From positions 1 to 51,681 of IMG/VR virus record IMGVR_UViG_3300042303_000360: a DNA stretch of 51,681 bases; one strand, written 5' to 3'. Under the pieces are notes generated by a model that saw nothing but the letters and a program-made list of their open reading frames with translations, did not search any database and was not told where the DNA came from. The translations under genes and the position numbers were made by a program. Of the stretch, positions 1 through 51,681 are shown one piece after another (position 1 is the stretch's first letter; each line of letters begins with the position of its first letter). The stretch comes from a virus (Duplodnaviria > Caudoviricetes).

Positions 1-127
1 CTGGCTTCCCGGTTCTTCCCTAAGCCTTGATTTCCCTAGGGATGGACCCACGGCGCTTCCCGCTGTATCCCTACAGATCCGTGGGAATTGTGGGAACGGT
101 GTGGGAATGAAACTGACCAAGACCATC
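1..127 (+). repeat. 127-bp direct repeat, identical to 51555-51681 (circular-contig overlap)
   Basis: ctggcttccc...gaccatc identical at both ends. Confidence 0.95.
81..107 (+). promoter_or_regulatory. Three GTGGGAA direct repeats; putative integrase arm-type sites overlapping the int start
   Basis: gtgggaattgtgggaacggtgtgggaa; two more copies at 51402-51419 on the other side of the tRNA core. Confidence 0.7.
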
Positions 128-1261
128 ACCGAGGGCGCCGCCCCGCGCGCCCAGCGCTACCGCCTGAACGACAGCCTGGTGCCCGGGCTCACCCTGCTGG
201 TGCTGCCCTCGGGGGCCCGCACCTACTACCTGCGCCACCGCGTCGACGGCCAGCAGCGTGAGCTGAAGCTGGGCACGCCGGTGGAGCTCACCCCCGATCA
301 GGCGCGCGCGCTGGCGCGGGAGGCCCTCGCCCAGGTGCGCGCTGGGGGCGACCCGGCCGAGGAGCGCCGCCGGCGCCGGGAGGCCCCGACGATCGAGGCC
401 CTCGCCGCCCGCCACCTGCAGGCCCACGCCAGCCGGAAGCGGTCAGGTCGCAACGACGAGATCCTCTGGCGGCGACACCTGCTGCCGGCGTTCGGGCGGC
501 TCAAGGTGGCGGCCCTGACGCGCGAGCGGATCCGTGAATGGCACGCCACCCACCCGCAGCCGGCGACCGCCAATCGGGCCCTGGAGGTGCTCGGGGTGGC
601 GATGGGTCTGGCGGAGGACTGGGGCTGGCGGCCAGCCGGCAGCAATCCGGCCCGCGGGGTCAAGGCGCACCAGGAGCGGCAGCGGCGGCGGTACGCCAGC
701 GCGGCCGAGCTCGTGCGCCTGCGTGCTGCACTGCAGCGATGGGAGGAGGCAGGGCCGCTGGCGGTGCGGTGGCGGTTCGCGCAGCTGGTGCGCCTGCTGC
801 TGCTCACCGGCGCGCGCCTGCGTGAGGTGATGTGCGCCGAGTGGGCTTGGATCGACTGGCAGCGGCAGGTGCTGCGGGTGCCAGCTGATCGCGGCAAGAC
901 GGGCGCGGCTGAGATCCAGCTGAGCGATCGCGCCGTGGTGATCCTGCAGGGCCTGCAGGATGCCCAGGCCCTGACTGGGCCCTGCCGGTGGGTGATCCCG
1001 GGCGATGGGGCCCAGGGCCCGCTGGTGGGCTACCGGCGCATGTGGCTGGCCCTGCTGCAGGACGCGGGCATCGAAGATCTGCGGGTGCACGACCTGCGCC
1101 ACACGTTCGCCAGCTACGCCCTGAGCGGCGGCCAGACGCTGGGCACGGTGGGCCAGCTGCTGGGGCACCGGAGCGCGCAGACGACGACGCGCTACGCCCA
1201 CCTGATCACGGAGACGGCGCAGGCGGCGGTGGCGCGGGTGAGCGACGATCTGGGGGTGTGA
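101..1261 (+). CDS. int: Tyrosine integrase with N-terminal arm-DNA-binding domain (start may be ATG 107)
   Basis: Catalytic motifs GARLRE, HDLRH, LGH, TTRY; N-terminus PGLTLLVLPSGARTYYLR; adjacent to a tRNA fragment. Confidence 0.95.
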   Translation: MGMKLTKTITEGAAPRAQRYRLNDSLVPGLTLLVLPSGARTYYLRHRVDGQQRELKLGTPVELTPDQARALAREALAQVRAGGDPAEERRRRREAPTIEALAARHLQAHASRKRSGRNDEILWRRHLLPAFGRLKVAALTRERIREWHATHPQPATANRALEVLGVAMGLAEDWGWRPAGSNPARGVKAHQERQRRRYASAAELVRLRAALQRWEEAGPLAVRWRFAQLVRLLLLTGARLREVMCAEWAWIDWQRQVLRVPADRGKTGAAEIQLSDRAVVILQGLQDAQALTGPCRWVIPGDGAQGPLVGYRRMWLALLQDAGIEDLRVHDLRHTFASYALSGGQTLGTVGQLLGHRSAQTTTRYAHLITETAQAAVARVSDDLGV

Positions 1262-1292
1262 TGAATCAGTACGGCTGCACTGCTTATCAATG

Positions 1293-1628
1293 AGATCGAC
1301 TGCGCCGCAGTGGATCTGCCCCGGTAGTACATCCGCTCACCCCCGATTGTGAACGGATGTAACGCAACCGAGTGTGACACCTGTGGAAATCGAGTTCTCC
1401 ACAGGTACACCCGGATACATTTCGCGAGATCCCTTGCGCCGCAGTGTATCTGGGCGGTAGTACGCCTGACCCATCGGCGGCAATACTGTGCCTGCGTGAT
1501 ACCAAATCAGCCGGACCATGTGCCAGTTGAGGGCCAACCCGTGTGCAGCGTGTGTGCCAGTTCCAGCTTATGTGTGCCACTACGTCACCGGCACACGCCG
1601 CCGAGATCGACTGCGCCGCAAGGGATCT
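1293..1628. repeat. Three 25-bp imperfect palindromes AGATCnnYTGCG-C-CGCARnGnATCT (1293-1317, 1427-1451, 1604-1628)
   Basis: Read directly from the sequence in the non-coding stretch after int. Confidence 0.8.
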
Positions 1629-1720
1629 GGCCAATCTTGGTACGCCCGTACCAGCTAGTCGTGTGCTCCGTGCGGTGACGTTCTGGTGCACACTGATGGG
1701 GCACCACCGCACCACACGCC

Positions 1721-1915
1721 ATGGACATCGCCAACGCACTGATCAAGCTCGCCGAGCTGCACGACGCAGCCGCCGAGATCCCCGCGCTGCTGCAGGCGCT
1801 CCGGGACGCCTACTCCGACGACGAGTGGGAGGCCATGGAGGCCCAGCACCCACGGGTCGCTGATCTGATCAGCGCCTGCTGCGACATCGAGGCCGCAGTC
1901 GGCTACGGCGACTGA
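1721..1915 (+). CDS. Small acidic hypothetical protein
   Basis: 64-aa ORF with GC-rich third codon positions, first of a small + strand cluster. Confidence 0.65.
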   Translation: MDIANALIKLAELHDAAAEIPALLQALRDAYSDDEWEAMEAQHPRVADLISACCDIEAAVGYGD

Positions 1916-1957
1916 GCCGCCCCCCACCGATCCCCACCACACGCCACACACACCGCC

Positions 1958-2182
1958 ATGGAACACACCACCGCCACCGACATCGCCGCCCTGGAGGCGG
2001 AGATCGCCGCCATCGAGGCGGAGGACGCCGCGCAGCGCGCGCGGGTGGGCGCACTGCTCGCCACCGGCAGCAGCGCCGTCCGGCTGGCGGACTGCCGGGT
2101 GATGGCCGAGCAGGCCGCCCGCGAGCTGGCGGTGCAGGAGCGCTACCAGCGCCGCATCAGCCGCGCCATCGAGGCGCCCTGA
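1958..2182 (+). CDS. Small helical hypothetical protein
   Basis: 74-aa ORF in the same cluster. Confidence 0.65.
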   Translation: MEHTTATDIAALEAEIAAIEAEDAAQRARVGALLATGSSAVRLADCRVMAEQAARELAVQERYQRRISRAIEAP

Positions 2183-2307
2183 GCGCCGCCTGCGTGCCCC
2201 TGCGAGGCGCCTCAACGCCGTGCTGCGTGTCTCACGCCGTCACGCGACCTGACGCGCCCCACAGGCGCTCCTGTGCGCCACTCCGTCACATCACCCCACC
2301 ACGCCCC

Positions 2308-2526
2308 ATGACCACTGCGACCAGCACCGCACGCACACGCCGCTACAGGGCCCGCCTGCGGGGCCTGCCTGATCCCGACGCCCCGCAGCCGTGCCCTGAC
2401 TGCGGCCGGCTGGTGCGCAGTCGCCTGACTCGGCCGCTGTGCTCCCGGTGCTGGCGGCGCACACCAGCTGGGCGCGAGGCGAACCGGCTCCGCATGGCGG
2501 CGGCCAGGGCCCGGCAGGACGTGTAA
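2308..2526 (+). CDS. Small basic CxxC...CxxC zinc-finger protein
   Basis: CPDC and CSRC motifs; Arg-rich; ATG 2308 inside the listed ORF 2194..2526. Confidence 0.55.
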   Translation: MTTATSTARTRRYRARLRGLPDPDAPQPCPDCGRLVRSRLTRPLCSRCWRRTPAGREANRLRMAAARARQDV

Positions 2527-2572
2527 AGAAATGTGATATCAGCGCGGCACCTCGCTGCCGCGCCCTTACCTT
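2522..2572 (+). promoter_or_regulatory. Putative promoter: HLR1-like tandem box (TGTAAA/TGTGAT, 10-bp period) plus -10 TACCTT
   Basis: Same architecture as the sites at 42723, 46232 and 48957. Confidence 0.5.
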
Positions 2573-2639
2573 GGGCTCATCGGCAGGCCGAGCGCGCCGC
2601 CGATCACCACCACATCGCCCGGCACTGGCCGGAGGAACC

Positions 2640-3029
2640 ATGCCCATCACCACCATCGCCGGCACCGCTGGCCGCATCACTGGCACCATCACCCGTGGCC
2701 TGATCTGGGCCCACCGCACGATCAACTGGGCCGAGGTGGCAGCCATCGTCCTGCACGGCCTGCAGGTGCTCATCGTGCTCGCCCTGCTGGCCGGCCGCGC
2801 CACACGCCGCCTCTGGGATGCGCTGCCAGGCTGGAGCGAACAGCTGGGGCAGTGCTACCGCCACCTGCTGGTGTCCCGCAGGGCGCCCACCACACCACCT
2901 GCGGTGCATCCCCTGCAGGCCCTGGCCACCGAGCTGGAGCAGCTCAGCCGCTCTGATCTCCAGCGCCTCGCAGGCAGCCGCCGCCGGCTGGCCAAGGCGC
3001 AACTGATCAGCATGGCGCTGGCCTGCTGA
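2640..3029 (+). CDS. Hypothetical membrane protein
   Basis: GGAGG before ATG 2640; hydrophobic segment VAAIVLHGLQVLIVLALLAG. Confidence 0.7.
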   Translation: MPITTIAGTAGRITGTITRGLIWAHRTINWAEVAAIVLHGLQVLIVLALLAGRATRRLWDALPGWSEQLGQCYRHLLVSRRAPTTPPAVHPLQALATELEQLSRSDLQRLAGSRRRLAKAQLISMALAC

Positions 3030-3100
3030 CCGGATCCGCTGACGCGCGGCCCGGTGCCCCTTCAGGGCCGCATACCGTCAGCTGGTGAGACACGAGCGTT

Positions 3101-3131
3101 GCCCCGGGAGGTCGCAGCCCCGGGGTTTTTC
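3101..3131 (+). terminator. Intrinsic terminator where the small-gene cluster meets the late operon
   Basis: GCCCCGGG...CCCGGGGT stem followed by a T-run. Confidence 0.7.
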
Positions 3132-3420
3132 ATGGCCCGCAGAACACATCCGGGCTGCCGGCCGCCACGCTGGTGCAGCCGCTGATCGCATCACCCACGC
3201 GGCCAGCGCCGCGGCCGTTCACGAACACCGTCGTGCTGCCGACAGCGATCGGCGCTGCGTGCGTCGGGCACGGCTCACCCGGCAGCAGGTGCGGCGTGTT
3301 CATGTCGCCTTGGCGGCTCCAGCGGATGCCGTTCACGAAGACGTTGGGGCTGCCCTCGGCCCGGGTCATCCCCGAGCAGTGGGCCACATCAGCGTCGCCG
3401 ATTCGCGTTGCTGCGGGCAC
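3130..3420 (-). CDS. PAAR-domain spike tip protein
   Basis: MPAATRIGD, GSPNVFVNG, GSTTVFVNGRGAGRVGD repeats with His/Cys ligands. Confidence 0.9.
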   Translation of the reverse strand: MPAATRIGDADVAHCSGMTRAEGSPNVFVNGIRWSRQGDMNTPHLLPGEPCPTHAAPIAVGSTTVFVNGRGAGRVGDAISGCTSVAAGSPDVFCGP

Positions 3421-3610
3421 GCTCCACCTGCATCAGTTCCTGCAGTCTGCCAGGCCACAATTCGATCTCAGCGTGCTGCTCGGGCGTGTGCGGCGGCGGC
3501 GGGATCTCAGGCTCAAACCGCACCACGTGATCGAACACCACCGGGATGTCCTCCCACCGGCGGTAGGTGCGCAGCACCCCGCCAACGATCAGGTCGAAGC
3601 GGTGGGCCAC
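3389..3610 (-). CDS. Small hypothetical protein preceding PAAR
   Basis: 73 aa; WEDIP..FDHVVRFEPEIPPPPHT motif; overlaps both neighbours. Confidence 0.75.
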   Translation of the reverse strand: MAHRFDLIVGGVLRTYRRWEDIPVVFDHVVRFEPEIPPPPHTPEQHAEIELWPGRLQELMQVERARSNANRRR

Positions 3611-4035
3611 AGCTCGCGCGGTTCTTTGCCGGTGGCCATCATGCGGCTCAGCCGCTCAGCGCGCTTCCCCACCTGCCGGGCCCACTTGCTGTCCAGCATC
3701 ATGCTGGCGGCCCGGGTGTAGTCGCCCGCCTCGATCGTGGCCAGGGTGCGCTTGAACGACAGCAGGCCCGCGATGCCCAGGTTGAACGCCATGTCCAGCA
3801 GCACCCGCTGCCGCACCTCGTCCAGCTTGGCCACCCACGGCAGCGCCCGCTGCACCTCGCGCCAATGGTCGTCGATGTCGTTGCCGAGCAGGTAGGCAGC
3901 CTCAGCCTTGCTGATGCCGCGGTCCTCCAGGTTGCGACCGATCCCGATCGTCAGCTTGCCCGCTGTGCAGCGGTACGGCTTCAGGCGCTCGCCCTCATGG
4001 AGGCGCAGCTGCCTGATCATCGCGGTGCGATCCAT
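3589..4035 (-). CDS. T4-type (GH24) lysozyme, endolysin
   Basis: HEGERLKPYRCTAGKLTIGIGRN catalytic region; DMAFNLG; DSKWARQVGKRA. Confidence 0.9.
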   Translation of the reverse strand: MDRTAMIRQLRLHEGERLKPYRCTAGKLTIGIGRNLEDRGISKAEAAYLLGNDIDDHWREVQRALPWVAKLDEVRQRVLLDMAFNLGIAGLLSFKRTLATIEAGDYTRAASMMLDSKWARQVGKRAERLSRMMATGKEPRELWPTAST

Positions 4036-4042
4036 CAGGGCC

Positions 4043-4228
4043 TCACTTGCCCAGGAACTTGTCCAGGGGGTTGGTGCTCTTGGGCTTGTGCGGGAACGCC
4101 TGACGAGCGGCGGCCAGCAGCAGCTGCAGAACGCTGTTCGACTTGTACTTGCTCATGCCCAGCAGCTCGCTGGCCACGAACAGCGCCAGGCCGATCAGCT
4201 CTAGATGGGTGCCTTCCATAAACGACAT
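4043..4228 (-). CDS. Putative holin
   Basis: Small hydrophobic protein with a basic C-terminus between two lysins; ALFVASELLG...KSNSVLQL. Confidence 0.6.
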   Translation of the reverse strand: MSFMEGTHLELIGLALFVASELLGMSKYKSNSVLQLLLAAARQAFPHKPKSTNPLDKFLGK

Positions 4229-4239
4229 CGTGCTGCTCC

Positions 4240-4953
4240 TCAAAGGCTAGCGATGATTGCCCACCCGGTCCCAGGACCTTCGACCATCCAGCGTGGCCCC
4301 AGGTTTTTCTTGCTGTACCGGAGCCGGGCGCCCCAGTTGTTGAGGTAGGCACCGCCCACCAGGTCGATCTCACCGAACGGATCGTGCACCACCAGCGCAT
4401 CGTCCGAGTAGCCGATCGCGCAGACCCAGTGGCCGCCGCCCTGGGGCGCCGATACCGGCCCCTTGTGAAGCATGCCGATTGGCACCGGGATGCCCTTGTC
4501 GATCTGCGCCTTCAGGGTGCCCCAGCCAGCGTTGCGGACGAAGTGCGCCTCGATGCCGTAGGACTGCAGCGCCTTGATCTGGCTGGTGGCCTCGGTGGTG
4601 TCGCCGTAGCGCAGCACGCGGCCGAGATAGGCGTCGTCACCATTGGGGCCGGTGAGCGTGCCGGGCTTGAGGGTCTCCAGCAGCATGGCGCAGGAGCTGC
4701 TGAAGCACATCCGAAGCGCGTGCTCAGTGGCCGAGTCGCGCTGGCTGAAGTAGCGGACCTGCAGCGGGTTGGTCAGCTGCCGTGGCGTCTCTTGCTTGCC
4801 TGCTGCGCGCCAGGCCTGCACCCAGTTGGCGTCGGTCTTCTTCAGGCTGGCCGGCACCGCCTCCCACAGCTGCTGAATGGCGGCTCGTTGGTACGGCAGA
4901 TCCTTCCAGTGCTGGAAGTAGGGGACCAGATCCGCGACCAGCTGCTCGCTCAC
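4240..4953 (-). CDS. C39-like cysteine peptidase, probable second endolysin
   Basis: YFSQRD...CFSSSCAM (Cys), GGGHW (His), VHDPFG (Asp). Confidence 0.8.
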   Translation of the reverse strand: MSEQLVADLVPYFQHWKDLPYQRAAIQQLWEAVPASLKKTDANWVQAWRAAGKQETPRQLTNPLQVRYFSQRDSATEHALRMCFSSSCAMLLETLKPGTLTGPNGDDAYLGRVLRYGDTTEATSQIKALQSYGIEAHFVRNAGWGTLKAQIDKGIPVPIGMLHKGPVSAPQGGGHWVCAIGYSDDALVVHDPFGEIDLVGGAYLNNWGARLRYSKKNLGPRWMVEGPGTGWAIIASL

Positions 4954-5216
4954 TGTTGCTCTGGCGGCTGCGCCTCCAGGATAGTCACGCGCCGATCGAG
5001 GTCCAGCATCTTGGTCTCGATCTTGCTCACATCCGATCGGCTCTCGTTCATCAGCACCACCACCTGCTGCTGATCCTTGCGCAGCTCAGCCAGCTGGATC
5101 TGAACGTTGACGAGCATCGTGGCCAACAGGCCAATGCCACCAATGATGGCCGCAGGCAGCGCCTGGCCCATGCCGGACAGGAACGTGTTCCACCCGTTCG
5201 GGCGTTGGTCGGCCAT
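4950..5216 (-). CDS. Single-TM coiled-coil lysis-region protein (holin/haemolysin-like)
   Basis: One hydrophobic helix followed by a coiled coil; position in the lysis cassette. Confidence 0.6.
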   Translation of the reverse strand: MADQRPNGWNTFLSGMGQALPAAIIGGIGLLATMLVNVQIQLAELRKDQQQVVVLMNESRSDVSKIETKMLDLDRRVTILEAQPPEQQ

Positions 5217-5240
5217 GGTCGCCCCGCGCTACATGAAAGT

Positions 5241-6656
5241 CTATTTCAAGCGCCAGAACTCGGGCCCACGGCCGTAGTAGCTGGTGTAACCATTGGGCGA
5301 TGCCACCCAGCTGAAGGTGCCCCGGCTGGAGCTGTTGCTGATGATCGTGCCATCGGGCTGCACGATGCCGATGTGGGGATAGGGCGGGCTGCCGTTGTCG
5401 CGCATGATCGCAATGGCGCCAGGCTCCGGGCCAGCCAGCAGTGTGCCGCCGCCCCTGGCCAGGGCTGCCCGCGCATCGGGCACGTAGTTGCTGTTCCCCC
5501 ATGGTGGCGTGAGGCCCGCCTTGCGCAGCACCTTGTTCACCGCATAGACGCAGGCGTTGTTCGCGCCGCCCGGGCCGCCCTTGGTGCTCATGCCGCGGCT
5601 GCTGCTGGCCGCGCTGCTGAGCAGCCTGGCCTTCTCAGTGGCGGGCTTGCCGTTGTTGGCGCCTGCACCACCGGCCCAGTCGCTGTCGCCTTCCCCCTGC
5701 GTACCGCACTCAACGGTGGTCGTGTAGCCCCCGCTGCCATACTCGTGCATCACCGATTTGATGTTCCAGGTGCCGTCCACATAGGCGCGGAAGCCCTGCA
5801 GTGTGACCAGGCCCTCGGCGTTGATCTGCGGGCGGCCGGGCATCTGCAGGCTGATGCGCACCTCGCCAGCCTTGAGCGATTGCAGGCGGCTCTCGGCTGC
5901 GGCCTTGGCCTCGGCCTGGCTGCGAAACAGCTGCTTCTCCTGGTAGACGGGCAGCGGGCCCTTTTCGCCGAAGGTCTCGATCTTCTCCTTGTTCAGCTTG
6001 CGGTCCAGGTACTTCACCTTCACCTGGCCGTAGGCCCCGCGGTTCTTGAGGGTGCACCGCCAGCTGCTCACCTCGCTGGCGCTGATCGCCACGGTGCCGC
6101 CGATGCCCGCACCACGCGGCACGATCACCAGCTTGCCGTCAGCTGGCTTGATCGTGGCCTTGTATTTCTCAGCCAGGCGCGTGAGGAACGACTGATCGCT
6201 CTCGTTGGTCTGGTCCTCGTGCTTGATCTGCGCGCTGCCAATGCCACCCTGCAGCACCACCTGCAGGCCGTTGCGCTTGCCAATCTCCTGCGCAATCGCG
6301 CCCAGGGTGGTGCCGTGCCAGCTCTGGGTGCGCTGCTCCTTCACCAGCTCCGGGGCCGTCTGCGCAGCCGTGGCCTTGATCACCATGCTGCGCGGGCCGT
6401 TGCTCAGCTCAACCTCATCCACAGCGAACGCGCCCATGTAGGCAGGCAGCTGGCCGCCGGTGCTGTAGCCCAGCCACAGGCGCAGCCAGCTGCCCGACCG
6501 AGGCACGGGGAGGAGAGCGCCGCGATCATCCAGTGCGATCTCGAGGCTGTCGCTCTGCTGGCCAGCCTGGTCGTTGATCCTGATGCTGAGCAGGCGGTCA
6601 GCCATCGCCGCCGTCACATCGGATCCGTCAGCAACAATCCTGAACGCTGGTTTCAT
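5241..6656 (-). CDS. P2 GpD-like baseplate hub with an extra C-terminal Cys/His peptidase-like domain
   Basis: DQAGQQSDSLEIALDD, DQTNESDQSFLTRLA; C-terminal ACVYAVN...PGAI...HIGIV. Confidence 0.85.
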   Translation of the reverse strand: MKPAFRIVADGSDVTAAMADRLLSIRINDQAGQQSDSLEIALDDRGALLPVPRSGSWLRLWLGYSTGGQLPAYMGAFAVDEVELSNGPRSMVIKATAAQTAPELVKEQRTQSWHGTTLGAIAQEIGKRNGLQVVLQGGIGSAQIKHEDQTNESDQSFLTRLAEKYKATIKPADGKLVIVPRGAGIGGTVAISASEVSSWRCTLKNRGAYGQVKVKYLDRKLNKEKIETFGEKGPLPVYQEKQLFRSQAEAKAAAESRLQSLKAGEVRISLQMPGRPQINAEGLVTLQGFRAYVDGTWNIKSVMHEYGSGGYTTTVECGTQGEGDSDWAGGAGANNGKPATEKARLLSSAASSSRGMSTKGGPGGANNACVYAVNKVLRKAGLTPPWGNSNYVPDARAALARGGGTLLAGPEPGAIAIMRDNGSPPYPHIGIVQPDGTIISNSSSRGTFSWVASPNGYTSYYGRGPEFWRLK

Positions 6657-6865
6657 TGATCCCAGATCCTGAGCACTTCGGTGGTCTCAGGCTGCGGCAG
6701 ATCCGGCAGCAGGATCGTCATGCCAGGCGGCAGGATCGGCAGCATGTCGGCCAGGCCAGGGTTCGCCACCAGCACGGCCTCGACTGTCTGCTGGGTGCGC
6801 CCGTAATAGCGCCAGCAGATGTCGTCAAGCTCATCGAATTGCTGCGTGATGTATTGCTGTGCCAT
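6653..6865 (-). CDS. P2 GpX-like tail protein (LysM-like)
   Basis: LDDICWRYYG...VEAVLVANPGLAD. Confidence 0.9.
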   Translation of the reverse strand: MAQQYITQQFDELDDICWRYYGRTQQTVEAVLVANPGLADMLPILPPGMTILLPDLPQPETTEVLRIWDQ

Positions 6866-6868
6866 GGC

Positions 6869-7813
6869 CTAGCTGATGGTGGTGATGGTGGTGCGCACTG
6901 CGGCGGTGATCTTGGGGTCCACGTTCATCACGTCGATCACAGTGCCCGCGCTGCGCAGCAGCTGCTGTGCCGCCTGCAGCTGCGCCTGCGGCACCAGGCC
7001 CGGCAGGCTGCCCGGGCCCCTGCCCTGCACGATCTCCAGCGCCACAGCCAGAGCCTGGGGCCCGCGGCCCTGCTGGTAAGCCTGGCTCAGGTGGGCGGCA
7101 TTGACGCCCACCTGGGCCCACTGCGGCGCCTTGCTGGGGTCAATGCCCAGCATGCCAAAGGCGCGCAGGGCACCGCCCACGTAATCGCCCCGGGCCGCCA
7201 GGCTGGCGCCTGCTGCTGCGGTGCTGACCAGCGTGGCCACCTGGCCCAGGTTGAACCCTGCGGCCTTGGCCTGTGCCGCCACGGCAGCGGTCTGCGGGGC
7301 CTTGGCCAGGCTGCCCAGATCAAAGGCTGAGCCACCAGCGAAGAACGACGGCAGGCCGCCGGCCAGGGCATTGGCCAGGCTGCTGCCGGGCTGCACGCTC
7401 AACGGGCTGGCGGCCTGGCCCGGGTTGTCCTCGCCGTAATAGACCAGCGACACGTTGAACCCGATCTGGCGGGCACCGCCACCAGGCGCGAACACCTCCT
7501 TGGTCTCGCGCAGTTGCTTGATCACCCACCGCCCGTAGACCTTGCCCAGGCCATCGGTGAACATCAGCGGGTTGCCCTGCCGTGCCAGGGTGCGCAGCTC
7601 CTCGAGCGTGTTCTGCCTGCCGCTGAACCCAGGGAACAGCACACCGTCGAGGGTGATCTGCTGGGCGCCAGGGCCCACGAACTGATTGGCCGGATCACGC
7701 CCTAGCCGATCCTGCTGCTCCCAGCGGAAGTCGGCGCTGTGATCCACCGTCTGGGGCACGCCATTGGGCAGGCTGAACTGAAAGCTGCCCAGCTGATACA
7801 GGGGCCTAGTCAT
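6869..7813 (-). CDS. P2 GpU-like tail protein with a long C-terminal extension
   Basis: LGSFQFS...QFVGPG..ITLDGVLFP...DGLGKVYGRWVI. Confidence 0.85.
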   Translation of the reverse strand: MTRPLYQLGSFQFSLPNGVPQTVDHSADFRWEQQDRLGRDPANQFVGPGAQQITLDGVLFPGFSGRQNTLEELRTLARQGNPLMFTDGLGKVYGRWVIKQLRETKEVFAPGGGARQIGFNVSLVYYGEDNPGQAASPLSVQPGSSLANALAGGLPSFFAGGSAFDLGSLAKAPQTAAVAAQAKAAGFNLGQVATLVSTAAAGASLAARGDYVGGALRAFGMLGIDPSKAPQWAQVGVNAAHLSQAYQQGRGPQALAVALEIVQGRGPGSLPGLVPQAQLQAAQQLLRSAGTVIDVMNVDPKITAAVRTTITTIS

Positions 7814-10154
7814 TCAGCAGCACCCGGTGGGAGGACTCGATCTCGCGCTGGATGTCCACAAAGGCCAGCTCCACTTGACGGCGGATCTCCATGGCATCGC
7901 CGCCCGCTGCGTTGATCGTAATCGGGGCGTTGACAGTGACGGGTGCGCTGGGCGCTGCAGCTGCAGGCACAGGCGCCGCCAGCATGGCCGCCATCGCCGC
8001 GGCGCTCATGGGCCTGGCGATCCTTGGGATGATCGCCCCGTCCATGCCAGGCACGAACAGCTCGCGGCGGCGCTCACCCACCACGTAGGGCATGCCCGCA
8101 CGCACGGGGCCGCCCAGGGCCCGGCCCGGGGGCGATCCGGCGCCAGCTGGTGCGGGTGCACCACCGCCACCGAAGAAGCCGGTGATCTTGCCCCAGGTGC
8201 CGCGGATCCAGCCGAACAGCTCGCCCGCCTTGGCCTTGAGGCCGTTGAGGATCGCGTCAATGATCCGCTGGCCCACGGTGCCAAGGCGCCCGGGGATGCC
8301 TTGGATGAACGACACGATGCCGTTGAAAATGCCCTGGATGCCCGGGGGCAGCTTGCCGAACACGCCCAGCACCAGGGCCGGGATCGGGAACATCGCGGCC
8401 ACCACGTAGGGCGCCACCTGGCGGAACACGTTGGTGATCTGCTGGAACACCAGCTGGGCCACGGTCACGATGCCGCGCAGCACGTTGCCGATCGCCTGAG
8501 GGATCGCGCTGATCGCGCTGATGATGCCCTGCCGCAGCGCGCCCAGGCCGGTGATGATGCCGCTGAAGCTGCTGGTGATCTTGGCGGTATTGCCGGTGAA
8601 GATCCCGGTGATCAGCCCCCACACGTTGCCGATGAACTGGCCGATGCCCGCGAACACCGTCTTGATGCCAGCGGCCCAGCCGTTGACGGCGTTGCGGAAC
8701 CAGCCGAAGCGGTTGTAGGCGGCCACCAGGGCGGCACCGATGCCGACGATTGCCAGCACAGTGAGCCCGATCGGGCCGGTCAGTGCTGCGAACACCCCGC
8801 CCAGGATCGCGCCTGCACCACCAGCTGCGCCGATCGCAGCGCCCAGGGCGCCCACGATGCTGATCAGGCTGCTGACGAATGGCGCCACCGCCACCAGGCC
8901 CACGAATGCTGCGCCCAGGCCAGCCACCACAGCGGTCACGCCAGGGAACCGCTGGGCGAAGTCTGCGATGCGTTCAGCGATCGGCAGCACGGCCTCGCCC
9001 AGGCGCGTCAGCGCAGGCAGCAGGGCGGCGCCCACCACGATGCCCAGCCGCTGGGCGGTGTTCTGGAAGCTCTGCAGGCTGGCGCCAAACGTCTGCACCT
9101 GCCGCTGGTAATCGCGGTCGATCGTGCCAGCTGCGGTCTGGCCGCCCGCGTCATCGCGGAGCTTGGCGTACTCCTTGCGGTATTTCATCAGCGACATCAG
9201 GGCCAGCTTGGCCTCCTTGTCGCCGAAGATTTCGCCCAGCTTGAACGCATCGCCTCCGGTCACCCGCTGCAGCTCAGCCAGTGCCGCCTCCATTGGGTTG
9301 ATGCCCTTGCGCTGGGCATCCTTCAGCACCTGCTCGATGTTGACGCCGAACTTGGCGAAGTTCTTGACGGTCTGCGGCGCCGTCATCTTGAGCATGGCGT
9401 CCGTCAACCGGGTGGCCGCCTGCCCTGCATCCGGCGCGTCCTTGCGCACCATCTGCATCATGGCCGCCAGGCTGATTGCGCCCTGCTTGCCCTGGATGCC
9501 CAGGCTGCCAGCAGCTGCGGCGATCGTGGGCATGAACTGCGCCATGTCGCGCAGCTCGAAGGCGCCCTGCTTGCCCGCAAAGGCCAGCGCATCGAAGGTC
9601 GCCTTCAGCTCAGTGGGGCGGATCTTGAGGGCGTTCTGCAGCTGGAAGCCTGTCTTGGTCACATCCAGCAGGTCGCTGTTGGTGGCAGTGGCCACACGCC
9701 CCAGCGATTCCATGGACGCCACGGCATCCTGCAGGCTGAGGCCCTGGGCCACCAGATCCTGCACGCCCTGCGCCAGGGTGGTGGCGCTGAGGTTGGTGAA
9801 GTTGCGGCCCGACAGCCGCAGCACTTCATCAGTCACACCCTTCAGCTCGGCACCGCTAGCCCCGGCCGTCTTGCCGATGTCGGTCAGCACACCCTGAAAG
9901 GTGCTGGCTGCCCGGATGCTGCCAGTCAGTGCGATGCCAATGCCAGCGGCGCCAGCGGCAGCCAGCTGAAAGGCATCATCACGCAGCAGGTTCTTGAACT
10001 CACGCGAGCCCGCTGTAGCGGTGTCGCGCATCGTGCGGACGGTGTTGCGCCCGAACGATGAGACCTGCTGCTGTGCGGCGCGCAGCGATTGGCCAAGACT
10101 GGCGGCGATCTTGCCGCCGATCTCGACCGTGATCTTGCTGAGCCCGCCGTTCAT
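7806..10154 (-). CDS. Tail tape measure protein
   Basis: Long Ala/Gly-rich helical protein, AGKQGAFELRDMA core, after the chaperone genes. Confidence 0.92.
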   Translation of the reverse strand: MNGGLSKITVEIGGKIAASLGQSLRAAQQQVSSFGRNTVRTMRDTATAGSREFKNLLRDDAFQLAAAGAAGIGIALTGSIRAASTFQGVLTDIGKTAGASGAELKGVTDEVLRLSGRNFTNLSATTLAQGVQDLVAQGLSLQDAVASMESLGRVATATNSDLLDVTKTGFQLQNALKIRPTELKATFDALAFAGKQGAFELRDMAQFMPTIAAAAGSLGIQGKQGAISLAAMMQMVRKDAPDAGQAATRLTDAMLKMTAPQTVKNFAKFGVNIEQVLKDAQRKGINPMEAALAELQRVTGGDAFKLGEIFGDKEAKLALMSLMKYRKEYAKLRDDAGGQTAAGTIDRDYQRQVQTFGASLQSFQNTAQRLGIVVGAALLPALTRLGEAVLPIAERIADFAQRFPGVTAVVAGLGAAFVGLVAVAPFVSSLISIVGALGAAIGAAGGAGAILGGVFAALTGPIGLTVLAIVGIGAALVAAYNRFGWFRNAVNGWAAGIKTVFAGIGQFIGNVWGLITGIFTGNTAKITSSFSGIITGLGALRQGIISAISAIPQAIGNVLRGIVTVAQLVFQQITNVFRQVAPYVVAAMFPIPALVLGVFGKLPPGIQGIFNGIVSFIQGIPGRLGTVGQRIIDAILNGLKAKAGELFGWIRGTWGKITGFFGGGGAPAPAGAGSPPGRALGGPVRAGMPYVVGERRRELFVPGMDGAIIPRIARPMSAAAMAAMLAAPVPAAAAPSAPVTVNAPITINAAGGDAMEIRRQVELAFVDIQREIESSHRVLLND

Positions 10155-10333
10155 TTGCCCTGCTTCAGCGCCTTGGCGATCTTATTCTCGACTGTCCGGG
10201 CGGCCTTGTGCCATGCCCAGAACTCGTCGCTCTCGATGTCCAGGATGTCAGCCAAGCCCCACCCGGTGAGCTTCGCCAGGATCACAACGGCCCGGCGCAG
10301 ATCATCGGTTAGGACTTGGCCTGCCTGAAATCC
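10151..10333 (-). CDS. GpE'-like tail chaperone extension, probably reached by -1 frameshift
   Basis: The -1 frame reads GFQAGQVLTDDLRRAVVILAKLTGWGLADILDIESDEFWAWHKAA...K* and ends in an ATGA overlap with the tape measure gene. Confidence 0.7.
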   Translation of the reverse strand, partial: GFQAGQVLTDDLRRAVVILAKLTGWGLADILDIESDEFWAWHKAARTVENKIAKALKQGK

Positions 10334-10572
10334 GCGACCTGCTGCTCCAGCTTCGCCCAGTCGGCCGAATCCAGTTCATGCAGATCATCAGGCGCCACCT
10401 CGCACAGGCTTGCGATGAGCTGCAGGGCCTTGTCGGCATCGTCTGCCTTTGACTTGGCCATCGCCAGCTCATCGCGCACCTTGGGGCGGCGCATGATCAG
10501 GTGTTTCACCTGAACGCCACTGATCTCGATGGGATAGTCCAGTTCGATCTTGGCTGTGGCGCGCTTGTCCAT
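10309..10572 (-). CDS. Tail assembly chaperone (P2 GpE / Mu gp41-like)
   Basis: LDYPI...LIMRRPKVRD...ELDSADW; lies between tube and tape measure. Confidence 0.88.
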   Translation of the reverse strand: MDKRATAKIELDYPIEISGVQVKHLIMRRPKVRDELAMAKSKADDADKALQLIASLCEVAPDDLHELDSADWAKLEQQVADFRQAKS

Positions 10573-10577
10573 CTAAG

Positions 10578-11087
10578 TCAGACCCCGATTGCCGTGCGGA
10601 TCGTAGCAAGCTGATCCACACCGTTCACACGGCGGATCATGTTCACCTTGTCCACCTCGATCACCTCGCGGCCACCGATGGTCACCTTGAGGTAGCGCAG
10701 CGCCATGGTGCAGGTCATGGTGGTCGGCTCGCCAGACTGCCAATCGCCGGGGTCCATCTCCTTGATGACGCCGGTCATGTTGACGATCATGGCCACGGCT
10801 TCCTCACCATCGCGGCGCAGGGCGCCACGGGCGGTCACCTGGGTGGCAGCACCATCGGCTAGGCCGTAGAGGCTGAGGACGTTCTCGTCGTAGTCGAACA
10901 GCTCGAAGCTGGTCTCCAGGGCCTCCATGCCCATGTCGATCTCGACAGGGGCATCCATGCCGCCGCCCCGGAACTCCTCCATCTTGGTGGTGAGTGTGGG
11001 CAGGGTCAGGGTCGAGACGGTCCCGGCGAGGCCACGACCGTCAACAAACAGGCTGAAGTTCTTTAGAACGCGGGGGACTTGGGCCAT
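10578..11087 (-). CDS. Contractile tail tube protein (P2 FII-like)
   Basis: PRVLKNFSLFVDG...EEFRGGGMDAPVEIDMGME. Confidence 0.95.
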   Translation of the reverse strand: MAQVPRVLKNFSLFVDGRGLAGTVSTLTLPTLTTKMEEFRGGGMDAPVEIDMGMEALETSFELFDYDENVLSLYGLADGAATQVTARGALRRDGEEAVAMIVNMTGVIKEMDPGDWQSGEPTTMTCTMALRYLKVTIGGREVIEVDKVNMIRRVNGVDQLATIRTAIGV

Positions 11088-11097
11088 GGGTCAATCC

Positions 11098-12516
11098 TCA
11101 ACGGAAAAGGTCTACGACGTAGCTGTTCACCAGGTGCGAGCGGAACGTCACCCGCTCGGCCGGGTAGGGCGGCGTGAACTCAAAGTCGAAGAACACCTGC
11201 CCGTTGGCGATGGTGGCCGGGGTGTTCAGCTCGGGATCCACCCAGACATCGCCGCCCAGGATCGCGCCGCGCGACTTGAGGCTGCGCAGGTAGCCGCGCA
11301 CTGACTCCTGCACCTCCTCCAGGTAGGTGGCGGTGATGCAGCGATCCACAGCCCACAGGTGGCCGCGCAGGATCGACTCGTTGATCATGTCGGCGGTCCG
11401 GCGCACGCTCAGGAAGGCGTATTTCGGATCCATCGCCAGGGTGCGGTTGCCCCACAGGCGGAAGCCTTGCTCGCGCACGATGGTGGCGATCTTGGCTTCG
11501 TTCAGCAGGTTGGCCCGGCTGGTGTAGTCGCCCAGGGTGAAGTCGATGGCGCGCGCGGTGCCCTCGATGCCGTTGATTTCGTTGTTGGAGGGGCTCCACC
11601 AGAAGCCGCGCTCGTTGTCGACCTTGTTGATCAGGCCGGCCACGGCGGGGGAAGCGGGCACGCTGGAGCCGTCGCGCAGCACCCAGGGGTCCACCACGTA
11701 GATGCGATCAGAGCCGAAGTCATCGGCGATCTGAATGGCAGCAGCGTCGGTGGTGTTGGGGCCGTCGGCGATGATCACCGCGCGGAGGCGCTGAGCGATG
11801 CCCAGCATCTCGGCCAGCACTTCAGAGCGGACGGTGCCGCGGTTGATGGTGCCAGCGGTCGCCTGGGCGCCACCTGCAGGGGGTGCGGCCAGGGTGACGG
11901 TGGGGTTGGTGGTGTAGTTCGAGCCAGGGTCGGTGATCGTTACGCTCACCACCTTGCCGGCGTTGTCGCCGGTGCCCAGGACTGCAACTGCCGTCGCCTG
12001 CTTGCCGCCAGCCGCGGGCGCGCTGATGGTCACTGCAGGAGCAGTGGTGTAGCCCGCGCCCTGCGCGTTCACGGCGATCGACAGGATGCCGTTGGTGCTG
12101 CGCTGGTGGGTGTAGCCCGGGGCGATCAGCACGCGGGGGGCAAAGCCCACCTCGTTCTCAGCAGCCAGGAACGCATGCACGCCCTCGTAGGCGCCAGTGC
12201 TGTTGTTGATGCCGCCGCGCACGCTGTTGATCGTGGCGCCCTCGTTCTGGCCTGCGGCCACACGCACCACCACCACCACAGCGCCGGCCTGGTCGTAGAT
12301 CAGGTCCAGCGCAGCAGGCAGCGTGCCAGCCTCGCCGATCCCCTGCATCTCGCCACGGCGGGCGATCAGCACAGGGGTGTTGAGCGGAAACTTGTCAGCG
12401 TCGGCATCCGGGGCGGTGCCGATCAGGCCAATCACGGAGGACCGGACAGTCTGGATCGGGCGGGCTCCAGTGTCGATCTGGAGAACCTCCACGCCGTGGA
12501 GAAAGGTCGTCGTCAT
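11098..12516 (-). CDS. Contractile tail sheath protein (P2 FI-like) with an inserted beta-rich domain
   Basis: FLHGVEV, GFWWSPSN, GFRLWGNRT, FTPPYPAE. Confidence 0.95.
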   Translation of the reverse strand: MTTTFLHGVEVLQIDTGARPIQTVRSSVIGLIGTAPDADADKFPLNTPVLIARRGEMQGIGEAGTLPAALDLIYDQAGAVVVVVRVAAGQNEGATINSVRGGINNSTGAYEGVHAFLAAENEVGFAPRVLIAPGYTHQRSTNGILSIAVNAQGAGYTTAPAVTISAPAAGGKQATAVAVLGTGDNAGKVVSVTITDPGSNYTTNPTVTLAAPPAGGAQATAGTINRGTVRSEVLAEMLGIAQRLRAVIIADGPNTTDAAAIQIADDFGSDRIYVVDPWVLRDGSSVPASPAVAGLINKVDNERGFWWSPSNNEINGIEGTARAIDFTLGDYTSRANLLNEAKIATIVREQGFRLWGNRTLAMDPKYAFLSVRRTADMINESILRGHLWAVDRCITATYLEEVQESVRGYLRSLKSRGAILGGDVWVDPELNTPATIANGQVFFDFEFTPPYPAERVTFRSHLVNSYVVDLFR

Positions 12517-12569
12517 GGGTAGGAGATTCCTCCTGTCTGGTTGATTCTAGGCGGAGTCCCGGGCAGGTC

Positions 12570-12695
12570 TTAACCCTGCCCGCGGGAGCGCTTGCGGCCA
12601 TGGTTGGCCTTGCTGTGCTTGCCGTCGCCCTGGCGTGTGCGCTTGGGCTTGCTGTGGATCTTGAGGTTGCCGGTGGCGCTTTTGGGCTTGGCCAT
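12570..12695 (-). CDS. 41-aa highly basic peptide (not in the ORF track)
   Basis: MAKPKSATGNLKIHSKPKRTRQGDGKHSKANHGRKRSRGQG*; TAATG overlap with the upstream gene. Confidence 0.75.
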   Translation of the reverse strand: MAKPKSATGNLKIHSKPKRTRQGDGKHSKANHGRKRSRGQG

Positions 12696-13468
12696 TACCG
12701 CAGGATGATCAGGCTGATGCTGGCGCAATCAACACCGGCAGGCGGCGTCTGATTGGTTGAGCCGACGAGGATTCGCACGGCTGCGGCTGTCTTGGTGGTC
12801 GGCGGCAGAGCTTGACCTGTGGCGTGGAAGTTGATCGTGGTTTTGGGGTTGTTAGTGGCAGCGGCTGTAGCCATGCCAGCGACCGCGTAGTTGCCATCAG
12901 CCAGGGGCGCCGCGAAGTTGATGCCGTAGTCGCCAGTGGCGCAATCGGCAATGCTGGCGACGTTGTTGCCAGCTGCTACAGGGCAGCGGCGCAGCACAAC
13001 GCTGCCGCTTGTCGTTGCGCTGCTGCCCATGGCAACCGTGAAGGTGCTGCTGCTGGGCACGGTCTGCACGATGTAGACACCATCAGTAGCAGTGCCAGAC
13101 GTGAAATCAAGGCTGACGATGTGCCCCACCAGTAAGCCGTGACTGGCAAGGGTGATGGTCACTGTTGTGCCGGACTGGCTGTAGGTCGCCGTCGGGTTTG
13201 CTGCATCGGTGCCGTCGAAGCTGACCCAGGTGGGCGCGAAGCTCACGCCTGGCGCCAGCTTCTGAGCGGTGATCGCTGCATCGGCAATCTTGGTGGTCGT
13301 GACAGCGCCATCCGCCAGGTCGGCGGTCACCACTGCACCAGGTGCAATGTCAGCGGTTTCGATGCTGCCATCCTGGATGTCAGCGCCGGTGAGGCTGCTG
13401 TCCTGAACATCAGCGGAAGTGATCGTCGAATCCGACACCATCGCGCCGGGGATCCTCTGCAGTGGCAT
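12695..13468 (-). CDS. Tail fibre-like protein
   Basis: Decapeptide repeats (DSTITSADVQ, DGAVTTTKIA) followed by a beta-rich domain. Confidence 0.7.
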   Translation of the reverse strand: MPLQRIPGAMVSDSTITSADVQDSSLTGADIQDGSIETADIAPGAVVTADLADGAVTTTKIADAAITAQKLAPGVSFAPTWVSFDGTDAANPTATYSQSGTTVTITLASHGLLVGHIVSLDFTSGTATDGVYIVQTVPSSSTFTVAMGSSATTSGSVVLRRCPVAAGNNVASIADCATGDYGINFAAPLADGNYAVAGMATAAATNNPKTTINFHATGQALPPTTKTAAAVRILVGSTNQTPPAGVDCASISLIILR

Positions 13469-13497
13469 GGCCTACAAGGCGATGGGAAATCCGAAGG

Positions 13498-13818
13498 CTA
13501 AGACTGCTCAGTAGCAGGCGGCAGCCACTGGCAGGTGGCTTCATCGAGCACCCAATCCGGGCCCGGCTGCGGCGCGATGAACGCATCACGCTCTGAGTCG
13601 TAGGTGTAGCCGATGCCGGCGTAGTTCTTGCGATAAGGCGTGCCCCCATCTTTATGGACACCGCCTTGAGTGTTGTAGCTGGTGCGCTTGCACACTTGCC
13701 CCCGGAAAGCGCCATAGTGCTGCTCCCAGTCGATGTTGTCTTCGCCTTCATCTTTGCCGACGATGACGTCGGTAACGATGTTGTTGGTGTCAAGGAATGC
13801 GTAGTGAGCCATGGTCAA
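13498..13818 (-). CDS. Fibre-associated protein
   Basis: MAHYAFLD.NNIV...RTSYN...RKNYAGIGYTYD..RDAFIAP, a type that follows Gly-rich fibre genes. Confidence 0.75.
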   Translation of the reverse strand: MTMAHYAFLDTNNIVTDVIVGKDEGEDNIDWEQHYGAFRGQVCKRTSYNTQGGVHKDGGTPYRKNYAGIGYTYDSERDAFIAPQPGPDWVLDEATCQWLPPATEQS

Positions 13819-14678
13819 ACAAAAACAAACTGGATGTTGCCGGTGCCGGCGGTGAATGTTGTCACCCTGTCTTGACCAACGATCGAGGTAGTAAAAGTCA
13901 ACCCGCCACCTGGATTGATGACAAGAAAATTAGCCGGACAACGAAGAATGACAACGCCTGATCCTCCAAGGGCGTTTGCACCGCCACCGCCGCCAGTATT
14001 GACCGATCCGGCTGTGCCGTTCGCACCACCGCCACCGGCGCCGCCTCCGGCCGGGCTGTTACCGCCACCACCGCCGGCACGAACCACAGAAGATCCTGTA
14101 ATGGTTGAAGCAACACCGCTGCCGCCATTGCCACCAAAAGCAGCGGCCCCAGCGGCGCCAGCACCGCCGCCGCTACCACCCCAGGCGCCACCGCTATTAC
14201 CAAAGCCGGCGCCACCAGCGAAGCCTTGGCCAACAGTTCCGCTTCCTCCCCCTGATCCGCCTCCATTAGTTTGGAATGAGCCGCCACCACCGCCACTACC
14301 GCCGACACCGCCAGCACCGTTGCCACCGCCACCGCCGCCACCTAGGCTGGTAATAGTCGAGAATGAACTCGAATTGCTACCGCCTGCACCAATAGAAATT
14401 ACATAGCTGGTCTCAGGAGTAACAAGCAAAGGCGATTCTGCAGCAGCACCGCCACCCGAACTTTCGGTTAAATAACTGGACCGATAGCCCCCGGCGCCAC
14501 CGCCACCTCGGTTGCCACCATTGCCGCCACCGCCGATTACTAAGTAACTGACAAAGAAGGGGGTAAGTGGCCACCTGCCTTGGCTTCTTGCCAGCAAAGC
14601 TTCATCAATGCGCCAAACGCCACCCGCCGTGAGTGCCGTGGGGGTATTTGCTGTGCCAATAATACCGCCGTTACTCAT
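13815..14678 (-). CDS. Glycine-rich tail fibre / receptor-binding protein
   Basis: YLVIGGGG...GGGGAGGYR...GGSGVVILR; lower GC than the flanks. Confidence 0.8.
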   Translation of the reverse strand: MSNGGIIGTANTPTALTAGGVWRIDEALLARSQGRWPLTPFFVSYLVIGGGGNGGNRGGGGAGGYRSSYLTESSGGGAAAESPLLVTPETSYVISIGAGGSNSSSFSTITSLGGGGGGGNGAGGVGGSGGGGGSFQTNGGGSGGGSGTVGQGFAGGAGFGNSGGAWGGSGGGAGAAGAAAFGGNGGSGVASTITGSSVVRAGGGGGNSPAGGGAGGGGANGTAGSVNTGGGGGANALGGSGVVILRCPANFLVINPGGGLTFTTSIVGQDRVTTFTAGTGNIQFVFV

Positions 14679-15016
14679 GCCCTTATCTCCAATGCGCTAA
14701 GGGTCACATCAAGGTCATTAGCTGCTGATGCTGTCGCTCTTATCTTTTGCGACTGCCTGAGGACCACTTTGTTAGCGATCACCTCAAGCGATGCACCCGC
14801 TGGGACCGAGACTATATGGGCCAGTGTGCTCAATACGGCATTGCTGCTGTCGGTCACTGTCACTGTGATATTTGCGGGGGTACTCCCATCGACATTTGCC
14901 ACCATGCAGCTCAGCACAATGGCTCTGTCGGCCGCGTTGGTTGTAGGCGCCTGGTAGATGTCTGTGGCGCTGGTTGAGGTCAACCTGACGGTGGCGTTGT
15001 TGAAAGTTTCAGCCAT
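14675..15016 (-). CDS. Small beta-rich virion protein
   Basis: 113 aa, coupled to the fibre genes. Confidence 0.7.
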   Translation of the reverse strand: MAETFNNATVRLTSTSATDIYQAPTTNAADRAIVLSCMVANVDGSTPANITVTVTDSSNAVLSTLAHIVSVPAGASLEVIANKVVLRQSQKIRATASAANDLDVTLSALEIRA

Positions 15017-15020
15017 GGAA

Positions 15021-15689
15021 TTACCCTAATGCGATTGACAGCGCCATGATCGTGCTGGTCACGTCTGGCGCCAGTTTATCAACGGTGACGGCGCCGTCTC
15101 TCAGCTTCGGCGTCGTCACCGTGTCATCAGCCGGGGCCCCAGCAGACGCAACGCCCAGCGCCAGCACGCGCACCACCGTGCCCGCTGGCACGCCTTCGCT
15201 CAGCGTCAGCAGCGTGCCCGCCTGATTGAGGGTGTACTCGGCAGTTGGCTGCACCACGCCATCGACCGTCACCAGCGCCGACGGCTTGTTGATGATCGCC
15301 GTGCTCAGTGTGAACGCTGACTGGTTCGCCGTGGCGGTGAAGACCATCTCGGTCTGCACCGCGCCCTGCACGTAGCGGGCGTCAGACTCAGCCTTGGTGT
15401 AGACGGCGCTGGCGTTGGCCTTCAGCGCCAGCTGGGAAGCCACCGTCGCGGCGAAGTTGGCATCGTCGCCCAGGGCCTCCGCCAGCTCGTTCAGCGTGTC
15501 GAGCGCACCCGGTGCGCCGTTGATCAGGTTGCTGATCAGCTGGTCAACTTCGAGTTTGGTGTAGCGCGCGAATATATCCGCGTCGATCGCCTGCAACGCA
15601 GCCCGCAGCCGCGCTACATCCTCCACCAGCAGGTTGTCTGCGTTGGGCAACTGATAGCTGCGGTTCGTTGTGCGGTCGTCAATCGGCAT
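15021..15689 (-). CDS. Tail fibre protein
   Basis: LINGAPGALDTLNELAEALGDDANFA motif; VTVDGVVQP domain. Confidence 0.8.
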   Translation of the reverse strand: MPIDDRTTNRSYQLPNADNLLVEDVARLRAALQAIDADIFARYTKLEVDQLISNLINGAPGALDTLNELAEALGDDANFAATVASQLALKANASAVYTKAESDARYVQGAVQTEMVFTATANQSAFTLSTAIINKPSALVTVDGVVQPTAEYTLNQAGTLLTLSEGVPAGTVVRVLALGVASAGAPADDTVTTPKLRDGAVTVDKLAPDVTSTIMALSIALG

Positions 15690-15693
15690 CGGA

Positions 15694-17124
15694 TCAGATC
15701 ACCACGAGACGAAGTTGGCGGAGCTGCGGGCGGGCTGCTGCAGCGCCGGTGAGCGTGAGGCGCACGCGCGTGGTTGTGCCGCCGGCTGTGAAGCTGGCGA
15801 CCGTGTGCACACGCTCAACCCAGCCGTCGCCCACCGCGCTGCTGCTGGTCAGTGCCACCGTCTGCCAGGTGCCGGTGCTGGTCTCGAACTCCACCAGCAC
15901 GCTGGAGGCCCCGGGCAGCAGCGCTTCAAACGTGCAGCTTACCTTCGCGCCAGCAGCGCACGGGATCGCACGGCTCACGTAGGTGCCGGTCTCGCCCAGG
16001 TTGCCGTAGACCGCTTGCGTGCCGGCGAACAGGTAGGGGCTCAGGGTGTTAGTGCCGCGCAGCACTGCCGAGAGTGTCAGCGCCACGTTCAGATCCTCAG
16101 CCAGCTGGATGCGGGCATTGTCAGTACCGCGGATCTGGCTGCCATCCGGCCGGGTGAAGACGAACTCGGCGTCGGTCTCGGAGCTGATCCGCTCCACGCC
16201 GGCCAGCGCCACCAGGTCGGTGATGTCGCCCACGGCGGCCAAGATGGTGCCGGTCGCGGGCGTCGCCGGGCTGCCGCTCACGGTGAACGTGTAGGTGCTG
16301 GCTCCCGTCGAAGTGATCGTGAAGGCGCCGTTGTACTCGGTCTGGGTGGCACCGCTGTGAACCACCTTCTGACCGGTCACAAACGGGTGAGATCCGCCGA
16401 CCCAGGTTGCGGTAGCTGTGCTGCCCGAACGAGTGATCGTGACCGTGCCTGCCCGCAGCTGCCCCAGGTTCACGGTCCTGGTGGTGCTGGTGAACCGGGC
16501 CCCGTACATGCGGAAGGTCAGGTCCGATTCCTGCACCGGTGTCCAGGTGCTGGCGTTGGAGCTCTTCAGCATCGTGCCGATGGTGTACGGCTGCGACGTG
16601 ACGAACTGGTTGGCCGCTGCATCGAACTTGCCCAGCTCCGCCAAGCCCACCGCGTGCACGGGATCATCCGTCAGTAGCACCATGGCGTACTCCACCCCGG
16701 CCTGCAGGAACACCGGCCGAGTGAGGCTGATCTTGTTCCATGCTCCCACCGTGATGGCGCTGCCTTGGAGCACACCCTCTGCAAGCGTTGTCGTATTCGG
16801 CAGGCCTACCTCCGTCTCCCGGATCTCCAGGTACACCTTGTTTCCAACGTTGCCCCTGACAGTGAACCAGAAGTCCACCCCTGTGATATGCCGCGACTGA
16901 TCGAGGCGGAACGTCTGTGCCAGCGGGTCAATGAACCGCGTCTGAATCGAAACGCTCGACAGCCTTTGCGTGCGAGTGATGATCGTACCTTCGCCCACGA
17001 AGCGGCCTGCGCCGAAACTTCCCTGGTCGCCCAGGAACGTGACGCGCTTGGTGCCGGCTGGCACGTTGGCTGGGATCGTGAACGACCCCGCGATCTGACC
17101 GGATGCGTTTGCTGTAAGGGGCAT
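15694..17124 (-). CDS. Virion structural protein (C-terminal part of a DUF4815-like baseplate/fibre protein)
   Basis: DPLAQTF, SSNASTWTP..ESDLTF motifs; in frame with the upstream gene. Confidence 0.75.
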   Translation of the reverse strand: MPLTANASGQIAGSFTIPANVPAGTKRVTFLGDQGSFGAGRFVGEGTIITRTQRLSSVSIQTRFIDPLAQTFRLDQSRHITGVDFWFTVRGNVGNKVYLEIRETEVGLPNTTTLAEGVLQGSAITVGAWNKISLTRPVFLQAGVEYAMVLLTDDPVHAVGLAELGKFDAAANQFVTSQPYTIGTMLKSSNASTWTPVQESDLTFRMYGARFTSTTRTVNLGQLRAGTVTITRSGSTATATWVGGSHPFVTGQKVVHSGATQTEYNGAFTITSTGASTYTFTVSGSPATPATGTILAAVGDITDLVALAGVERISSETDAEFVFTRPDGSQIRGTDNARIQLAEDLNVALTLSAVLRGTNTLSPYLFAGTQAVYGNLGETGTYVSRAIPCAAGAKVSCTFEALLPGASSVLVEFETSTGTWQTVALTSSSAVGDGWVERVHTVASFTAGGTTTRVRLTLTGAAAARPQLRQLRLVVI

Positions 17125-17127
17125 GGC

Positions 17128-19071
17128 TCAGGGAGGAGTGACGTTGATCCCGTCGAATTGGACTTGGGTGAGCGTTTCACCGGGGTCGAAACCGTCCAGG
17201 GTGAAGTTGATGGTGATCGGCCGCAAGAACTGCGCCGGCTGCTGGCTTTCGCTCAGCAGCTGGGTGCGAGTGGTAGTGGTGGTTTCGACCTGGAAGCGAC
17301 GGCTGCGGTCCATCACATTGTTCACGATTGCCTGGGTGATCGGGCTCGCCCAGATTGTGTTGATCACGGTCCAACGATCCACAGCTGGGGTGAGCACCAC
17401 TGCGGCCGGGATCGGGTCGAAGCTGGCATAGGGGTTGATCTTGCTACTGCCGGTCCGGCGCGTCTGCTCCAGGATGATCTCCTCGGTGTAAGGGAGCATC
17501 CAGTCCTGGGCGTTGTTCGTCGGCGCCTGGTAGATCGTCGGCGCGATCGGCAGCTGCAACGTGCCGTCAACGATCGCGGCCGTTTGCGTGATGCCCTGAT
17601 CGCGCAGGTCGTCATCGAGGAACGGGTCGACGAACACGCCGCGCTTGCTGCTCGGCTCGCGTGAGCTGATGTCGTTGCGCAGGCGCTCCAGCGCCACCAA
17701 GTCGAACAGGTCCACCACCAGCGAGCGGATGCGCTCCAGCTGGTCGAATGGGATCGCGCGGATGCCGTCGTTGCTGACGCCTGGTGTCAGGCCCCAGCGC
17801 TGCTCAATCGTCGCCAGGGCCAGCAGGTTGGGGGGCACGGCAGGAGGCAGTGGCGTGAAGCGGGAGCTGATGCCCTTCACCCGCGAGAAGTTGCCCTCGC
17901 GGTCGATGCACAGCCGGTCGTAGCGCGGCAGCTTCCACCGGTAGTCGGTGAGCACCAGCGTGCCGTTCACCGCGCCGGTGACAGTGAAGGTGCCAGCCTG
18001 TAGGTCGATCGCCGAGGGGGTGACATTGCCGAGGTATCGGTAGGTGATCGAGTAGGTCGAGCCGGGAGCCGGTTCAGCACCACCCGGACTCCAGTCCACC
18101 TTGTCGCCGTTCAGGAAGTAGTCGGTGGTGGCGACGTAGGAAGTAGCGCCCTGGGTGATGCTTTGGATGCTGAGCACCGACACGTCGGGCAGCGTGTCTT
18201 GGCCACCACTGAAGCCGCCCCTGGTGATCGTGACGGTCTTCTGCTGGGTAATCACCACCTCGAGAATGCTCTCGACCGGGAAGCGATTCAACTGGATGGT
18301 GGCGCTGCCACCGGTTGCGCCGGTGAAGGTGTCGGGTTCAGCGTCGATCAGCTCAAGTTCCGGGTCCTCGGCATAGGTGAGCCGGGTGCTGGCCAGCTTG
18401 TCGATCTTGTAGCCGAAGATGTTGCCGGTGCCGTCCTTGACTGAGAAGGTGTTGACGCCGGCCGCCAGACCTAGAGCGGTGACGCTGAGGCCGGTGACGA
18501 TGTAGTTGCCGTTGCTCTCGCGGTCGTAGCGCGCCAGCGCTTCGGTGAACGCATCGCCCAGGTTGTCGCCGCCTGGGTTGAGCAGCACACCGTCGATGAT
18601 CGTGTAGACGGGGTAGAAGACGCCGGTGCTGCCGTCGCCCTCGCGGCCCCATGCGGCGGTGACGCGCAGGCGGCCGGCGCCAGGTTCGGTGTAGTTGCGA
18701 GTGCCAACGGCAGGATCCCGCAGGTCGGAATCCTCAACCTCTGTGATCTCCGCATCGAGCAGGTAGACACCGACGCGGGCGATGCCGACCAAGGGGATGG
18801 TGACGTTGGCCGCGGCGATCTCGCGGACGGCGCCGCGCAGGTAGATCAGGCTGAGCGGGCAGGCGGCCGTGGTGCCGGTGATGGCCGGCGGCGTGCCGCT
18901 GATCACCGCGCCATCATTAAACACCGCATCAGCGATCCGCTTCAGGCGGTCAATGACGGTGCTCTGCACCTCGTTCAGCTCAGCCGACTGCAGGCCCTTG
19001 CCTGCACGGAAGAGGATCTCGTCGTAGCGATCGGCCGCGTCGAACCTGTTGTAGTAGCCGGTCAGCGTCAT
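17128..19071 (-). CDS. DUF4815-like baseplate/tail protein
   Basis: YYNRFD...LQSAELNEVQ; GVFVDPFLDDDLRDQG. Confidence 0.8.
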   Translation of the reverse strand: MTLTGYYNRFDAADRYDEILFRAGKGLQSAELNEVQSTVIDRLKRIADAVFNDGAVISGTPPAITGTTAACPLSLIYLRGAVREIAAANVTIPLVGIARVGVYLLDAEITEVEDSDLRDPAVGTRNYTEPGAGRLRVTAAWGREGDGSTGVFYPVYTIIDGVLLNPGGDNLGDAFTEALARYDRESNGNYIVTGLSVTALGLAAGVNTFSVKDGTGNIFGYKIDKLASTRLTYAEDPELELIDAEPDTFTGATGGSATIQLNRFPVESILEVVITQQKTVTITRGGFSGGQDTLPDVSVLSIQSITQGATSYVATTDYFLNGDKVDWSPGGAEPAPGSTYSITYRYLGNVTPSAIDLQAGTFTVTGAVNGTLVLTDYRWKLPRYDRLCIDREGNFSRVKGISSRFTPLPPAVPPNLLALATIEQRWGLTPGVSNDGIRAIPFDQLERIRSLVVDLFDLVALERLRNDISSREPSSKRGVFVDPFLDDDLRDQGITQTAAIVDGTLQLPIAPTIYQAPTNNAQDWMLPYTEEIILEQTRRTGSSKINPYASFDPIPAAVVLTPAVDRWTVINTIWASPITQAIVNNVMDRSRRFQVETTTTTRTQLLSESQQPAQFLRPITINFTLDGFDPGETLTQVQFDGINVTPP

Positions 19072-19556
19072 CAGAAGGTCACCACGAACTCAAACAGCTG
19101 ACGGGTTGTGATCTCACGCACGATAGGCGCGCGGCGCTCGATCACCAGCATGGTGCCAGGCTGCGCCACCTGCGCAGGCAGCAGATAGAACTGGCCAGCG
19201 GGCACACCAGCGGCCGCCACCGTGTCGAGGAAGATCGCCATCTCACGGATGGTGGAGCCGACGGCATCCTCAAACTCGAAGAAGAACCGGAAGTAGAGGT
19301 TGTTGGTCGGTGTCGCGGTGATGTCGAACTGCCCCTCGGGGACTCTGATCGCGCCGTTGGTGGCCGGCGTGCAGAACTCCACCTGGTTGGACTTGCGGCG
19401 GGCGATCTCCGCCAGCAGCGCGGTGCTGTTGGCGGGCGGATCCGGCGGCGAGTTACCCCATCCTGTGCTGCCACTGCCCCAGGCCATGTGAGCCGTGCGC
19501 GCCTTGATCGCAATAGCAATAGCGGTGCGCCCGCTCGTGGTCAGGATCGCCGCCAT
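19071..19556 (-). CDS. Baseplate/tail-collar protein
   Basis: AILTTSGR.AIA...HMAWGSG; GGAGG RBS. Confidence 0.75.
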   Translation of the reverse strand: MAAILTTSGRTAIAIAIKARTAHMAWGSGSTGWGNSPPDPPANSTALLAEIARRKSNQVEFCTPATNGAIRVPEGQFDITATPTNNLYFRFFFEFEDAVGSTIREMAIFLDTVAAAGVPAGQFYLLPAQVAQPGTMLVIERRAPIVREITTRQLFEFVVTF

Positions 19557-19581
19557 GTCCTCCCCTTAATCGCTCCCCATG

Positions 19582-20421
19582 CTACGCGGTCTGTGTGGTG
19601 ACAGAGCTTGAGGCAACAGCGTTCACATCGCCCCATGTGGTTGGCTGCCACTTGATTGCTGCCCATGTTTGCCCCTGGTATTTTCCGCTCACCCCTTCCT
19701 GGGTGGAGATCAGCGCCGGGTGATTGATCGTGTGCCATTCCTCATCCAGCTTGCTGCGCGACAGGATGAACCGATCGTTCATCCCTGCCAGCACGTTGAT
19801 CACATCGGTGTGTGTGCTGGCGACAGTGGCGTTTTCCAGCACCAGGCTGGCGTGAATCTGGCCGTAGCTGATCTGCGGCCAGTCTGGCCGAGGCCTCACA
19901 CCACTGTGGTCGCTGAGCATTCCACCGTCGCTCAGCAGGCTGTCGTCCAGCACGAACCGGCGGAAGTCGTAGACCGCGTAGATCCGCTGCAGTCTGCTGC
20001 GCACCGGGCTGCTGATCCGCGCAATCGCCATCACCTGGTCGATCACGTCTTCGCCGTTTGTCGCAGCAGCAAGCCCCAGCTGGTATTCAGCCCATCGGGC
20101 GGTGCCGCCCTCTGACTCTTCGACCAGGCCCGTGACGCCAATCCAACCCAGCGCGATCCGAACCGACTCTGGGGTGCCGCGCACCCGCTGCCACTGCACG
20201 CCCTCCTGCAGGGCGCGGCGCTGATCGACCAGGTACGGCACCAGCTCGCCCAGGCCGTACTCGTAGATCAGCCATGGAACCACCGCGTCGGGGATGTCGA
20301 TGCGCTTGGCGGTACGGATCGTGGGGATCGGTGGCCCCACACGCTCAAAGCTGCTGGTGCTGCGGGAGAAGTCGCGCTCGAGCTGCGTTGAGTTGGGCGG
20401 TAGCAGGTCGTACCGGCTCAT
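19582..20421 (-). CDS. P2 GpI-like tail protein
   Basis: DLLPPNSTQLERD...PWLIYEY...RGTP. Confidence 0.85.
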   Translation of the reverse strand: MSRYDLLPPNSTQLERDFSRSTSSFERVGPPIPTIRTAKRIDIPDAVVPWLIYEYGLGELVPYLVDQRRALQEGVQWQRVRGTPESVRIALGWIGVTGLVEESEGGTARWAEYQLGLAAATNGEDVIDQVMAIARISSPVRSRLQRIYAVYDFRRFVLDDSLLSDGGMLSDHSGVRPRPDWPQISYGQIHASLVLENATVASTHTDVINVLAGMNDRFILSRSKLDEEWHTINHPALISTQEGVSGKYQGQTWAAIKWQPTTWGDVNAVASSSVTTQTA

Positions 20422-21389
20422 CGGTCACGGCCCGCCAAAATCAGTGTGATGCTCCCCAGCGCAGGCGCATCACTGGGCTGGCAGATTACGTTCGCTGTTG
20501 GCGCTGTCAAGACCACACGTTGCACACCGGCGGGGTGCAGCTGGGCAATCAGCCAGCTGGTGGTCACGTCCCAGCCCAGGCCGGATTGCGCGGCAAAGGC
20601 ATCGCGCAGGCGTTGCTGCAGGCCGTTGAAAACCTCGATCGGTGTGCCCGGGTAGAGGTAGACCTGGGCTGCGACGTTGACCGTGATGATGTTGGCGCTC
20701 TGCACCGTCACGGTGTCGGTCAGCACCCGCACCTCATCGGCCTGCAGGCGGCTGTCCACCACCTCGATCAGCTCAGCACTGGCCAAGCCATAGCCGCCAC
20801 CGGCCTGCACAAAGGCCAGGATCCGGGCGCGATACGCCGCGTCGGTTTCGTTGGCGTTGCGGGTGATGCCGTAGGCGGTGCCCAACTGATCCAGGGCCTC
20901 ACCCGTTGCGGCAGGCACCTGCTCGCCTTCCTTGCTCAGGATCGCCACGGCCACGACCCCGGGGGTGGGGCTGCTGATCGCCGCGTCCTTCACCTGATCG
21001 TCAGCCGTCAGCGCCTGGTAGCGATACCAGGCCGCACCGCCTGCGGTGCTGCTGCCCATGATGCGCTCGATCGTGCGCAGGCGCAGCGCCTCGTCGCTTT
21101 CGCCCTCCAGGCGGGTAACGCCATAGAAGGCCGCCAGGTTGTCCATGTCAGCGCCCAGGGCGTAGCGCAGCAGCGTGGCCTGCAGCGCATCGTTCACCCG
21201 CTGGCGCAGGATCAGCTCGCGGGCTGCCGCCACTTCCAGGATCTTGACACCCGGATCGCTCTCCAGGATCTCGGTATAGCTGGGATCACGGGCCTGCAGA
21301 TCCGCGATCATCTGGGCCAGGATCGTCTCGTAATCCAGTTCCTCGATGATCGTGGGTTCTGGGATGGAGCTGAAGTCGATCGCGCTCAT
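20418..21389 (-). CDS. P2 GpJ-like baseplate protein
   Basis: IDFSSIPEPTIIEELDYE, LESDPGVKILE, EVRVLTDTVTV. Confidence 0.92.
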   Translation of the reverse strand: MSAIDFSSIPEPTIIEELDYETILAQMIADLQARDPSYTEILESDPGVKILEVAAARELILRQRVNDALQATLLRYALGADMDNLAAFYGVTRLEGESDEALRLRTIERIMGSSTAGGAAWYRYQALTADDQVKDAAISSPTPGVVAVAILSKEGEQVPAATGEALDQLGTAYGITRNANETDAAYRARILAFVQAGGGYGLASAELIEVVDSRLQADEVRVLTDTVTVQSANIITVNVAAQVYLYPGTPIEVFNGLQQRLRDAFAAQSGLGWDVTTSWLIAQLHPAGVQRVVLTAPTANVICQPSDAPALGSITLILAGRDR

Positions 21390-21730
21390 CAGATCACCAG
21401 TCCCTCGATCTCGATGCGCTCACCGTTCAGCAGATAGTAGCCAACCAGGCTCAGCTCGATCTGCCCGGCATCGCTCACGTTGTCGATCCGCACCTGCTCC
21501 AGCCTCAATCGCGGCTCCCATCGTTCCAATGCCTCAGCCGTGGCAGCCACCAGCTCAGCCACCAGGCTGGCGTTGATCGGGCGGTCCACCAGACGCGGCA
21601 GCCTGCTGCCGTAGTCGCGCCGATAGACGCGGGTGCCGATCGGCGTGGTGAGAATGTCCTGGATTGATTGCCGCAGGTGATCAAAGCCACCCAGCTGGGT
21701 GCCGCTGCTGCGGCTCATCCCGCCCGCCAT
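21389..21730 (-). CDS. GpW/gp25 baseplate wedge protein
   Basis: HLRQSIQDILTTPIGTRVYRRDYGS...WEPRL. Confidence 0.95.
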   Translation of the reverse strand: MAGGMSRSSGTQLGGFDHLRQSIQDILTTPIGTRVYRRDYGSRLPRLVDRPINASLVAELVAATAEALERWEPRLRLEQVRIDNVSDAGQIELSLVGYYLLNGERIEIEGLVI

Positions 21731-21741
21731 GGCCGCGCCTC

Positions 21742-22260
21742 CTACGGGTTCAGGTCGATTCTCGCACCGACGATCTTCACGTCGCCATCGGCCTCGATGT
21801 CGATCTTGCCGGTGGCCTTGATCCGCACGTCGCCCTTGACGTCCATCAACAGCTTGTGGGCTTCGCGGTCGTACTCGATCACCGTGCCGTCGTCGTAGGT
21901 GCGGCGCTGCAGGCCGGCCCGGTTGCCGTTTGCGTTGCCGTCGGAGAACAGGCCGGGGATGGCAACGCCATTGGCCAGCTCACCCGACGGGGCCAGCAGC
22001 ATCACCACCTCGCCCACTTCCGGCGGATCCCACACGCGATCCTTGCCCGCGCGCGGCGTGAACCATGGCACCCAGTCGGAGAGGATCTCACCGTCCTGGA
22101 GCTGCACGCGCAGCGCGGGAAAGCCAGCGGTCTGGCCCGTGTAGTCGACTTCTGCCACGGTGCCGTAGCGGGCGACGTTGCTGAGCCGCCGCGCGTGATC
22201 GGTGTTCTCAGCAGAGCCGACACCAGCGGTCAGCTGGTCGGAGCGATTAACGCCCAGCAT
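21742..22260 (-). CDS. Baseplate spike protein (P2 GpV-like)
   Basis: RAGKDRVWDPPEVGEVVMLLAPSGE; DGTVIEYD. Confidence 0.92.
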   Translation of the reverse strand: MLGVNRSDQLTAGVGSAENTDHARRLSNVARYGTVAEVDYTGQTAGFPALRVQLQDGEILSDWVPWFTPRAGKDRVWDPPEVGEVVMLLAPSGELANGVAIPGLFSDGNANGNRAGLQRRTYDDGTVIEYDREAHKLLMDVKGDVRIKATGKIDIEADGDVKIVGARIDLNP

Positions 22261-22615
22261 CGGCGGCCTTCCACAGGTAACGGATCACGCCAGGGATCTC
22301 GGCGCCGGTCGGGGCCACTTCGAGGGCGTCCTTGATGAGCAGCTGCGAGGCCAGCATGTGGACGCCGTGGCGAATGCCATGCGGCTCAGCCTCGCCGATG
22401 GGGCGGCCGATGACGGCTTCAGCGGCTGTGCTCGCCAGGCCCAGGGCCGTGCTGAGCCGTGCGCGGTCCGGCTGCTCGATGCCCATGAACGCCGCCAGGC
22501 TGTCGACGTTCAGCGGCAGGTCCTGCACGTAGGCCTCGTTGCGCTCTGGGGTGCTGGGGTCGTCGGCTTGGAACTGCCCCTCGGTGGTGCGTGCGCGCTT
22601 GCGGGTGGTGGCCAT
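22247..22615 (-). CDS. Head-tail connector-like protein (HK97 gp6-like helical domain)
   Basis: Helical pattern ending PGVIRYLW; N-terminal RART.EGQFQADDPSTP motif. Confidence 0.5.
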   Translation of the reverse strand: MATTRKRARTTEGQFQADDPSTPERNEAYVQDLPLNVDSLAAFMGIEQPDRARLSTALGLASTAAEAVIGRPIGEAEPHGIRHGVHMLASQLLIKDALEVAPTGAEIPGVIRYLWKAADAGR

Positions 22616-23220
22616 CAGTTGATCGGCTCCTCTTGGCTGAATAGCTCGGCCTCACCAATGGGGCAGGCCTCGCCGGTATTGCCCACCGGGCAGCCGGGGG
22701 TGACTTGGCCACCAGGATAGGAGCCGCTGCGCTCCAGGGGCCCATCGCCTGCGGCTGCTGCGTCGTCCACATAGGGGTTGCTGCAGTCGCGGTAGGGGCG
22801 CCGGTAGGTCACCTCGTAGCGCAGCGTGGTGGCGCCGGTGGTGAGCGCACCATCGAACTCAGGATCGTCGCTGCGGGTGTCGAGGTAGAAGGCGTCGCTC
22901 GACTCAAAGCCAGGGATGATCCAGCTCTGCAGGGCGGCCTCGACCTGATCGGCCATGCTGTCGAGGTCTTCGTCGATGTCGTCGAAGCTCTGCGCGATGC
23001 AGATCACGGAGACGATGCAGCGGCGCCGCTCGAAGCCATTCCAGCCGGAGGGGCTGCGTTCCTGCAGCTCGTCAGGCTCGCGGGTGTGGATGACGATCGC
23101 TGGCAGCTGCGGCTCCTCGATCGGCATCAGGCGGCCCTTGTAGACCCGATCCTCTGCGGCGGTGACGTTGAGCAGGCGAGAGACGAATGCGGCTCGAAGC
23201 TGCGTGCGGGGGTGGGTCAT
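22615..23220 (-). CDS. Putative tail terminator/completion protein
   Basis: HPRTQLRAAFV...RVYKGR..P...LPAIVIHT; position. Confidence 0.65.
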   Translation of the reverse strand: MTHPRTQLRAAFVSRLLNVTAAEDRVYKGRLMPIEEPQLPAIVIHTREPDELQERSPSGWNGFERRRCIVSVICIAQSFDDIDEDLDSMADQVEAALQSWIIPGFESSDAFYLDTRSDDPEFDGALTTGATTLRYEVTYRRPYRDCSNPYVDDAAAAGDGPLERSGSYPGGQVTPGCPVGNTGEACPIGEAELFSQEEPIN

Positions 23221-23567
23221 GGCGGCGCCAGCAAATACGTTCCGCTGAGGTGGTGGGCGTCCATCAGCCCCGATAGCTCAGCAACGTGGGCTGCGGTCAG
23301 TTCCACCTGGCCCAGCAGTAGCCAGATGGCACCTTGCATGGCTGCGGGGTTCACGCGGCCCGCCATGGCGTCTTGGATGGCTGAGACGAAGATGGCCAGT
23401 GCCTTGGCTTGCTCTGCCGTGGCGGGCGTCTGCAGCAGCGCCTGATAGGTCATGCTGCTGAGTAGGCCGTTGTAGAAGCCTGGGTAGTCGGGCTCCGGCG
23501 CGTCGCCTGGAATCTCCAGCGCCTGGATGACCTGCCCGTTGTTATCGAATAAGACGACGCGGCTCAT
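23217..23567 (-). CDS. Hypothetical protein (possible fibre chaperone)
   Basis: 116 aa, in the operon after a fibre-like gene. Confidence 0.65.
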   Translation of the reverse strand: MSRVVLFDNNGQVIQALEIPGDAPEPDYPGFYNGLLSSMTYQALLQTPATAEQAKALAIFVSAIQDAMAGRVNPAAMQGAIWLLLGQVELTAAHVAELSGLMDAHHLSGTYLLAPP

Positions 23568-23568
23568 G

Positions 23569-24243
23569 TCACACCCCCAGGAAACAAACGGGTCGGGAGA
23601 CGTTACTGACTTGAAGTGACCCCGCTGTCGCTGGCAGCGATGTCTGCCCTGCCTGCCGCAGGACTGTTACAATGGCCCCAGCGCTGGTAAATTCGCCAGC
23701 AGGTGCAACATTCGCTAGGTTTGCCACAAACGAAGGCGTTGCGCCGCCTGCTGTTGCCAGAAATGCCAGCCAATACCAGCCGGGTGACACCGATTGATTG
23801 ATTGCTGCCGCATACGTTGCTGCGCCGCTGGCTGTAATCTGCAGCGCTGCGTCTACAATCTTGGTCGTCGGACGTGAACCACTGTTGTTGTAGATACCCA
23901 GTAGCACGTCTGTCGTTCCAGCGTATGTTGTATGTGTACGGCAGATTAGCTGAGTCGCTGGAACTGCCTCGGGAATAAAGATCTGGTGATATTCGACAAA
24001 GTTTAGCTGTGCGGAAACATTGGTCAGAGCTCCGGTCCTACAGTTATTCGGCGCCAGCATCGACCCGCTGCCGCCGCTCCATGGCGCCAGGCCGGGGGAG
24101 GGGAGGCCGCCGCCGCCAGGCGCCCCCCAAGCAGGAGGTTGCCCAGGGCCCTGTGACGTGATCTGCTGACCAGCAGTGCCGGCCGACCCGTTCAGCAGCA
24201 GGCCAGCCTTGAAGTCAGGTGGCGTCAGAAACTCCCTGGCCAT
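23569..24243 (-). CDS. Head/neck fibre-like protein with a lower-GC C-terminal domain
   Basis: GSAGTAGQQITSQGPGQPPAW linker; composition shift below about 24060. Confidence 0.65.
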   Translation of the reverse strand: MAREFLTPPDFKAGLLLNGSAGTAGQQITSQGPGQPPAWGAPGGGGLPSPGLAPWSGGSGSMLAPNNCRTGALTNVSAQLNFVEYHQIFIPEAVPATQLICRTHTTYAGTTDVLLGIYNNSGSRPTTKIVDAALQITASGAATYAAAINQSVSPGWYWLAFLATAGGATPSFVANLANVAPAGEFTSAGAIVTVLRQAGQTSLPATAGSLQVSNVSRPVCFLGV

Positions 24244-25034
24244 CAGCCCATCACCACTACACGGAAGGCGTTAGTTGCGGGAGCCGTCGCAAAGATCACT
24301 GCCACCGCGTTCACACTGGTGCGCTGCACGTCCACCTCCACGTCATCGAAGCTGCCCGAGTTTGGGAATACCCGCACCAACACGTCACGGGTGTTGAAGT
24401 TGTGCGTCACCGTGTAGCTGGTAGCGCTGCCATCGCCCACGTTCGCCGATAACTTCCGCAGCCGCCCAGACCAGCCGGCCAGTGTCTGCGGCGACACTGC
24501 CAGATCAGCAGCGGTGCCAGTGTCGACCTCAGCCTGGGTCGCCAAGCGCACGATCCCAGCCTGGGTGGTGCTGGCCGCCGGGGCGCTGGTGCCCATCACC
24601 GTCCAGCTCACCGCCGTGCTGTCCAGGGTGCCGTTCACCGCTGTCTGCCGGTAGGTCACGCCAGCACCGGTGCCTTCCTCCACCGTGGTGGTGGCCTGCT
24701 CCAGTTCCGCGAAGGTGTTGGCATCGAGCGCCCGGACCATCGCCGTCGCGGCGCCGTTCCACACGTAGATGCCGTTCTGAGCGCCTGCGGTCTGCGCGCG
24801 CACCAGCAACCGGTCACCGCTGACCATCGTGATGCCGTCAATCGTCGCGCCAGGGCTGGCCAGGTTCAGGTTCGCCTGGGTGGCCACGCGGCATGAATCC
24901 TTCCACGCCAGGCCCTCAACGGCCGAATCCACGTACCCCTTGTTTGCTGCGTCGCCACTTGCAGTAGGCGCCGGCAGGTTGGTGACCTTCGAGACTCCCT
25001 GGAAGTCGAAGTCGGTGAAAATGTTGCGGGGCAT
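24243..25034 (-). CDS. Head/neck fibre-like virion protein
   Basis: DAANKGYVD..VEGLAWKDSCRVAT..GDRLLVRAQT..QNGIYV; VTHNFNTRDV. Confidence 0.75.
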   Translation of the reverse strand: MPRNIFTDFDFQGVSKVTNLPAPTASGDAANKGYVDSAVEGLAWKDSCRVATQANLNLASPGATIDGITMVSGDRLLVRAQTAGAQNGIYVWNGAATAMVRALDANTFAELEQATTTVEEGTGAGVTYRQTAVNGTLDSTAVSWTVMGTSAPAASTTQAGIVRLATQAEVDTGTAADLAVSPQTLAGWSGRLRKLSANVGDGSATSYTVTHNFNTRDVLVRVFPNSGSFDDVEVDVQRTSVNAVAVIFATAPATNAFRVVVMG

Positions 25035-25041
25035 GGTGTCC

Positions 25042-25563
25042 TCAGATCAGGCGGGCGAGTCCAGCAGTTGCTGGGTTCAGTGTAACGACGGTTTGATTCA
25101 CGCTCGGATGTGCAATCTCCGCGTCAATCTCTTGCATCCCACTGTTGAACAGTTCGACGCTGGGGCGATACCCCAGGTTGTGGTTGATCGTCCACGTCGT
25201 CGCTGGTGTGGATTGCGTGTGGACGTAGGCCGACACGCCTCCGCCAGTTGACCCCAGCGGGGCGTAGCGGGCGTCGCCCTCGCTCTGGGTGAGATAGCCA
25301 GGGTGGGGATCTGCGGCCTGCTCATGCGCCGCAACGGCAGCGGCCGGAGCACCGAGCGCCGCATAGGCCGCGTTCGCCTCGGTGCCGGTCAGGTAGCCGG
25401 GATGCGGGTCGGCCGCGTCAGCATGAGCAGCCACTGCATCTTCTGCAGCGCCAGCGAGCTCGCGCTCCTCGATCGCATCCTCCAGCTTGTTCAGGTTGCC
25501 ATCGTGCTCCTGAGCAGTCAGCGGGCTGCCCTTGATCAGTCGTCGGATCAGATTCAGGGCCAT
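25042..25563 (-). CDS. Virion accessory protein with a duplicated AADPHPGYLT motif
   Basis: KGSPLT..EHDGN; two AAH..AADPHPGYLT repeats; WTINHNLGYRP. Confidence 0.75.
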   Translation of the reverse strand: MALNLIRRLIKGSPLTAQEHDGNLNKLEDAIEERELAGAAEDAVAAHADAADPHPGYLTGTEANAAYAALGAPAAAVAAHEQAADPHPGYLTQSEGDARYAPLGSTGGGVSAYVHTQSTPATTWTINHNLGYRPSVELFNSGMQEIDAEIAHPSVNQTVVTLNPATAGLARLI

Positions 25564-25928
25564 CAGGCAAACACTCCAACCTCGAAAACACCTGGGTTGA
25601 ACACCGCCGGCGGCGGCATCCGATGCAGCATCAGCAGCCAGCCGCCATGCCCATCAGGCTGCGGATCTCGCACCTTGAACAGGCCGCCGCGCACCTCCAC
25701 CTCATCGCCTTGTTTCGGCTCGATCGCCAGCTCAGCACCGTTGATCAGCAGCACCGGCTGCGTCGATCGCACCTGCACTCCGGTCTCAGGATCCAGTCCG
25801 ACGTGGCTGGCCTGGTAGACACCGCCAATCTCGTGCACATCAGAGCCCCGGCGATAGGTGATAGGGGATCGCTCCCCCATCACCTTCACCACCGCCTTCA
25901 GGGCCAGACTGGCGATGTCTGGCAGCAT
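25563..25928 (-). CDS. Head-tail joining protein (lambda gpFII-like)
   Basis: PKQGDEV.V....FKV..PQPDGHG; position. Confidence 0.7.
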   Translation of the reverse strand: MLPDIASLALKAVVKVMGERSPITYRRGSDVHEIGGVYQASHVGLDPETGVQVRSTQPVLLINGAELAIEPKQGDEVEVRGGLFKVRDPQPDGHGGWLLMLHRMPPPAVFNPGVFEVGVFA

Positions 25929-26254
25929 CAGTCGAGACGCACGCGCGCCACTGCATCAGCGGTGGCCTTGGCCGCCAGGAACAAACCCACCCGGGTGTTG
26001 CTGGTCACAACCGGCGTGATCCGACGGTTGGTGTTATCCCAGTAGGCGATGGCGCCCACAACGGCATCGGTGCCGGCGCCGGTGGCGGCGGTCAGGTCAT
26101 ACACACCCTCGGTGTGGATGTTGGTGCTGGCGCCAGAAGCGCCATCCACCACGCACACACCGAACAGTTGGCCGACCAGCACGCCTTCACCCGAATTGCG
26201 GGCGTACGGGAGGGCGACCTCCACGTACTTGCCGTCTTGAACGAAGTTCTTCAT
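25928..26254 (-). CDS. DUF2190-like capsid decoration/cement protein
   Basis: MKNFVQDG...SGEGVLVG.LFGV...EGVYDL...YWD. Confidence 0.85.
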   Translation of the reverse strand: MKNFVQDGKYVEVALPYARNSGEGVLVGQLFGVCVVDGASGASTNIHTEGVYDLTAATGAGTDAVVGAIAYWDNTNRRITPVVTSNTRVGLFLAAKATADAVARVRLD

Positions 26255-26291
26255 GGATCAGTCCTCAAAGGATGGTTGGAAGAAAGCCGGA

Positions 26292-28178
26292 TCAGGCGCC
26301 GGTGGAGCGGTAGAAGCCCTGGTGCTGGCTCACCATGCAGCCGAAGTCATGGCGCAGGTAGGTGGTAATGCCGTCGGGATCGCGCTTGATCTCAGACTCG
26401 ATGGTCGGCCCGGCTTCGCCTTCCAGGTAGCCGTACACCAGCTTGTCCACGCCGGGGTAGTTGCCCACGATGTAGAACTGGCTCACGCTGCTGGCGTCCA
26501 GACGGGGCTCCACGATCTTCTGCAGGTAGCCCGAGAAGATGTTGACGTTGCTGGTCTGCGCAGGGGTGATGGTGGTGTTGAACTTGTCGAACGCAGTCTC
26601 CAGGGTGGTGGGCAGCAGGATGTACTGCGGCACCACATAGAGGGGGTTCTTGCCGGTGAAGTCCTTCTGGTTGCGCATCTTCTGACGCGCTTCAGAGATG
26701 GAGGCCTCGCCGATCACGCCGGTGCCGGTGTTGTTGTGGCTGGCGTGGAACAGGGCCACGCCATCGCTCATGCACTTGGCGTTGCCGGTGATCAGGCCCC
26801 ACATCAGGTTGGCTTCCAGCGTGGCGACGCCGCGGGCCAGCACCTGCACAGCGCGGGTGATGTAACCCAGGTTGTCGTTGATGATCAGGCGGCGGCCGAT
26901 CACCAGCTTCTTGCCGTACTCGGTGAGGCTCCAGGCGCCCTGTTGCTCCTGCAGGGTGCCGGTCTTGTACTCACCGCCTTCCTTGATCTCCTCGGGGATC
27001 ATCTGACCGCCGACCTCGATCTCCTTCATCTCGCGGAAGTCAGGCAGGTTGCGCTGCTCCGCCAAGGGGCGCCAGGTCTGCTGCTCTTCGCCATAGGCAG
27101 CCTTCAGCGTCACGCGCTGGATGCTGGCCATCAGCAGCGGGAAGTCGCTGGTGCTGTGCAGAGCACGCACTGCGATCTCGCTCTTGTCCATGCCGCGGGC
27201 GTTGATCCCGGCCATGTCGAGCGACTCGCGGGCCAGATCGAGCAGCGTGGTGCCGCGATACTCGCGGGCGCCACCGTCGGTCAGCTCGCCCAGGTTGGAG
27301 CGGAACTTCAGGTAGTCGAGCTTCGCCTCGAAGCGCTTCTGCCCATGATCCTTGGTCACTTCGACGCGGCTCTGCGCAGGAGTCTTGCGCTCCTCGGCCG
27401 AGCGGGCGTCGATCAGCTGCATCCGGGCGTCATCAAGCGCCACGCCATCGGCGATCAGCTTGTGGGCCAGCTCGTCGCTCACCTGCAGCTTGCGGGCGGC
27501 GTCGAGGATGCCGGCGGCGCGGCGGCGCTCTTCGGCGCGCACGGCCTCCAGATCCACCACTGGCGCAGCAGGCGCAGCGGCGCGGGATTCAATCTTTTGC
27601 TCGGGCGCAGCCTCAGCGGCCGGCGCCCCCTGGTTCAGTTCGTCCATGGATCGCTCCTGTTGGAGTTGGGTGGGGGTGGGCTCGTCTGAGCGCACCTGGG
27701 CCCCAGCGTCAGCCGGGATCGGGACCAGCGAGAGCTCATAGGGCTCCCAGTCCACAGCGCGCTCAACCGGCACAGCGCCGGTCTCATCGCGCTCGGTCTT
27801 GTGGACCTTGTAGCCCACAGACACGTTGCGGTAGATGCCGTCGATCACATCCTGGAAGACGCTCTCGACTTCATCACGCCGGCTGAACTTCACCAGGGCG
27901 CGGCCCTCGTTGCCATTCAGCCATGCTCGCTGCACCACGCCGATTTGGCTGCGCAACGAGAAGGAGTCGTGCGCATCGAGCAGCGGAGCTCCTTTGTTCA
28001 GTCGCTCCATGCGCACGGCGCCGGGCGCCATGCTCAGCTCCTCGATGTAGTCGCCGCGCGACCAGCTGGCGCGCTTCACCTGGGCGCCGGTCGACCAGAC
28101 CAGCTCGACAGTTCGCTCCTCGACGTTGATCGTCTCGGGGGCGAACATTGCCCGGGTCTGCAGGAGACCGTCGCTCAT
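26292..28178 (-). CDS. Prohead protease - major capsid protein fusion
   Basis: N-terminal PLLDAH...NVSVGY...ELSLVPIPAD protease; C-terminal HSTSDFP..L, EGGEYK, VEPRLD capsid motifs. Confidence 0.92.
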   Translation of the reverse strand: MSDGLLQTRAMFAPETINVEERTVELVWSTGAQVKRASWSRGDYIEELSMAPGAVRMERLNKGAPLLDAHDSFSLRSQIGVVQRAWLNGNEGRALVKFSRRDEVESVFQDVIDGIYRNVSVGYKVHKTERDETGAVPVERAVDWEPYELSLVPIPADAGAQVRSDEPTPTQLQQERSMDELNQGAPAAEAAPEQKIESRAAAPAAPVVDLEAVRAEERRRAAGILDAARKLQVSDELAHKLIADGVALDDARMQLIDARSAEERKTPAQSRVEVTKDHGQKRFEAKLDYLKFRSNLGELTDGGAREYRGTTLLDLARESLDMAGINARGMDKSEIAVRALHSTSDFPLLMASIQRVTLKAAYGEEQQTWRPLAEQRNLPDFREMKEIEVGGQMIPEEIKEGGEYKTGTLQEQQGAWSLTEYGKKLVIGRRLIINDNLGYITRAVQVLARGVATLEANLMWGLITGNAKCMSDGVALFHASHNNTGTGVIGEASISEARQKMRNQKDFTGKNPLYVVPQYILLPTTLETAFDKFNTTITPAQTSNVNIFSGYLQKIVEPRLDASSVSQFYIVGNYPGVDKLVYGYLEGEAGPTIESEIKRDPDGITTYLRHDFGCMVSQHQGFYRSTGA

Positions 28179-28208
28179 GTGTACTCCCTCATCGTTGCGA
28201 TTCTAGGG

Positions 28209-29762
28209 TCAGCCTGCGGGAGCGGTTCTCGGCGCTGCAGGCGCTGGCGGCTGCTCTGCTTCCATCGGCGGCTCACCCGTCGGCGGCATCGTCGACCCAA
28301 TCGGCCGCGCCTGCGTCAGGCCGGCGGCGCTCACCTTCCGCGGGTCGCTGTCGAGCACCACGCCAGCTGCATCCAGCTGCTGGTTCCACTCGGAGTAGAG
28401 CCGCAGCACTTCGTCGGGCTCGTAGCCATCCAGGCGGATCGCTTCCTGCGGCGGCAGCAGGCCCGCGCGCATCCGGCTCAGCGCCGAGCTCGTCTCGCTC
28501 TGCGGGTCGTAGAGCTCGCGGCGCGGCGGCGTCCAGTCGGCGCTCAGGCCATCGGTGGCGATGCCCACCGTCGACGCCTGCGACGCCCACCAGATCCAGA
28601 TTCGATCAAACACGGTCGGCGCCAGGATCTGCCAGGTGTCGCTCATCAGCCGGCGCTGGAAGCCGATCCAGCCCATTCGGCCCTGGGTGTAGCTGCCGCC
28701 GCTGTAGTCGCCCGTCAGCTCTTCGTAGGTGATGCCGATGCCGGCTGCGATCTCCAGCAGGTAGGTCTTGATCACGCGGTCGATCTCGCCCGCGGCTGGC
28801 GGGTTGATCGTCCTGATGTCCTGGCCCGGGCCCAGCCGCACAATGCCGCCCGGCTCGATGCGATCGCCGATCGTGCTCTTCTGATCGCTCGTGCCGTCAA
28901 GGTCAACCACTGCAGCCGCCAGGCACGCAGCCACCTTCTCCTTCATCAGCCGCGCATCGAGCAGATCGCCCAGATCCTTCAGCCGCACCATCACCGGCGC
29001 CAGGCAGCTGACGCCGCGCGTCATGCCCGGCCGCTCCGGCGTGAACAGGTGGATGATCTGGTTCGCAGGCACCGTGTTGCTGGTGATCGCCGTCGCCTGC
29101 ACCGCGCTCTCGCCCGGGTGGTAGTTGTAGATCCAGAAGCGCTCGCGCCGCCCCTCGGCGTCGTAGACGATCCCGCGCTTCGTCCAGCCCTCGCCTGTCA
29201 CGCCCGGCGTGTCGTGGGTCTCGTCGATCCAGTCGCCCTCCATCACCTGCAGCTGCAGGGGCACCGTCAGGCCCAGCCGCCGCATCACCGCAGCGCTCGG
29301 CGTGCGGAACCGGATCAGCACCTCGCCCGACTCCTTCCAGGTGCGCACCACCTGCGCCATCAGGCCGTCGAAGTTGAGCAGGCCGTGGTAGTCGCACTGC
29401 TGCGGATCCGCCATCCACGCGCGCATCAGCTCCGTGATGCGTTCGCCCTGGCGGCCGTTGCGCCTGGCCTGCTTCGCCTTGAAACTCCAGCCCGAGCCGA
29501 TCAGGTTGGTGACCCAGCTCTCGACCGCTTTGCGCGCATAGGGGTTGTTGCGCACCAGATCGCGCGCGCGATCACGCTGCACGCCGAATCCCCGCGCGCT
29601 CGCTGCATCAGCCGAGCTGCCCTGCGTGATCCAGCCATCAGTGCGCCGGCCCCGCGCCGCCGCGTCGTAGCGGCGCATCTGATCGAGCTGCAAGCGCGCC
29701 GCCTGGCGCCGCAACGCCGCACGTGGAGCAATGGCCGCCAGCAGCTGCTCGAAAGGGTTCAT
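28209..29762 (-). CDS. Lambda-family portal protein
   Basis: YDAAARGRR, RARDLVRNN, RPGMTRGVS, YEELTGDYS. Confidence 0.95.
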   Translation of the reverse strand: MNPFEQLLAAIAPRAALRRQAARLQLDQMRRYDAAARGRRTDGWITQGSSADAASARGFGVQRDRARDLVRNNPYARKAVESWVTNLIGSGWSFKAKQARRNGRQGERITELMRAWMADPQQCDYHGLLNFDGLMAQVVRTWKESGEVLIRFRTPSAAVMRRLGLTVPLQLQVMEGDWIDETHDTPGVTGEGWTKRGIVYDAEGRRERFWIYNYHPGESAVQATAITSNTVPANQIIHLFTPERPGMTRGVSCLAPVMVRLKDLGDLLDARLMKEKVAACLAAAVVDLDGTSDQKSTIGDRIEPGGIVRLGPGQDIRTINPPAAGEIDRVIKTYLLEIAAGIGITYEELTGDYSGGSYTQGRMGWIGFQRRLMSDTWQILAPTVFDRIWIWWASQASTVGIATDGLSADWTPPRRELYDPQSETSSALSRMRAGLLPPQEAIRLDGYEPDEVLRLYSEWNQQLDAAGVVLDSDPRKVSAAGLTQARPIGSTMPPTGEPPMEAEQPPAPAAPRTAPAG

Positions 29763-29968
29763 TCGTAGTCCCGCACCACGGCCGGGTAGTCGATCCGCAC
29801 GACCGGTGCAGTGGCGGCCGCCAGGTTGCTGGCGATCAAGTTGCGGGCGCGCATCAGGTCGCTCATCGACTGGTAGCGCACCACCTTGTCGTCGTAGCGC
29901 ACCTCCAGGTATCCGCCGGCAATCGCTTCTTCGATGGCCGCCAGATGCGCCTGCGTGAATGTGCTCAT
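29759..29968 (-). CDS. gpW-like head completion protein
   Basis: LAAIEEAIAGG..EVRYDDKVVRYQS; between terL and portal. Confidence 0.85.
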   Translation of the reverse strand: MSTFTQAHLAAIEEAIAGGYLEVRYDDKVVRYQSMSDLMRARNLIASNLAAATAPVVRIDYPAVVRDYE

Positions 29969-29996
29969 CCCAGCCACCTCCTCGCGGCCATGCTAC

Positions 29997-31898
29997 TCAG
30001 TCCCAGAAGCTGCTCCCTGTGCTGGCTGGCCGCTCATCCTCCTGCACCGGTGCAGGCCGCGGCACATCACGCACCACACCGGCGTAGCGCTCCTCATCCC
30101 ACCGCTCATCGCTCCACCGATCCGCACCCACCAGCGCCGCCGCGGCCCGCGCATACACCCTGCAGTCGAGCGCTTCGTTCCGCGGCCTGGTCTTGATCCA
30201 CTCGAACCTGTTGTAGCCCCGCCGGTCGATCGTGTTCGTCAGCCGCTCCGCGCACAGCTGCCGGAACCATTCCTCGCCGTGCTGCGGGAAGTGGCACCAG
30301 CCATGCGGCAGCTCGCCGTCATCCGGCAGCGGCCGCCGCAGCCAGCCATAGAGCTCGCTCTTCGCCGTGCTGCTCCCCACCGGCCACACCTTCACGCCAC
30401 CACGCAGCGCCTTGCCATTACGCAGCACCTCCACCCGCCCCGGTGTGCCGATGATCGCCGTCTGCGTCTCCTGGCCCTTCACCGCAATCACACGGTTGCC
30501 GGCCTGGCCACGCACCCACCGGTAGACCTCCTGGCTCCTGAAGCCCGAGTCGATCGCCGTCATCCGGATCGGCAGCCGCTGCCCGTCGCCGCGGCCGAAC
30601 TCCGAGCGCACGAACTTCGTCAGCTCGCGCCACACATCCGGCTGCGCCGTGTCGCCAGCCAGCACCTGATAGTCGAGGCTCCAGCTCTTCATCCCAGGGC
30701 CCCAGCCCACCACCTCCAGCTCGAGGCGGTCCATCTGCACGTCCACGCCGCAGGTGATGAACACCACGCCGTCGGGCACCGTGCCCAGCTCATAGAGCTC
30801 CCGCCGGTTGTAGAGCGCCTCCCAGTCCGGCGCCTCGCCATCGTCGTTCCAGCACTCCGCCAGCACCGTGTTGGTCCACGGTTTCAGCTCCGCCGGGTTG
30901 TCCTTCGCCTTCTCGTAGCCCACCACCGCATCGGTCCAGCTGAACCACCCCAGCGGCGCATAGAGCGCCGAGCAGTGGTAGCCCTGCACCGTCCGTTCTG
31001 GGAACGACGCCTCCCACCACTCGTCGGTGAAGACCTCGGGGTCATACCACCATGCTTTCGTGTCCTCCTCGATCCCCTCGCCGCATTCCTCGCAGATCAG
31101 CACCGGCGGCATCCGCAGCGTGTTCGGCAAGCCCGAGTCCTTCGGGTCGTACCGGATCCGGTCCCACACGATCCCCTGCCGGTGCTGGCAATGGGGGCAG
31201 GGCAGCAGCAGGTGCTGCTGGTTGCTGTCTTCCCACTTCGCCCAGATTTGGCTCCGGTTCGCGATCGTCGGCGTCGACGTCCACGCCATCTTCTTCCGCA
31301 CGCCGAACGTCCGGGTGCGGGCCGTCACAATCGCCAGCGGGCTTCCTTCTTTATCCACGTCCGCCGGCCAGCGGTCGATCTCATCCCCGCCGAGATACCG
31401 GATTGGCATCGACGCCAGGCCGCTCGCTGCATTCGCTCCGCCGAGGATCAGGAAGCCGCCGGTGAACTCCTTCATCAGCTGCGTGTTGCCGCTGTCCCGC
31501 TCGCGCGGCGCCTTCACCTTCTCCTGCAGGCTCGGGCTTGCCTCGATCATCGGGGCGATGCGCATCTTGCTGTAGCGCTTCGCCAGGTCGATCGTCGGCT
31601 GCACGAACAGCGCCGGCCCCGGCGCGATGTCCATCGTGTAGCCGGTCCAGTTGTTGAGCGCCTCGCTCTTGCCCATCTGGCTCCCGAACACCAGCACCAC
31701 CTCCTGCACCGTGCTGGTGGCCGAAAGGTCATCCATGGCCTTGCGGAGATAGGGGGTCCTGCTCGTTCTCCACGGACCGTGCTCACTCGAGGCCTTCGGG
31801 CTGAGAATCCGCCGCTGGTCCGCCCACTCGCTGACCGTCAGCAGCGGGTCAGGCTCCAGGCCCCGCCGAAACGCGCGCCGGCATTCCTCAATCAGCAT
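29997..31898 (-). CDS. terL: Terminase large subunit, lambda GpA family
   Basis: VSEWAD, GSQMGKSE Walker A, DEID Walker B, STPT, GVDVQ, RNEALDC. Confidence 0.96.
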   Translation of the reverse strand: MLIEECRRAFRRGLEPDPLLTVSEWADQRRILSPKASSEHGPWRTSRTPYLRKAMDDLSATSTVQEVVLVFGSQMGKSEALNNWTGYTMDIAPGPALFVQPTIDLAKRYSKMRIAPMIEASPSLQEKVKAPRERDSGNTQLMKEFTGGFLILGGANAASGLASMPIRYLGGDEIDRWPADVDKEGSPLAIVTARTRTFGVRKKMAWTSTPTIANRSQIWAKWEDSNQQHLLLPCPHCQHRQGIVWDRIRYDPKDSGLPNTLRMPPVLICEECGEGIEEDTKAWWYDPEVFTDEWWEASFPERTVQGYHCSALYAPLGWFSWTDAVVGYEKAKDNPAELKPWTNTVLAECWNDDGEAPDWEALYNRRELYELGTVPDGVVFITCGVDVQMDRLELEVVGWGPGMKSWSLDYQVLAGDTAQPDVWRELTKFVRSEFGRGDGQRLPIRMTAIDSGFRSQEVYRWVRGQAGNRVIAVKGQETQTAIIGTPGRVEVLRNGKALRGGVKVWPVGSSTAKSELYGWLRRPLPDDGELPHGWCHFPQHGEEWFRQLCAERLTNTIDRRGYNRFEWIKTRPRNEALDCRVYARAAAALVGADRWSDERWDEERYAGVVRDVPRPAPVQEDERPASTGSSFWD

Positions 31899-32433
31899 CA
31901 GCCGCCAGTCCCTCCAGCGCCTTCACCAGATGGCGCTCCAGCACCAGCAGCACCTCCGCGCGTTGCTCCGGCGTCAGGCCCCCGGCCGCCCGCGCGATGT
32001 CGCCGATCATCAGCTGCGGCGTCCGCCGCAACGAATCCCGCACCCGCCGGCCTTCCTCGAACCACACCCGCTCCACATCTGACTTCGGCACCAGCTGGCC
32101 CTGGCGCTCCTTCAGGTCGAGCTCCAGCAGCTTCGCCTGATACAGCGTCCGCAGCGCCTGGGCCTGCGCATGGCTCGGTGCCTTCGACAGCACATCCGGC
32201 GCGTTGCCCTGCTGCTGCTCCCGCTCCCGCGCACGTTCCGCCGCTGCGCCACGCTGCTTCGCCGGCGACGTGTTCCGCTGCCACTCCTGGTCCGCAATCT
32301 CCGGGTCGATCTGCCAGCGGCGCTTCCCCGCCTGCACCGCACCCTTCACGATCCGGCCGTCGGCAATCGCCTTCCGCACCGCGCGACCCGTCACGCCGCG
32401 CTGCTCTGCGTACTCGTCTGGGGAGATCAGCAC
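31888..32433 (-). CDS. terS: Terminase small subunit (Nu1-like)
   Basis: N-terminal HTH (EYAEQRGVTGRAVRKAI) plus helical AKLLELDLKERQGQLV; overlaps terL. Confidence 0.8.
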   Translation of the reverse strand: MLISPDEYAEQRGVTGRAVRKAIADGRIVKGAVQAGKRRWQIDPEIADQEWQRNTSPAKQRGAAAERAREREQQQGNAPDVLSKAPSHAQAQALRTLYQAKLLELDLKERQGQLVPKSDVERVWFEEGRRVRDSLRRTPQLMIGDIARAAGGLTPEQRAEVLLVLERHLVKALEGLAADAD

Positions 32434-32705
32434 AGCTCAACGTAGTAGCCCAGATCAGTCAGCTTCCGCGCCACTCCCGGCGGAAACGGGCTCATCAGCT
32501 GAATCGGCGTGTCGCTCGGCGCGATCCCCTTCACCAGCGCAGCCAGCTGGTCGATGAGCATCACCGTGTGGCCGCGGCCCTCCAGCATCTCCTCGACCGT
32601 CACTTCTGGCCCCACCGGCCCGAAGGTGATCCGCATCGGCCAGGCCCTCACATGACCATTCGGGCCCCACTGGCAGCCGTAGGCGATCTGCGCGACCTCA
32701 ATCAT
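32427..32705 (-). CDS. Small protein with weak QueE-like terminal motifs and no radical-SAM cysteines
   Basis: MIEVAQIAYGCQ and LTDLGYYVEL resemble QueE segments by eye; overlaps both neighbours. Confidence 0.5.
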   Translation of the reverse strand: MIEVAQIAYGCQWGPNGHVRAWPMRITFGPVGPEVTVEEMLEGRGHTVMLIDQLAALVKGIAPSDTPIQLMSPFPPGVARKLTDLGYYVELC

Positions 32706-33081
32706 TGAACCCAGCAACGAACGGCCTGATGCAGCTGGCAGGCGCATCCTGCCAGGGCATGAGCACCCGGGTGCCTGGCGTCGCGTTCATCACCGACCAA
32801 CCCAGCGGGCACTGCTGCACCCAGGACCAGATCTGCCCCACCTCCACCCGCAGGTAGCGCGGCGCCCGGTCGAGCACCCCATAGACCAGCATCCCGCCAG
32901 CGCGCGGCCGCTCCGTCACCTCGAGGCCCAGCCGATCGGCCAGGGCCCAGGCCAGTAGCTGCCCGCCGCGGTCCATCCCACACACCGACGTGCACTGCCT
33001 CGAGCACTGCGCCGCGATCACATCTACCGCCGCATCGAAGCCCGCCCAGGTGAGCGTCAGCAGCGGCCCGTCGCTGCTCAT
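32698..33081 (-). CDS. Phosphoribosyltransferase-fold protein, probably degenerate
   Basis: LTWAGFDAAV...GMDRGG..LA.ALADRLGL...VLMPWQD matches the purine PRTase pattern; the VDD.xDTG PRPP loop is absent. Confidence 0.65.
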   Translation of the reverse strand: MSSDGPLLTLTWAGFDAAVDVIAAQCSRQCTSVCGMDRGGQLLAWALADRLGLEVTERPRAGGMLVYGVLDRAPRYLRVEVGQIWSWVQQCPLGWSVMNATPGTRVLMPWQDAPASCIRPFVAGFND

Positions 33082-33596
33082 CCCTTCCTCGGCACCCACG
33101 CCTTGTTCAGCCCGCGGCCGCGGCCCACCTGCGTCGGCATCCCCGCGCGGTTCACCAGCCGCTGCACTTCCTCGCGCTCCATCCCCAGTCGCTTCTGGAT
33201 CGTGCGCTCTGGCACTCCCTCGTCCACCATCCGCCGCACGATGTCCGCCATCCGCAGCACACCATGCGTGCCCCTGGCTCGGTTGTGCCTGATCGTCGAC
33301 ATCATCCGGTGCACCGGATCCAGACGCACCTGCACAGTAGGCACCAGACCACCCGTCAGGCCAGCCACTCGCGGATCCGCGCTCACCGTCCACCGATGGA
33401 AGCCATCGACGATCACGAACTTCCCGTCAGCCTCCGGCAGCGTCACGATTGCCGAGGTCCAGCCGTCCTCGAGGATGCTCACGATCAGCAGCTCCAGCTC
33501 GGGCGGCGCCACGTGGTTCGGGTTGTAGGCGTTGCCCACCAGGCGGTCGCGCGGCACCCACCGCACCTGCGACACCGGCTGCTGCTCCACGCTCAC
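33078..33596 (-). CDS. IbrB/YbdM-like ParB/sulfiredoxin-fold protein
   Basis: NAYNPNHVAPPE.ELL..SILEDGWT, IVDGFHR, STIRHNRARGTH; GTGA overlap. Confidence 0.88.
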   Translation of the reverse strand: MSVEQQPVSQVRWVPRDRLVGNAYNPNHVAPPELELLIVSILEDGWTSAIVTLPEADGKFVIVDGFHRWTVSADPRVAGLTGGLVPTVQVRLDPVHRMMSTIRHNRARGTHGVLRMADIVRRMVDEGVPERTIQKRLGMEREEVQRLVNRAGMPTQVGRGRGLNKAWVPRKG

Positions 33597-34765
33597 GGCT
33601 TCCGCTCCAGCGCCTTCACGTCCTCGAACGTCAGCCCCTTCCGCGCCGCCGCCGTGATCGCCCGCTGCACCAGCTGGCCCTTCTTCCGGCCCTTCAGGTC
33701 GCCGCGGCTCACCATCTGGCACACGTACCGCCAGCTCAGTCCCGTCATCACGTCGTCCTCTTCCTCCGGGATCGGCCGCCGCGTCTTCTTCCGGTGCATG
33801 CGCACCACCTGCGCCACGCTTCGCGCGATCTCCCCGCGCTCCTTCGCTGGGTAGAGCTCCAGCAGGCTCATCGCCCAGTCCTTCCAGCTCATCCCCGCCG
33901 GCGGCTGCTTCAGCTTCGCGCCATAGAGGTCGGTCCTCGCATAGCGCCCCGCCGTGTTCACGCCCTCCACCCGCCGCAGCATTCGGTCCCACAGCTCCGG
34001 CCAGCCCTGCGGATACTTCCACAGCCCACCCAGCGGCTCCTCACCGAACGGTGGCGTCACCCGCTGCACCCCGACACTCGTCCCCATCAGGGCCTGGACG
34101 TCATAGGCCCGGTTGTAGTCCCACCCCTCGCGGGCCGCCGCCACCCACACGTCCTCCGCACGCCAGTCGTAGATCGGCTTGCAGTTGGTGTAGTACCCCT
34201 GGCGCGGCTCCGCGATGTAGTTGTCGCGCTCCTTCTTCGTCACCGTCTGCAGCCGGCGCGGGCTCTCCTGCGCCCTGATCCCCGTCAGGTCCGCCACCGT
34301 CCCGCACTCCGGCCCGAACAGCACCGGGCCCACATCATCGAGCTGCATCCCCATCTCGAACCGCGGCACATCCCGCACCGTCACCACCCGGGCCGGCATC
34401 GGCCGCACCCAGCGATCGCGCGCCGACTCGTCCCAGCAGTTCCACCACGGCTGGCTCCTGGCGCACGCATTCCGGTGCCGGATCGGCAGGCAGCACCACA
34501 GCAGCCGCACATCCTCCCGCCCACGCACCCGCTCCACATACTCCACCGTCTCGGGGTACAACGCCTCCTCGTCCACGAAGTAGACGTCCAGCGGCAGCCG
34601 GCCTCGCTCGCGCGCCACCTGGGCCGTCAGGTTCAGCACCACCGTGCTGTCCTTCCCGCCGCTGAAGCTCACCACCACCCGATCGAACAGGTCGTAGATC
34701 CGCTGCAGCCGCATCAGGGCCGCAGCCATCACGTCCTGCTCCACCTCCACCTTGCGCAGCGTCAT
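33593..34765 (-). CDS. IbrA/YbdN-like PAPS-reductase-family (PP-loop) protein
   Basis: VSFSGGKDS, WCCLP..HRNAC, GIRAQES..R, PIYDWRAEDVW, QRVTPPFGEE. Confidence 0.9.
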   Translation of the reverse strand: MTLRKVEVEQDVMAAALMRLQRIYDLFDRVVVSFSGGKDSTVVLNLTAQVARERGRLPLDVYFVDEEALYPETVEYVERVRGREDVRLLWCCLPIRHRNACARSQPWWNCWDESARDRWVRPMPARVVTVRDVPRFEMGMQLDDVGPVLFGPECGTVADLTGIRAQESPRRLQTVTKKERDNYIAEPRQGYYTNCKPIYDWRAEDVWVAAAREGWDYNRAYDVQALMGTSVGVQRVTPPFGEEPLGGLWKYPQGWPELWDRMLRRVEGVNTAGRYARTDLYGAKLKQPPAGMSWKDWAMSLLELYPAKERGEIARSVAQVVRMHRKKTRRPIPEEEDDVMTGLSWRYVCQMVSRGDLKGRKKGQLVQRAITAAARKGLTFEDVKALERKP

Positions 34766-35493
34766 CGCGTCCGGTGCTCCGCGCGCTCCGGCGCCGCCGC
34801 ACTCACGCCCTCGATGATCGTCCTGGTCAGCATCGGGTGCTGCTCATCCGTCGGGCCGCAGTCCGAGTCCGGGTGCCACGCCACCACAACCATGCTCTCG
34901 TCACGCTCGGTCCTGAACCGGTGCTGGCCGTCCGCATGGATCACGAACACCATCCCCGGCAGCAGCGGCTGGCGGCCCCCCGGCGTCACGCACTGGCCGC
35001 GCCCGCGCAGCACCACACCAATCCGCACGCTTGGGTGCGTGTGCATCGTCTGCTCGGTCCCGCCCGGGAACCACAGCCCGTTCAGGCATGGATCCCCCAG
35101 CTTCACCGGCGGCACCAGCAGCGTGTCCATGCAGCCGTCGATGTAGCGCAGCCGGCCCTGGGCCTCCACCGGCCCGCCCACCGCGAACATCCCGCGCCAT
35201 CCGTGCTGGCTGATCACGATCCCCTCCGGCAGCCCATCCGGATCCCGCACTGGGTAGACCGCCACCTTGCCTGGCACCGACGCATACATGCCCGGCCGCA
35301 GCCGATACCGATCGCCCTCCCACGGCTCCACCCACAGGCCGCCGTGGATGCAGAACACGAACGCCGTCGCGTTCTCCTCGCTGTGCAGCAGCTGCCCGCC
35401 GCACATCACGCCATAGACCCGCGTGCCGCTCTCCTCCAGATCCAGCAGCAGGCCGTTCCGCAGCTTCAGTCCCTCAAACGCTCGATCGAGCAT
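34762..35493 (-). CDS. Cupin-domain protein
   Basis: QTMHTHPSVRIGVVLRGRG and PGMVFVI....HRFRT metal-binding cupin motifs. Confidence 0.85.
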   Translation of the reverse strand: MLDRAFEGLKLRNGLLLDLEESGTRVYGVMCGGQLLHSEENATAFVFCIHGGLWVEPWEGDRYRLRPGMYASVPGKVAVYPVRDPDGLPEGIVISQHGWRGMFAVGGPVEAQGRLRYIDGCMDTLLVPPVKLGDPCLNGLWFPGGTEQTMHTHPSVRIGVVLRGRGQCVTPGGRQPLLPGMVFVIHADGQHRFRTERDESMVVVAWHPDSDCGPTDEQHPMLTRTIIEGVSAAAPERAEHRTR

Positions 35494-36205
35494 CCATCCA
35501 CTCCCGGCAGACCTTCACCAACGCCTCTGGCGTCCCTTCCAGTCCGCTCGCCTCCTTCGCCATCCGCACCGCGCTCAGCACCACCTCTCGGTCATCCCAC
35601 AGCAGGTTCACGCTGAAGACGTGGCGCTCCTCCACCTGACCGCTCTCGGCCGTCGCGTCCGCATCGTCGTCGTCCTCGCCCACAGGCCCCAGGCCCAGGC
35701 CCTCCTGCCGCTCCGGCTCAACCCGCTCAGTCCCGGCAGCCGTCGCCACACCCTCGAACGATCCCAGGTCCAGGTCATCCTGCAGCCGCTGCAGCTCGTC
35801 GTCGCTCCAGCCCAGCGCCTCCAGGTCGAAGTCCTCCACCCGCAGCGCTTCGAGCTCCGCCTGCAGCAGGTCCAGATCCCAGCCCGCGTTCTCCGCCAGC
35901 CGGTTGTCGGCCAGCACATAGGCCCGCCGCTGCTCAGTCGTCAGGTGATCGAGCACCACCACCGGCACCTGGGCCAGGCCGAGACGGCGCGCTGCCTCCA
36001 GCCGACCATGGCCCGCCAGGATCCCGTCCTGCCCGTCGACCAGGATCGGTGCCGTGAAGCCGAACTCCTGGATCGACGCCTGGATCTGCTCCAGCTGGCG
36101 CTCGGAGTGGGTCCGGGCGTTCCGCTCATAGGGCTGCAGCCGCTCCAGCGGCCACAGCTCCAACCGTGACGCCATCGTCGGCGCCTTGCTCTTGCGCTTC
36201 GTCAT
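35474..36205 (-). CDS. ParB N-terminal-domain protein
   Basis: PYERNARTHS, SIQEFGFTAPILVD, ILAGHGRLEAA, LADNRLAENAGWD. Confidence 0.92.
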   Translation of the reverse strand: MTKRKSKAPTMASRLELWPLERLQPYERNARTHSERQLEQIQASIQEFGFTAPILVDGQDGILAGHGRLEAARRLGLAQVPVVVLDHLTTEQRRAYVLADNRLAENAGWDLDLLQAELEALRVEDFDLEALGWSDDELQRLQDDLDLGSFEGVATAAGTERVEPERQEGLGLGPVGEDDDDADATAESGQVEERHVFSVNLLWDDREVVLSAVRMAKEASGLEGTPEALVKVCREWMDARSSV

Positions 36206-36377
36206 GCGGTCATCAGATCACAGAGGGGCCAGATGCGGAACCTGACGGAACATCCTCGGGCATCCTCAGTGATCAGAAAAACCATCAGAACCCGCCAGAA
36301 CCGGCTCGCAATTGGCGCAGCCTATTGAGAACCCCAGTCATTGCAGGGGGTTTGGAACCCAGACCGGAACCTGGCTC

Positions 36378-36406
36378 TAGCGAAAAATCGGGGTGCGCGG
36401 CCCCGT
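36378..36406 (-). other. Predicted lambda-like cos site; putative 12-nt cohesive end GGGCCGCGCACC at 36392-36403
   Basis: Minus strand ACG-GGGCCGCGCACC-CCGAT-TTTTCGCTA versus lambda ACG-GGGCGGCGACCT-CGCGGG-TTTTCGCTA; GpA-type terminase downstream. Confidence 0.7.
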
Positions 36407-36470
36407 GTGCTTTTGGCGCCAGGTGGAGCCAAAAGGGTGGGGGGGTGGGGGGTGGCGTGGGGGGTGGGGC

Positions 36471-37028
36471 TCAGGCCCTGCCGAAGCCCCTGCCCATGGC
36501 CCCCAGGGCGCGCAGGATGCCGTTCTCCAGGGCCTCCTCGATGCGCACCTCTGTGCGTGCCTGAAGGGCTGGAGCCCACTTGCCCCCGGTGAAGATGGCG
36601 TGGATAGACGGGCCCTTGATGGTCTCCAAGGGGTAGCGCTCCTTGCCCCTGCGTTTGAAGGGCAGGCCCTTGGCGATGAAGCCGGACTTCACGACGGTGC
36701 GCTGGCCCCGGTAGATGCTCATGCTGAGGCCCGTGCTGGTCTGCTTGGGCTTGAACTGCATGGCCGTGATGGGCTTGCGGTTGGTGCGGATGATCGCGGT
36801 CTGGCCGCCGTCCCTGAACTGCGGGTTGGAGACGTCCTGCTTGATGCGGCCGGCGGTGAGCGAGTAGCGCTGACCGATCGACTTGGCCAGGGTGGTGCGG
36901 CCTGCCCGGGCAGCGTCACGAACGCCTGAGCGGATGGCCTTGGGGATGTCGTGGGAGGAGAGGCGGGCGAGGGTCTGAGCCAGCTCGCGGTCACCCAGGA
37001 CGCGGGCGTTGATGTCGATGACGGCCAT
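36471..37028 (-). CDS. Lambda gpZ-like minor tail/completion protein
   Basis: Basic 185 aa; FKRRGKERYPLETIKGPSI motif; GGAGG RBS. Confidence 0.7.
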   Translation of the reverse strand: MAVIDINARVLGDRELAQTLARLSSHDIPKAIRSGVRDAARAGRTTLAKSIGQRYSLTAGRIKQDVSNPQFRDGGQTAIIRTNRKPITAMQFKPKQTSTGLSMSIYRGQRTVVKSGFIAKGLPFKRRGKERYPLETIKGPSIHAIFTGGKWAPALQARTEVRIEEALENGILRALGAMGRGFGRA

Positions 37029-37046
37029 GGGTGGGTCCTCCTGGGT

Positions 37047-37292
37047 TCAGGCTAGGCGGGTCACGGCAAGGCCGTCTTGGACCTTGTTGACGGAGAAGCT
37101 CCGGCGCAGCCGAGCGCCGACCTTGTGGACGTAGGTGCGGATGTAGGGCTCGGTGCGGCCGTCTTGATCTTGGCCTTCAGCCATGGGGATCACGAAAGCC
37201 TGGCCGGGTTGGATTTGCTCGATGGGCCAGTTGTGGCGTGGATAGCGGGTGCGGTGACGGAGCGCAGAAGCGTCGACGACTGGAAAAGACAT
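37047..37292 (-). CDS. Small basic hypothetical protein, possible DNA binder
   Basis: WPIEQIQPGQAFVIP...GLAVTRLA; TATAGT -10-like element upstream. Confidence 0.6.
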   Translation of the reverse strand: MSFPVVDASALRHRTRYPRHNWPIEQIQPGQAFVIPMAEGQDQDGRTEPYIRTYVHKVGARLRRSFSVNKVQDGLAVTRLA

Positions 37293-37376
37293 GAAAGAAA
37301 CGGAAGCAACGAAACAACTATAAGCCTGCAAGGTGGTTTTCGAGCTGACCAACAAGCCAACCAATTCCCTTACGCC

Positions 37377-37669
37377 TCTCACGGTCGTCTCACGGTCAGC
37401 GTGAGACCAAAACCCTTTGCGCTGCAAGGGGTTTGCCCCTCTTCTCACACTCTCACACCCTTTACGGAAATACAGATACATACAAGCAGTCTCACTCCAC
37501 ACACACACACACACACTTAAGGGGGCTCTCTCTCGGCGGTGAGCGTGAGAACGTGAGAGAGCCCCAAACCCCTTGTGTCGCAAGGGATTTGGGGCTCACA
37601 CGTTTCTCACGCTTTGGGGTCTTCTCACGGCGGATCGGCGCTATCGACCGCATCGAGGGGCACTCTCAC
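37377..37669. repeat. Putative replication origin: clustered TCTCAC/GTGAGA iterons, two 25-bp palindromes and an (AC)n tract
   Basis: More than ten CTCAC/GTGAG copies in both orientations right after the primase-helicase gene, as in P4-type origins. Confidence 0.7.
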
Positions 37670-40204
37670 AGCGCGGCTGGTTGCACCGGCTCCCTTGAAG
37701 TAGATCGAGCCTGCTTTGGTCGCGCCGGGCAGTCGCGTGAGGACGGTGGGCCAGCAATTCGACCATGCGGTGTCCCGGAGGATGGCGGCGATCGCCTCGG
37801 CGTTGTTGCTGATGACGACGTAGCCGCCCTCCTCGGCCTTGATGCCGTTGCGCCCCAGGGTGGACTGGGCCAACCGAGCCTCGATGTTGAAGTCGTGTTC
37901 GCGGTGCAGGGCCAGCTCCACCAGCTCACCGATCGAGCGTGTGAGCGTGGTGCGGTCGGCCTCGACGCGGAGCTGGTGCTGGAGGATGCGCTGGATGCAG
38001 CGGCGCTCGTCCGGCACCTCGGTGGCCTGGCTGTAGGGCTCCCAGTTGTTGTCGTCGATCAGCTGCTGGGCCTGCTGCGGCGTGACGATCTGCGAGCTGT
38101 GGAGCGACCATGCGCCAGCCAGCAAGGTGCCGTACTGATCGCCGAGGCGCTGGGAGTCGAAGCGCTCGGCGGCGACGCGGGTGAAGACGCGGATCGAGGC
38201 GCGAATGGTGGGGATGAGGCTGACTGTGCGCGCCTGGAGGCGGCGCCCGATTTCTTCGCTGATGAAGCGATCGAGGTCGCGGTCAAGGGCCTCCCAGTGC
38301 GCCTGGCGCTGCTCTTTGGGGAGCTCTGATGGGTTGCGGAGGGTGAGCTGCGCGAAGCGGCTCTTGTCTGCGCCCTGCTTGAGGCTGGTGGCGATCGAGC
38401 TCATCAGGAACATGGAGCGGATCGTGAAGCGCTGCGTGTCGCCCTCGGGCGTGCCCTTGAGGGTGTGGGCCTTGCTCTCGCTGCTGGCGACCCGGGCGAG
38501 GCCGAGGATGGCTTGCATCCGCTGCTGATCGGTGCGCTCGTTCGACTCGGCCTCGTCGAAGACGACGGGGAGAGCGTCTGCGCGAAGCGCCTGGCGGATG
38601 CCGGGCTCTGTGGTGTTGCCCGCGACGATCAGGCCCATGTCGCCCAGCAGTGGGGTGACGTAGCGATCGAGGATGGCGGACTTGCCGGAGCCTGCTGCAG
38701 CGGTGAGCCAGGTGTGGGGCCGCCATGGCAGCGCGCCGCAGATCGGCGCCAGGGTGACCCAGCCAGCGAGCAGGAGGCCTGATGCTGGCACCTCCCAGTG
38801 GAAGCGCTCGGCGATCTCGGCCAGGACGTAGGCCTCAGCATCGGTGAGCGGGGTGGCGTTTGCGGGGCCCTGCAGTGAGCTGAGGCGCTGGTAGAGGTAG
38901 GTGCTGTCCTTGAGGCGGTCGGTGATGGAGCGATCGGCGCCGTCGACCACCAGGCGATCGCCGAGGTGAAGGACAGAGCGGCCGCCATCCCACCAGGCGC
39001 CGCGGCCGCGGATCCGATCGGGGCTGTAGATGCCGACCCGGGCCTGTTGCTCGAACAGATCTGAGGCTGCAGCAGTCCAGTTGGGGCCCGACTTGCCGGG
39101 GTAGAACGTCTCCCAGTAACCCAGGGGCGCAAGGGCGACGAGGTTGGTGCCGGTGTGCGATGAGCGGGAGAGGCGGAGCACCTGCCCGGTGCGGTGCGGC
39201 TGGTAGTAAAAGGCGTCGTGATCGAAGCCGAGGCAGGTGAAGTAGCCGCCGGCTGAAGGCTTGATCGGCTCCGGGTCAGCGGGTGTGTCTTCGGGCTCCG
39301 GGAGCTCCTGCTGCTCAGCACCGGCCCCGGCGTAGGCATCAGCGCCCCAGGTAGTGAGCACCGCCTCGATGCTGCTGGTGTTGGCGCGGGCGTAGGCGGC
39401 GGCCTCCTGAGGTGTCCAGTCGGCGTCGGCAATGTCCCAGGCCTCTGGGGCGTCGGGCGGGTTGGCGACGACCTTGAGGGTGGTGCCGGCCATGGGAAGC
39501 AGCTTCTCGGCGATGCGCGCCATGGCGGAGCGGCCCACGTCGTCGTTGTCGGGCCAGAGGATCACCTTGCGGCCAGCGAGCGGCGACCAGTCAGCCTTGT
39601 CGACGGCCTTGCAGCCAGAGGGCCAGGTGGTGACGATGACGGCTGGGAACAGCTTCGCGGCGGCGTCGGCTGTCTTCTCGCCCTCCACCACCAGGGCCGG
39701 CGCATCGGGCTTGGCGCGCAGCGCTTCGAGGTTGAGCAGCGGCCGCGGCGATGGTGGCGCCTTCCACCGCCAGGCGGAGCCATCCCAGCTGAGGGGCCTG
39801 ATCTTTTTGCCGGGGAAGCGGGTGACGATGAAGGTGTCGCTGTAGCGCCAGACGTTCTCGGCGCCGCGGGTGGGCGGCTCGACCACGGGGTGCTGCTGCT
39901 GCGGCTCGCGGGCGATGCCGATGTGTTGCTCGATCCGCTGGGCGGCCTCCTTGAACTGCCAACCGGTGCGGCGCATCAGCATGTCCATGCCGTTGCCAGC
40001 ACCACCGCGCTGGTCCTTGCCGCCGCACTGGTTGCAGAACCAGGAGCCGCTGCCGTCCTTGTCATCGAAGCGGTAGCGGTCCTCGCCACCGCACAGTGGG
40101 CAGGGCTGATGCTCATCGGTCAGCTGCTGCGCGCTGAGGCCGGCCAGGCACGCCAGGATTTCAGGCCACCGGCCCCGGGCGGCCTCGTTGATGTCTTTTG
40201 GCAT
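37625..40204 (-). CDS. P4 alpha-like primase-helicase (Zn ribbon + TOPRIM + P-loop)
   Basis: HQPCPLCGGEDRYRFDD..G.G.WFCNQC; VVEGEKTADA; WPDND; AAGSGKS; FDEAE. Confidence 0.92.
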   Translation of the reverse strand: MPKDINEAARGRWPEILACLAGLSAQQLTDEHQPCPLCGGEDRYRFDDKDGSGSWFCNQCGGKDQRGGAGNGMDMLMRRTGWQFKEAAQRIEQHIGIAREPQQQHPVVEPPTRGAENVWRYSDTFIVTRFPGKKIRPLSWDGSAWRWKAPPSPRPLLNLEALRAKPDAPALVVEGEKTADAAAKLFPAVIVTTWPSGCKAVDKADWSPLAGRKVILWPDNDDVGRSAMARIAEKLLPMAGTTLKVVANPPDAPEAWDIADADWTPQEAAAYARANTSSIEAVLTTWGADAYAGAGAEQQELPEPEDTPADPEPIKPSAGGYFTCLGFDHDAFYYQPHRTGQVLRLSRSSHTGTNLVALAPLGYWETFYPGKSGPNWTAAASDLFEQQARVGIYSPDRIRGRGAWWDGGRSVLHLGDRLVVDGADRSITDRLKDSTYLYQRLSSLQGPANATPLTDAEAYVLAEIAERFHWEVPASGLLLAGWVTLAPICGALPWRPHTWLTAAAGSGKSAILDRYVTPLLGDMGLIVAGNTTEPGIRQALRADALPVVFDEAESNERTDQQRMQAILGLARVASSESKAHTLKGTPEGDTQRFTIRSMFLMSSIATSLKQGADKSRFAQLTLRNPSELPKEQRQAHWEALDRDLDRFISEEIGRRLQARTVSLIPTIRASIRVFTRVAAERFDSQRLGDQYGTLLAGAWSLHSSQIVTPQQAQQLIDDNNWEPYSQATEVPDERRCIQRILQHQLRVEADRTTLTRSIGELVELALHREHDFNIEARLAQSTLGRNGIKAEEGGYVVISNNAEAIAAILRDTAWSNCWPTVLTRLPGATKAGSIYFKGAGATSRAVRVPLDAVDSADPP

Positions 40205-40207
40205 GGC

Positions 40208-40408
40208 CTACGCCGCGTCCTGTTCGATGGCTTGGATCAGCAGCTCCACCTCAGCGGTGAGCAGCTTCACTGTGCGGGCGGGGATGCCCATGGTGCCCAG
40301 CTGGCGTAGGTCGGTGATGCGCTGGCGGAGCAACTCGCCGATGCGGCGGCGTTCGTAGGCGACGCCTGCAGCCCAAGCAACGGAGTCGCGGAGATCGAGG
40401 ACGGTCAT
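40208..40408 (-). CDS. Hypothetical protein
   Basis: 66 aa, coupled within the replication operon. Confidence 0.65.
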   Translation of the reverse strand: MTVLDLRDSVAWAAGVAYERRRIGELLRQRITDLRQLGTMGIPARTVKLLTAEVELLIQAIEQDAA

Positions 40409-40602
40409 GCCGGATCCTCCTGCCAGTCAGGCTCCAGTGCGGCGATGCCAATGACGTGCGATGGGAACAGCTCTTGCGCAGTGAGCATCGCGTCGGATCG
40501 AGTGCGAGCCATCACGCCGATGCGAATGGGCGGCTCGTCGTGGCGCAGTGCGGTGATGGTGAAAGGGAGCAGCTGAGGCTGCCGGCGAAGAAAGCCGATC
40601 AT
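40405..40602 (-). CDS. Hypothetical protein
   Basis: 65 aa with ATGA overlaps. Confidence 0.65.
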   Translation of the reverse strand: MIGFLRRQPQLLPFTITALRHDEPPIRIGVMARTRSDAMLTAQELFPSHVIGIAALEPDWQEDPA

Positions 40603-40847
40603 GCGCCGGGTTCCTGTTGGAGTGGGAGGTTGGCTGCTGCGATGCGGTTGTGAAGGCGGCGCGCGTCGCGAACGGTGGCTTCAGTGGCGTGCCATGACCA
40701 GCCGCGGTAGCGGATCTGGTGTTCAGCCCACAGCTCGGGCGCCTTGGCCCAGTTGAAGGCATGCTGATCGGTGGCGGGCTCGCAGTGGTGCGCATCCCGG
40801 TAGAGCTTGCGCAGCCGGTGGATGGCTGTCTCGGGGGAGAGGGTCAT
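40599..40847 (-). CDS. Hypothetical protein
   Basis: MTLSPETAIHRLRK..., internal ATG of the listed ORF 40599..41258. Confidence 0.6.
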   Translation of the reverse strand: MTLSPETAIHRLRKLYRDAHHCEPATDQHAFNWAKAPELWAEHQIRYRGWSWHATEATVRDARRLHNRIAAANLPLQQEPGA

Positions 40848-40917
40848 GGCGGTTGCCAGAGTGCTCCCGGACGCTACGGGCGCAGGGTGGGGTCTGAGCG
40901 GCGTGCGTAACGAACCG

Positions 40918-41277
40918 TCACAGTCGAAGGATCGACAGCGCATCGGGAACCGAGCGCGCGACGCCAGCGAGGCCGCCGGCCTGCTTGATGAGGCGGATGA
41001 AGGCCTGCTGCTGCTCGGTGGGGCGGCCGCGGTCCTTGACCTCGACGGCGGTGAAGACGGCGACACGGCGGCCCACCATGTCGGGCGTGATGACGATGGT
41101 GCGATAGCCGATGAGATCGGAGCTGCCCGGGCAGAGGCCGTAGCGCACGAGCTGGCCGCGCTGATCGCGGAGCGCGCCGACGTTGTTGCGCCAGAGGCGA
41201 GCAGGGCCACCGCCGGCGCATGCTGCCAGCTGGATCTCGGACTGGATCTTCCGCTCATCCGAATGCTCGCGCGCCAT
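40918..41277 (-). CDS. VRR-NUC domain nuclease
   Basis: E..IQ, RNNVG, GSSDLIG, AVEVK, TEQQQAF, GGLAGVARS. Confidence 0.9.
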   Translation of the reverse strand: MAREHSDERKIQSEIQLAACAGGGPARLWRNNVGALRDQRGQLVRYGLCPGSSDLIGYRTIVITPDMVGRRVAVFTAVEVKDRGRPTEQQQAFIRLIKQAGGLAGVARSVPDALSILRL

Positions 41278-42658
41278 GGCTGCCTCGTGCTCTCAGGATG
41301 TGATCGGTCCAGCCGCGAGAGTAGCCGCGCTCAAGTCGGATGGCCTCGAGTTCCTCTCGTGTGCGGGCCTGGCCCACTTCGGTGCGCTTGCGGCGGGCGA
41401 TCACGCTGGCGGGCAACTCCTGCAGTTCGCCCTCGATGGTCGCCAGCTCGCGGCGTGCGGCCTGGGGGAAGACGTGGCCGCACTCGGGGCAGGTCGGCGA
41501 AGCCGAGGGGATGGCGGAGAAGCAGCTGTCGCAGACCTTGATGGGCAGCGCATCGCTGGCGGCGCGCTTGCGCTTGGTCTGGCCCTCGAGGCTCCACTCG
41601 CGGGGATCGGTGGGGCGGCCATGGCGCAGGGTGTTGCCCACGTGGTCGTTCACCACTGCGTAGGGCTTGCCGGGTGATGGCCGCAGCACGCGGCCGACCT
41701 GCTGGAGGTGCAGGCCCAGGCTGTCGGTGGGGCGCAAGAGCATGGCGCCTGTGACCGACGGAATATCGGTGCCCTCAGAAATGATGTCGCAGCTGGTGAG
41801 CACCTTGAGCACACCAGCGCCGAGATCGGCGATGAGGCGGCGGCGCTGGCCGCGGTCCATCGAGCCATCGAGGCGGGCGGCGCTGATGCCCTGGGCGCGG
41901 AAGGCCTCGGCGACGGCGTCAGCGTGCGCGACCGAGCAGCAGAAGGCGATGGCGGTGCCGTTGTGGACTGGCTCGATCGTGCGGCGGTAGTGGGAGACCG
42001 CATCGCCCATGGCCTGGCCCTGCCGGAGGATCTCCTCGGACTGCTGGTGGCCTTTGCGGGTGTCGAAGCGCTTGATGCCCGAGAGGTCGATGCCAGGCGG
42101 CGCGAAGATGCGCGCCGGTACGAGGAAGCCCTGCTCAGTGAGCCAGGCAGCGTCGGGGCCCTCGATGAGCGTCTCGAACTGATCGCCGAGGCCGCGGCCG
42201 TCGAGGCGTTCCGGGGTAGCGGTCACCCCGAGGATGTGTGCCCGGGGCATGGCGGCCAGCACCTTGGCCCAGGTGCCGGCGACGGCATGGTGGGCTTCGT
42301 CGACGATCAGCAGCTGGAAGAAGTCAGCCGGGATGGTGTGGAGCCGCCGTGCGAGCGTCTGGACTGAGGCCACCTGCACGCCCTGGCGCAGGTCCTGGCG
42401 GTAGCCGGCGGCGATGATGCCGTGCTGGCAGCCGATGGCGTGGAGGGAGCGGCTGGCCTGATCCACCAGCTCCTGGCGGTGGACGAGGATGCAGACGCGG
42501 TTGCCGCGGATGGCGGCCTGCTCGGCGATGTAGACGAACGTGTAGGTCTTGCCGCCGCCGGTGGCCAGCACGAAAAGGACGCGCCGGCGGCTGGCCATGT
42601 AGGCACCGCGGATCTCGGCGACGGCTAAGGCCTGAAATGGTCTGAGGGTAACTGACAT
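41255..42658 (-). CDS. Superfamily 2 DEAD/DEAH helicase with a C-terminal Zn finger
   Basis: ATGGGKT, DEAHH, TATP, QQVGRVLR; CDSC...CPEC. Confidence 0.95.
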   Translation of the reverse strand: MSVTLRPFQALAVAEIRGAYMASRRRVLFVLATGGGKTYTFVYIAEQAAIRGNRVCILVHRQELVDQASRSLHAIGCQHGIIAAGYRQDLRQGVQVASVQTLARRLHTIPADFFQLLIVDEAHHAVAGTWAKVLAAMPRAHILGVTATPERLDGRGLGDQFETLIEGPDAAWLTEQGFLVPARIFAPPGIDLSGIKRFDTRKGHQQSEEILRQGQAMGDAVSHYRRTIEPVHNGTAIAFCCSVAHADAVAEAFRAQGISAARLDGSMDRGQRRRLIADLGAGVLKVLTSCDIISEGTDIPSVTGAMLLRPTDSLGLHLQQVGRVLRPSPGKPYAVVNDHVGNTLRHGRPTDPREWSLEGQTKRKRAASDALPIKVCDSCFSAIPSASPTCPECGHVFPQAARRELATIEGELQELPASVIARRKRTEVGQARTREELEAIRLERGYSRGWTDHILRARGSHGARAFG

Positions 42659-42722
42659 ACCTGCCACGGTAGGGGTTGACCGTGAGCTGAGGATCGCAGA
42701 TTATCCCGCTAAATCAATGCTT

Positions 42723-42784
42723 TGCAACAGTATGTGACGGGATGCGACGGGAGGCAGAAGTATGGGCGAGGAAGCCCTTATGGT
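42723..42784 (+). promoter_or_regulatory. Divergent early promoter: three 10-bp-period boxes (TGCAAC/TGTGAC/TGCGAC) plus -10 TATGGT
   Basis: Main divergent junction of the early region; -10 begins 36 nt after the last box. Confidence 0.55.
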
Positions 42785-42809
42785 CGGGGCTGACCCCCGC
42801 AATTCACAG

Positions 42810-42995
42810 ATGAGGTCTTCGCAAGCAGAACTTATTGGCTCGCTCATTGCGCTTCTGATCATTCTTGGCATCTGCAGCGGCTTTGCCTGGATTGCAGCCA
42901 GAAACGAAGCCGCCGCCTTCAACCGCTTCACCGACGGCCCGAAGGTCACGACCTGGGACGCCGTGTGGCTCGACCTGCGCGTGGAGGCTCGCTGA
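42810..42995 (+). CDS. Small membrane protein
   Basis: One TM helix; TGATG coupling. Confidence 0.6.
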   Translation: MRSSQAELIGSLIALLIILGICSGFAWIAARNEAAAFNRFTDGPKVTTWDAVWLDLRVEAR

Positions 42996-43177
42996 TGCCT
43001 GACACACGACGCATCATTCAGATTGCCATTGACCCAACCACCTCAAGTGGAATTGCCCCAGTGATCTACGCCCTTTGTGACGATGGATCTCTGTGGTGTC
43101 GCCCGGATCTATTTGGCAAGCGCTGGGAGAAACTGCCTGGAATCCCCTGCCACGAGCAGGATGCCAGCGATGCCTAA
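42995..43177 (+). CDS. Hypothetical protein
   Basis: IIQIA...YALCDDGSLW...W..LP.IP motif of small phage proteins. Confidence 0.7.
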   Translation: MPDTRRIIQIAIDPTTSSGIAPVIYALCDDGSLWCRPDLFGKRWEKLPGIPCHEQDASDA

Positions 43178-43979
43178 TCTCACCCACCATCCGGGCCTCA
43201 CCAACGAGGCCTATCACCACCTCAAGGCGGTCAGCCCGAGCCAGATCAAGGTGCTGGGGCGCAGCCCGCTGCACTACTTCGACCAGTTCCTGGCCGAGGA
43301 CCGCGAGAAGCGTGAGGCGACTCCGGCGATGCTGATGGGCACAGCGCTTCACACGGCGGTGCTGGAGCCCGAGCTGTGGGACAGCACCATCGCGGTGCCG
43401 CCGCAGTCGTTCGATCGCCGCAGCAAGGCGGGCCGTGAGCTCGCCGCCGAGTTCGAGCGCGAGAGCGCTGGGAAGGTGGTGCTCAGCCCAGACGACGCGG
43501 ACCAGGTGCGGCGCATGGCTGACGCGGTGCGCAAGCACCCGGCGGCGCGGTTCCTCCTGGAGCTCCCCGGCCGGCGGGAGGCCTCCTACACCTGGACGGA
43601 TCCGGCCACGGGGCTGGAGTGCAAGACCCGGCCGGACTGGCACAGCGAGGACGGCCGGATCGTGGTGGACGTGAAGACGACCCGCGACGCCAGCCGGGCT
43701 GAGTTTGCCAAGAGCATCGCCAACCTCGACTACCACGTCCAGGCGGCATGGAACCAGGACGCGATCGGCGCCGAGCAGTTCATCACCATCGCGGTGGAGA
43801 ACGTGCGGCCCTATGCCGTGGCGGTCTACCCCGCCAGTGGCGGGATGATTGCCGCCGGGCAGCGGCGGATCGAGGCGGCGATGACGCTGCTGGCCGAGTG
43901 CTGGAAGTCAAGCCAATGGCCTGGCTACGGCGACCTGGTGCAGGAGCCGATCGACCTGCCGAGGTGGTGCGATGACTGA
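43170..43979 (+). CDS. RecE/exonuclease VIII-like PD-(D/E)XK nuclease
   Basis: GTALHTAVLEP, CKTRPD, VDVKT, YHVQAA. Confidence 0.9.
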   Translation: MPNLTHHPGLTNEAYHHLKAVSPSQIKVLGRSPLHYFDQFLAEDREKREATPAMLMGTALHTAVLEPELWDSTIAVPPQSFDRRSKAGRELAAEFERESAGKVVLSPDDADQVRRMADAVRKHPAARFLLELPGRREASYTWTDPATGLECKTRPDWHSEDGRIVVDVKTTRDASRAEFAKSIANLDYHVQAAWNQDAIGAEQFITIAVENVRPYAVAVYPASGGMIAAGQRRIEAAMTLLAECWKSSQWPGYGDLVQEPIDLPRWCDD

Positions 43980-44042
43980 GCTGGCCATCCTGCTGTGGGC
44001 TATCGCCCTGGGCCTGGCTTACCTGGCGGTGAGACAGCCCTG

Positions 44043-44306
44043 ATGGATCACGCCGAAAAGCCCAAGGCACTGCGGGCCCTAGTGGCTGAGCTGCAGCGCC
44101 TTCTGCGATCACCACCACCCACAGAGGAGACCGCTGCCGTGCAGCCGATGCCTGAGGCCCTGGAGTTCCTGCAGCCGCCAACGTTCGCCGAAGCCCTGCA
44201 GGCATTGGAGCACCTGGCCGCCACGATCCAGATCCTGGACGAGCTCAGCGATGCCGACCAGGACGCAATCGACCGACTGTTTCGTTTCGTGCAAACCCAC
44301 CGATGA
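44043..44306 (+). CDS. Hypothetical protein
   Basis: Coupled ORF between the recE-like and recT-like genes. Confidence 0.55.
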   Translation: MDHAEKPKALRALVAELQRLLRSPPPTEETAAVQPMPEALEFLQPPTFAEALQALEHLAATIQILDELSDADQDAIDRLFRFVQTHR

Positions 44307-45079
44307 CCGAATCAACCGCACTCACTACCAGCACGGCGCCCGCGCCATCACCGCTGGCCTTCCTGCACGATGGTGCAGCCTTTGAGCACATCTGGCGTGT
44401 AGCCAAGGCGTTCAGCTGCAGCCGCATGGTGCCCCAGCATTTCCAGGGCAAGCCCGAGGACTGCATGGTGGCGCTGATGATGGCGCAGCAGCTGGAGGTA
44501 AACCCGCTGCTGGCCCTGCAGAACCTGCAGGTGGTCAATGGCCGGGCAGGCTTCAGCGCCAGCTTCGCCATTGGCCTTGCGAATCAACGCGGGCCGTTCG
44601 CTGGGCCCATCACCTGGACCAACGAAGGCCATGGCGACGATCTTGTAGTGGTCGCCCACGCAGTTGTGAAAGCAACTCGGGAAGAAGTCTCAGTGCCGGT
44701 TTCGATGGCAACAGCCAAGGCTGAAGGCTGGGTCAAGAACCCGAAGTATCGTTCGATGCCAGAGCAAATGCTCAGGTATCGCTCGGCGGTGTGGCTTATC
44801 CGATTGCATTGTCCGGAAGTATTGCTAGGGCTTTCAACAGATGAAGAAATCTGGACGCAAAATCAGAACCCTTCATCGAGGGGTGCTAAGCCCGTCCAGG
44901 TGGTCGATCAGACGCTAGCAGCGGCATCATCCGGAACCATCGTTGAGCAGCTAAACCAGCAGATTCGCGCAACTGCTGAGACAGTCGATGTGAGTGAAGT
45001 GGCGTTACCAACAACGCCGCAGGCCATGCAGTCTGCGGAAGCTGACAACGACAACCAACCCGAAGACCCGTTCAGCTGA
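44303..45079 (+). CDS. RecT/Red-beta-like single-strand annealing protein
   Basis: MVPQHFQGKPEDC, ALQNL.VVNGR, MPEQMLRYRSA...CPEVLLGL. Confidence 0.8.
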   Translation: MTESTALTTSTAPAPSPLAFLHDGAAFEHIWRVAKAFSCSRMVPQHFQGKPEDCMVALMMAQQLEVNPLLALQNLQVVNGRAGFSASFAIGLANQRGPFAGPITWTNEGHGDDLVVVAHAVVKATREEVSVPVSMATAKAEGWVKNPKYRSMPEQMLRYRSAVWLIRLHCPEVLLGLSTDEEIWTQNQNPSSRGAKPVQVVDQTLAAASSGTIVEQLNQQIRATAETVDVSEVALPTTPQAMQSAEADNDNQPEDPFS

Positions 45080-45088
45080 GCCGCACCA

Positions 45089-45313
45089 ATGACTGATCGC
45101 GCTTTCTTGACACCCAAGGAGCTCGCCATACGCTGGCGGCTCAATCACCAAACGCTCGCCAACTGGCGGCATGCACGCAAGGGCCCACCGTTCATTCGCG
45201 TGGGCGCCCGTGTGCTCTATCCCCTCGAGGGAATCCACGCTTACGAGAAGCTTTCACCGACATGGCTTTCAACGGATACATCACAGGCAACCTCGGCCGC
45301 GACCCGGAGCTGA
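45089..45313 (+). CDS. Excisionase/AlpA-like HTH protein
   Basis: FLTPKELAIRW...TLANWR...GPPFIRVGARVLYP. Confidence 0.8.
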   Translation: MTDRAFLTPKELAIRWRLNHQTLANWRHARKGPPFIRVGARVLYPLEGIHAYEKLSPTWLSTDTSQATSAATRS

Positions 45314-45780
45314 AGTACCTCGACAGCGGCAGGCAGGTTGCGAACTTCACCATGGCCGTGCGCCAGAACAAGAAGGACGCGCCTGCTCGCTGGGTCAAGG
45401 TGGCGGTATGGGGCAAGGCTGCTGAGTACGTGGGCAACTACGTGAAGAAGGGCGACAGCGTTGTGTGCTTCGGCCGAGTGGAGGCTCCTGAGCTCTTCAC
45501 GCGGCGCGACGGCTCGCAGGGCCTCGCCGAGGTGTTCACCGCGGAGAACATCGAGAAGTGGGGCGAGCGGCGTGAGGAGGGGCATGCCCCTGCGCAGGCT
45601 GCCGCCCCGGCCGCCCTTGCCGCCCCGCCGGCCCCGGCCCCGGCCCCGGCCCCGGCCCCGGCCCAGCATCCTGCGCATCAGGCGGCGGGGTGGCAGCCGA
45701 GCCCAGCCAATGGCACGGTGGCAGCAGGGTGGAACAGCGGCCCGCTGGATCCGCCTGATGACGACGGCATCCCGTTCTGA
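45262..45780 (+). CDS. ssb: Single-stranded DNA-binding protein
   Basis: GNLGRDPELKY, WGKAAE..YVKKG, Pro-Ala linker, C-terminal DDGIPF. Confidence 0.95.
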   Translation: MAFNGYITGNLGRDPELKYLDSGRQVANFTMAVRQNKKDAPARWVKVAVWGKAAEYVGNYVKKGDSVVCFGRVEAPELFTRRDGSQGLAEVFTAENIEKWGERREEGHAPAQAAAPAALAAPPAPAPAPAPAPAQHPAHQAAGWQPSPANGTVAAGWNSGPLDPPDDDGIPF

Positions 45781-46246
45781 GGTGATCGACTCTGCGTTCT
45801 TGGCGTCGCTGCGGCGGCGCCACCGCGCTGAGCTGGTGCTGGTGCTGGTGCAGCTAGAGCAGCTCGCGCCAGGTTGGTGGCTGACCTTGCAGGAGCTGGC
45901 CGAGCAGCTCGGCACCGACCGGGCGACGCTGAACCGCAGCATCCGCAAGCTGGAAGACCTGGGCCTGCTGCAGCGGGCCTCGATCAGCAACAGCGGCGGG
46001 ACGTGGATCTGGTGGGTGAAGAAGGCCGAGGGTGATGAGCCGCGGCCGGAGGACGAGCCAGCATGGGTGCTGCGCGACCTGAGCCGGCAGGTGCACCAGC
46101 GGGTGCCGATCAGCAAGCGGTGGGCGTGGGCGCAACGCCACGGGATCCCGCGCCAGACGATGCGGTCGTTCCTGGCTGGGAACTACCGGGTGCTGCGTGA
46201 GCGGTGGGAGCTCGTCGCCACACCAATGGATTGTTACAGCATGTGA
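45758..46246 (+). CDS. Winged-helix (MarR-like) DNA-binding protein
   Basis: LTLQELAEQLGTDRATLNRSIRKLEDLGLL. Confidence 0.75.
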   Translation: MTTASRSEVIDSAFLASLRRRHRAELVLVLVQLEQLAPGWWLTLQELAEQLGTDRATLNRSIRKLEDLGLLQRASISNSGGTWIWWVKKAEGDEPRPEDEPAWVLRDLSRQVHQRVPISKRWAWAQRHGIPRQTMRSFLAGNYRVLRERWELVATPMDCYSM

Positions 46247-46283
46247 ACGACGCTGGCCACCGACGAGGTGCGAGCGGGATGAT
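46232..46283 (+). promoter_or_regulatory. Putative promoter: HLR1-like tandem box plus -10 GATGAT
   Basis: TGTTAC 46232, TGTGAA 46242, GATGAT 46278; leader similar to that at 48957. Confidence 0.6.
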
Positions 46284-46323
46284 TCACTCACGGCCGGAGA
46301 CGGCCACCCACCCCGACAGATCA

Positions 46324-46500
46324 ATGACCCGCTTCAAGATCAACTATCGCGACATCGCCCCGAGCGGTGACGTGATCGGCCGCGGCATCATCATCGACGC
46401 CGACTGCCTGGAAGATGCCGAAGCCCGCGCCTGCCTGCTGGCCCGCGGTGACGAGGACATCGAGTCGGTGCGCCGCTTCACCTGGGGGGAGGTGGCGTGA
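46324..46500 (+). CDS. Hypothetical protein
   Basis: MTRFKINYRD..., first gene after the promoter. Confidence 0.6.
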   Translation: MTRFKINYRDIAPSGDVIGRGIIIDADCLEDAEARACLLARGDEDIESVRRFTWGEVA

Positions 46501-46763
46501 TGGCTGAGCTGATCTTCCAGTCCGAGCACAGCACTGCCGATGGGCCCGTGTGGGTCGTCACCCGCCAGCCGGGGCAGATCACCAATCCCTACGTGGTGGA
46601 GTTCATGAAGCGCGGCCGCAACGGCAAGCTGCTCGACCAGACCGCCGAATGGCACTGGATTGCGCATCAGTGGTGCAAGCACCGATGGCTGCCGAAGCCG
46701 CCGACAGTGCCGAAGTGGCTGCTCGCCAAGGTCGAGGCGCACATGCGGGGGGTAAAGCCATGA
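46500..46763 (+). CDS. Hypothetical protein
   Basis: Translationally coupled ORF. Confidence 0.6.
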   Translation: MAELIFQSEHSTADGPVWVVTRQPGQITNPYVVEFMKRGRNGKLLDQTAEWHWIAHQWCKHRWLPKPPTVPKWLLAKVEAHMRGVKP

Positions 46764-46927
46764 CCCGCACCCAAGCGCTCAAGGCCATCACCAGCTACGC
46801 CGCAGCCGGACAGCTGGACATGGCCACCCGCATCTACTGCGAGCACCAGATCAGCCGCAAGGCATTCGATGAAGCCGTGGCCAAGGGCCAGCGGCTAGCC
46901 ACCTTCGTCAATTCCAACCATGCCTGA
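46760..46927 (+). CDS. Hypothetical protein
   Basis: MTRTQALKAI..., ATGA overlap. Confidence 0.55.
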   Translation: MTRTQALKAITSYAAAGQLDMATRIYCEHQISRKAFDEAVAKGQRLATFVNSNHA

Positions 46928-47069
46928 GAACACCCTGCTGGGCCGCTGCCTAGTGGCTTACGAGGAAGCCTTCGAGGCTGATGACGCTAACGGCGACGAA
47001 GAGCCCGAAGACGACTGGGACAGCCACCCATCACTGACTGCTCAACAACGCAACCCGACCCTGCAATGA
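46920..47069 (+). CDS. Small acidic protein (not in the ORF track)
   Basis: MPENTLLGRCL...DWDSHPSLTAQQRNPTLQ*; ATGA overlap with the next gene. Confidence 0.55.
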   Translation: MPENTLLGRCLVAYEEAFEADDANGDEEPEDDWDSHPSLTAQQRNPTLQ

Positions 47070-47398
47070 AGCGCATCATTCTCCTCATCGCGCTGCTCCA
47101 CCAGCTCACGCCGACCGCTGATGCACATGGCCGCGCTGTGACCGCCACCGTCTACGACGGGTGGTATCACGGCCGCACCACCTACTGCGGCGGCACCTAT
47201 CGGCACTGGGGCGTGAGCGCTGCGCATCCTTGGCTCCCATGCGGCACGCCCGTGCGGGTGAGCCACCAGGGCCGTGTGCTCACGGTGCCGGTGACCGATC
47301 GCTGCGACTGCAGCTCGATTGATCTGAGCGCCGGTGCTGCGCATCGCCTGGGTGTGCCGCTTGATGGCATCGCAACTGTTCGCATCTCTCACCGATGA
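47066..47398 (+). CDS. RlpA-like double-psi beta-barrel protein with a signal peptide
   Basis: WYHGRTTYCG, SAAHPWLPCGT.VRV, VTDRC...IDLSAGAA..LG. Confidence 0.85.
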   Translation: MKRIILLIALLHQLTPTADAHGRAVTATVYDGWYHGRTTYCGGTYRHWGVSAAHPWLPCGTPVRVSHQGRVLTVPVTDRCDCSSIDLSAGAAHRLGVPLDGIATVRISHR

Positions 47399-47507
47399 GC
47401 ACCCTGATCCTGTTCGCCTGGGCCGACATCAGGAACAACGGCGCTGTGCAGCAGCCTGGCGTCAACCCTTGGAATGAGCAGCAAGACCCCACTACCCGCG
47501 ATAAATC

Positions 47508-47996
47508 ATGACCACCACAACAACCGACTGGCGTGCGCTGTGCGCTGAGCTGGTCACAGCTTTGCGCGAACGTATAGATGATAAGTCGACTCCAAGCCCT
47601 CAGTACGTCAACGCCATTCATTTGATTGACCGCACCGCCACCGCCCTGGCCCAGCCCGAGCCGCAGGGGCCGACGGATGAGGAGCTTTTGAATCTCGGCA
47701 ACGATCTCATGGGCGACTGTCTCCCGTGTGACCCAGACCTACTGCTTGCTTTTGCCCGCGCCGTCTTCACCCGCTGGGGCCGCCCCGCCATCGAGCCGGT
47801 GCCGGTGAGCGAGCGCCTGCCGGGGGCGGAGGATTGCATCCGACGTGGTGATGATGACTGGTGCTGGGGACAAGAGCGCAGCTTGCTCACTGGGCAGGCC
47901 GCAGCTCGCTGGCGCCTGATGCGCGTGAGTTCGTTGGCAGATGAGGCCGTGGCCTGGGCCCCCCACTGGGCGTTTCCGGTGCCCACCGCCCAGTAA
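47508..47996 (+). CDS. Hypothetical protein
   Basis: TDWRALCAEL, PEPQGPTDEEL, PVPVSERLP modular phage motifs. Confidence 0.75.
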   Translation: MTTTTTDWRALCAELVTALRERIDDKSTPSPQYVNAIHLIDRTATALAQPEPQGPTDEELLNLGNDLMGDCLPCDPDLLLAFARAVFTRWGRPAIEPVPVSERLPGAEDCIRRGDDDWCWGQERSLLTGQAAARWRLMRVSSLADEAVAWAPHWAFPVPTAQ

Positions 47997-48110
47997 CCTG
48001 ACCCTCACCGGGTCGGCTCCACCCGTAAGGGCGAGCACCTCTGCAGCAGGCCCCTGGGGTGGCCGCTGCCGCAGATGGAGGCATCGGAGGCCCGGCACTT
48101 ACTCACCCTT

Positions 48111-48136
48111 GGCCCCGGTTCGATGCCGGGGCTTTT
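48111..48136 (+). terminator. Probable intrinsic terminator
   Basis: GCCCCGG-TTCGATG-CCGGGGC followed by TTTT. Confidence 0.6.
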
Positions 48137-48148
48137 CCTCGCGCGTCC

Positions 48149-48664
48149 ATGTACCGAGTCCCGCCCTGTCCTCACTGCAACAGCGATTGCACCAGCGTGC
48201 TGGAGACCAAGAAGGTCCGCAACGGCACGCGACGTCGCCGCCATGAGTGCGACGTCTGCGCTTACCGATGGACCTCATGGGATGGCCCCCCGCCTGGCCG
48301 TGGAGGGGGCAACTCGAGCGGCAAGCCCGTCAGCCGGAAGCAGCCCATCGAGCGCGATCAGATCCGCGAGATCCTGCTGAGCACCGAGAGCAATAACGCG
48401 ATCGCTCGACGTCTCAACCGCTCACCAGAGGCCGTGCGCCAGATCCGCCTGGGCATCATCCACGCCAGCGTGCATCCGGAGATCGCACGCCGCGATAAGC
48501 CAGCGCCCATTCCTAAGCCGAGCGACGGCCCGAGCTGCTACGGCTGCACCCACTGGAGCGATCGCTGCGGCTTTGGCTTCCCGGATCCTCAGATCGAGGG
48601 CCCGGCGTTTGCCGCCGACTGCAGCCTCTACGAGCCAGTGAGCCAGTCGATCAGCCTGGCTTGA
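48149..48664 (+). CDS. NrdR-like Zn-ribbon protein with an HTH and a C-terminal Cys cluster
   Basis: CPHC...VLET...[16 protein letters not shown]; [19 protein letters not shown]; CYGC..W..RC. Confidence 0.75.
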
Positions 48665-48918
48665 CCGATCTCGCTCCAGTAGGGCTGTTCCCGCCACCAG
48701 CTGAACACCTCCCGGTGCCCCTTGCGGCGGTTGCAGGGGAGGCAGGCGGGCACCAGATTGTTGGCCACCGTGAGCCCGCCCTTGGCCTTGGGCATCACGT
48801 GATCGAGGCTCTGGGCCGGATCGCCGCAGTAGGCGCAGCGATGCTTCCAAGCCTCGAAGATGCGAGCGCGGAAGCGGTGGCGGGTGATCAGCTCGGTGCC
48901 GTCGATCCGCGCCTGCAT
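48628..48918 (-). CDS. HNH endonuclease
   Basis: CAYCG...[11 protein letters not shown]....[13 protein letters not shown]. Confidence 0.9.
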
Positions 48919-48956
48919 GTGCAGAAGTCCGCTCCAGCAAGCCTACTGGGCCCGCT

Positions 48957-49008
48957 TGTGAACGATTGTTACGAAGCAGTGGCCGATGGGCAGTGGCGCG
49001 GGGATGAT
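48957..49008 (+). promoter_or_regulatory. Putative promoter: HLR1-like tandem box plus -10 GATGAT
   Basis: TGTGAA 48957, TGTTAC 48967, GATGAT 49003. Confidence 0.6.
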
Positions 49009-49048
49009 TGGCTTACGGGCGGAGACGCCCACCACCCCGGAGCAAGCC

Positions 49049-49279
49049 ATGAGCCTCCAGCAAGTTGGCAACGACATCGAAGCCCAGATCCTCAAAGGCT
49101 GCGGCGCCGCCATCGAGTGGACCTTCCGAGCCGCGGATCGCTTCACCATCAGCGGCGACTGCGTGGCCGTCAACCGCGCGGTGCTCTACTGCATCGAGCA
49201 CGACCTCTGCCGGATCGAAGACGACACGGTGTACGACGCCGAGCTTGATCAGTCCTTCGCTTACCTGAAGGCAGCTTGA
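49049..49279 (+). CDS. Hypothetical protein
   Basis: GGAG RBS, ATG 49049. Confidence 0.65.
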   Translation: MSLQQVGNDIEAQILKGCGAAIEWTFRAADRFTISGDCVAVNRAVLYCIEHDLCRIEDDTVYDAELDQSFAYLKAA

Positions 49280-49331
49280 CCGGTCCCGGGCCGCTCCGGC
49301 GGCCCTTCCCATTTATCCCATCAGACCTACC

Positions 49332-49490
49332 ATGCGACCAATTCTCATCGGCAGCACACTGTGCCTGGGCCTAACAGCCGGGTTCTGGTACTCGCTCACC
49401 AGCAGCCTGACGGACATCACGATCAGGGACTGCCAGGCCGGCGTGCAGCGGGCCTGCGATCAGCTCAAGAAAGACGGGGTGCAGCCGTGA
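49332..49490 (+). CDS. Small membrane protein (not in the ORF track)
   Basis: MRPILIGSTLCLGLTAGFWY...DCQAGVQRACDQL. Confidence 0.6.
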   Translation: MRPILIGSTLCLGLTAGFWYSLTSSLTDITIRDCQAGVQRACDQLKKDGVQP

Positions 49491-49684
49491 GCTACGCACT
49501 CCGCCGCGGCCAGCAGTGGATCTCAGCACCCCAAGGTGACGGCCGCCCTATCCCGCCGGTGCTCGCCATCGCCGATGACCGCACCGATGCCTGGCTGCTC
49601 CCCAGCCTGGATGAAGCCATCGAGATCCAGCAGCTGCTGCGCATGTGCTGGGGCTGGGCCACAGAGGTGAGGGCGATTCGATGA
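49487..49684 (+). CDS. Hypothetical protein
   Basis: GTGA-coupled start, MSYALRRG... Confidence 0.55.
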   Translation: MSYALRRGQQWISAPQGDGRPIPPVLAIADDRTDAWLLPSLDEAIEIQQLLRMCWGWATEVRAIR

Positions 49685-49896
49685 ACACCCGGATCCTGAA
49701 CCAGCAGCGGTGGCGGTTCCACCCTGGCGCGACCGTCTACGTGCGGGCCTGGCCATCGGATGAAACCGCCAAGGTGGTTGGCACGATCCAACCGACGCGC
49801 AGCGGTTGGCCGCACTACCTCGTGGTCGATTCGGTCGGCATCGAGTGGCAGATCGCTCAGGTCGAGCTGAGCAGCAAACCGATCCCTAAGGAGTGA
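49681..49896 (+). CDS. Hypothetical protein
   Basis: ATGA-coupled, MNTRILNQ... Confidence 0.6.
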   Translation: MNTRILNQQRWRFHPGATVYVRAWPSDETAKVVGTIQPTRSGWPHYLVVDSVGIEWQIAQVELSSKPIPKE

Positions 49897-50045
49897 TGAC
49901 ACCCAACTGCAACCCGCAAGAGCAGAACGAGCGCCAGGCCCAGCTCGATGCGCTCTACGAAGCCGACGGCCGGCATGATCCGGCCCACCCCATGCACAGC
50001 CTCTACACCGGCCTTGCCGAAACCTACGCCGCACTCCGCCCATGA
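49896..50045 (+). CDS. 49-aa protein (not in the ORF track)
   Basis: RQAQLDALYEADGRHDPAHPMHSLYTGL; coupled on both sides. Confidence 0.65.
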   Translation: MTPNCNPQEQNERQAQLDALYEADGRHDPAHPMHSLYTGLAETYAALRP

Positions 50046-50557
50046 CTGTTCTCGCTGATTGGCAGATCCGTGCCCGCTGTGAAGCCGGCATGGTCGTGCC
50101 CTTCAATCCCGATCTGGTAAACCCCGCCAGCCTCGATGTACGCCTGGGCCCCAGGATCCAGGTGGAGCAGATCTTCACCCGGAAGCTGCGCACCATCGAC
50201 ATCAGCTACACCACACCCGAGCGGCCGTATCTGATCTGGCCGCTGCAGTGGCTGCTGGCCGAGACGGTGGAGAGCTTCTGTCTCTCGGACAACATCGCCG
50301 CGCAGTTCAAGCTCAAGAGCTCCAGGGCCCGAGAGGGAATTGACCACGCCCTTGCCGGCTTTGCGGACCCAGGCTGGTTCGGCTCAAAGCTCACCATGGA
50401 GCTGCGGAATAATCGCCTGCTGCACCGCGTGCCGATCTGGTGCGGGATGCGGATCGGGCAGATGAAGTTCGAGTTCATGGATGCGCTGCCGACCCGCAGC
50501 TATGCGCTGACCGGCCGCTACAACAACGACACCACCGTTCAGGAGAGCAAGGGATGA
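50042..50557 (+). CDS. dcd: dCTP deaminase
   Basis: NPASLDVRLG, KSSRAREG, AGFADPGW.G..LTMEL, RIGQ. Confidence 0.92.
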   Translation: MTVLADWQIRARCEAGMVVPFNPDLVNPASLDVRLGPRIQVEQIFTRKLRTIDISYTTPERPYLIWPLQWLLAETVESFCLSDNIAAQFKLKSSRAREGIDHALAGFADPGWFGSKLTMELRNNRLLHRVPIWCGMRIGQMKFEFMDALPTRSYALTGRYNNDTTVQESKG

Positions 50558-50904
50558 GCGAACACGACCCTACTGGTCGAAGCGCCCACGACCCTGGTGC
50601 CAAGCTCGACGCAGGCAAGATCCGCGCCGGCCTGGTGCTGGGCGGCTTCAGTCGGGGCCTGGAAGCAGTGGCGGAAGTTGGCACATTCGGGGCCCACAAG
50701 TACACCCCGAACGGCTGGCGCTCTGTTCCGAACGGAGTCGAGCGCTACACCGATGCCCTCTGGCGCCACCTGCTCGCTGAGCACCAGGGGATAGAGCTCG
50801 ATTCCGACTCCAGGCTCCTCCATGCGGCCCATACCGCTTGGAATGCCTTGGCCCGGCTGGAGCTGATGCTGACCAAACTGGAGGCCAGCCATGATCCTCT
50901 CTGA
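50554..50904 (+). CDS. DUF5664-like dATP/dGTP diphosphohydrolase domain protein
   Basis: GAKLDAGK, V.TFGA.KY...W, YTDALWRHL, DSDS.LLHAAH.AWNAL. Confidence 0.8.
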   Translation: MSEHDPTGRSAHDPGAKLDAGKIRAGLVLGGFSRGLEAVAEVGTFGAHKYTPNGWRSVPNGVERYTDALWRHLLAEHQGIELDSDSRLLHAAHTAWNALARLELMLTKLEASHDPL

Positions 50905-51106
50905 AGCACCGCGCTACGCCGGCCAGACGCACCCCTGCTATGGGGTGCAACCGGTCGGGTGGCAGGACACCACCCGCCACATGCCCTGGGTGTTTACTGG
51001 CCGGACGGTCTGGTGGGGGTTCGCCTGCGACACCCGCAGCGATGCCCTGGCGGTCGCCTTCGACATGGCCAGCCAGATCAGCCCCGAGCCGCCGGTGGGC
51101 ACATGA
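50891..51106 (+). CDS. Hypothetical protein
   Basis: 71 aa, overlapping both neighbours. Confidence 0.55.
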   Translation: MILSEAPRYAGQTHPCYGVQPVGWQDTTRHMPWVFTGRTVWWGFACDTRSDALAVAFDMASQISPEPPVGT

Positions 51107-51282
51107 GCGATCCGATCGAGCTGAGCACAGCGCAGCGGTTCGAGATCGAGCGGTTCAGCCGTGCGATCGACACCACCACCGACGTGGTGGTGCTGCGGGC
51201 CCTGGCGAAGCAGCTGCTGCAGGCCTGGCAGGTGCAGCGTGCGGCAACCAACTGGGTGATGCAGCAGGGGCTGAAGCGATGA
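51103..51282 (+). CDS. nblA: NblA-like phycobilisome degradation adaptor
   Basis: 59 aa, two helices; PIELSTAQRFEIE resembles the NblA LSLEQQF motif; ATGA coupling. Confidence 0.6.
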   Translation: MSDPIELSTAQRFEIERFSRAIDTTTDVVVLRALAKQLLQAWQVQRAATNWVMQQGLKR

Positions 51283-51473
51283 GCCAGGCCACGCACGAGA
51301 CGCTGCCAGACGGCGCGATCAGGGTGTGCCTGGGGGGCGTGTGCGGCACGGTGTCGAGCTGGCACCTGGTGGAGGTGAAGGAGCGGCAGCTGGTCGAGCT
51401 TGTGGGAAAGGCGTGGGAACGATCGCGAGCCGGTAAGCTGACCCGGGAATGTTCAAGCCCGCCAAGTCATTGA
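51279..51473 (+). CDS. Hypothetical protein
   Basis: DGAIRVCL...VSSWHLVEVKERQL. Confidence 0.6.
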   Translation: MSQATHETLPDGAIRVCLGGVCGTVSSWHLVEVKERQLVELVGKAWERSRAGKLTRECSSPPSH

Positions 51474-51489
51474 CCTGGCGGGCTTTTTC
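51455..51489 (+). terminator. Intrinsic terminator next to the attP core
   Basis: AAGCCCGCCA...TGGCGGGCTT followed by TTTC. Confidence 0.75.
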
Positions 51490-51490
51490 T

Positions 51491-51542
51491 TGGTTGCGGG
51501 GGCCAGATTTGAACTGACGACCTTCAGGTTATGAGCCTGACG
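51491..51542 (-). tRNA. 3' fragment of initiator tRNA-Met(CAT), the attP core; not a complete tRNA
   Basis: CGTCAGG-CTCATAA-CCTGA-AGGTC-GTCAG-TTCAAAT-CTGGC-CCCCGCA-ACCA; no 5' acceptor strand or D-arm upstream. Confidence 0.88.
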
Positions 51543-51554
51543 TTTCGCTATCAT

Positions 51555-51681
51555 CTGGCTTCCCGGTTCTTCCCTAAGCCTTGATTTCCCTAGGGATGGA
51601 CCCACGGCGCTTCCCGCTGTATCCCTACAGATCCGTGGGAATTGTGGGAACGGTGTGGGAATGAAACTGACCAAGACCATC
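51555..51681 (+). repeat. Second copy of the 127-bp terminal overlap
   Basis: Identical to 1-127. Confidence 0.95.

Follow-up and report, generated by a model that had tools for sequence, protein, structure and literature searches.

We identified a conserved gene cassette directly upstream of the terminase genes of a tailed phage; the cassette's most likely role is the modification of DNA or a nucleotide, not a contribution to sulfur metabolism. Our preferred reading, to which we assign a probability of about 0.4, is a ParB-guided, ATP-dependent DNA modification module in which a cupin supplies or tailors a small-molecule group. The action on DNA is something we infer, since neither a demonstrated substrate nor a tested activity was found for any IbrA-type enzyme in the literature searched. 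The window analyzed was the complete 51,681-bp record, and the features discussed are as follows.

36206..36470, minus strand: non-coding region of 265 nt upstream of ParB1; candidate operon start, binding-site array or cos region
35474..36205, minus strand: ParB1, ParB N-terminal (CTPase-fold) protein, 243 aa (PF02195, phrog_620, phrog_498, PADLOC MTase_II)
34762..35493, minus strand: bicupin enzyme, 243 aa (Cupin_2 match, alignment, AlphaFold model)
33593..34765, minus strand: IbrA/YbdN-type PP-loop ATP pyrophosphatase (PAPS_reduct and DUF3440), 390 aa (PF01507, PF11922, phrog_2302)
33078..33596, minus strand: IbrB/YbdM-type ParB-fold protein, 172 aa (phrog_2159, 2.9e-59; ParB structure matches)
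32698..33081, minus strand: small1, PRTase-fold protein with a degenerate PRPP loop, 127 aa (ESM Atlas structural matches)
32427..32705, minus strand: small2, orphan alpha/beta protein, 92 aa (overlaps the terS start; no family match)
31888..32433, minus strand: terS, terminase small subunit, Nu1-like (phrog_57, 2e-24; overlaps small2 and terL)
29997..31898, minus strand: terL, terminase large subunit, lambda gpA type (GpA_ATPase 4.8e-76, GpA_nuclease 1.5e-88)

Six minus-strand genes from 36205 to 32427, encoding in this order the ParB-N protein, 3-His bicupin, IbrA-type PP-loop enzyme, IbrB-type ParB-fold protein, degenerate PRTase-fold protein and 92-aa orphan, are joined by successive stop/start overlaps and run into terS and then terL. 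The overlaps comprise 20 nt between ParB-N and the cupin, ATGA between the cupin and IbrA, GTGA between IbrA and IbrB, ATGA between IbrB and small1, 8 nt between small1 and small2, 7 nt between small2 and terS, and 11 nt between terS and terL; IbrB begins at a GTG codon, a start that the original prediction had not given. These coordinates and overlaps confirm its proposal of six coupled genes leading into terS-terL, and Pfam and PHROG matches support the ParB-N, His-motif cupin, IbrA-like and IbrB-like content it had described. Its observation that the genome carries no DNA methyltransferase elsewhere holds for the N6_N4_Mtase, DNA_methylase and MethyltransfD12 models, which had no match in the complete record. 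The cassette also occurs colinearly in a ~94% identical variant from another study, and identical cassette fragments were recovered from a 2016 run. The phage that bears it is a freshwater phage.

The last two genes, small1 and small2, are clade-specific add-ons outside a core of ParB-N, bicupin, IbrA and IbrB, and neither matched Pfam, PHROG or NCBIfam. Small1, detected in 26/80 viral loci (the best 80 of 296 retrieved by the cupin), structurally resembles, at TM 0.70-0.79, ESM Atlas clusters labelled putative phosphoribosyltransferase as well as a viral 277-aa ParB_N cluster, and its earlier description as PRTase-like stands at the fold level only, the PRPP loop being degenerate. Small2 had been called QueE-like, an assignment we rejected: it has no radical-SAM Cys motif, a search of 1.84 billion proteins with its profile yielded just 19 representatives at E<=1e-3, each of 45-105 aa, with no long relatives and with the MIEV start kept in 19/19, and the top structural match of its model (pLDDT 94.4), the N-terminal half of QueE, reached Z 6.1, under the noise bar of 7-8.

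Conserved co-occurrence had been set beforehand as a test of the proposal. Among the best 80 of 296 viral loci, which were retrieved by the cupin alone and whose cupins share 40-92% identity, the cupin's strand also carried IbrB in 80/80, IbrA in 79/80 (hence cupin, IbrA and IbrB on one strand in 79/80) and ParB1 in 67/80, in the order cupin-IbrA-IbrB in 69 loci and IbrA-IbrB-cupin in 10. The predicted link to packaging genes also recurs in relatives: within these best 80 of 296, a gpA-type terL follows the cassette in 29/80 and a phrog_9 terL, with phrog_83 terS and an HNH gene, in 18/80, placing the cassette upstream of two unrelated terminase types. It extends to the cultured Arthrobacter phage LiSara, whose left genome end (gp5-gp10) reads ParB, PAPS reductase, ParB, methyltransferase, terS, terL, the methyltransferase standing between IbrB and terS. 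In the closest relatives this slot after IbrB holds an extra ParB_N gene and a radical-SAM gene weakly resembling the Rv2578c/PA0069 families, or a ParB_N-DUF4417 fusion. Across 50,697 GenBank phage records, an IbrA homologue occurs in 223 and the cupin in 0. The IbrAB module itself is already known: IbrA and IbrB are the E. coli ECOR-9 island genes with K-12 counterparts YbdN and YbdM, and these and their phage homologues (phrog_2302 and phrog_2159) comprise, as here, a PAPS_reduct and DUF3440 IbrA whose gene overlaps that of a ParB-fold protein behind it. What is new is that cupin, IbrA and IbrB occur together. Unlike the LiSara-type arrangement, the present phage has a strictly conserved bicupin inserted between ParB1 and IbrA, and a PRTase-fold protein and 92-aa orphan in the methyltransferase's place.

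Both ParB-fold proteins point toward DNA. ParB1 matched ParB_N (PF02195; 30 bits, cut-off 26.3) and phrog_620 (1.7e-56), while its residues 5-155 aligned with phrog_498 'DNA methyltransferase' (3.6e-52) and residues 11-143 with positions 6-142 of the 436-position PADLOC MTase_II model (1.3e-40). Judged by sequence, it is a homologue of the ParB domain that in phages usually occurs fused to a DNA methyltransferase, with a GHGR motif retained in at least 80% of 55 homologues; it carries no methyltransferase domain, and its C-terminal ~90 aa matched no family. The ParB-type 'DNA modification methylases' of AcaML1 (Gp24/Gp25) have such an N-terminal ParB and occupy the same place close upstream of terS, whereas here the enzymes (cupin and IbrA) are encoded separately from ParB1. 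The accessible text of one study describes ParB-CTPase folds fused to methyltransferases as frequent in phages (10.1101/2025.10.10.680097). For IbrB, a profile of 33 homologues matched solved ParB/Spo0J/Noc structures (4umk, 7.9e-6; 6sdk, 4.2e-5), and its DGxHR motif is invariant (D64, G65, H67, R68). Small-molecule kinases also occur among ParB/Srx folds; free serine kinase matched the IbrB profile at E about 0.56 only.

The central enzyme, IbrA, matched PAPS_reduct (PF01507; 60.2 bits, cut-off 22.5), DUF3440 (PF11922; 45.4 bits, cut-off 25) and phrog_2302 (5.1e-87). It carries SFSGGKDST and WCCLPIRHRNAC, and an SGGKDS PP-loop is typical of ATP-using members of the family. SFSGGKDST, C92 and C101 are invariant or nearly so across homologues, the two cysteines being kept at >=95% in 72 homologues and at >=90% in a 35-row alignment (A3). 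Of the SGGKDS motif and the Cys in WCCLP/NAC noted originally, the motif, C92 and C101 were thus upheld, but C91 was not kept in the 72 homologues, leaving two conserved cysteines only, within WxCxPxxHRNAC.

The bicupin matched Cupin_2 (47.5 bits, cut-off 27.2) and no PHROG, and 1386 homologues were found. Its predicted 3-His site is H151, H153 and H191, and H207, H219, D209, D211, C121, C136 and C168 are also invariant (alignment A1). The closest structural neighbors of the AlphaFold model (pLDDT 90.8) are DUF861/(S)-ureidoglycine aminohydrolases (Z 18.0-18.7), with BacB tied (Z 17.7); these share the two-barrel fold over 200-203 residues, but identity is just 11-16% and the present family is marked by a distinct set of invariant residues (HxH...H, HPDSD and three Cys). 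As the structural matches are tied within 1 Z, function cannot be transferred from DUF861 or BacB. The family is mostly cellular and without DNA linkage, its bacterial loci lacking IbrAB in 76/80 cases and carrying it in 4/80. An AsnB-like amidotransferase (23/80), a conserved 367-aa Zn-ribbon/TM protein (22/80), or both lie near the cupin in 25/80 bacterial loci, three proteins fuse it to NRPS C-T (Condensation and PP-binding) domains, and in Maricaulis a relative adjoins NeuB and a cytidylyltransferase. Since the bacterial loci mostly lack IbrAB and favor amidotransferase or NRPS partners, and since viral and cellular clades interleave in the cupin tree, the cupin itself probably acts on a metabolite; the amidotransferases and NRPS fusions fit the donor-making or donor-tailoring role originally suggested for it.

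These contexts also lend some weight to a rather unlikely, though credible, alternative in which the combined activity of cupin, IbrA and IbrB produces or changes a metabolite and DNA is not the direct substrate. Conceivable products include adenylylated or amidated compounds and derivatives of a nucleotide or nucleotide sugar, which the phage would use as a precursor or in counter-defence or host takeover. All active-site columns of the cupin are invariant across these cellular contexts (A1), the IbrA profile found its best solved-structure matches in CysD and FAD synthase, both nucleotidyl transferases with small-molecule substrates, and GenBank depositors label phage IbrA homologues adenylyltransferase or nucleotidyltransferase. 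However, two ParB-fold genes are kept per locus (154 members across 80 viral loci, the best 80 of 296), ParB1 is of the methyltransferase type, and the neighbors in the slot after IbrB (methyltransferase, ParB with radical SAM) are DNA-directed.

The region upstream of ParB1, blocks of which are conserved in 6 relatives, contains in order a C-rich tract, a terminator-like hairpin (36405..36389) and six same-strand GGTTCY repeats (36371..36237). The 6 sites within 36206-36470 are drawn from 22 on the genome's minus strand, against a mean of 0.11 per 265-nt interval. The cos predicted originally is a candidate within this region, the sequences available being contigs, which show no termini. Because the module opens the late operon behind this hairpin and array, IbrA and IbrB might instead be co-activators that boost the structural operon or prophage expression, a reading we consider unlikely, as we do its possible routes, such as a ParB-type NTP-gated clamp on the GGTTCY array or RNA/tRNA modification. 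Activation of prophage eib genes is reportedly the sole genetic phenotype attached to IbrAB, which points to regulation and counts against DNA modification, and the FP_Taranis homologue is annotated 'co-activator of prophage gene expression'; we know of no study that resolved the IbrAB mechanism in E. coli. Co-activation would nevertheless leave an intact PP-loop and a strictly conserved metalloenzyme unexplained, and the module's products, being translationally coupled to terS and terL, would be made at the same time as the late proteins instead of ahead of them. It is more doubtful still that the ParB-fold proteins help the terminase to recognize or cut cos/pac, with the enzymes as passengers. 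HNH proteins play this part in some cos phages, and in the phrog_9 group an HNH gene occupies the same slot. The module also directly precedes terS in phages of two different terminase families and has a repeat array upstream; yet the conserved catalytic motifs of IbrA and the cupin would be unaccounted for, and in Streptococcus phage PYS40 IbrA-IbrB adjoins a DNA helicase gene, not the terminase.

DNA phosphorothioation or another sulfur insertion is improbable. As far as the accessible text of two studies goes, DndC, SspD and BrxP are PAPS-reductase-domain phosphorothioation enzymes and DndB is ParB-like (10.1101/2024.06.03.597175; 10.1101/2025.10.10.680097), so that DndBCDE, SspABCD and BREX type 4 BrxP pair an ATP pyrophosphatase with a ParB-like protein on DNA much as IbrA pairs with IbrB; in the former study an adjacent P-loop NTPase is a criterion for PT synthesis (10.1101/2024.06.03.597175). 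IbrA shares the fold (PADLOC DndC, SspD and BrxP, E 3e-8 to 4e-4) and has two conserved Cys, but it scored 20.1 bits against a DndC equivalog cut-off of 290.4, lacks the three-Cys cluster, and is accompanied by no match to a DndD/SspC/BrxC-type NTPase, DndE, desulfurase or DUF4007 among the six cassette proteins; Dnd, Ssp and BrxP are also host defence systems, whereas this cassette belongs to a late phage operon. No positive evidence was found for the sulfur-dependent chemistry originally suggested. An auxiliary metabolic role as a CysH-type PAPS reductase aiding host sulfur assimilation, in keeping with the Pfam family name and with the treatment of phage 'PAPS reductase' as an AMG in the accessible text of virome papers (PMC13369170; 10.64898/2026.02.18.706556), is scarcely credible, given CysH scores below cut-off (31.9 against 154 bits, 22.7 against 165.1 bits), an intact ATP-type SGGKDS, no conserved C-terminal Cys among IbrA homologues, and its obligate association with cupin and ParB-fold genes ahead of the terminase. 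Falling below both the CysH and DndC cut-offs, IbrA supports neither a sulfur AMG nor phosphorothioation. Dpd and phage 7-deazaguanine DNA modification, which employs DpdA, ParB-like DpdB, PP-loop QueC and QueE, offers a similar pairing of a ParB-like protein with a PP-loop enzyme, but the genome search returned no TGT/DpdA, no QueC above cut-off and no radical SAM, and small2 lacks the QueE Cys motif.

ParB-guided DNA modification has to be weighed against the cellular cupin contexts, the PYS40 helicase neighbor and the CysD and FAD synthase matches of IbrA. In its favor are the methyltransferase-type ParB1, the LiSara and AcaML1 methylases, the ParB_N genes after IbrB and the ParB profile of IbrB, together with the tight linkage of the core genes, their recurrent place before terminases, the intact PP-loop, the PAPS-reductase domain of the phosphorothioation enzymes and the lack of matches to three DNA methyltransferase families in the genome. 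The four-gene core would be expressed at the head of the packaging operon and would act on phage DNA around packaging. IbrB and ParB1 would direct the chemistry to DNA, with the upstream GGTTCY array as a candidate loading site. Like other enzymes of the PP-loop and PAPS-reductase families, IbrA would spend ATP on adenylating a substrate oxygen (a base carbonyl or phosphate) or on AMP transfer, and the cupin, as a 3-His metalloenzyme, would make or tailor the installed small-molecule group or nucleophile. The module would thereby stand in for the methyltransferase that occupies this position in related modules, and virion DNA may be shielded from host restriction or defence.

The IMG/VR virus record is complete, at 51,681 bp, and carries direct terminal repeats; the GC content of the window is 59-74%. 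On the minus strand, eight genes follow one another in gapless stop-to-start overlap, from the ParB-N protein ParB1 through the large terminase:

36205..35474, minus strand: ParB1, stop-to-start overlap
35493..34762, minus strand: cupin, stop-to-start overlap
34765..33593, minus strand: IbrA-like, stop-to-start overlap
33596..33078, minus strand: IbrB-like, GTG start inside GTGA
33081..32698, minus strand: small1, stop-to-start overlap
32705..32427, minus strand: small2, start at MIEV
32433..31888, minus strand: terS, stop-to-start overlap
31898..29997, minus strand: terL, stop-to-start overlap

Pfam cut-offs were exceeded for ParB_N, Cupin_2, PAPS_reduct plus DUF3440 and the gpA-type terminase, PHROGs matches were obtained to phrog_620/498, phrog_2302, phrog_2159 and phrog_57, and the motifs SGGKDS and WCCLP...NAC were both found, which backs the labels that the four larger genes had carried from the original prediction. 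Its description of overlapping genes opening an operon into the terminase was confirmed as well: because the genes overlap into terS-terL and a non-coding stretch with a hairpin lies upstream, the cassette is the opening of an operon that continues into the terminase genes. Related or near-identical sequence was found in 14 sequencing runs from several studies, all of them lake/freshwater metagenome Logan contigs with no RNA run listed; identical cassette pieces occur in contigs of another study's 2016 run, and a 2023 run holds a colinear cassette variant (~94% identical over 31800-35287 and ~97% over 35258-35980). There is a weak hint of a picocyanobacterial host: a 2.6-kb contig in a MAG of an uncultured Cyanobium sp. 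(L030) encodes ParB1 (70% identical) and the beginning of the cupin (67%), the terL DNA resembles Synechococcus phage S-CBS1, and the runs come from lakes and fresh water.

Conserved co-occurrence and a packaging link in relatives, on which the original prediction had staked itself, are clearly present. With the cupin alone as bait, the 80 top-ranking loci were kept out of 296 viral ones, and likewise 80 out of 320 from bacterial/archaeal genomes; in these, the window proteins were located by tblastn (E<=1e-4). IbrB lay near the cupin in 80/80 viral loci against 4/80 genome loci, IbrA in 79/80 against 4/80, and ParB1 in 67/80 against 2/80, all on the cupin's strand in both sets. The order cupin-IbrA-IbrB was found in 69 viral and 4 genome loci, and IbrA-IbrB-cupin in 10 viral loci and no genome locus; the sole viral locus without IbrA (L127) is a 4.3-kb contig ending on that side. 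Because the cupin identity ranges overlap (40-92% in viral versus 41-67% in genome loci), the viral/genome contrast is not due to divergence. All-against-all ORF clustering gave a ParB-fold cluster of 154 members in the 80 viral loci, or ~2 per locus. Downstream of the module, 29 viral loci have a gpA-type terL, 18 have a terL of a different type (phrog_9) with a phrog_83 terS and an HNH gene, and 11 have a phrog_12 portal. A second, shorter PAPS-reductase-like gene (phrog_424, ~260 aa) follows the cupin in 10 loci with the order IbrA-IbrB-cupin (L146, L150, L152, L155, L156, L159, L160, L162 and others).

What lies in the slot from IbrB to small1 differs among the closest relatives. Two of them, L002 (7708-9791; IbrA 96% identical) and L006 (5388-7258), hold there a third ParB_N gene and a 417-aa radical-SAM gene weakly like the Rv2578c/PA0069 families, and another, L103 (2777-3913), holds a ParB_N-DUF4417 fusion; from these contents we take the slot to be a place where ParB-domain and enzyme genes gather in pairs.

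The non-coding stretch upstream of ParB1 spans 265 nt, with a C-rich tract first, then a terminator-like hairpin (36405..36389), then repeats. The hairpin comes after the preceding gpZ / tail-completion-like gene and separates it from the cassette. Six GGTTCY repeats, all on the coding (minus) strand, occupy 36237-36371 (~135 nt) just upstream of ParB1; these are 6 of the 22 minus-strand sites of the whole genome, for which the mean is 0.11 per 265 nt. Several blocks of this region, GGGTTC-type included, are kept in six relatives, and the array could be a binding array for terS (cosB-like) or for ParB (parS-like). Many short poly-G contigs, found in all the runs, align to the C-rich low-complexity tract (36435-36469, C runs interrupted by A or G), and the ~100-fold inflated depth there is a mapping artefact. 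The gpZ-like gene itself (36471-37028, minus strand; Minor_tail_Z 1.9e-5, with a relative's copy matching phrog_27) stands alone upstream of the packaging operon; tblastn places it in 10/80 viral loci, and ORF clustering groups it across 9 loci, with the centre of the cluster ~1.55 kb upstream of the cupin. Further out, between a primase/helicase-like gene (40204..37625) and an 81-aa ORF, the stretch 37376-37670 holds short repeats of the GTGAGA/TCTCAC type, a (GT)n run and an imperfect inverted repeat of 42 nt (37401-37442 / 37558-37599), and it looks like a candidate replication origin or iteron region.

ParB1 is assigned a predicted ParB N-terminal (CTPase-fold) domain, scoring 30 bits against PF02195 (cut-off 26.3) and carrying a GxxR-type motif, GHGR at residues 65-68, that at least 80% of 55 homologues retain; its matches are to the methyltransferase-type ParB domain (PADLOC MTase_II 1.3e-40, phrog_498 3.6e-52). 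IbrA scored 60.2 bits against PF01507 (gathering 22.5) and 45.4 against PF11922 (25), with phrog_2302 at 5.1e-87. SGGxDS names the PP-loop motif, and the PP-loop of IbrA, SFSGGKDST at residues 33-41, is at least 95% kept in 72 homologues and invariant or nearly so in A3, a 35-row IbrA alignment. The IbrB gene overlaps IbrA by GTGA and encodes 172 aa; no Pfam match was found for it at E<=0.01, and its profile, built from 33 sequences, matches solved ParB structures (4umk 7.9e-6, 6sdk 4.2e-5, Noc and ParB 3-5e-4, and Spo0J also). With all three features found, IbrA is assigned from its sequence as an IbrA/YbdN-type PP-loop enzyme (PAPS_reduct plus DUF3440) with an adjacent ParB-fold partner (IbrB/YbdM). 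The top solved relatives of the IbrA profile are CysD and FAD synthase, via the PP-loop region. Only two IbrA forms of 684-2000 aa were found, both with the same two domains and no informative fusion. A complex prediction of IbrA (from A3) with the cupin (from its alignment, A1) scored 0.00, below the mark of 0.32, which bears on interaction neither way. In the literature searched, we found no tested function for IbrA-type proteins, DUF3440 included, no cupin linked to them, and no joint occurrence of cupin, 'PAPS reductase' and ParB.

The cupin exceeded the PF07883 cut-off (47.5 bits versus 27.2) and is best described as a Cupin_2 metal-binding cupin with a predicted 3-His site: all 22 sequences aligned have H151, H153 and H191, an equally invariant Arg157 stands where Glu is usual, and H207, H219, D209, D211, C121, C136, C168, R114 and others are invariant too. 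PHROGs gave no match; of 1973 candidates with lengths of 133-426 aa, 1386 belong to the family at E<=0.001. The protein was modelled as a bicupin (pLDDT 90.8), and the structures closest to it, DUF861/ureidoglycine aminohydrolases (Z 18.0-18.7), tie with BacB (17.7) and further bicupins, so that no function can be transferred. In the genome loci, an AsnB-like glutamine amidotransferase, a PP-loop adenylating enzyme, lies near the cupin in 23/80, and a 367-aa protein of no known family, bearing a Zn-ribbon at its N-terminus and a TM segment, in 22/80; 25/80 have either and 20 have both, and this context spans at least five phyla (Acidobacteriota, Planctomycetota, Verrucomicrobiota, Myxococcota, others). 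The set of cupin, AsnB-like and 367-aa genes (L032, L040, L058, L060, L081 and others) is conserved and uncharacterised. Proteins of 164 aa and 360 aa precede the cupin in 16-17/80 genome loci each, nearly all Bacteroidota (L015, L031, L074, others); neither has a Pfam or NCBIfam match, and relatedness between the 360-aa and the 367-aa neighbours is undetectable. The Maricaulis cupin neighbours NeuB and a cytidylyltransferase, which may be mere synteny. Three proteins of 703-805 aa (P0121, P0122, P0123), at 49-63% identity, carry the whole bicupin joined to an NRPS Condensation domain and a PP-binding domain.

We placed 151 distinct cupins on a tree, leaving out hits with fewer than 150 aligned residues, ORFs below 170 or above 330 aa, and duplicates. 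Viral and cellular sequences are interleaved on it, and from this we conclude that the cupin has moved several times between cellular pathways and phage modules; the viral label changes 10 times, at least 4 of these forced by well-supported branches, and contexts are clustered (0/500 shuffles as low). The enzymes that constantly accompany the cupin make C-N bonds and activate an acyl group or an oxygen; we infer that the cupin probably acts on a small molecule and not on DNA itself.

The two small genes are real, as judged by the conserved start and end at their junction: the MIEV start of small2 is kept in 19/19 homologues, and the small1 C-terminus GFDD, just ahead of it, in 16/21 distinct homologues. 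Each is found in only 26/80 viral loci, all with a terL at least 74% identical to that of the window, and they are clade-specific add-ons. The label 'PRTase-like' for small1 held as a fold-level lead only. Clusters with the automatic name putative phosphoribosyltransferase match its Atlas model at TM 0.70-0.79, all rows being flagged under the tool's family-naming bar, and part of a 277-aa viral ParB_N cluster is similar to the model as well. Against the label, Pfam, PHROGs and NCBIfam gave small1 no family match, PF00156 included, and the PRPP loop is degenerate: type I phosphoribosyltransferases have an acidic PRPP-binding loop, and the expected site reads W-x-D-A/C-T/S in homologues and WVQQCP, with no acidic residue, in the window copy. 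None of 72 ORFs (118-199 aa) from these loci joins IbrB to a PRTase-like tail.

The 'QueE-like' label of small2 found no support. Its model (pLDDT 94) has as top structural row the N-terminal half of E. coli QueE (6nhl_B; VIA Z 6.1, rmsd 3.6, 88 residues), below the tool's chance bar of 7-8, as are further QueE entries at Z 4.7 and 4.0, and Foldseek returned nothing at E<=0.001. There is no Pfam match and no support for a CxxxCxxC radical-SAM motif, only one Cys (C11) is conserved, and the profile retrieved only 19 proteins, all of 45-105 aa, from 1.84 billion representatives, which speaks against a QueE or radical-SAM enzyme. The whole genome has no Radical_SAM or TGT match and no QueC match reaching its cut-off.

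Domain content, an intact PP-loop, gene linkage and position together form the observed basis for reading ParB1, cupin, IbrA and IbrB as a ParB-guided DNA modification module, a tentative reading to which we give a probability of roughly 0.4. For DNA as the target, we count the two ParB-fold proteins per locus, the methyltransferase-type ParB domain of ParB1 together with the ParB/Spo0J/Noc matches of the IbrB profile, the methyltransferase or ParB plus radical-SAM genes in the same slot in relatives, the DndB/DndC precedent, and no match to three DNA methyltransferase families (N6_N4_Mtase, DNA_methylase, MethyltransfD12) in the complete genome. IbrA would adenylate the target, IbrB and ParB1 would deliver this chemistry to DNA, perhaps from the GGTTCY array, and the cupin would supply or tailor the incoming group. 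A bolder and rather doubtful version is that cupin, IbrA and IbrB, guided by ParB-fold proteins loading at the GGTTCY array beside the packaging start, install an undescribed non-methyl covalent mark on phage DNA, with IbrA adenylating a base carbonyl or backbone phosphate and a nucleophile made or tailored by the cupin displacing AMP. The logic of IbrA would then be TilS/ThiI/DndC-like and the product an amidine-, amino-acid- or thio-type DNA modification; if so, the widely reported viral 'PAPS reductase AMG' would be a DNA-modification enzyme.

The alternatives overlap in part with DNA modification and with each other. Among them, a small-molecule or nucleotide pathway comes out best, though we consider it unlikely. 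A regulator of late or prophage genes, suggested by old IbrAB genetics, is somewhat less likely again, and a packaging accessory is improbable. Phosphorothioation specifically is slightly more improbable still: IbrA scored 20.1 bits against the DndC equivalog TIGR03183 (cut-off 290.4), the PADLOC DndC, BrxP and SspD models reached only 18-31 bits, and both DndC models and SspD cover little beyond the PP-loop. Neither a DndD/SspC/BrxC-type P-loop NTPase (Pfam, PHROG, NCBIfam, PADLOC) nor a cysteine desulfurase was matched among the six cassette proteins; host IscS could serve as the sulfur source. A neighbouring P-loop NTPase is the criterion for phosphorothioate synthesis in a passage of the BREX type 4 preprint (10.1101/2024.06.03.597175), and with the DndC cut-off missed and no such NTPase among the cassette proteins, IbrA finds no support as a DndC, SspD or BrxP enzyme. 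CysH membership fails likewise. IbrA remained under the NCBIfam cut-offs of the CysH models (PRK02090, 31.9 versus 154 bits; TIGR00434, 22.7 versus 165.1; APS_reductase, 18.8 versus 235.3). CysH has a conserved C-terminal catalytic cysteine; in IbrA, only C92 and C101 are kept at 90% or more (72 homologues; A3) and none is conserved past residue 110, which speaks against a PAPS/APS reductase. Passages of recent virome papers treat phage 'PAPS reductase' as a sulfur AMG and draw ecological conclusions from it (PMC13369170, 10.64898/2026.02.18.706556), a role that is highly improbable here since it fails on the CysH scores and on gene context. For the DNA modification reading, then, the gene content, co-occurrence and packaging link of the original interpretation stood, and its sulfur or phosphorothioate chemistry, like its QueE-like label, found no support.

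Among cultured phages, IbrA homologues occur in 223 of 50,697 GenBank phage records (E<=1e-10), and the cupin has no match in the same records (tblastn, E<=1e-3). The left end of Arthrobacter phage LiSara reads ParB - PAPS reductase - ParB - methyltransferase - terS - terL, DUF3440 and ParBc genes lie at the left end of Chlorobiaceae phage CV-1-33, and in Streptococcus phage PYS40 the IbrA-IbrB pair adjoins a DNA helicase gene. Like LiSara, Mycobacterium phages with a 'PAPS reductase-like' gene 4 and Flavobacterium phage FCL-2 are candidate cultured carriers of ParB-IbrA-IbrB ahead of the terminase. IbrA-IbrB before the terminase is thus a known, annotated and functionally blank phage module, and the form with the cupin is a variant new to the IbrA/IbrB-ParB module and so far known from uncultivated viruses only.

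In this cassette, a 'PAPS reductase' is firmly linked with ParB-fold proteins and, in a large group of uncultivated viruses, also with a strictly conserved metalloenzyme, all before the terminase; this linkage to ParB, cupin and terminase speaks against the AMG reading, as does the failure to reach CysH or DndC membership. The four core genes make a compact unit that is a good target for expression and assay, and the repeated pairing of the cupin with adenylating or amide-forming enzymes (IbrA in phages, AsnB-like in bacteria, NRPS C-T in fusions) offers a handle on the chemistry. Should the product prove to be a new DNA modification, phages would have one more entry among their few anti-restriction chemistries, and DNA labelling would gain a tool.
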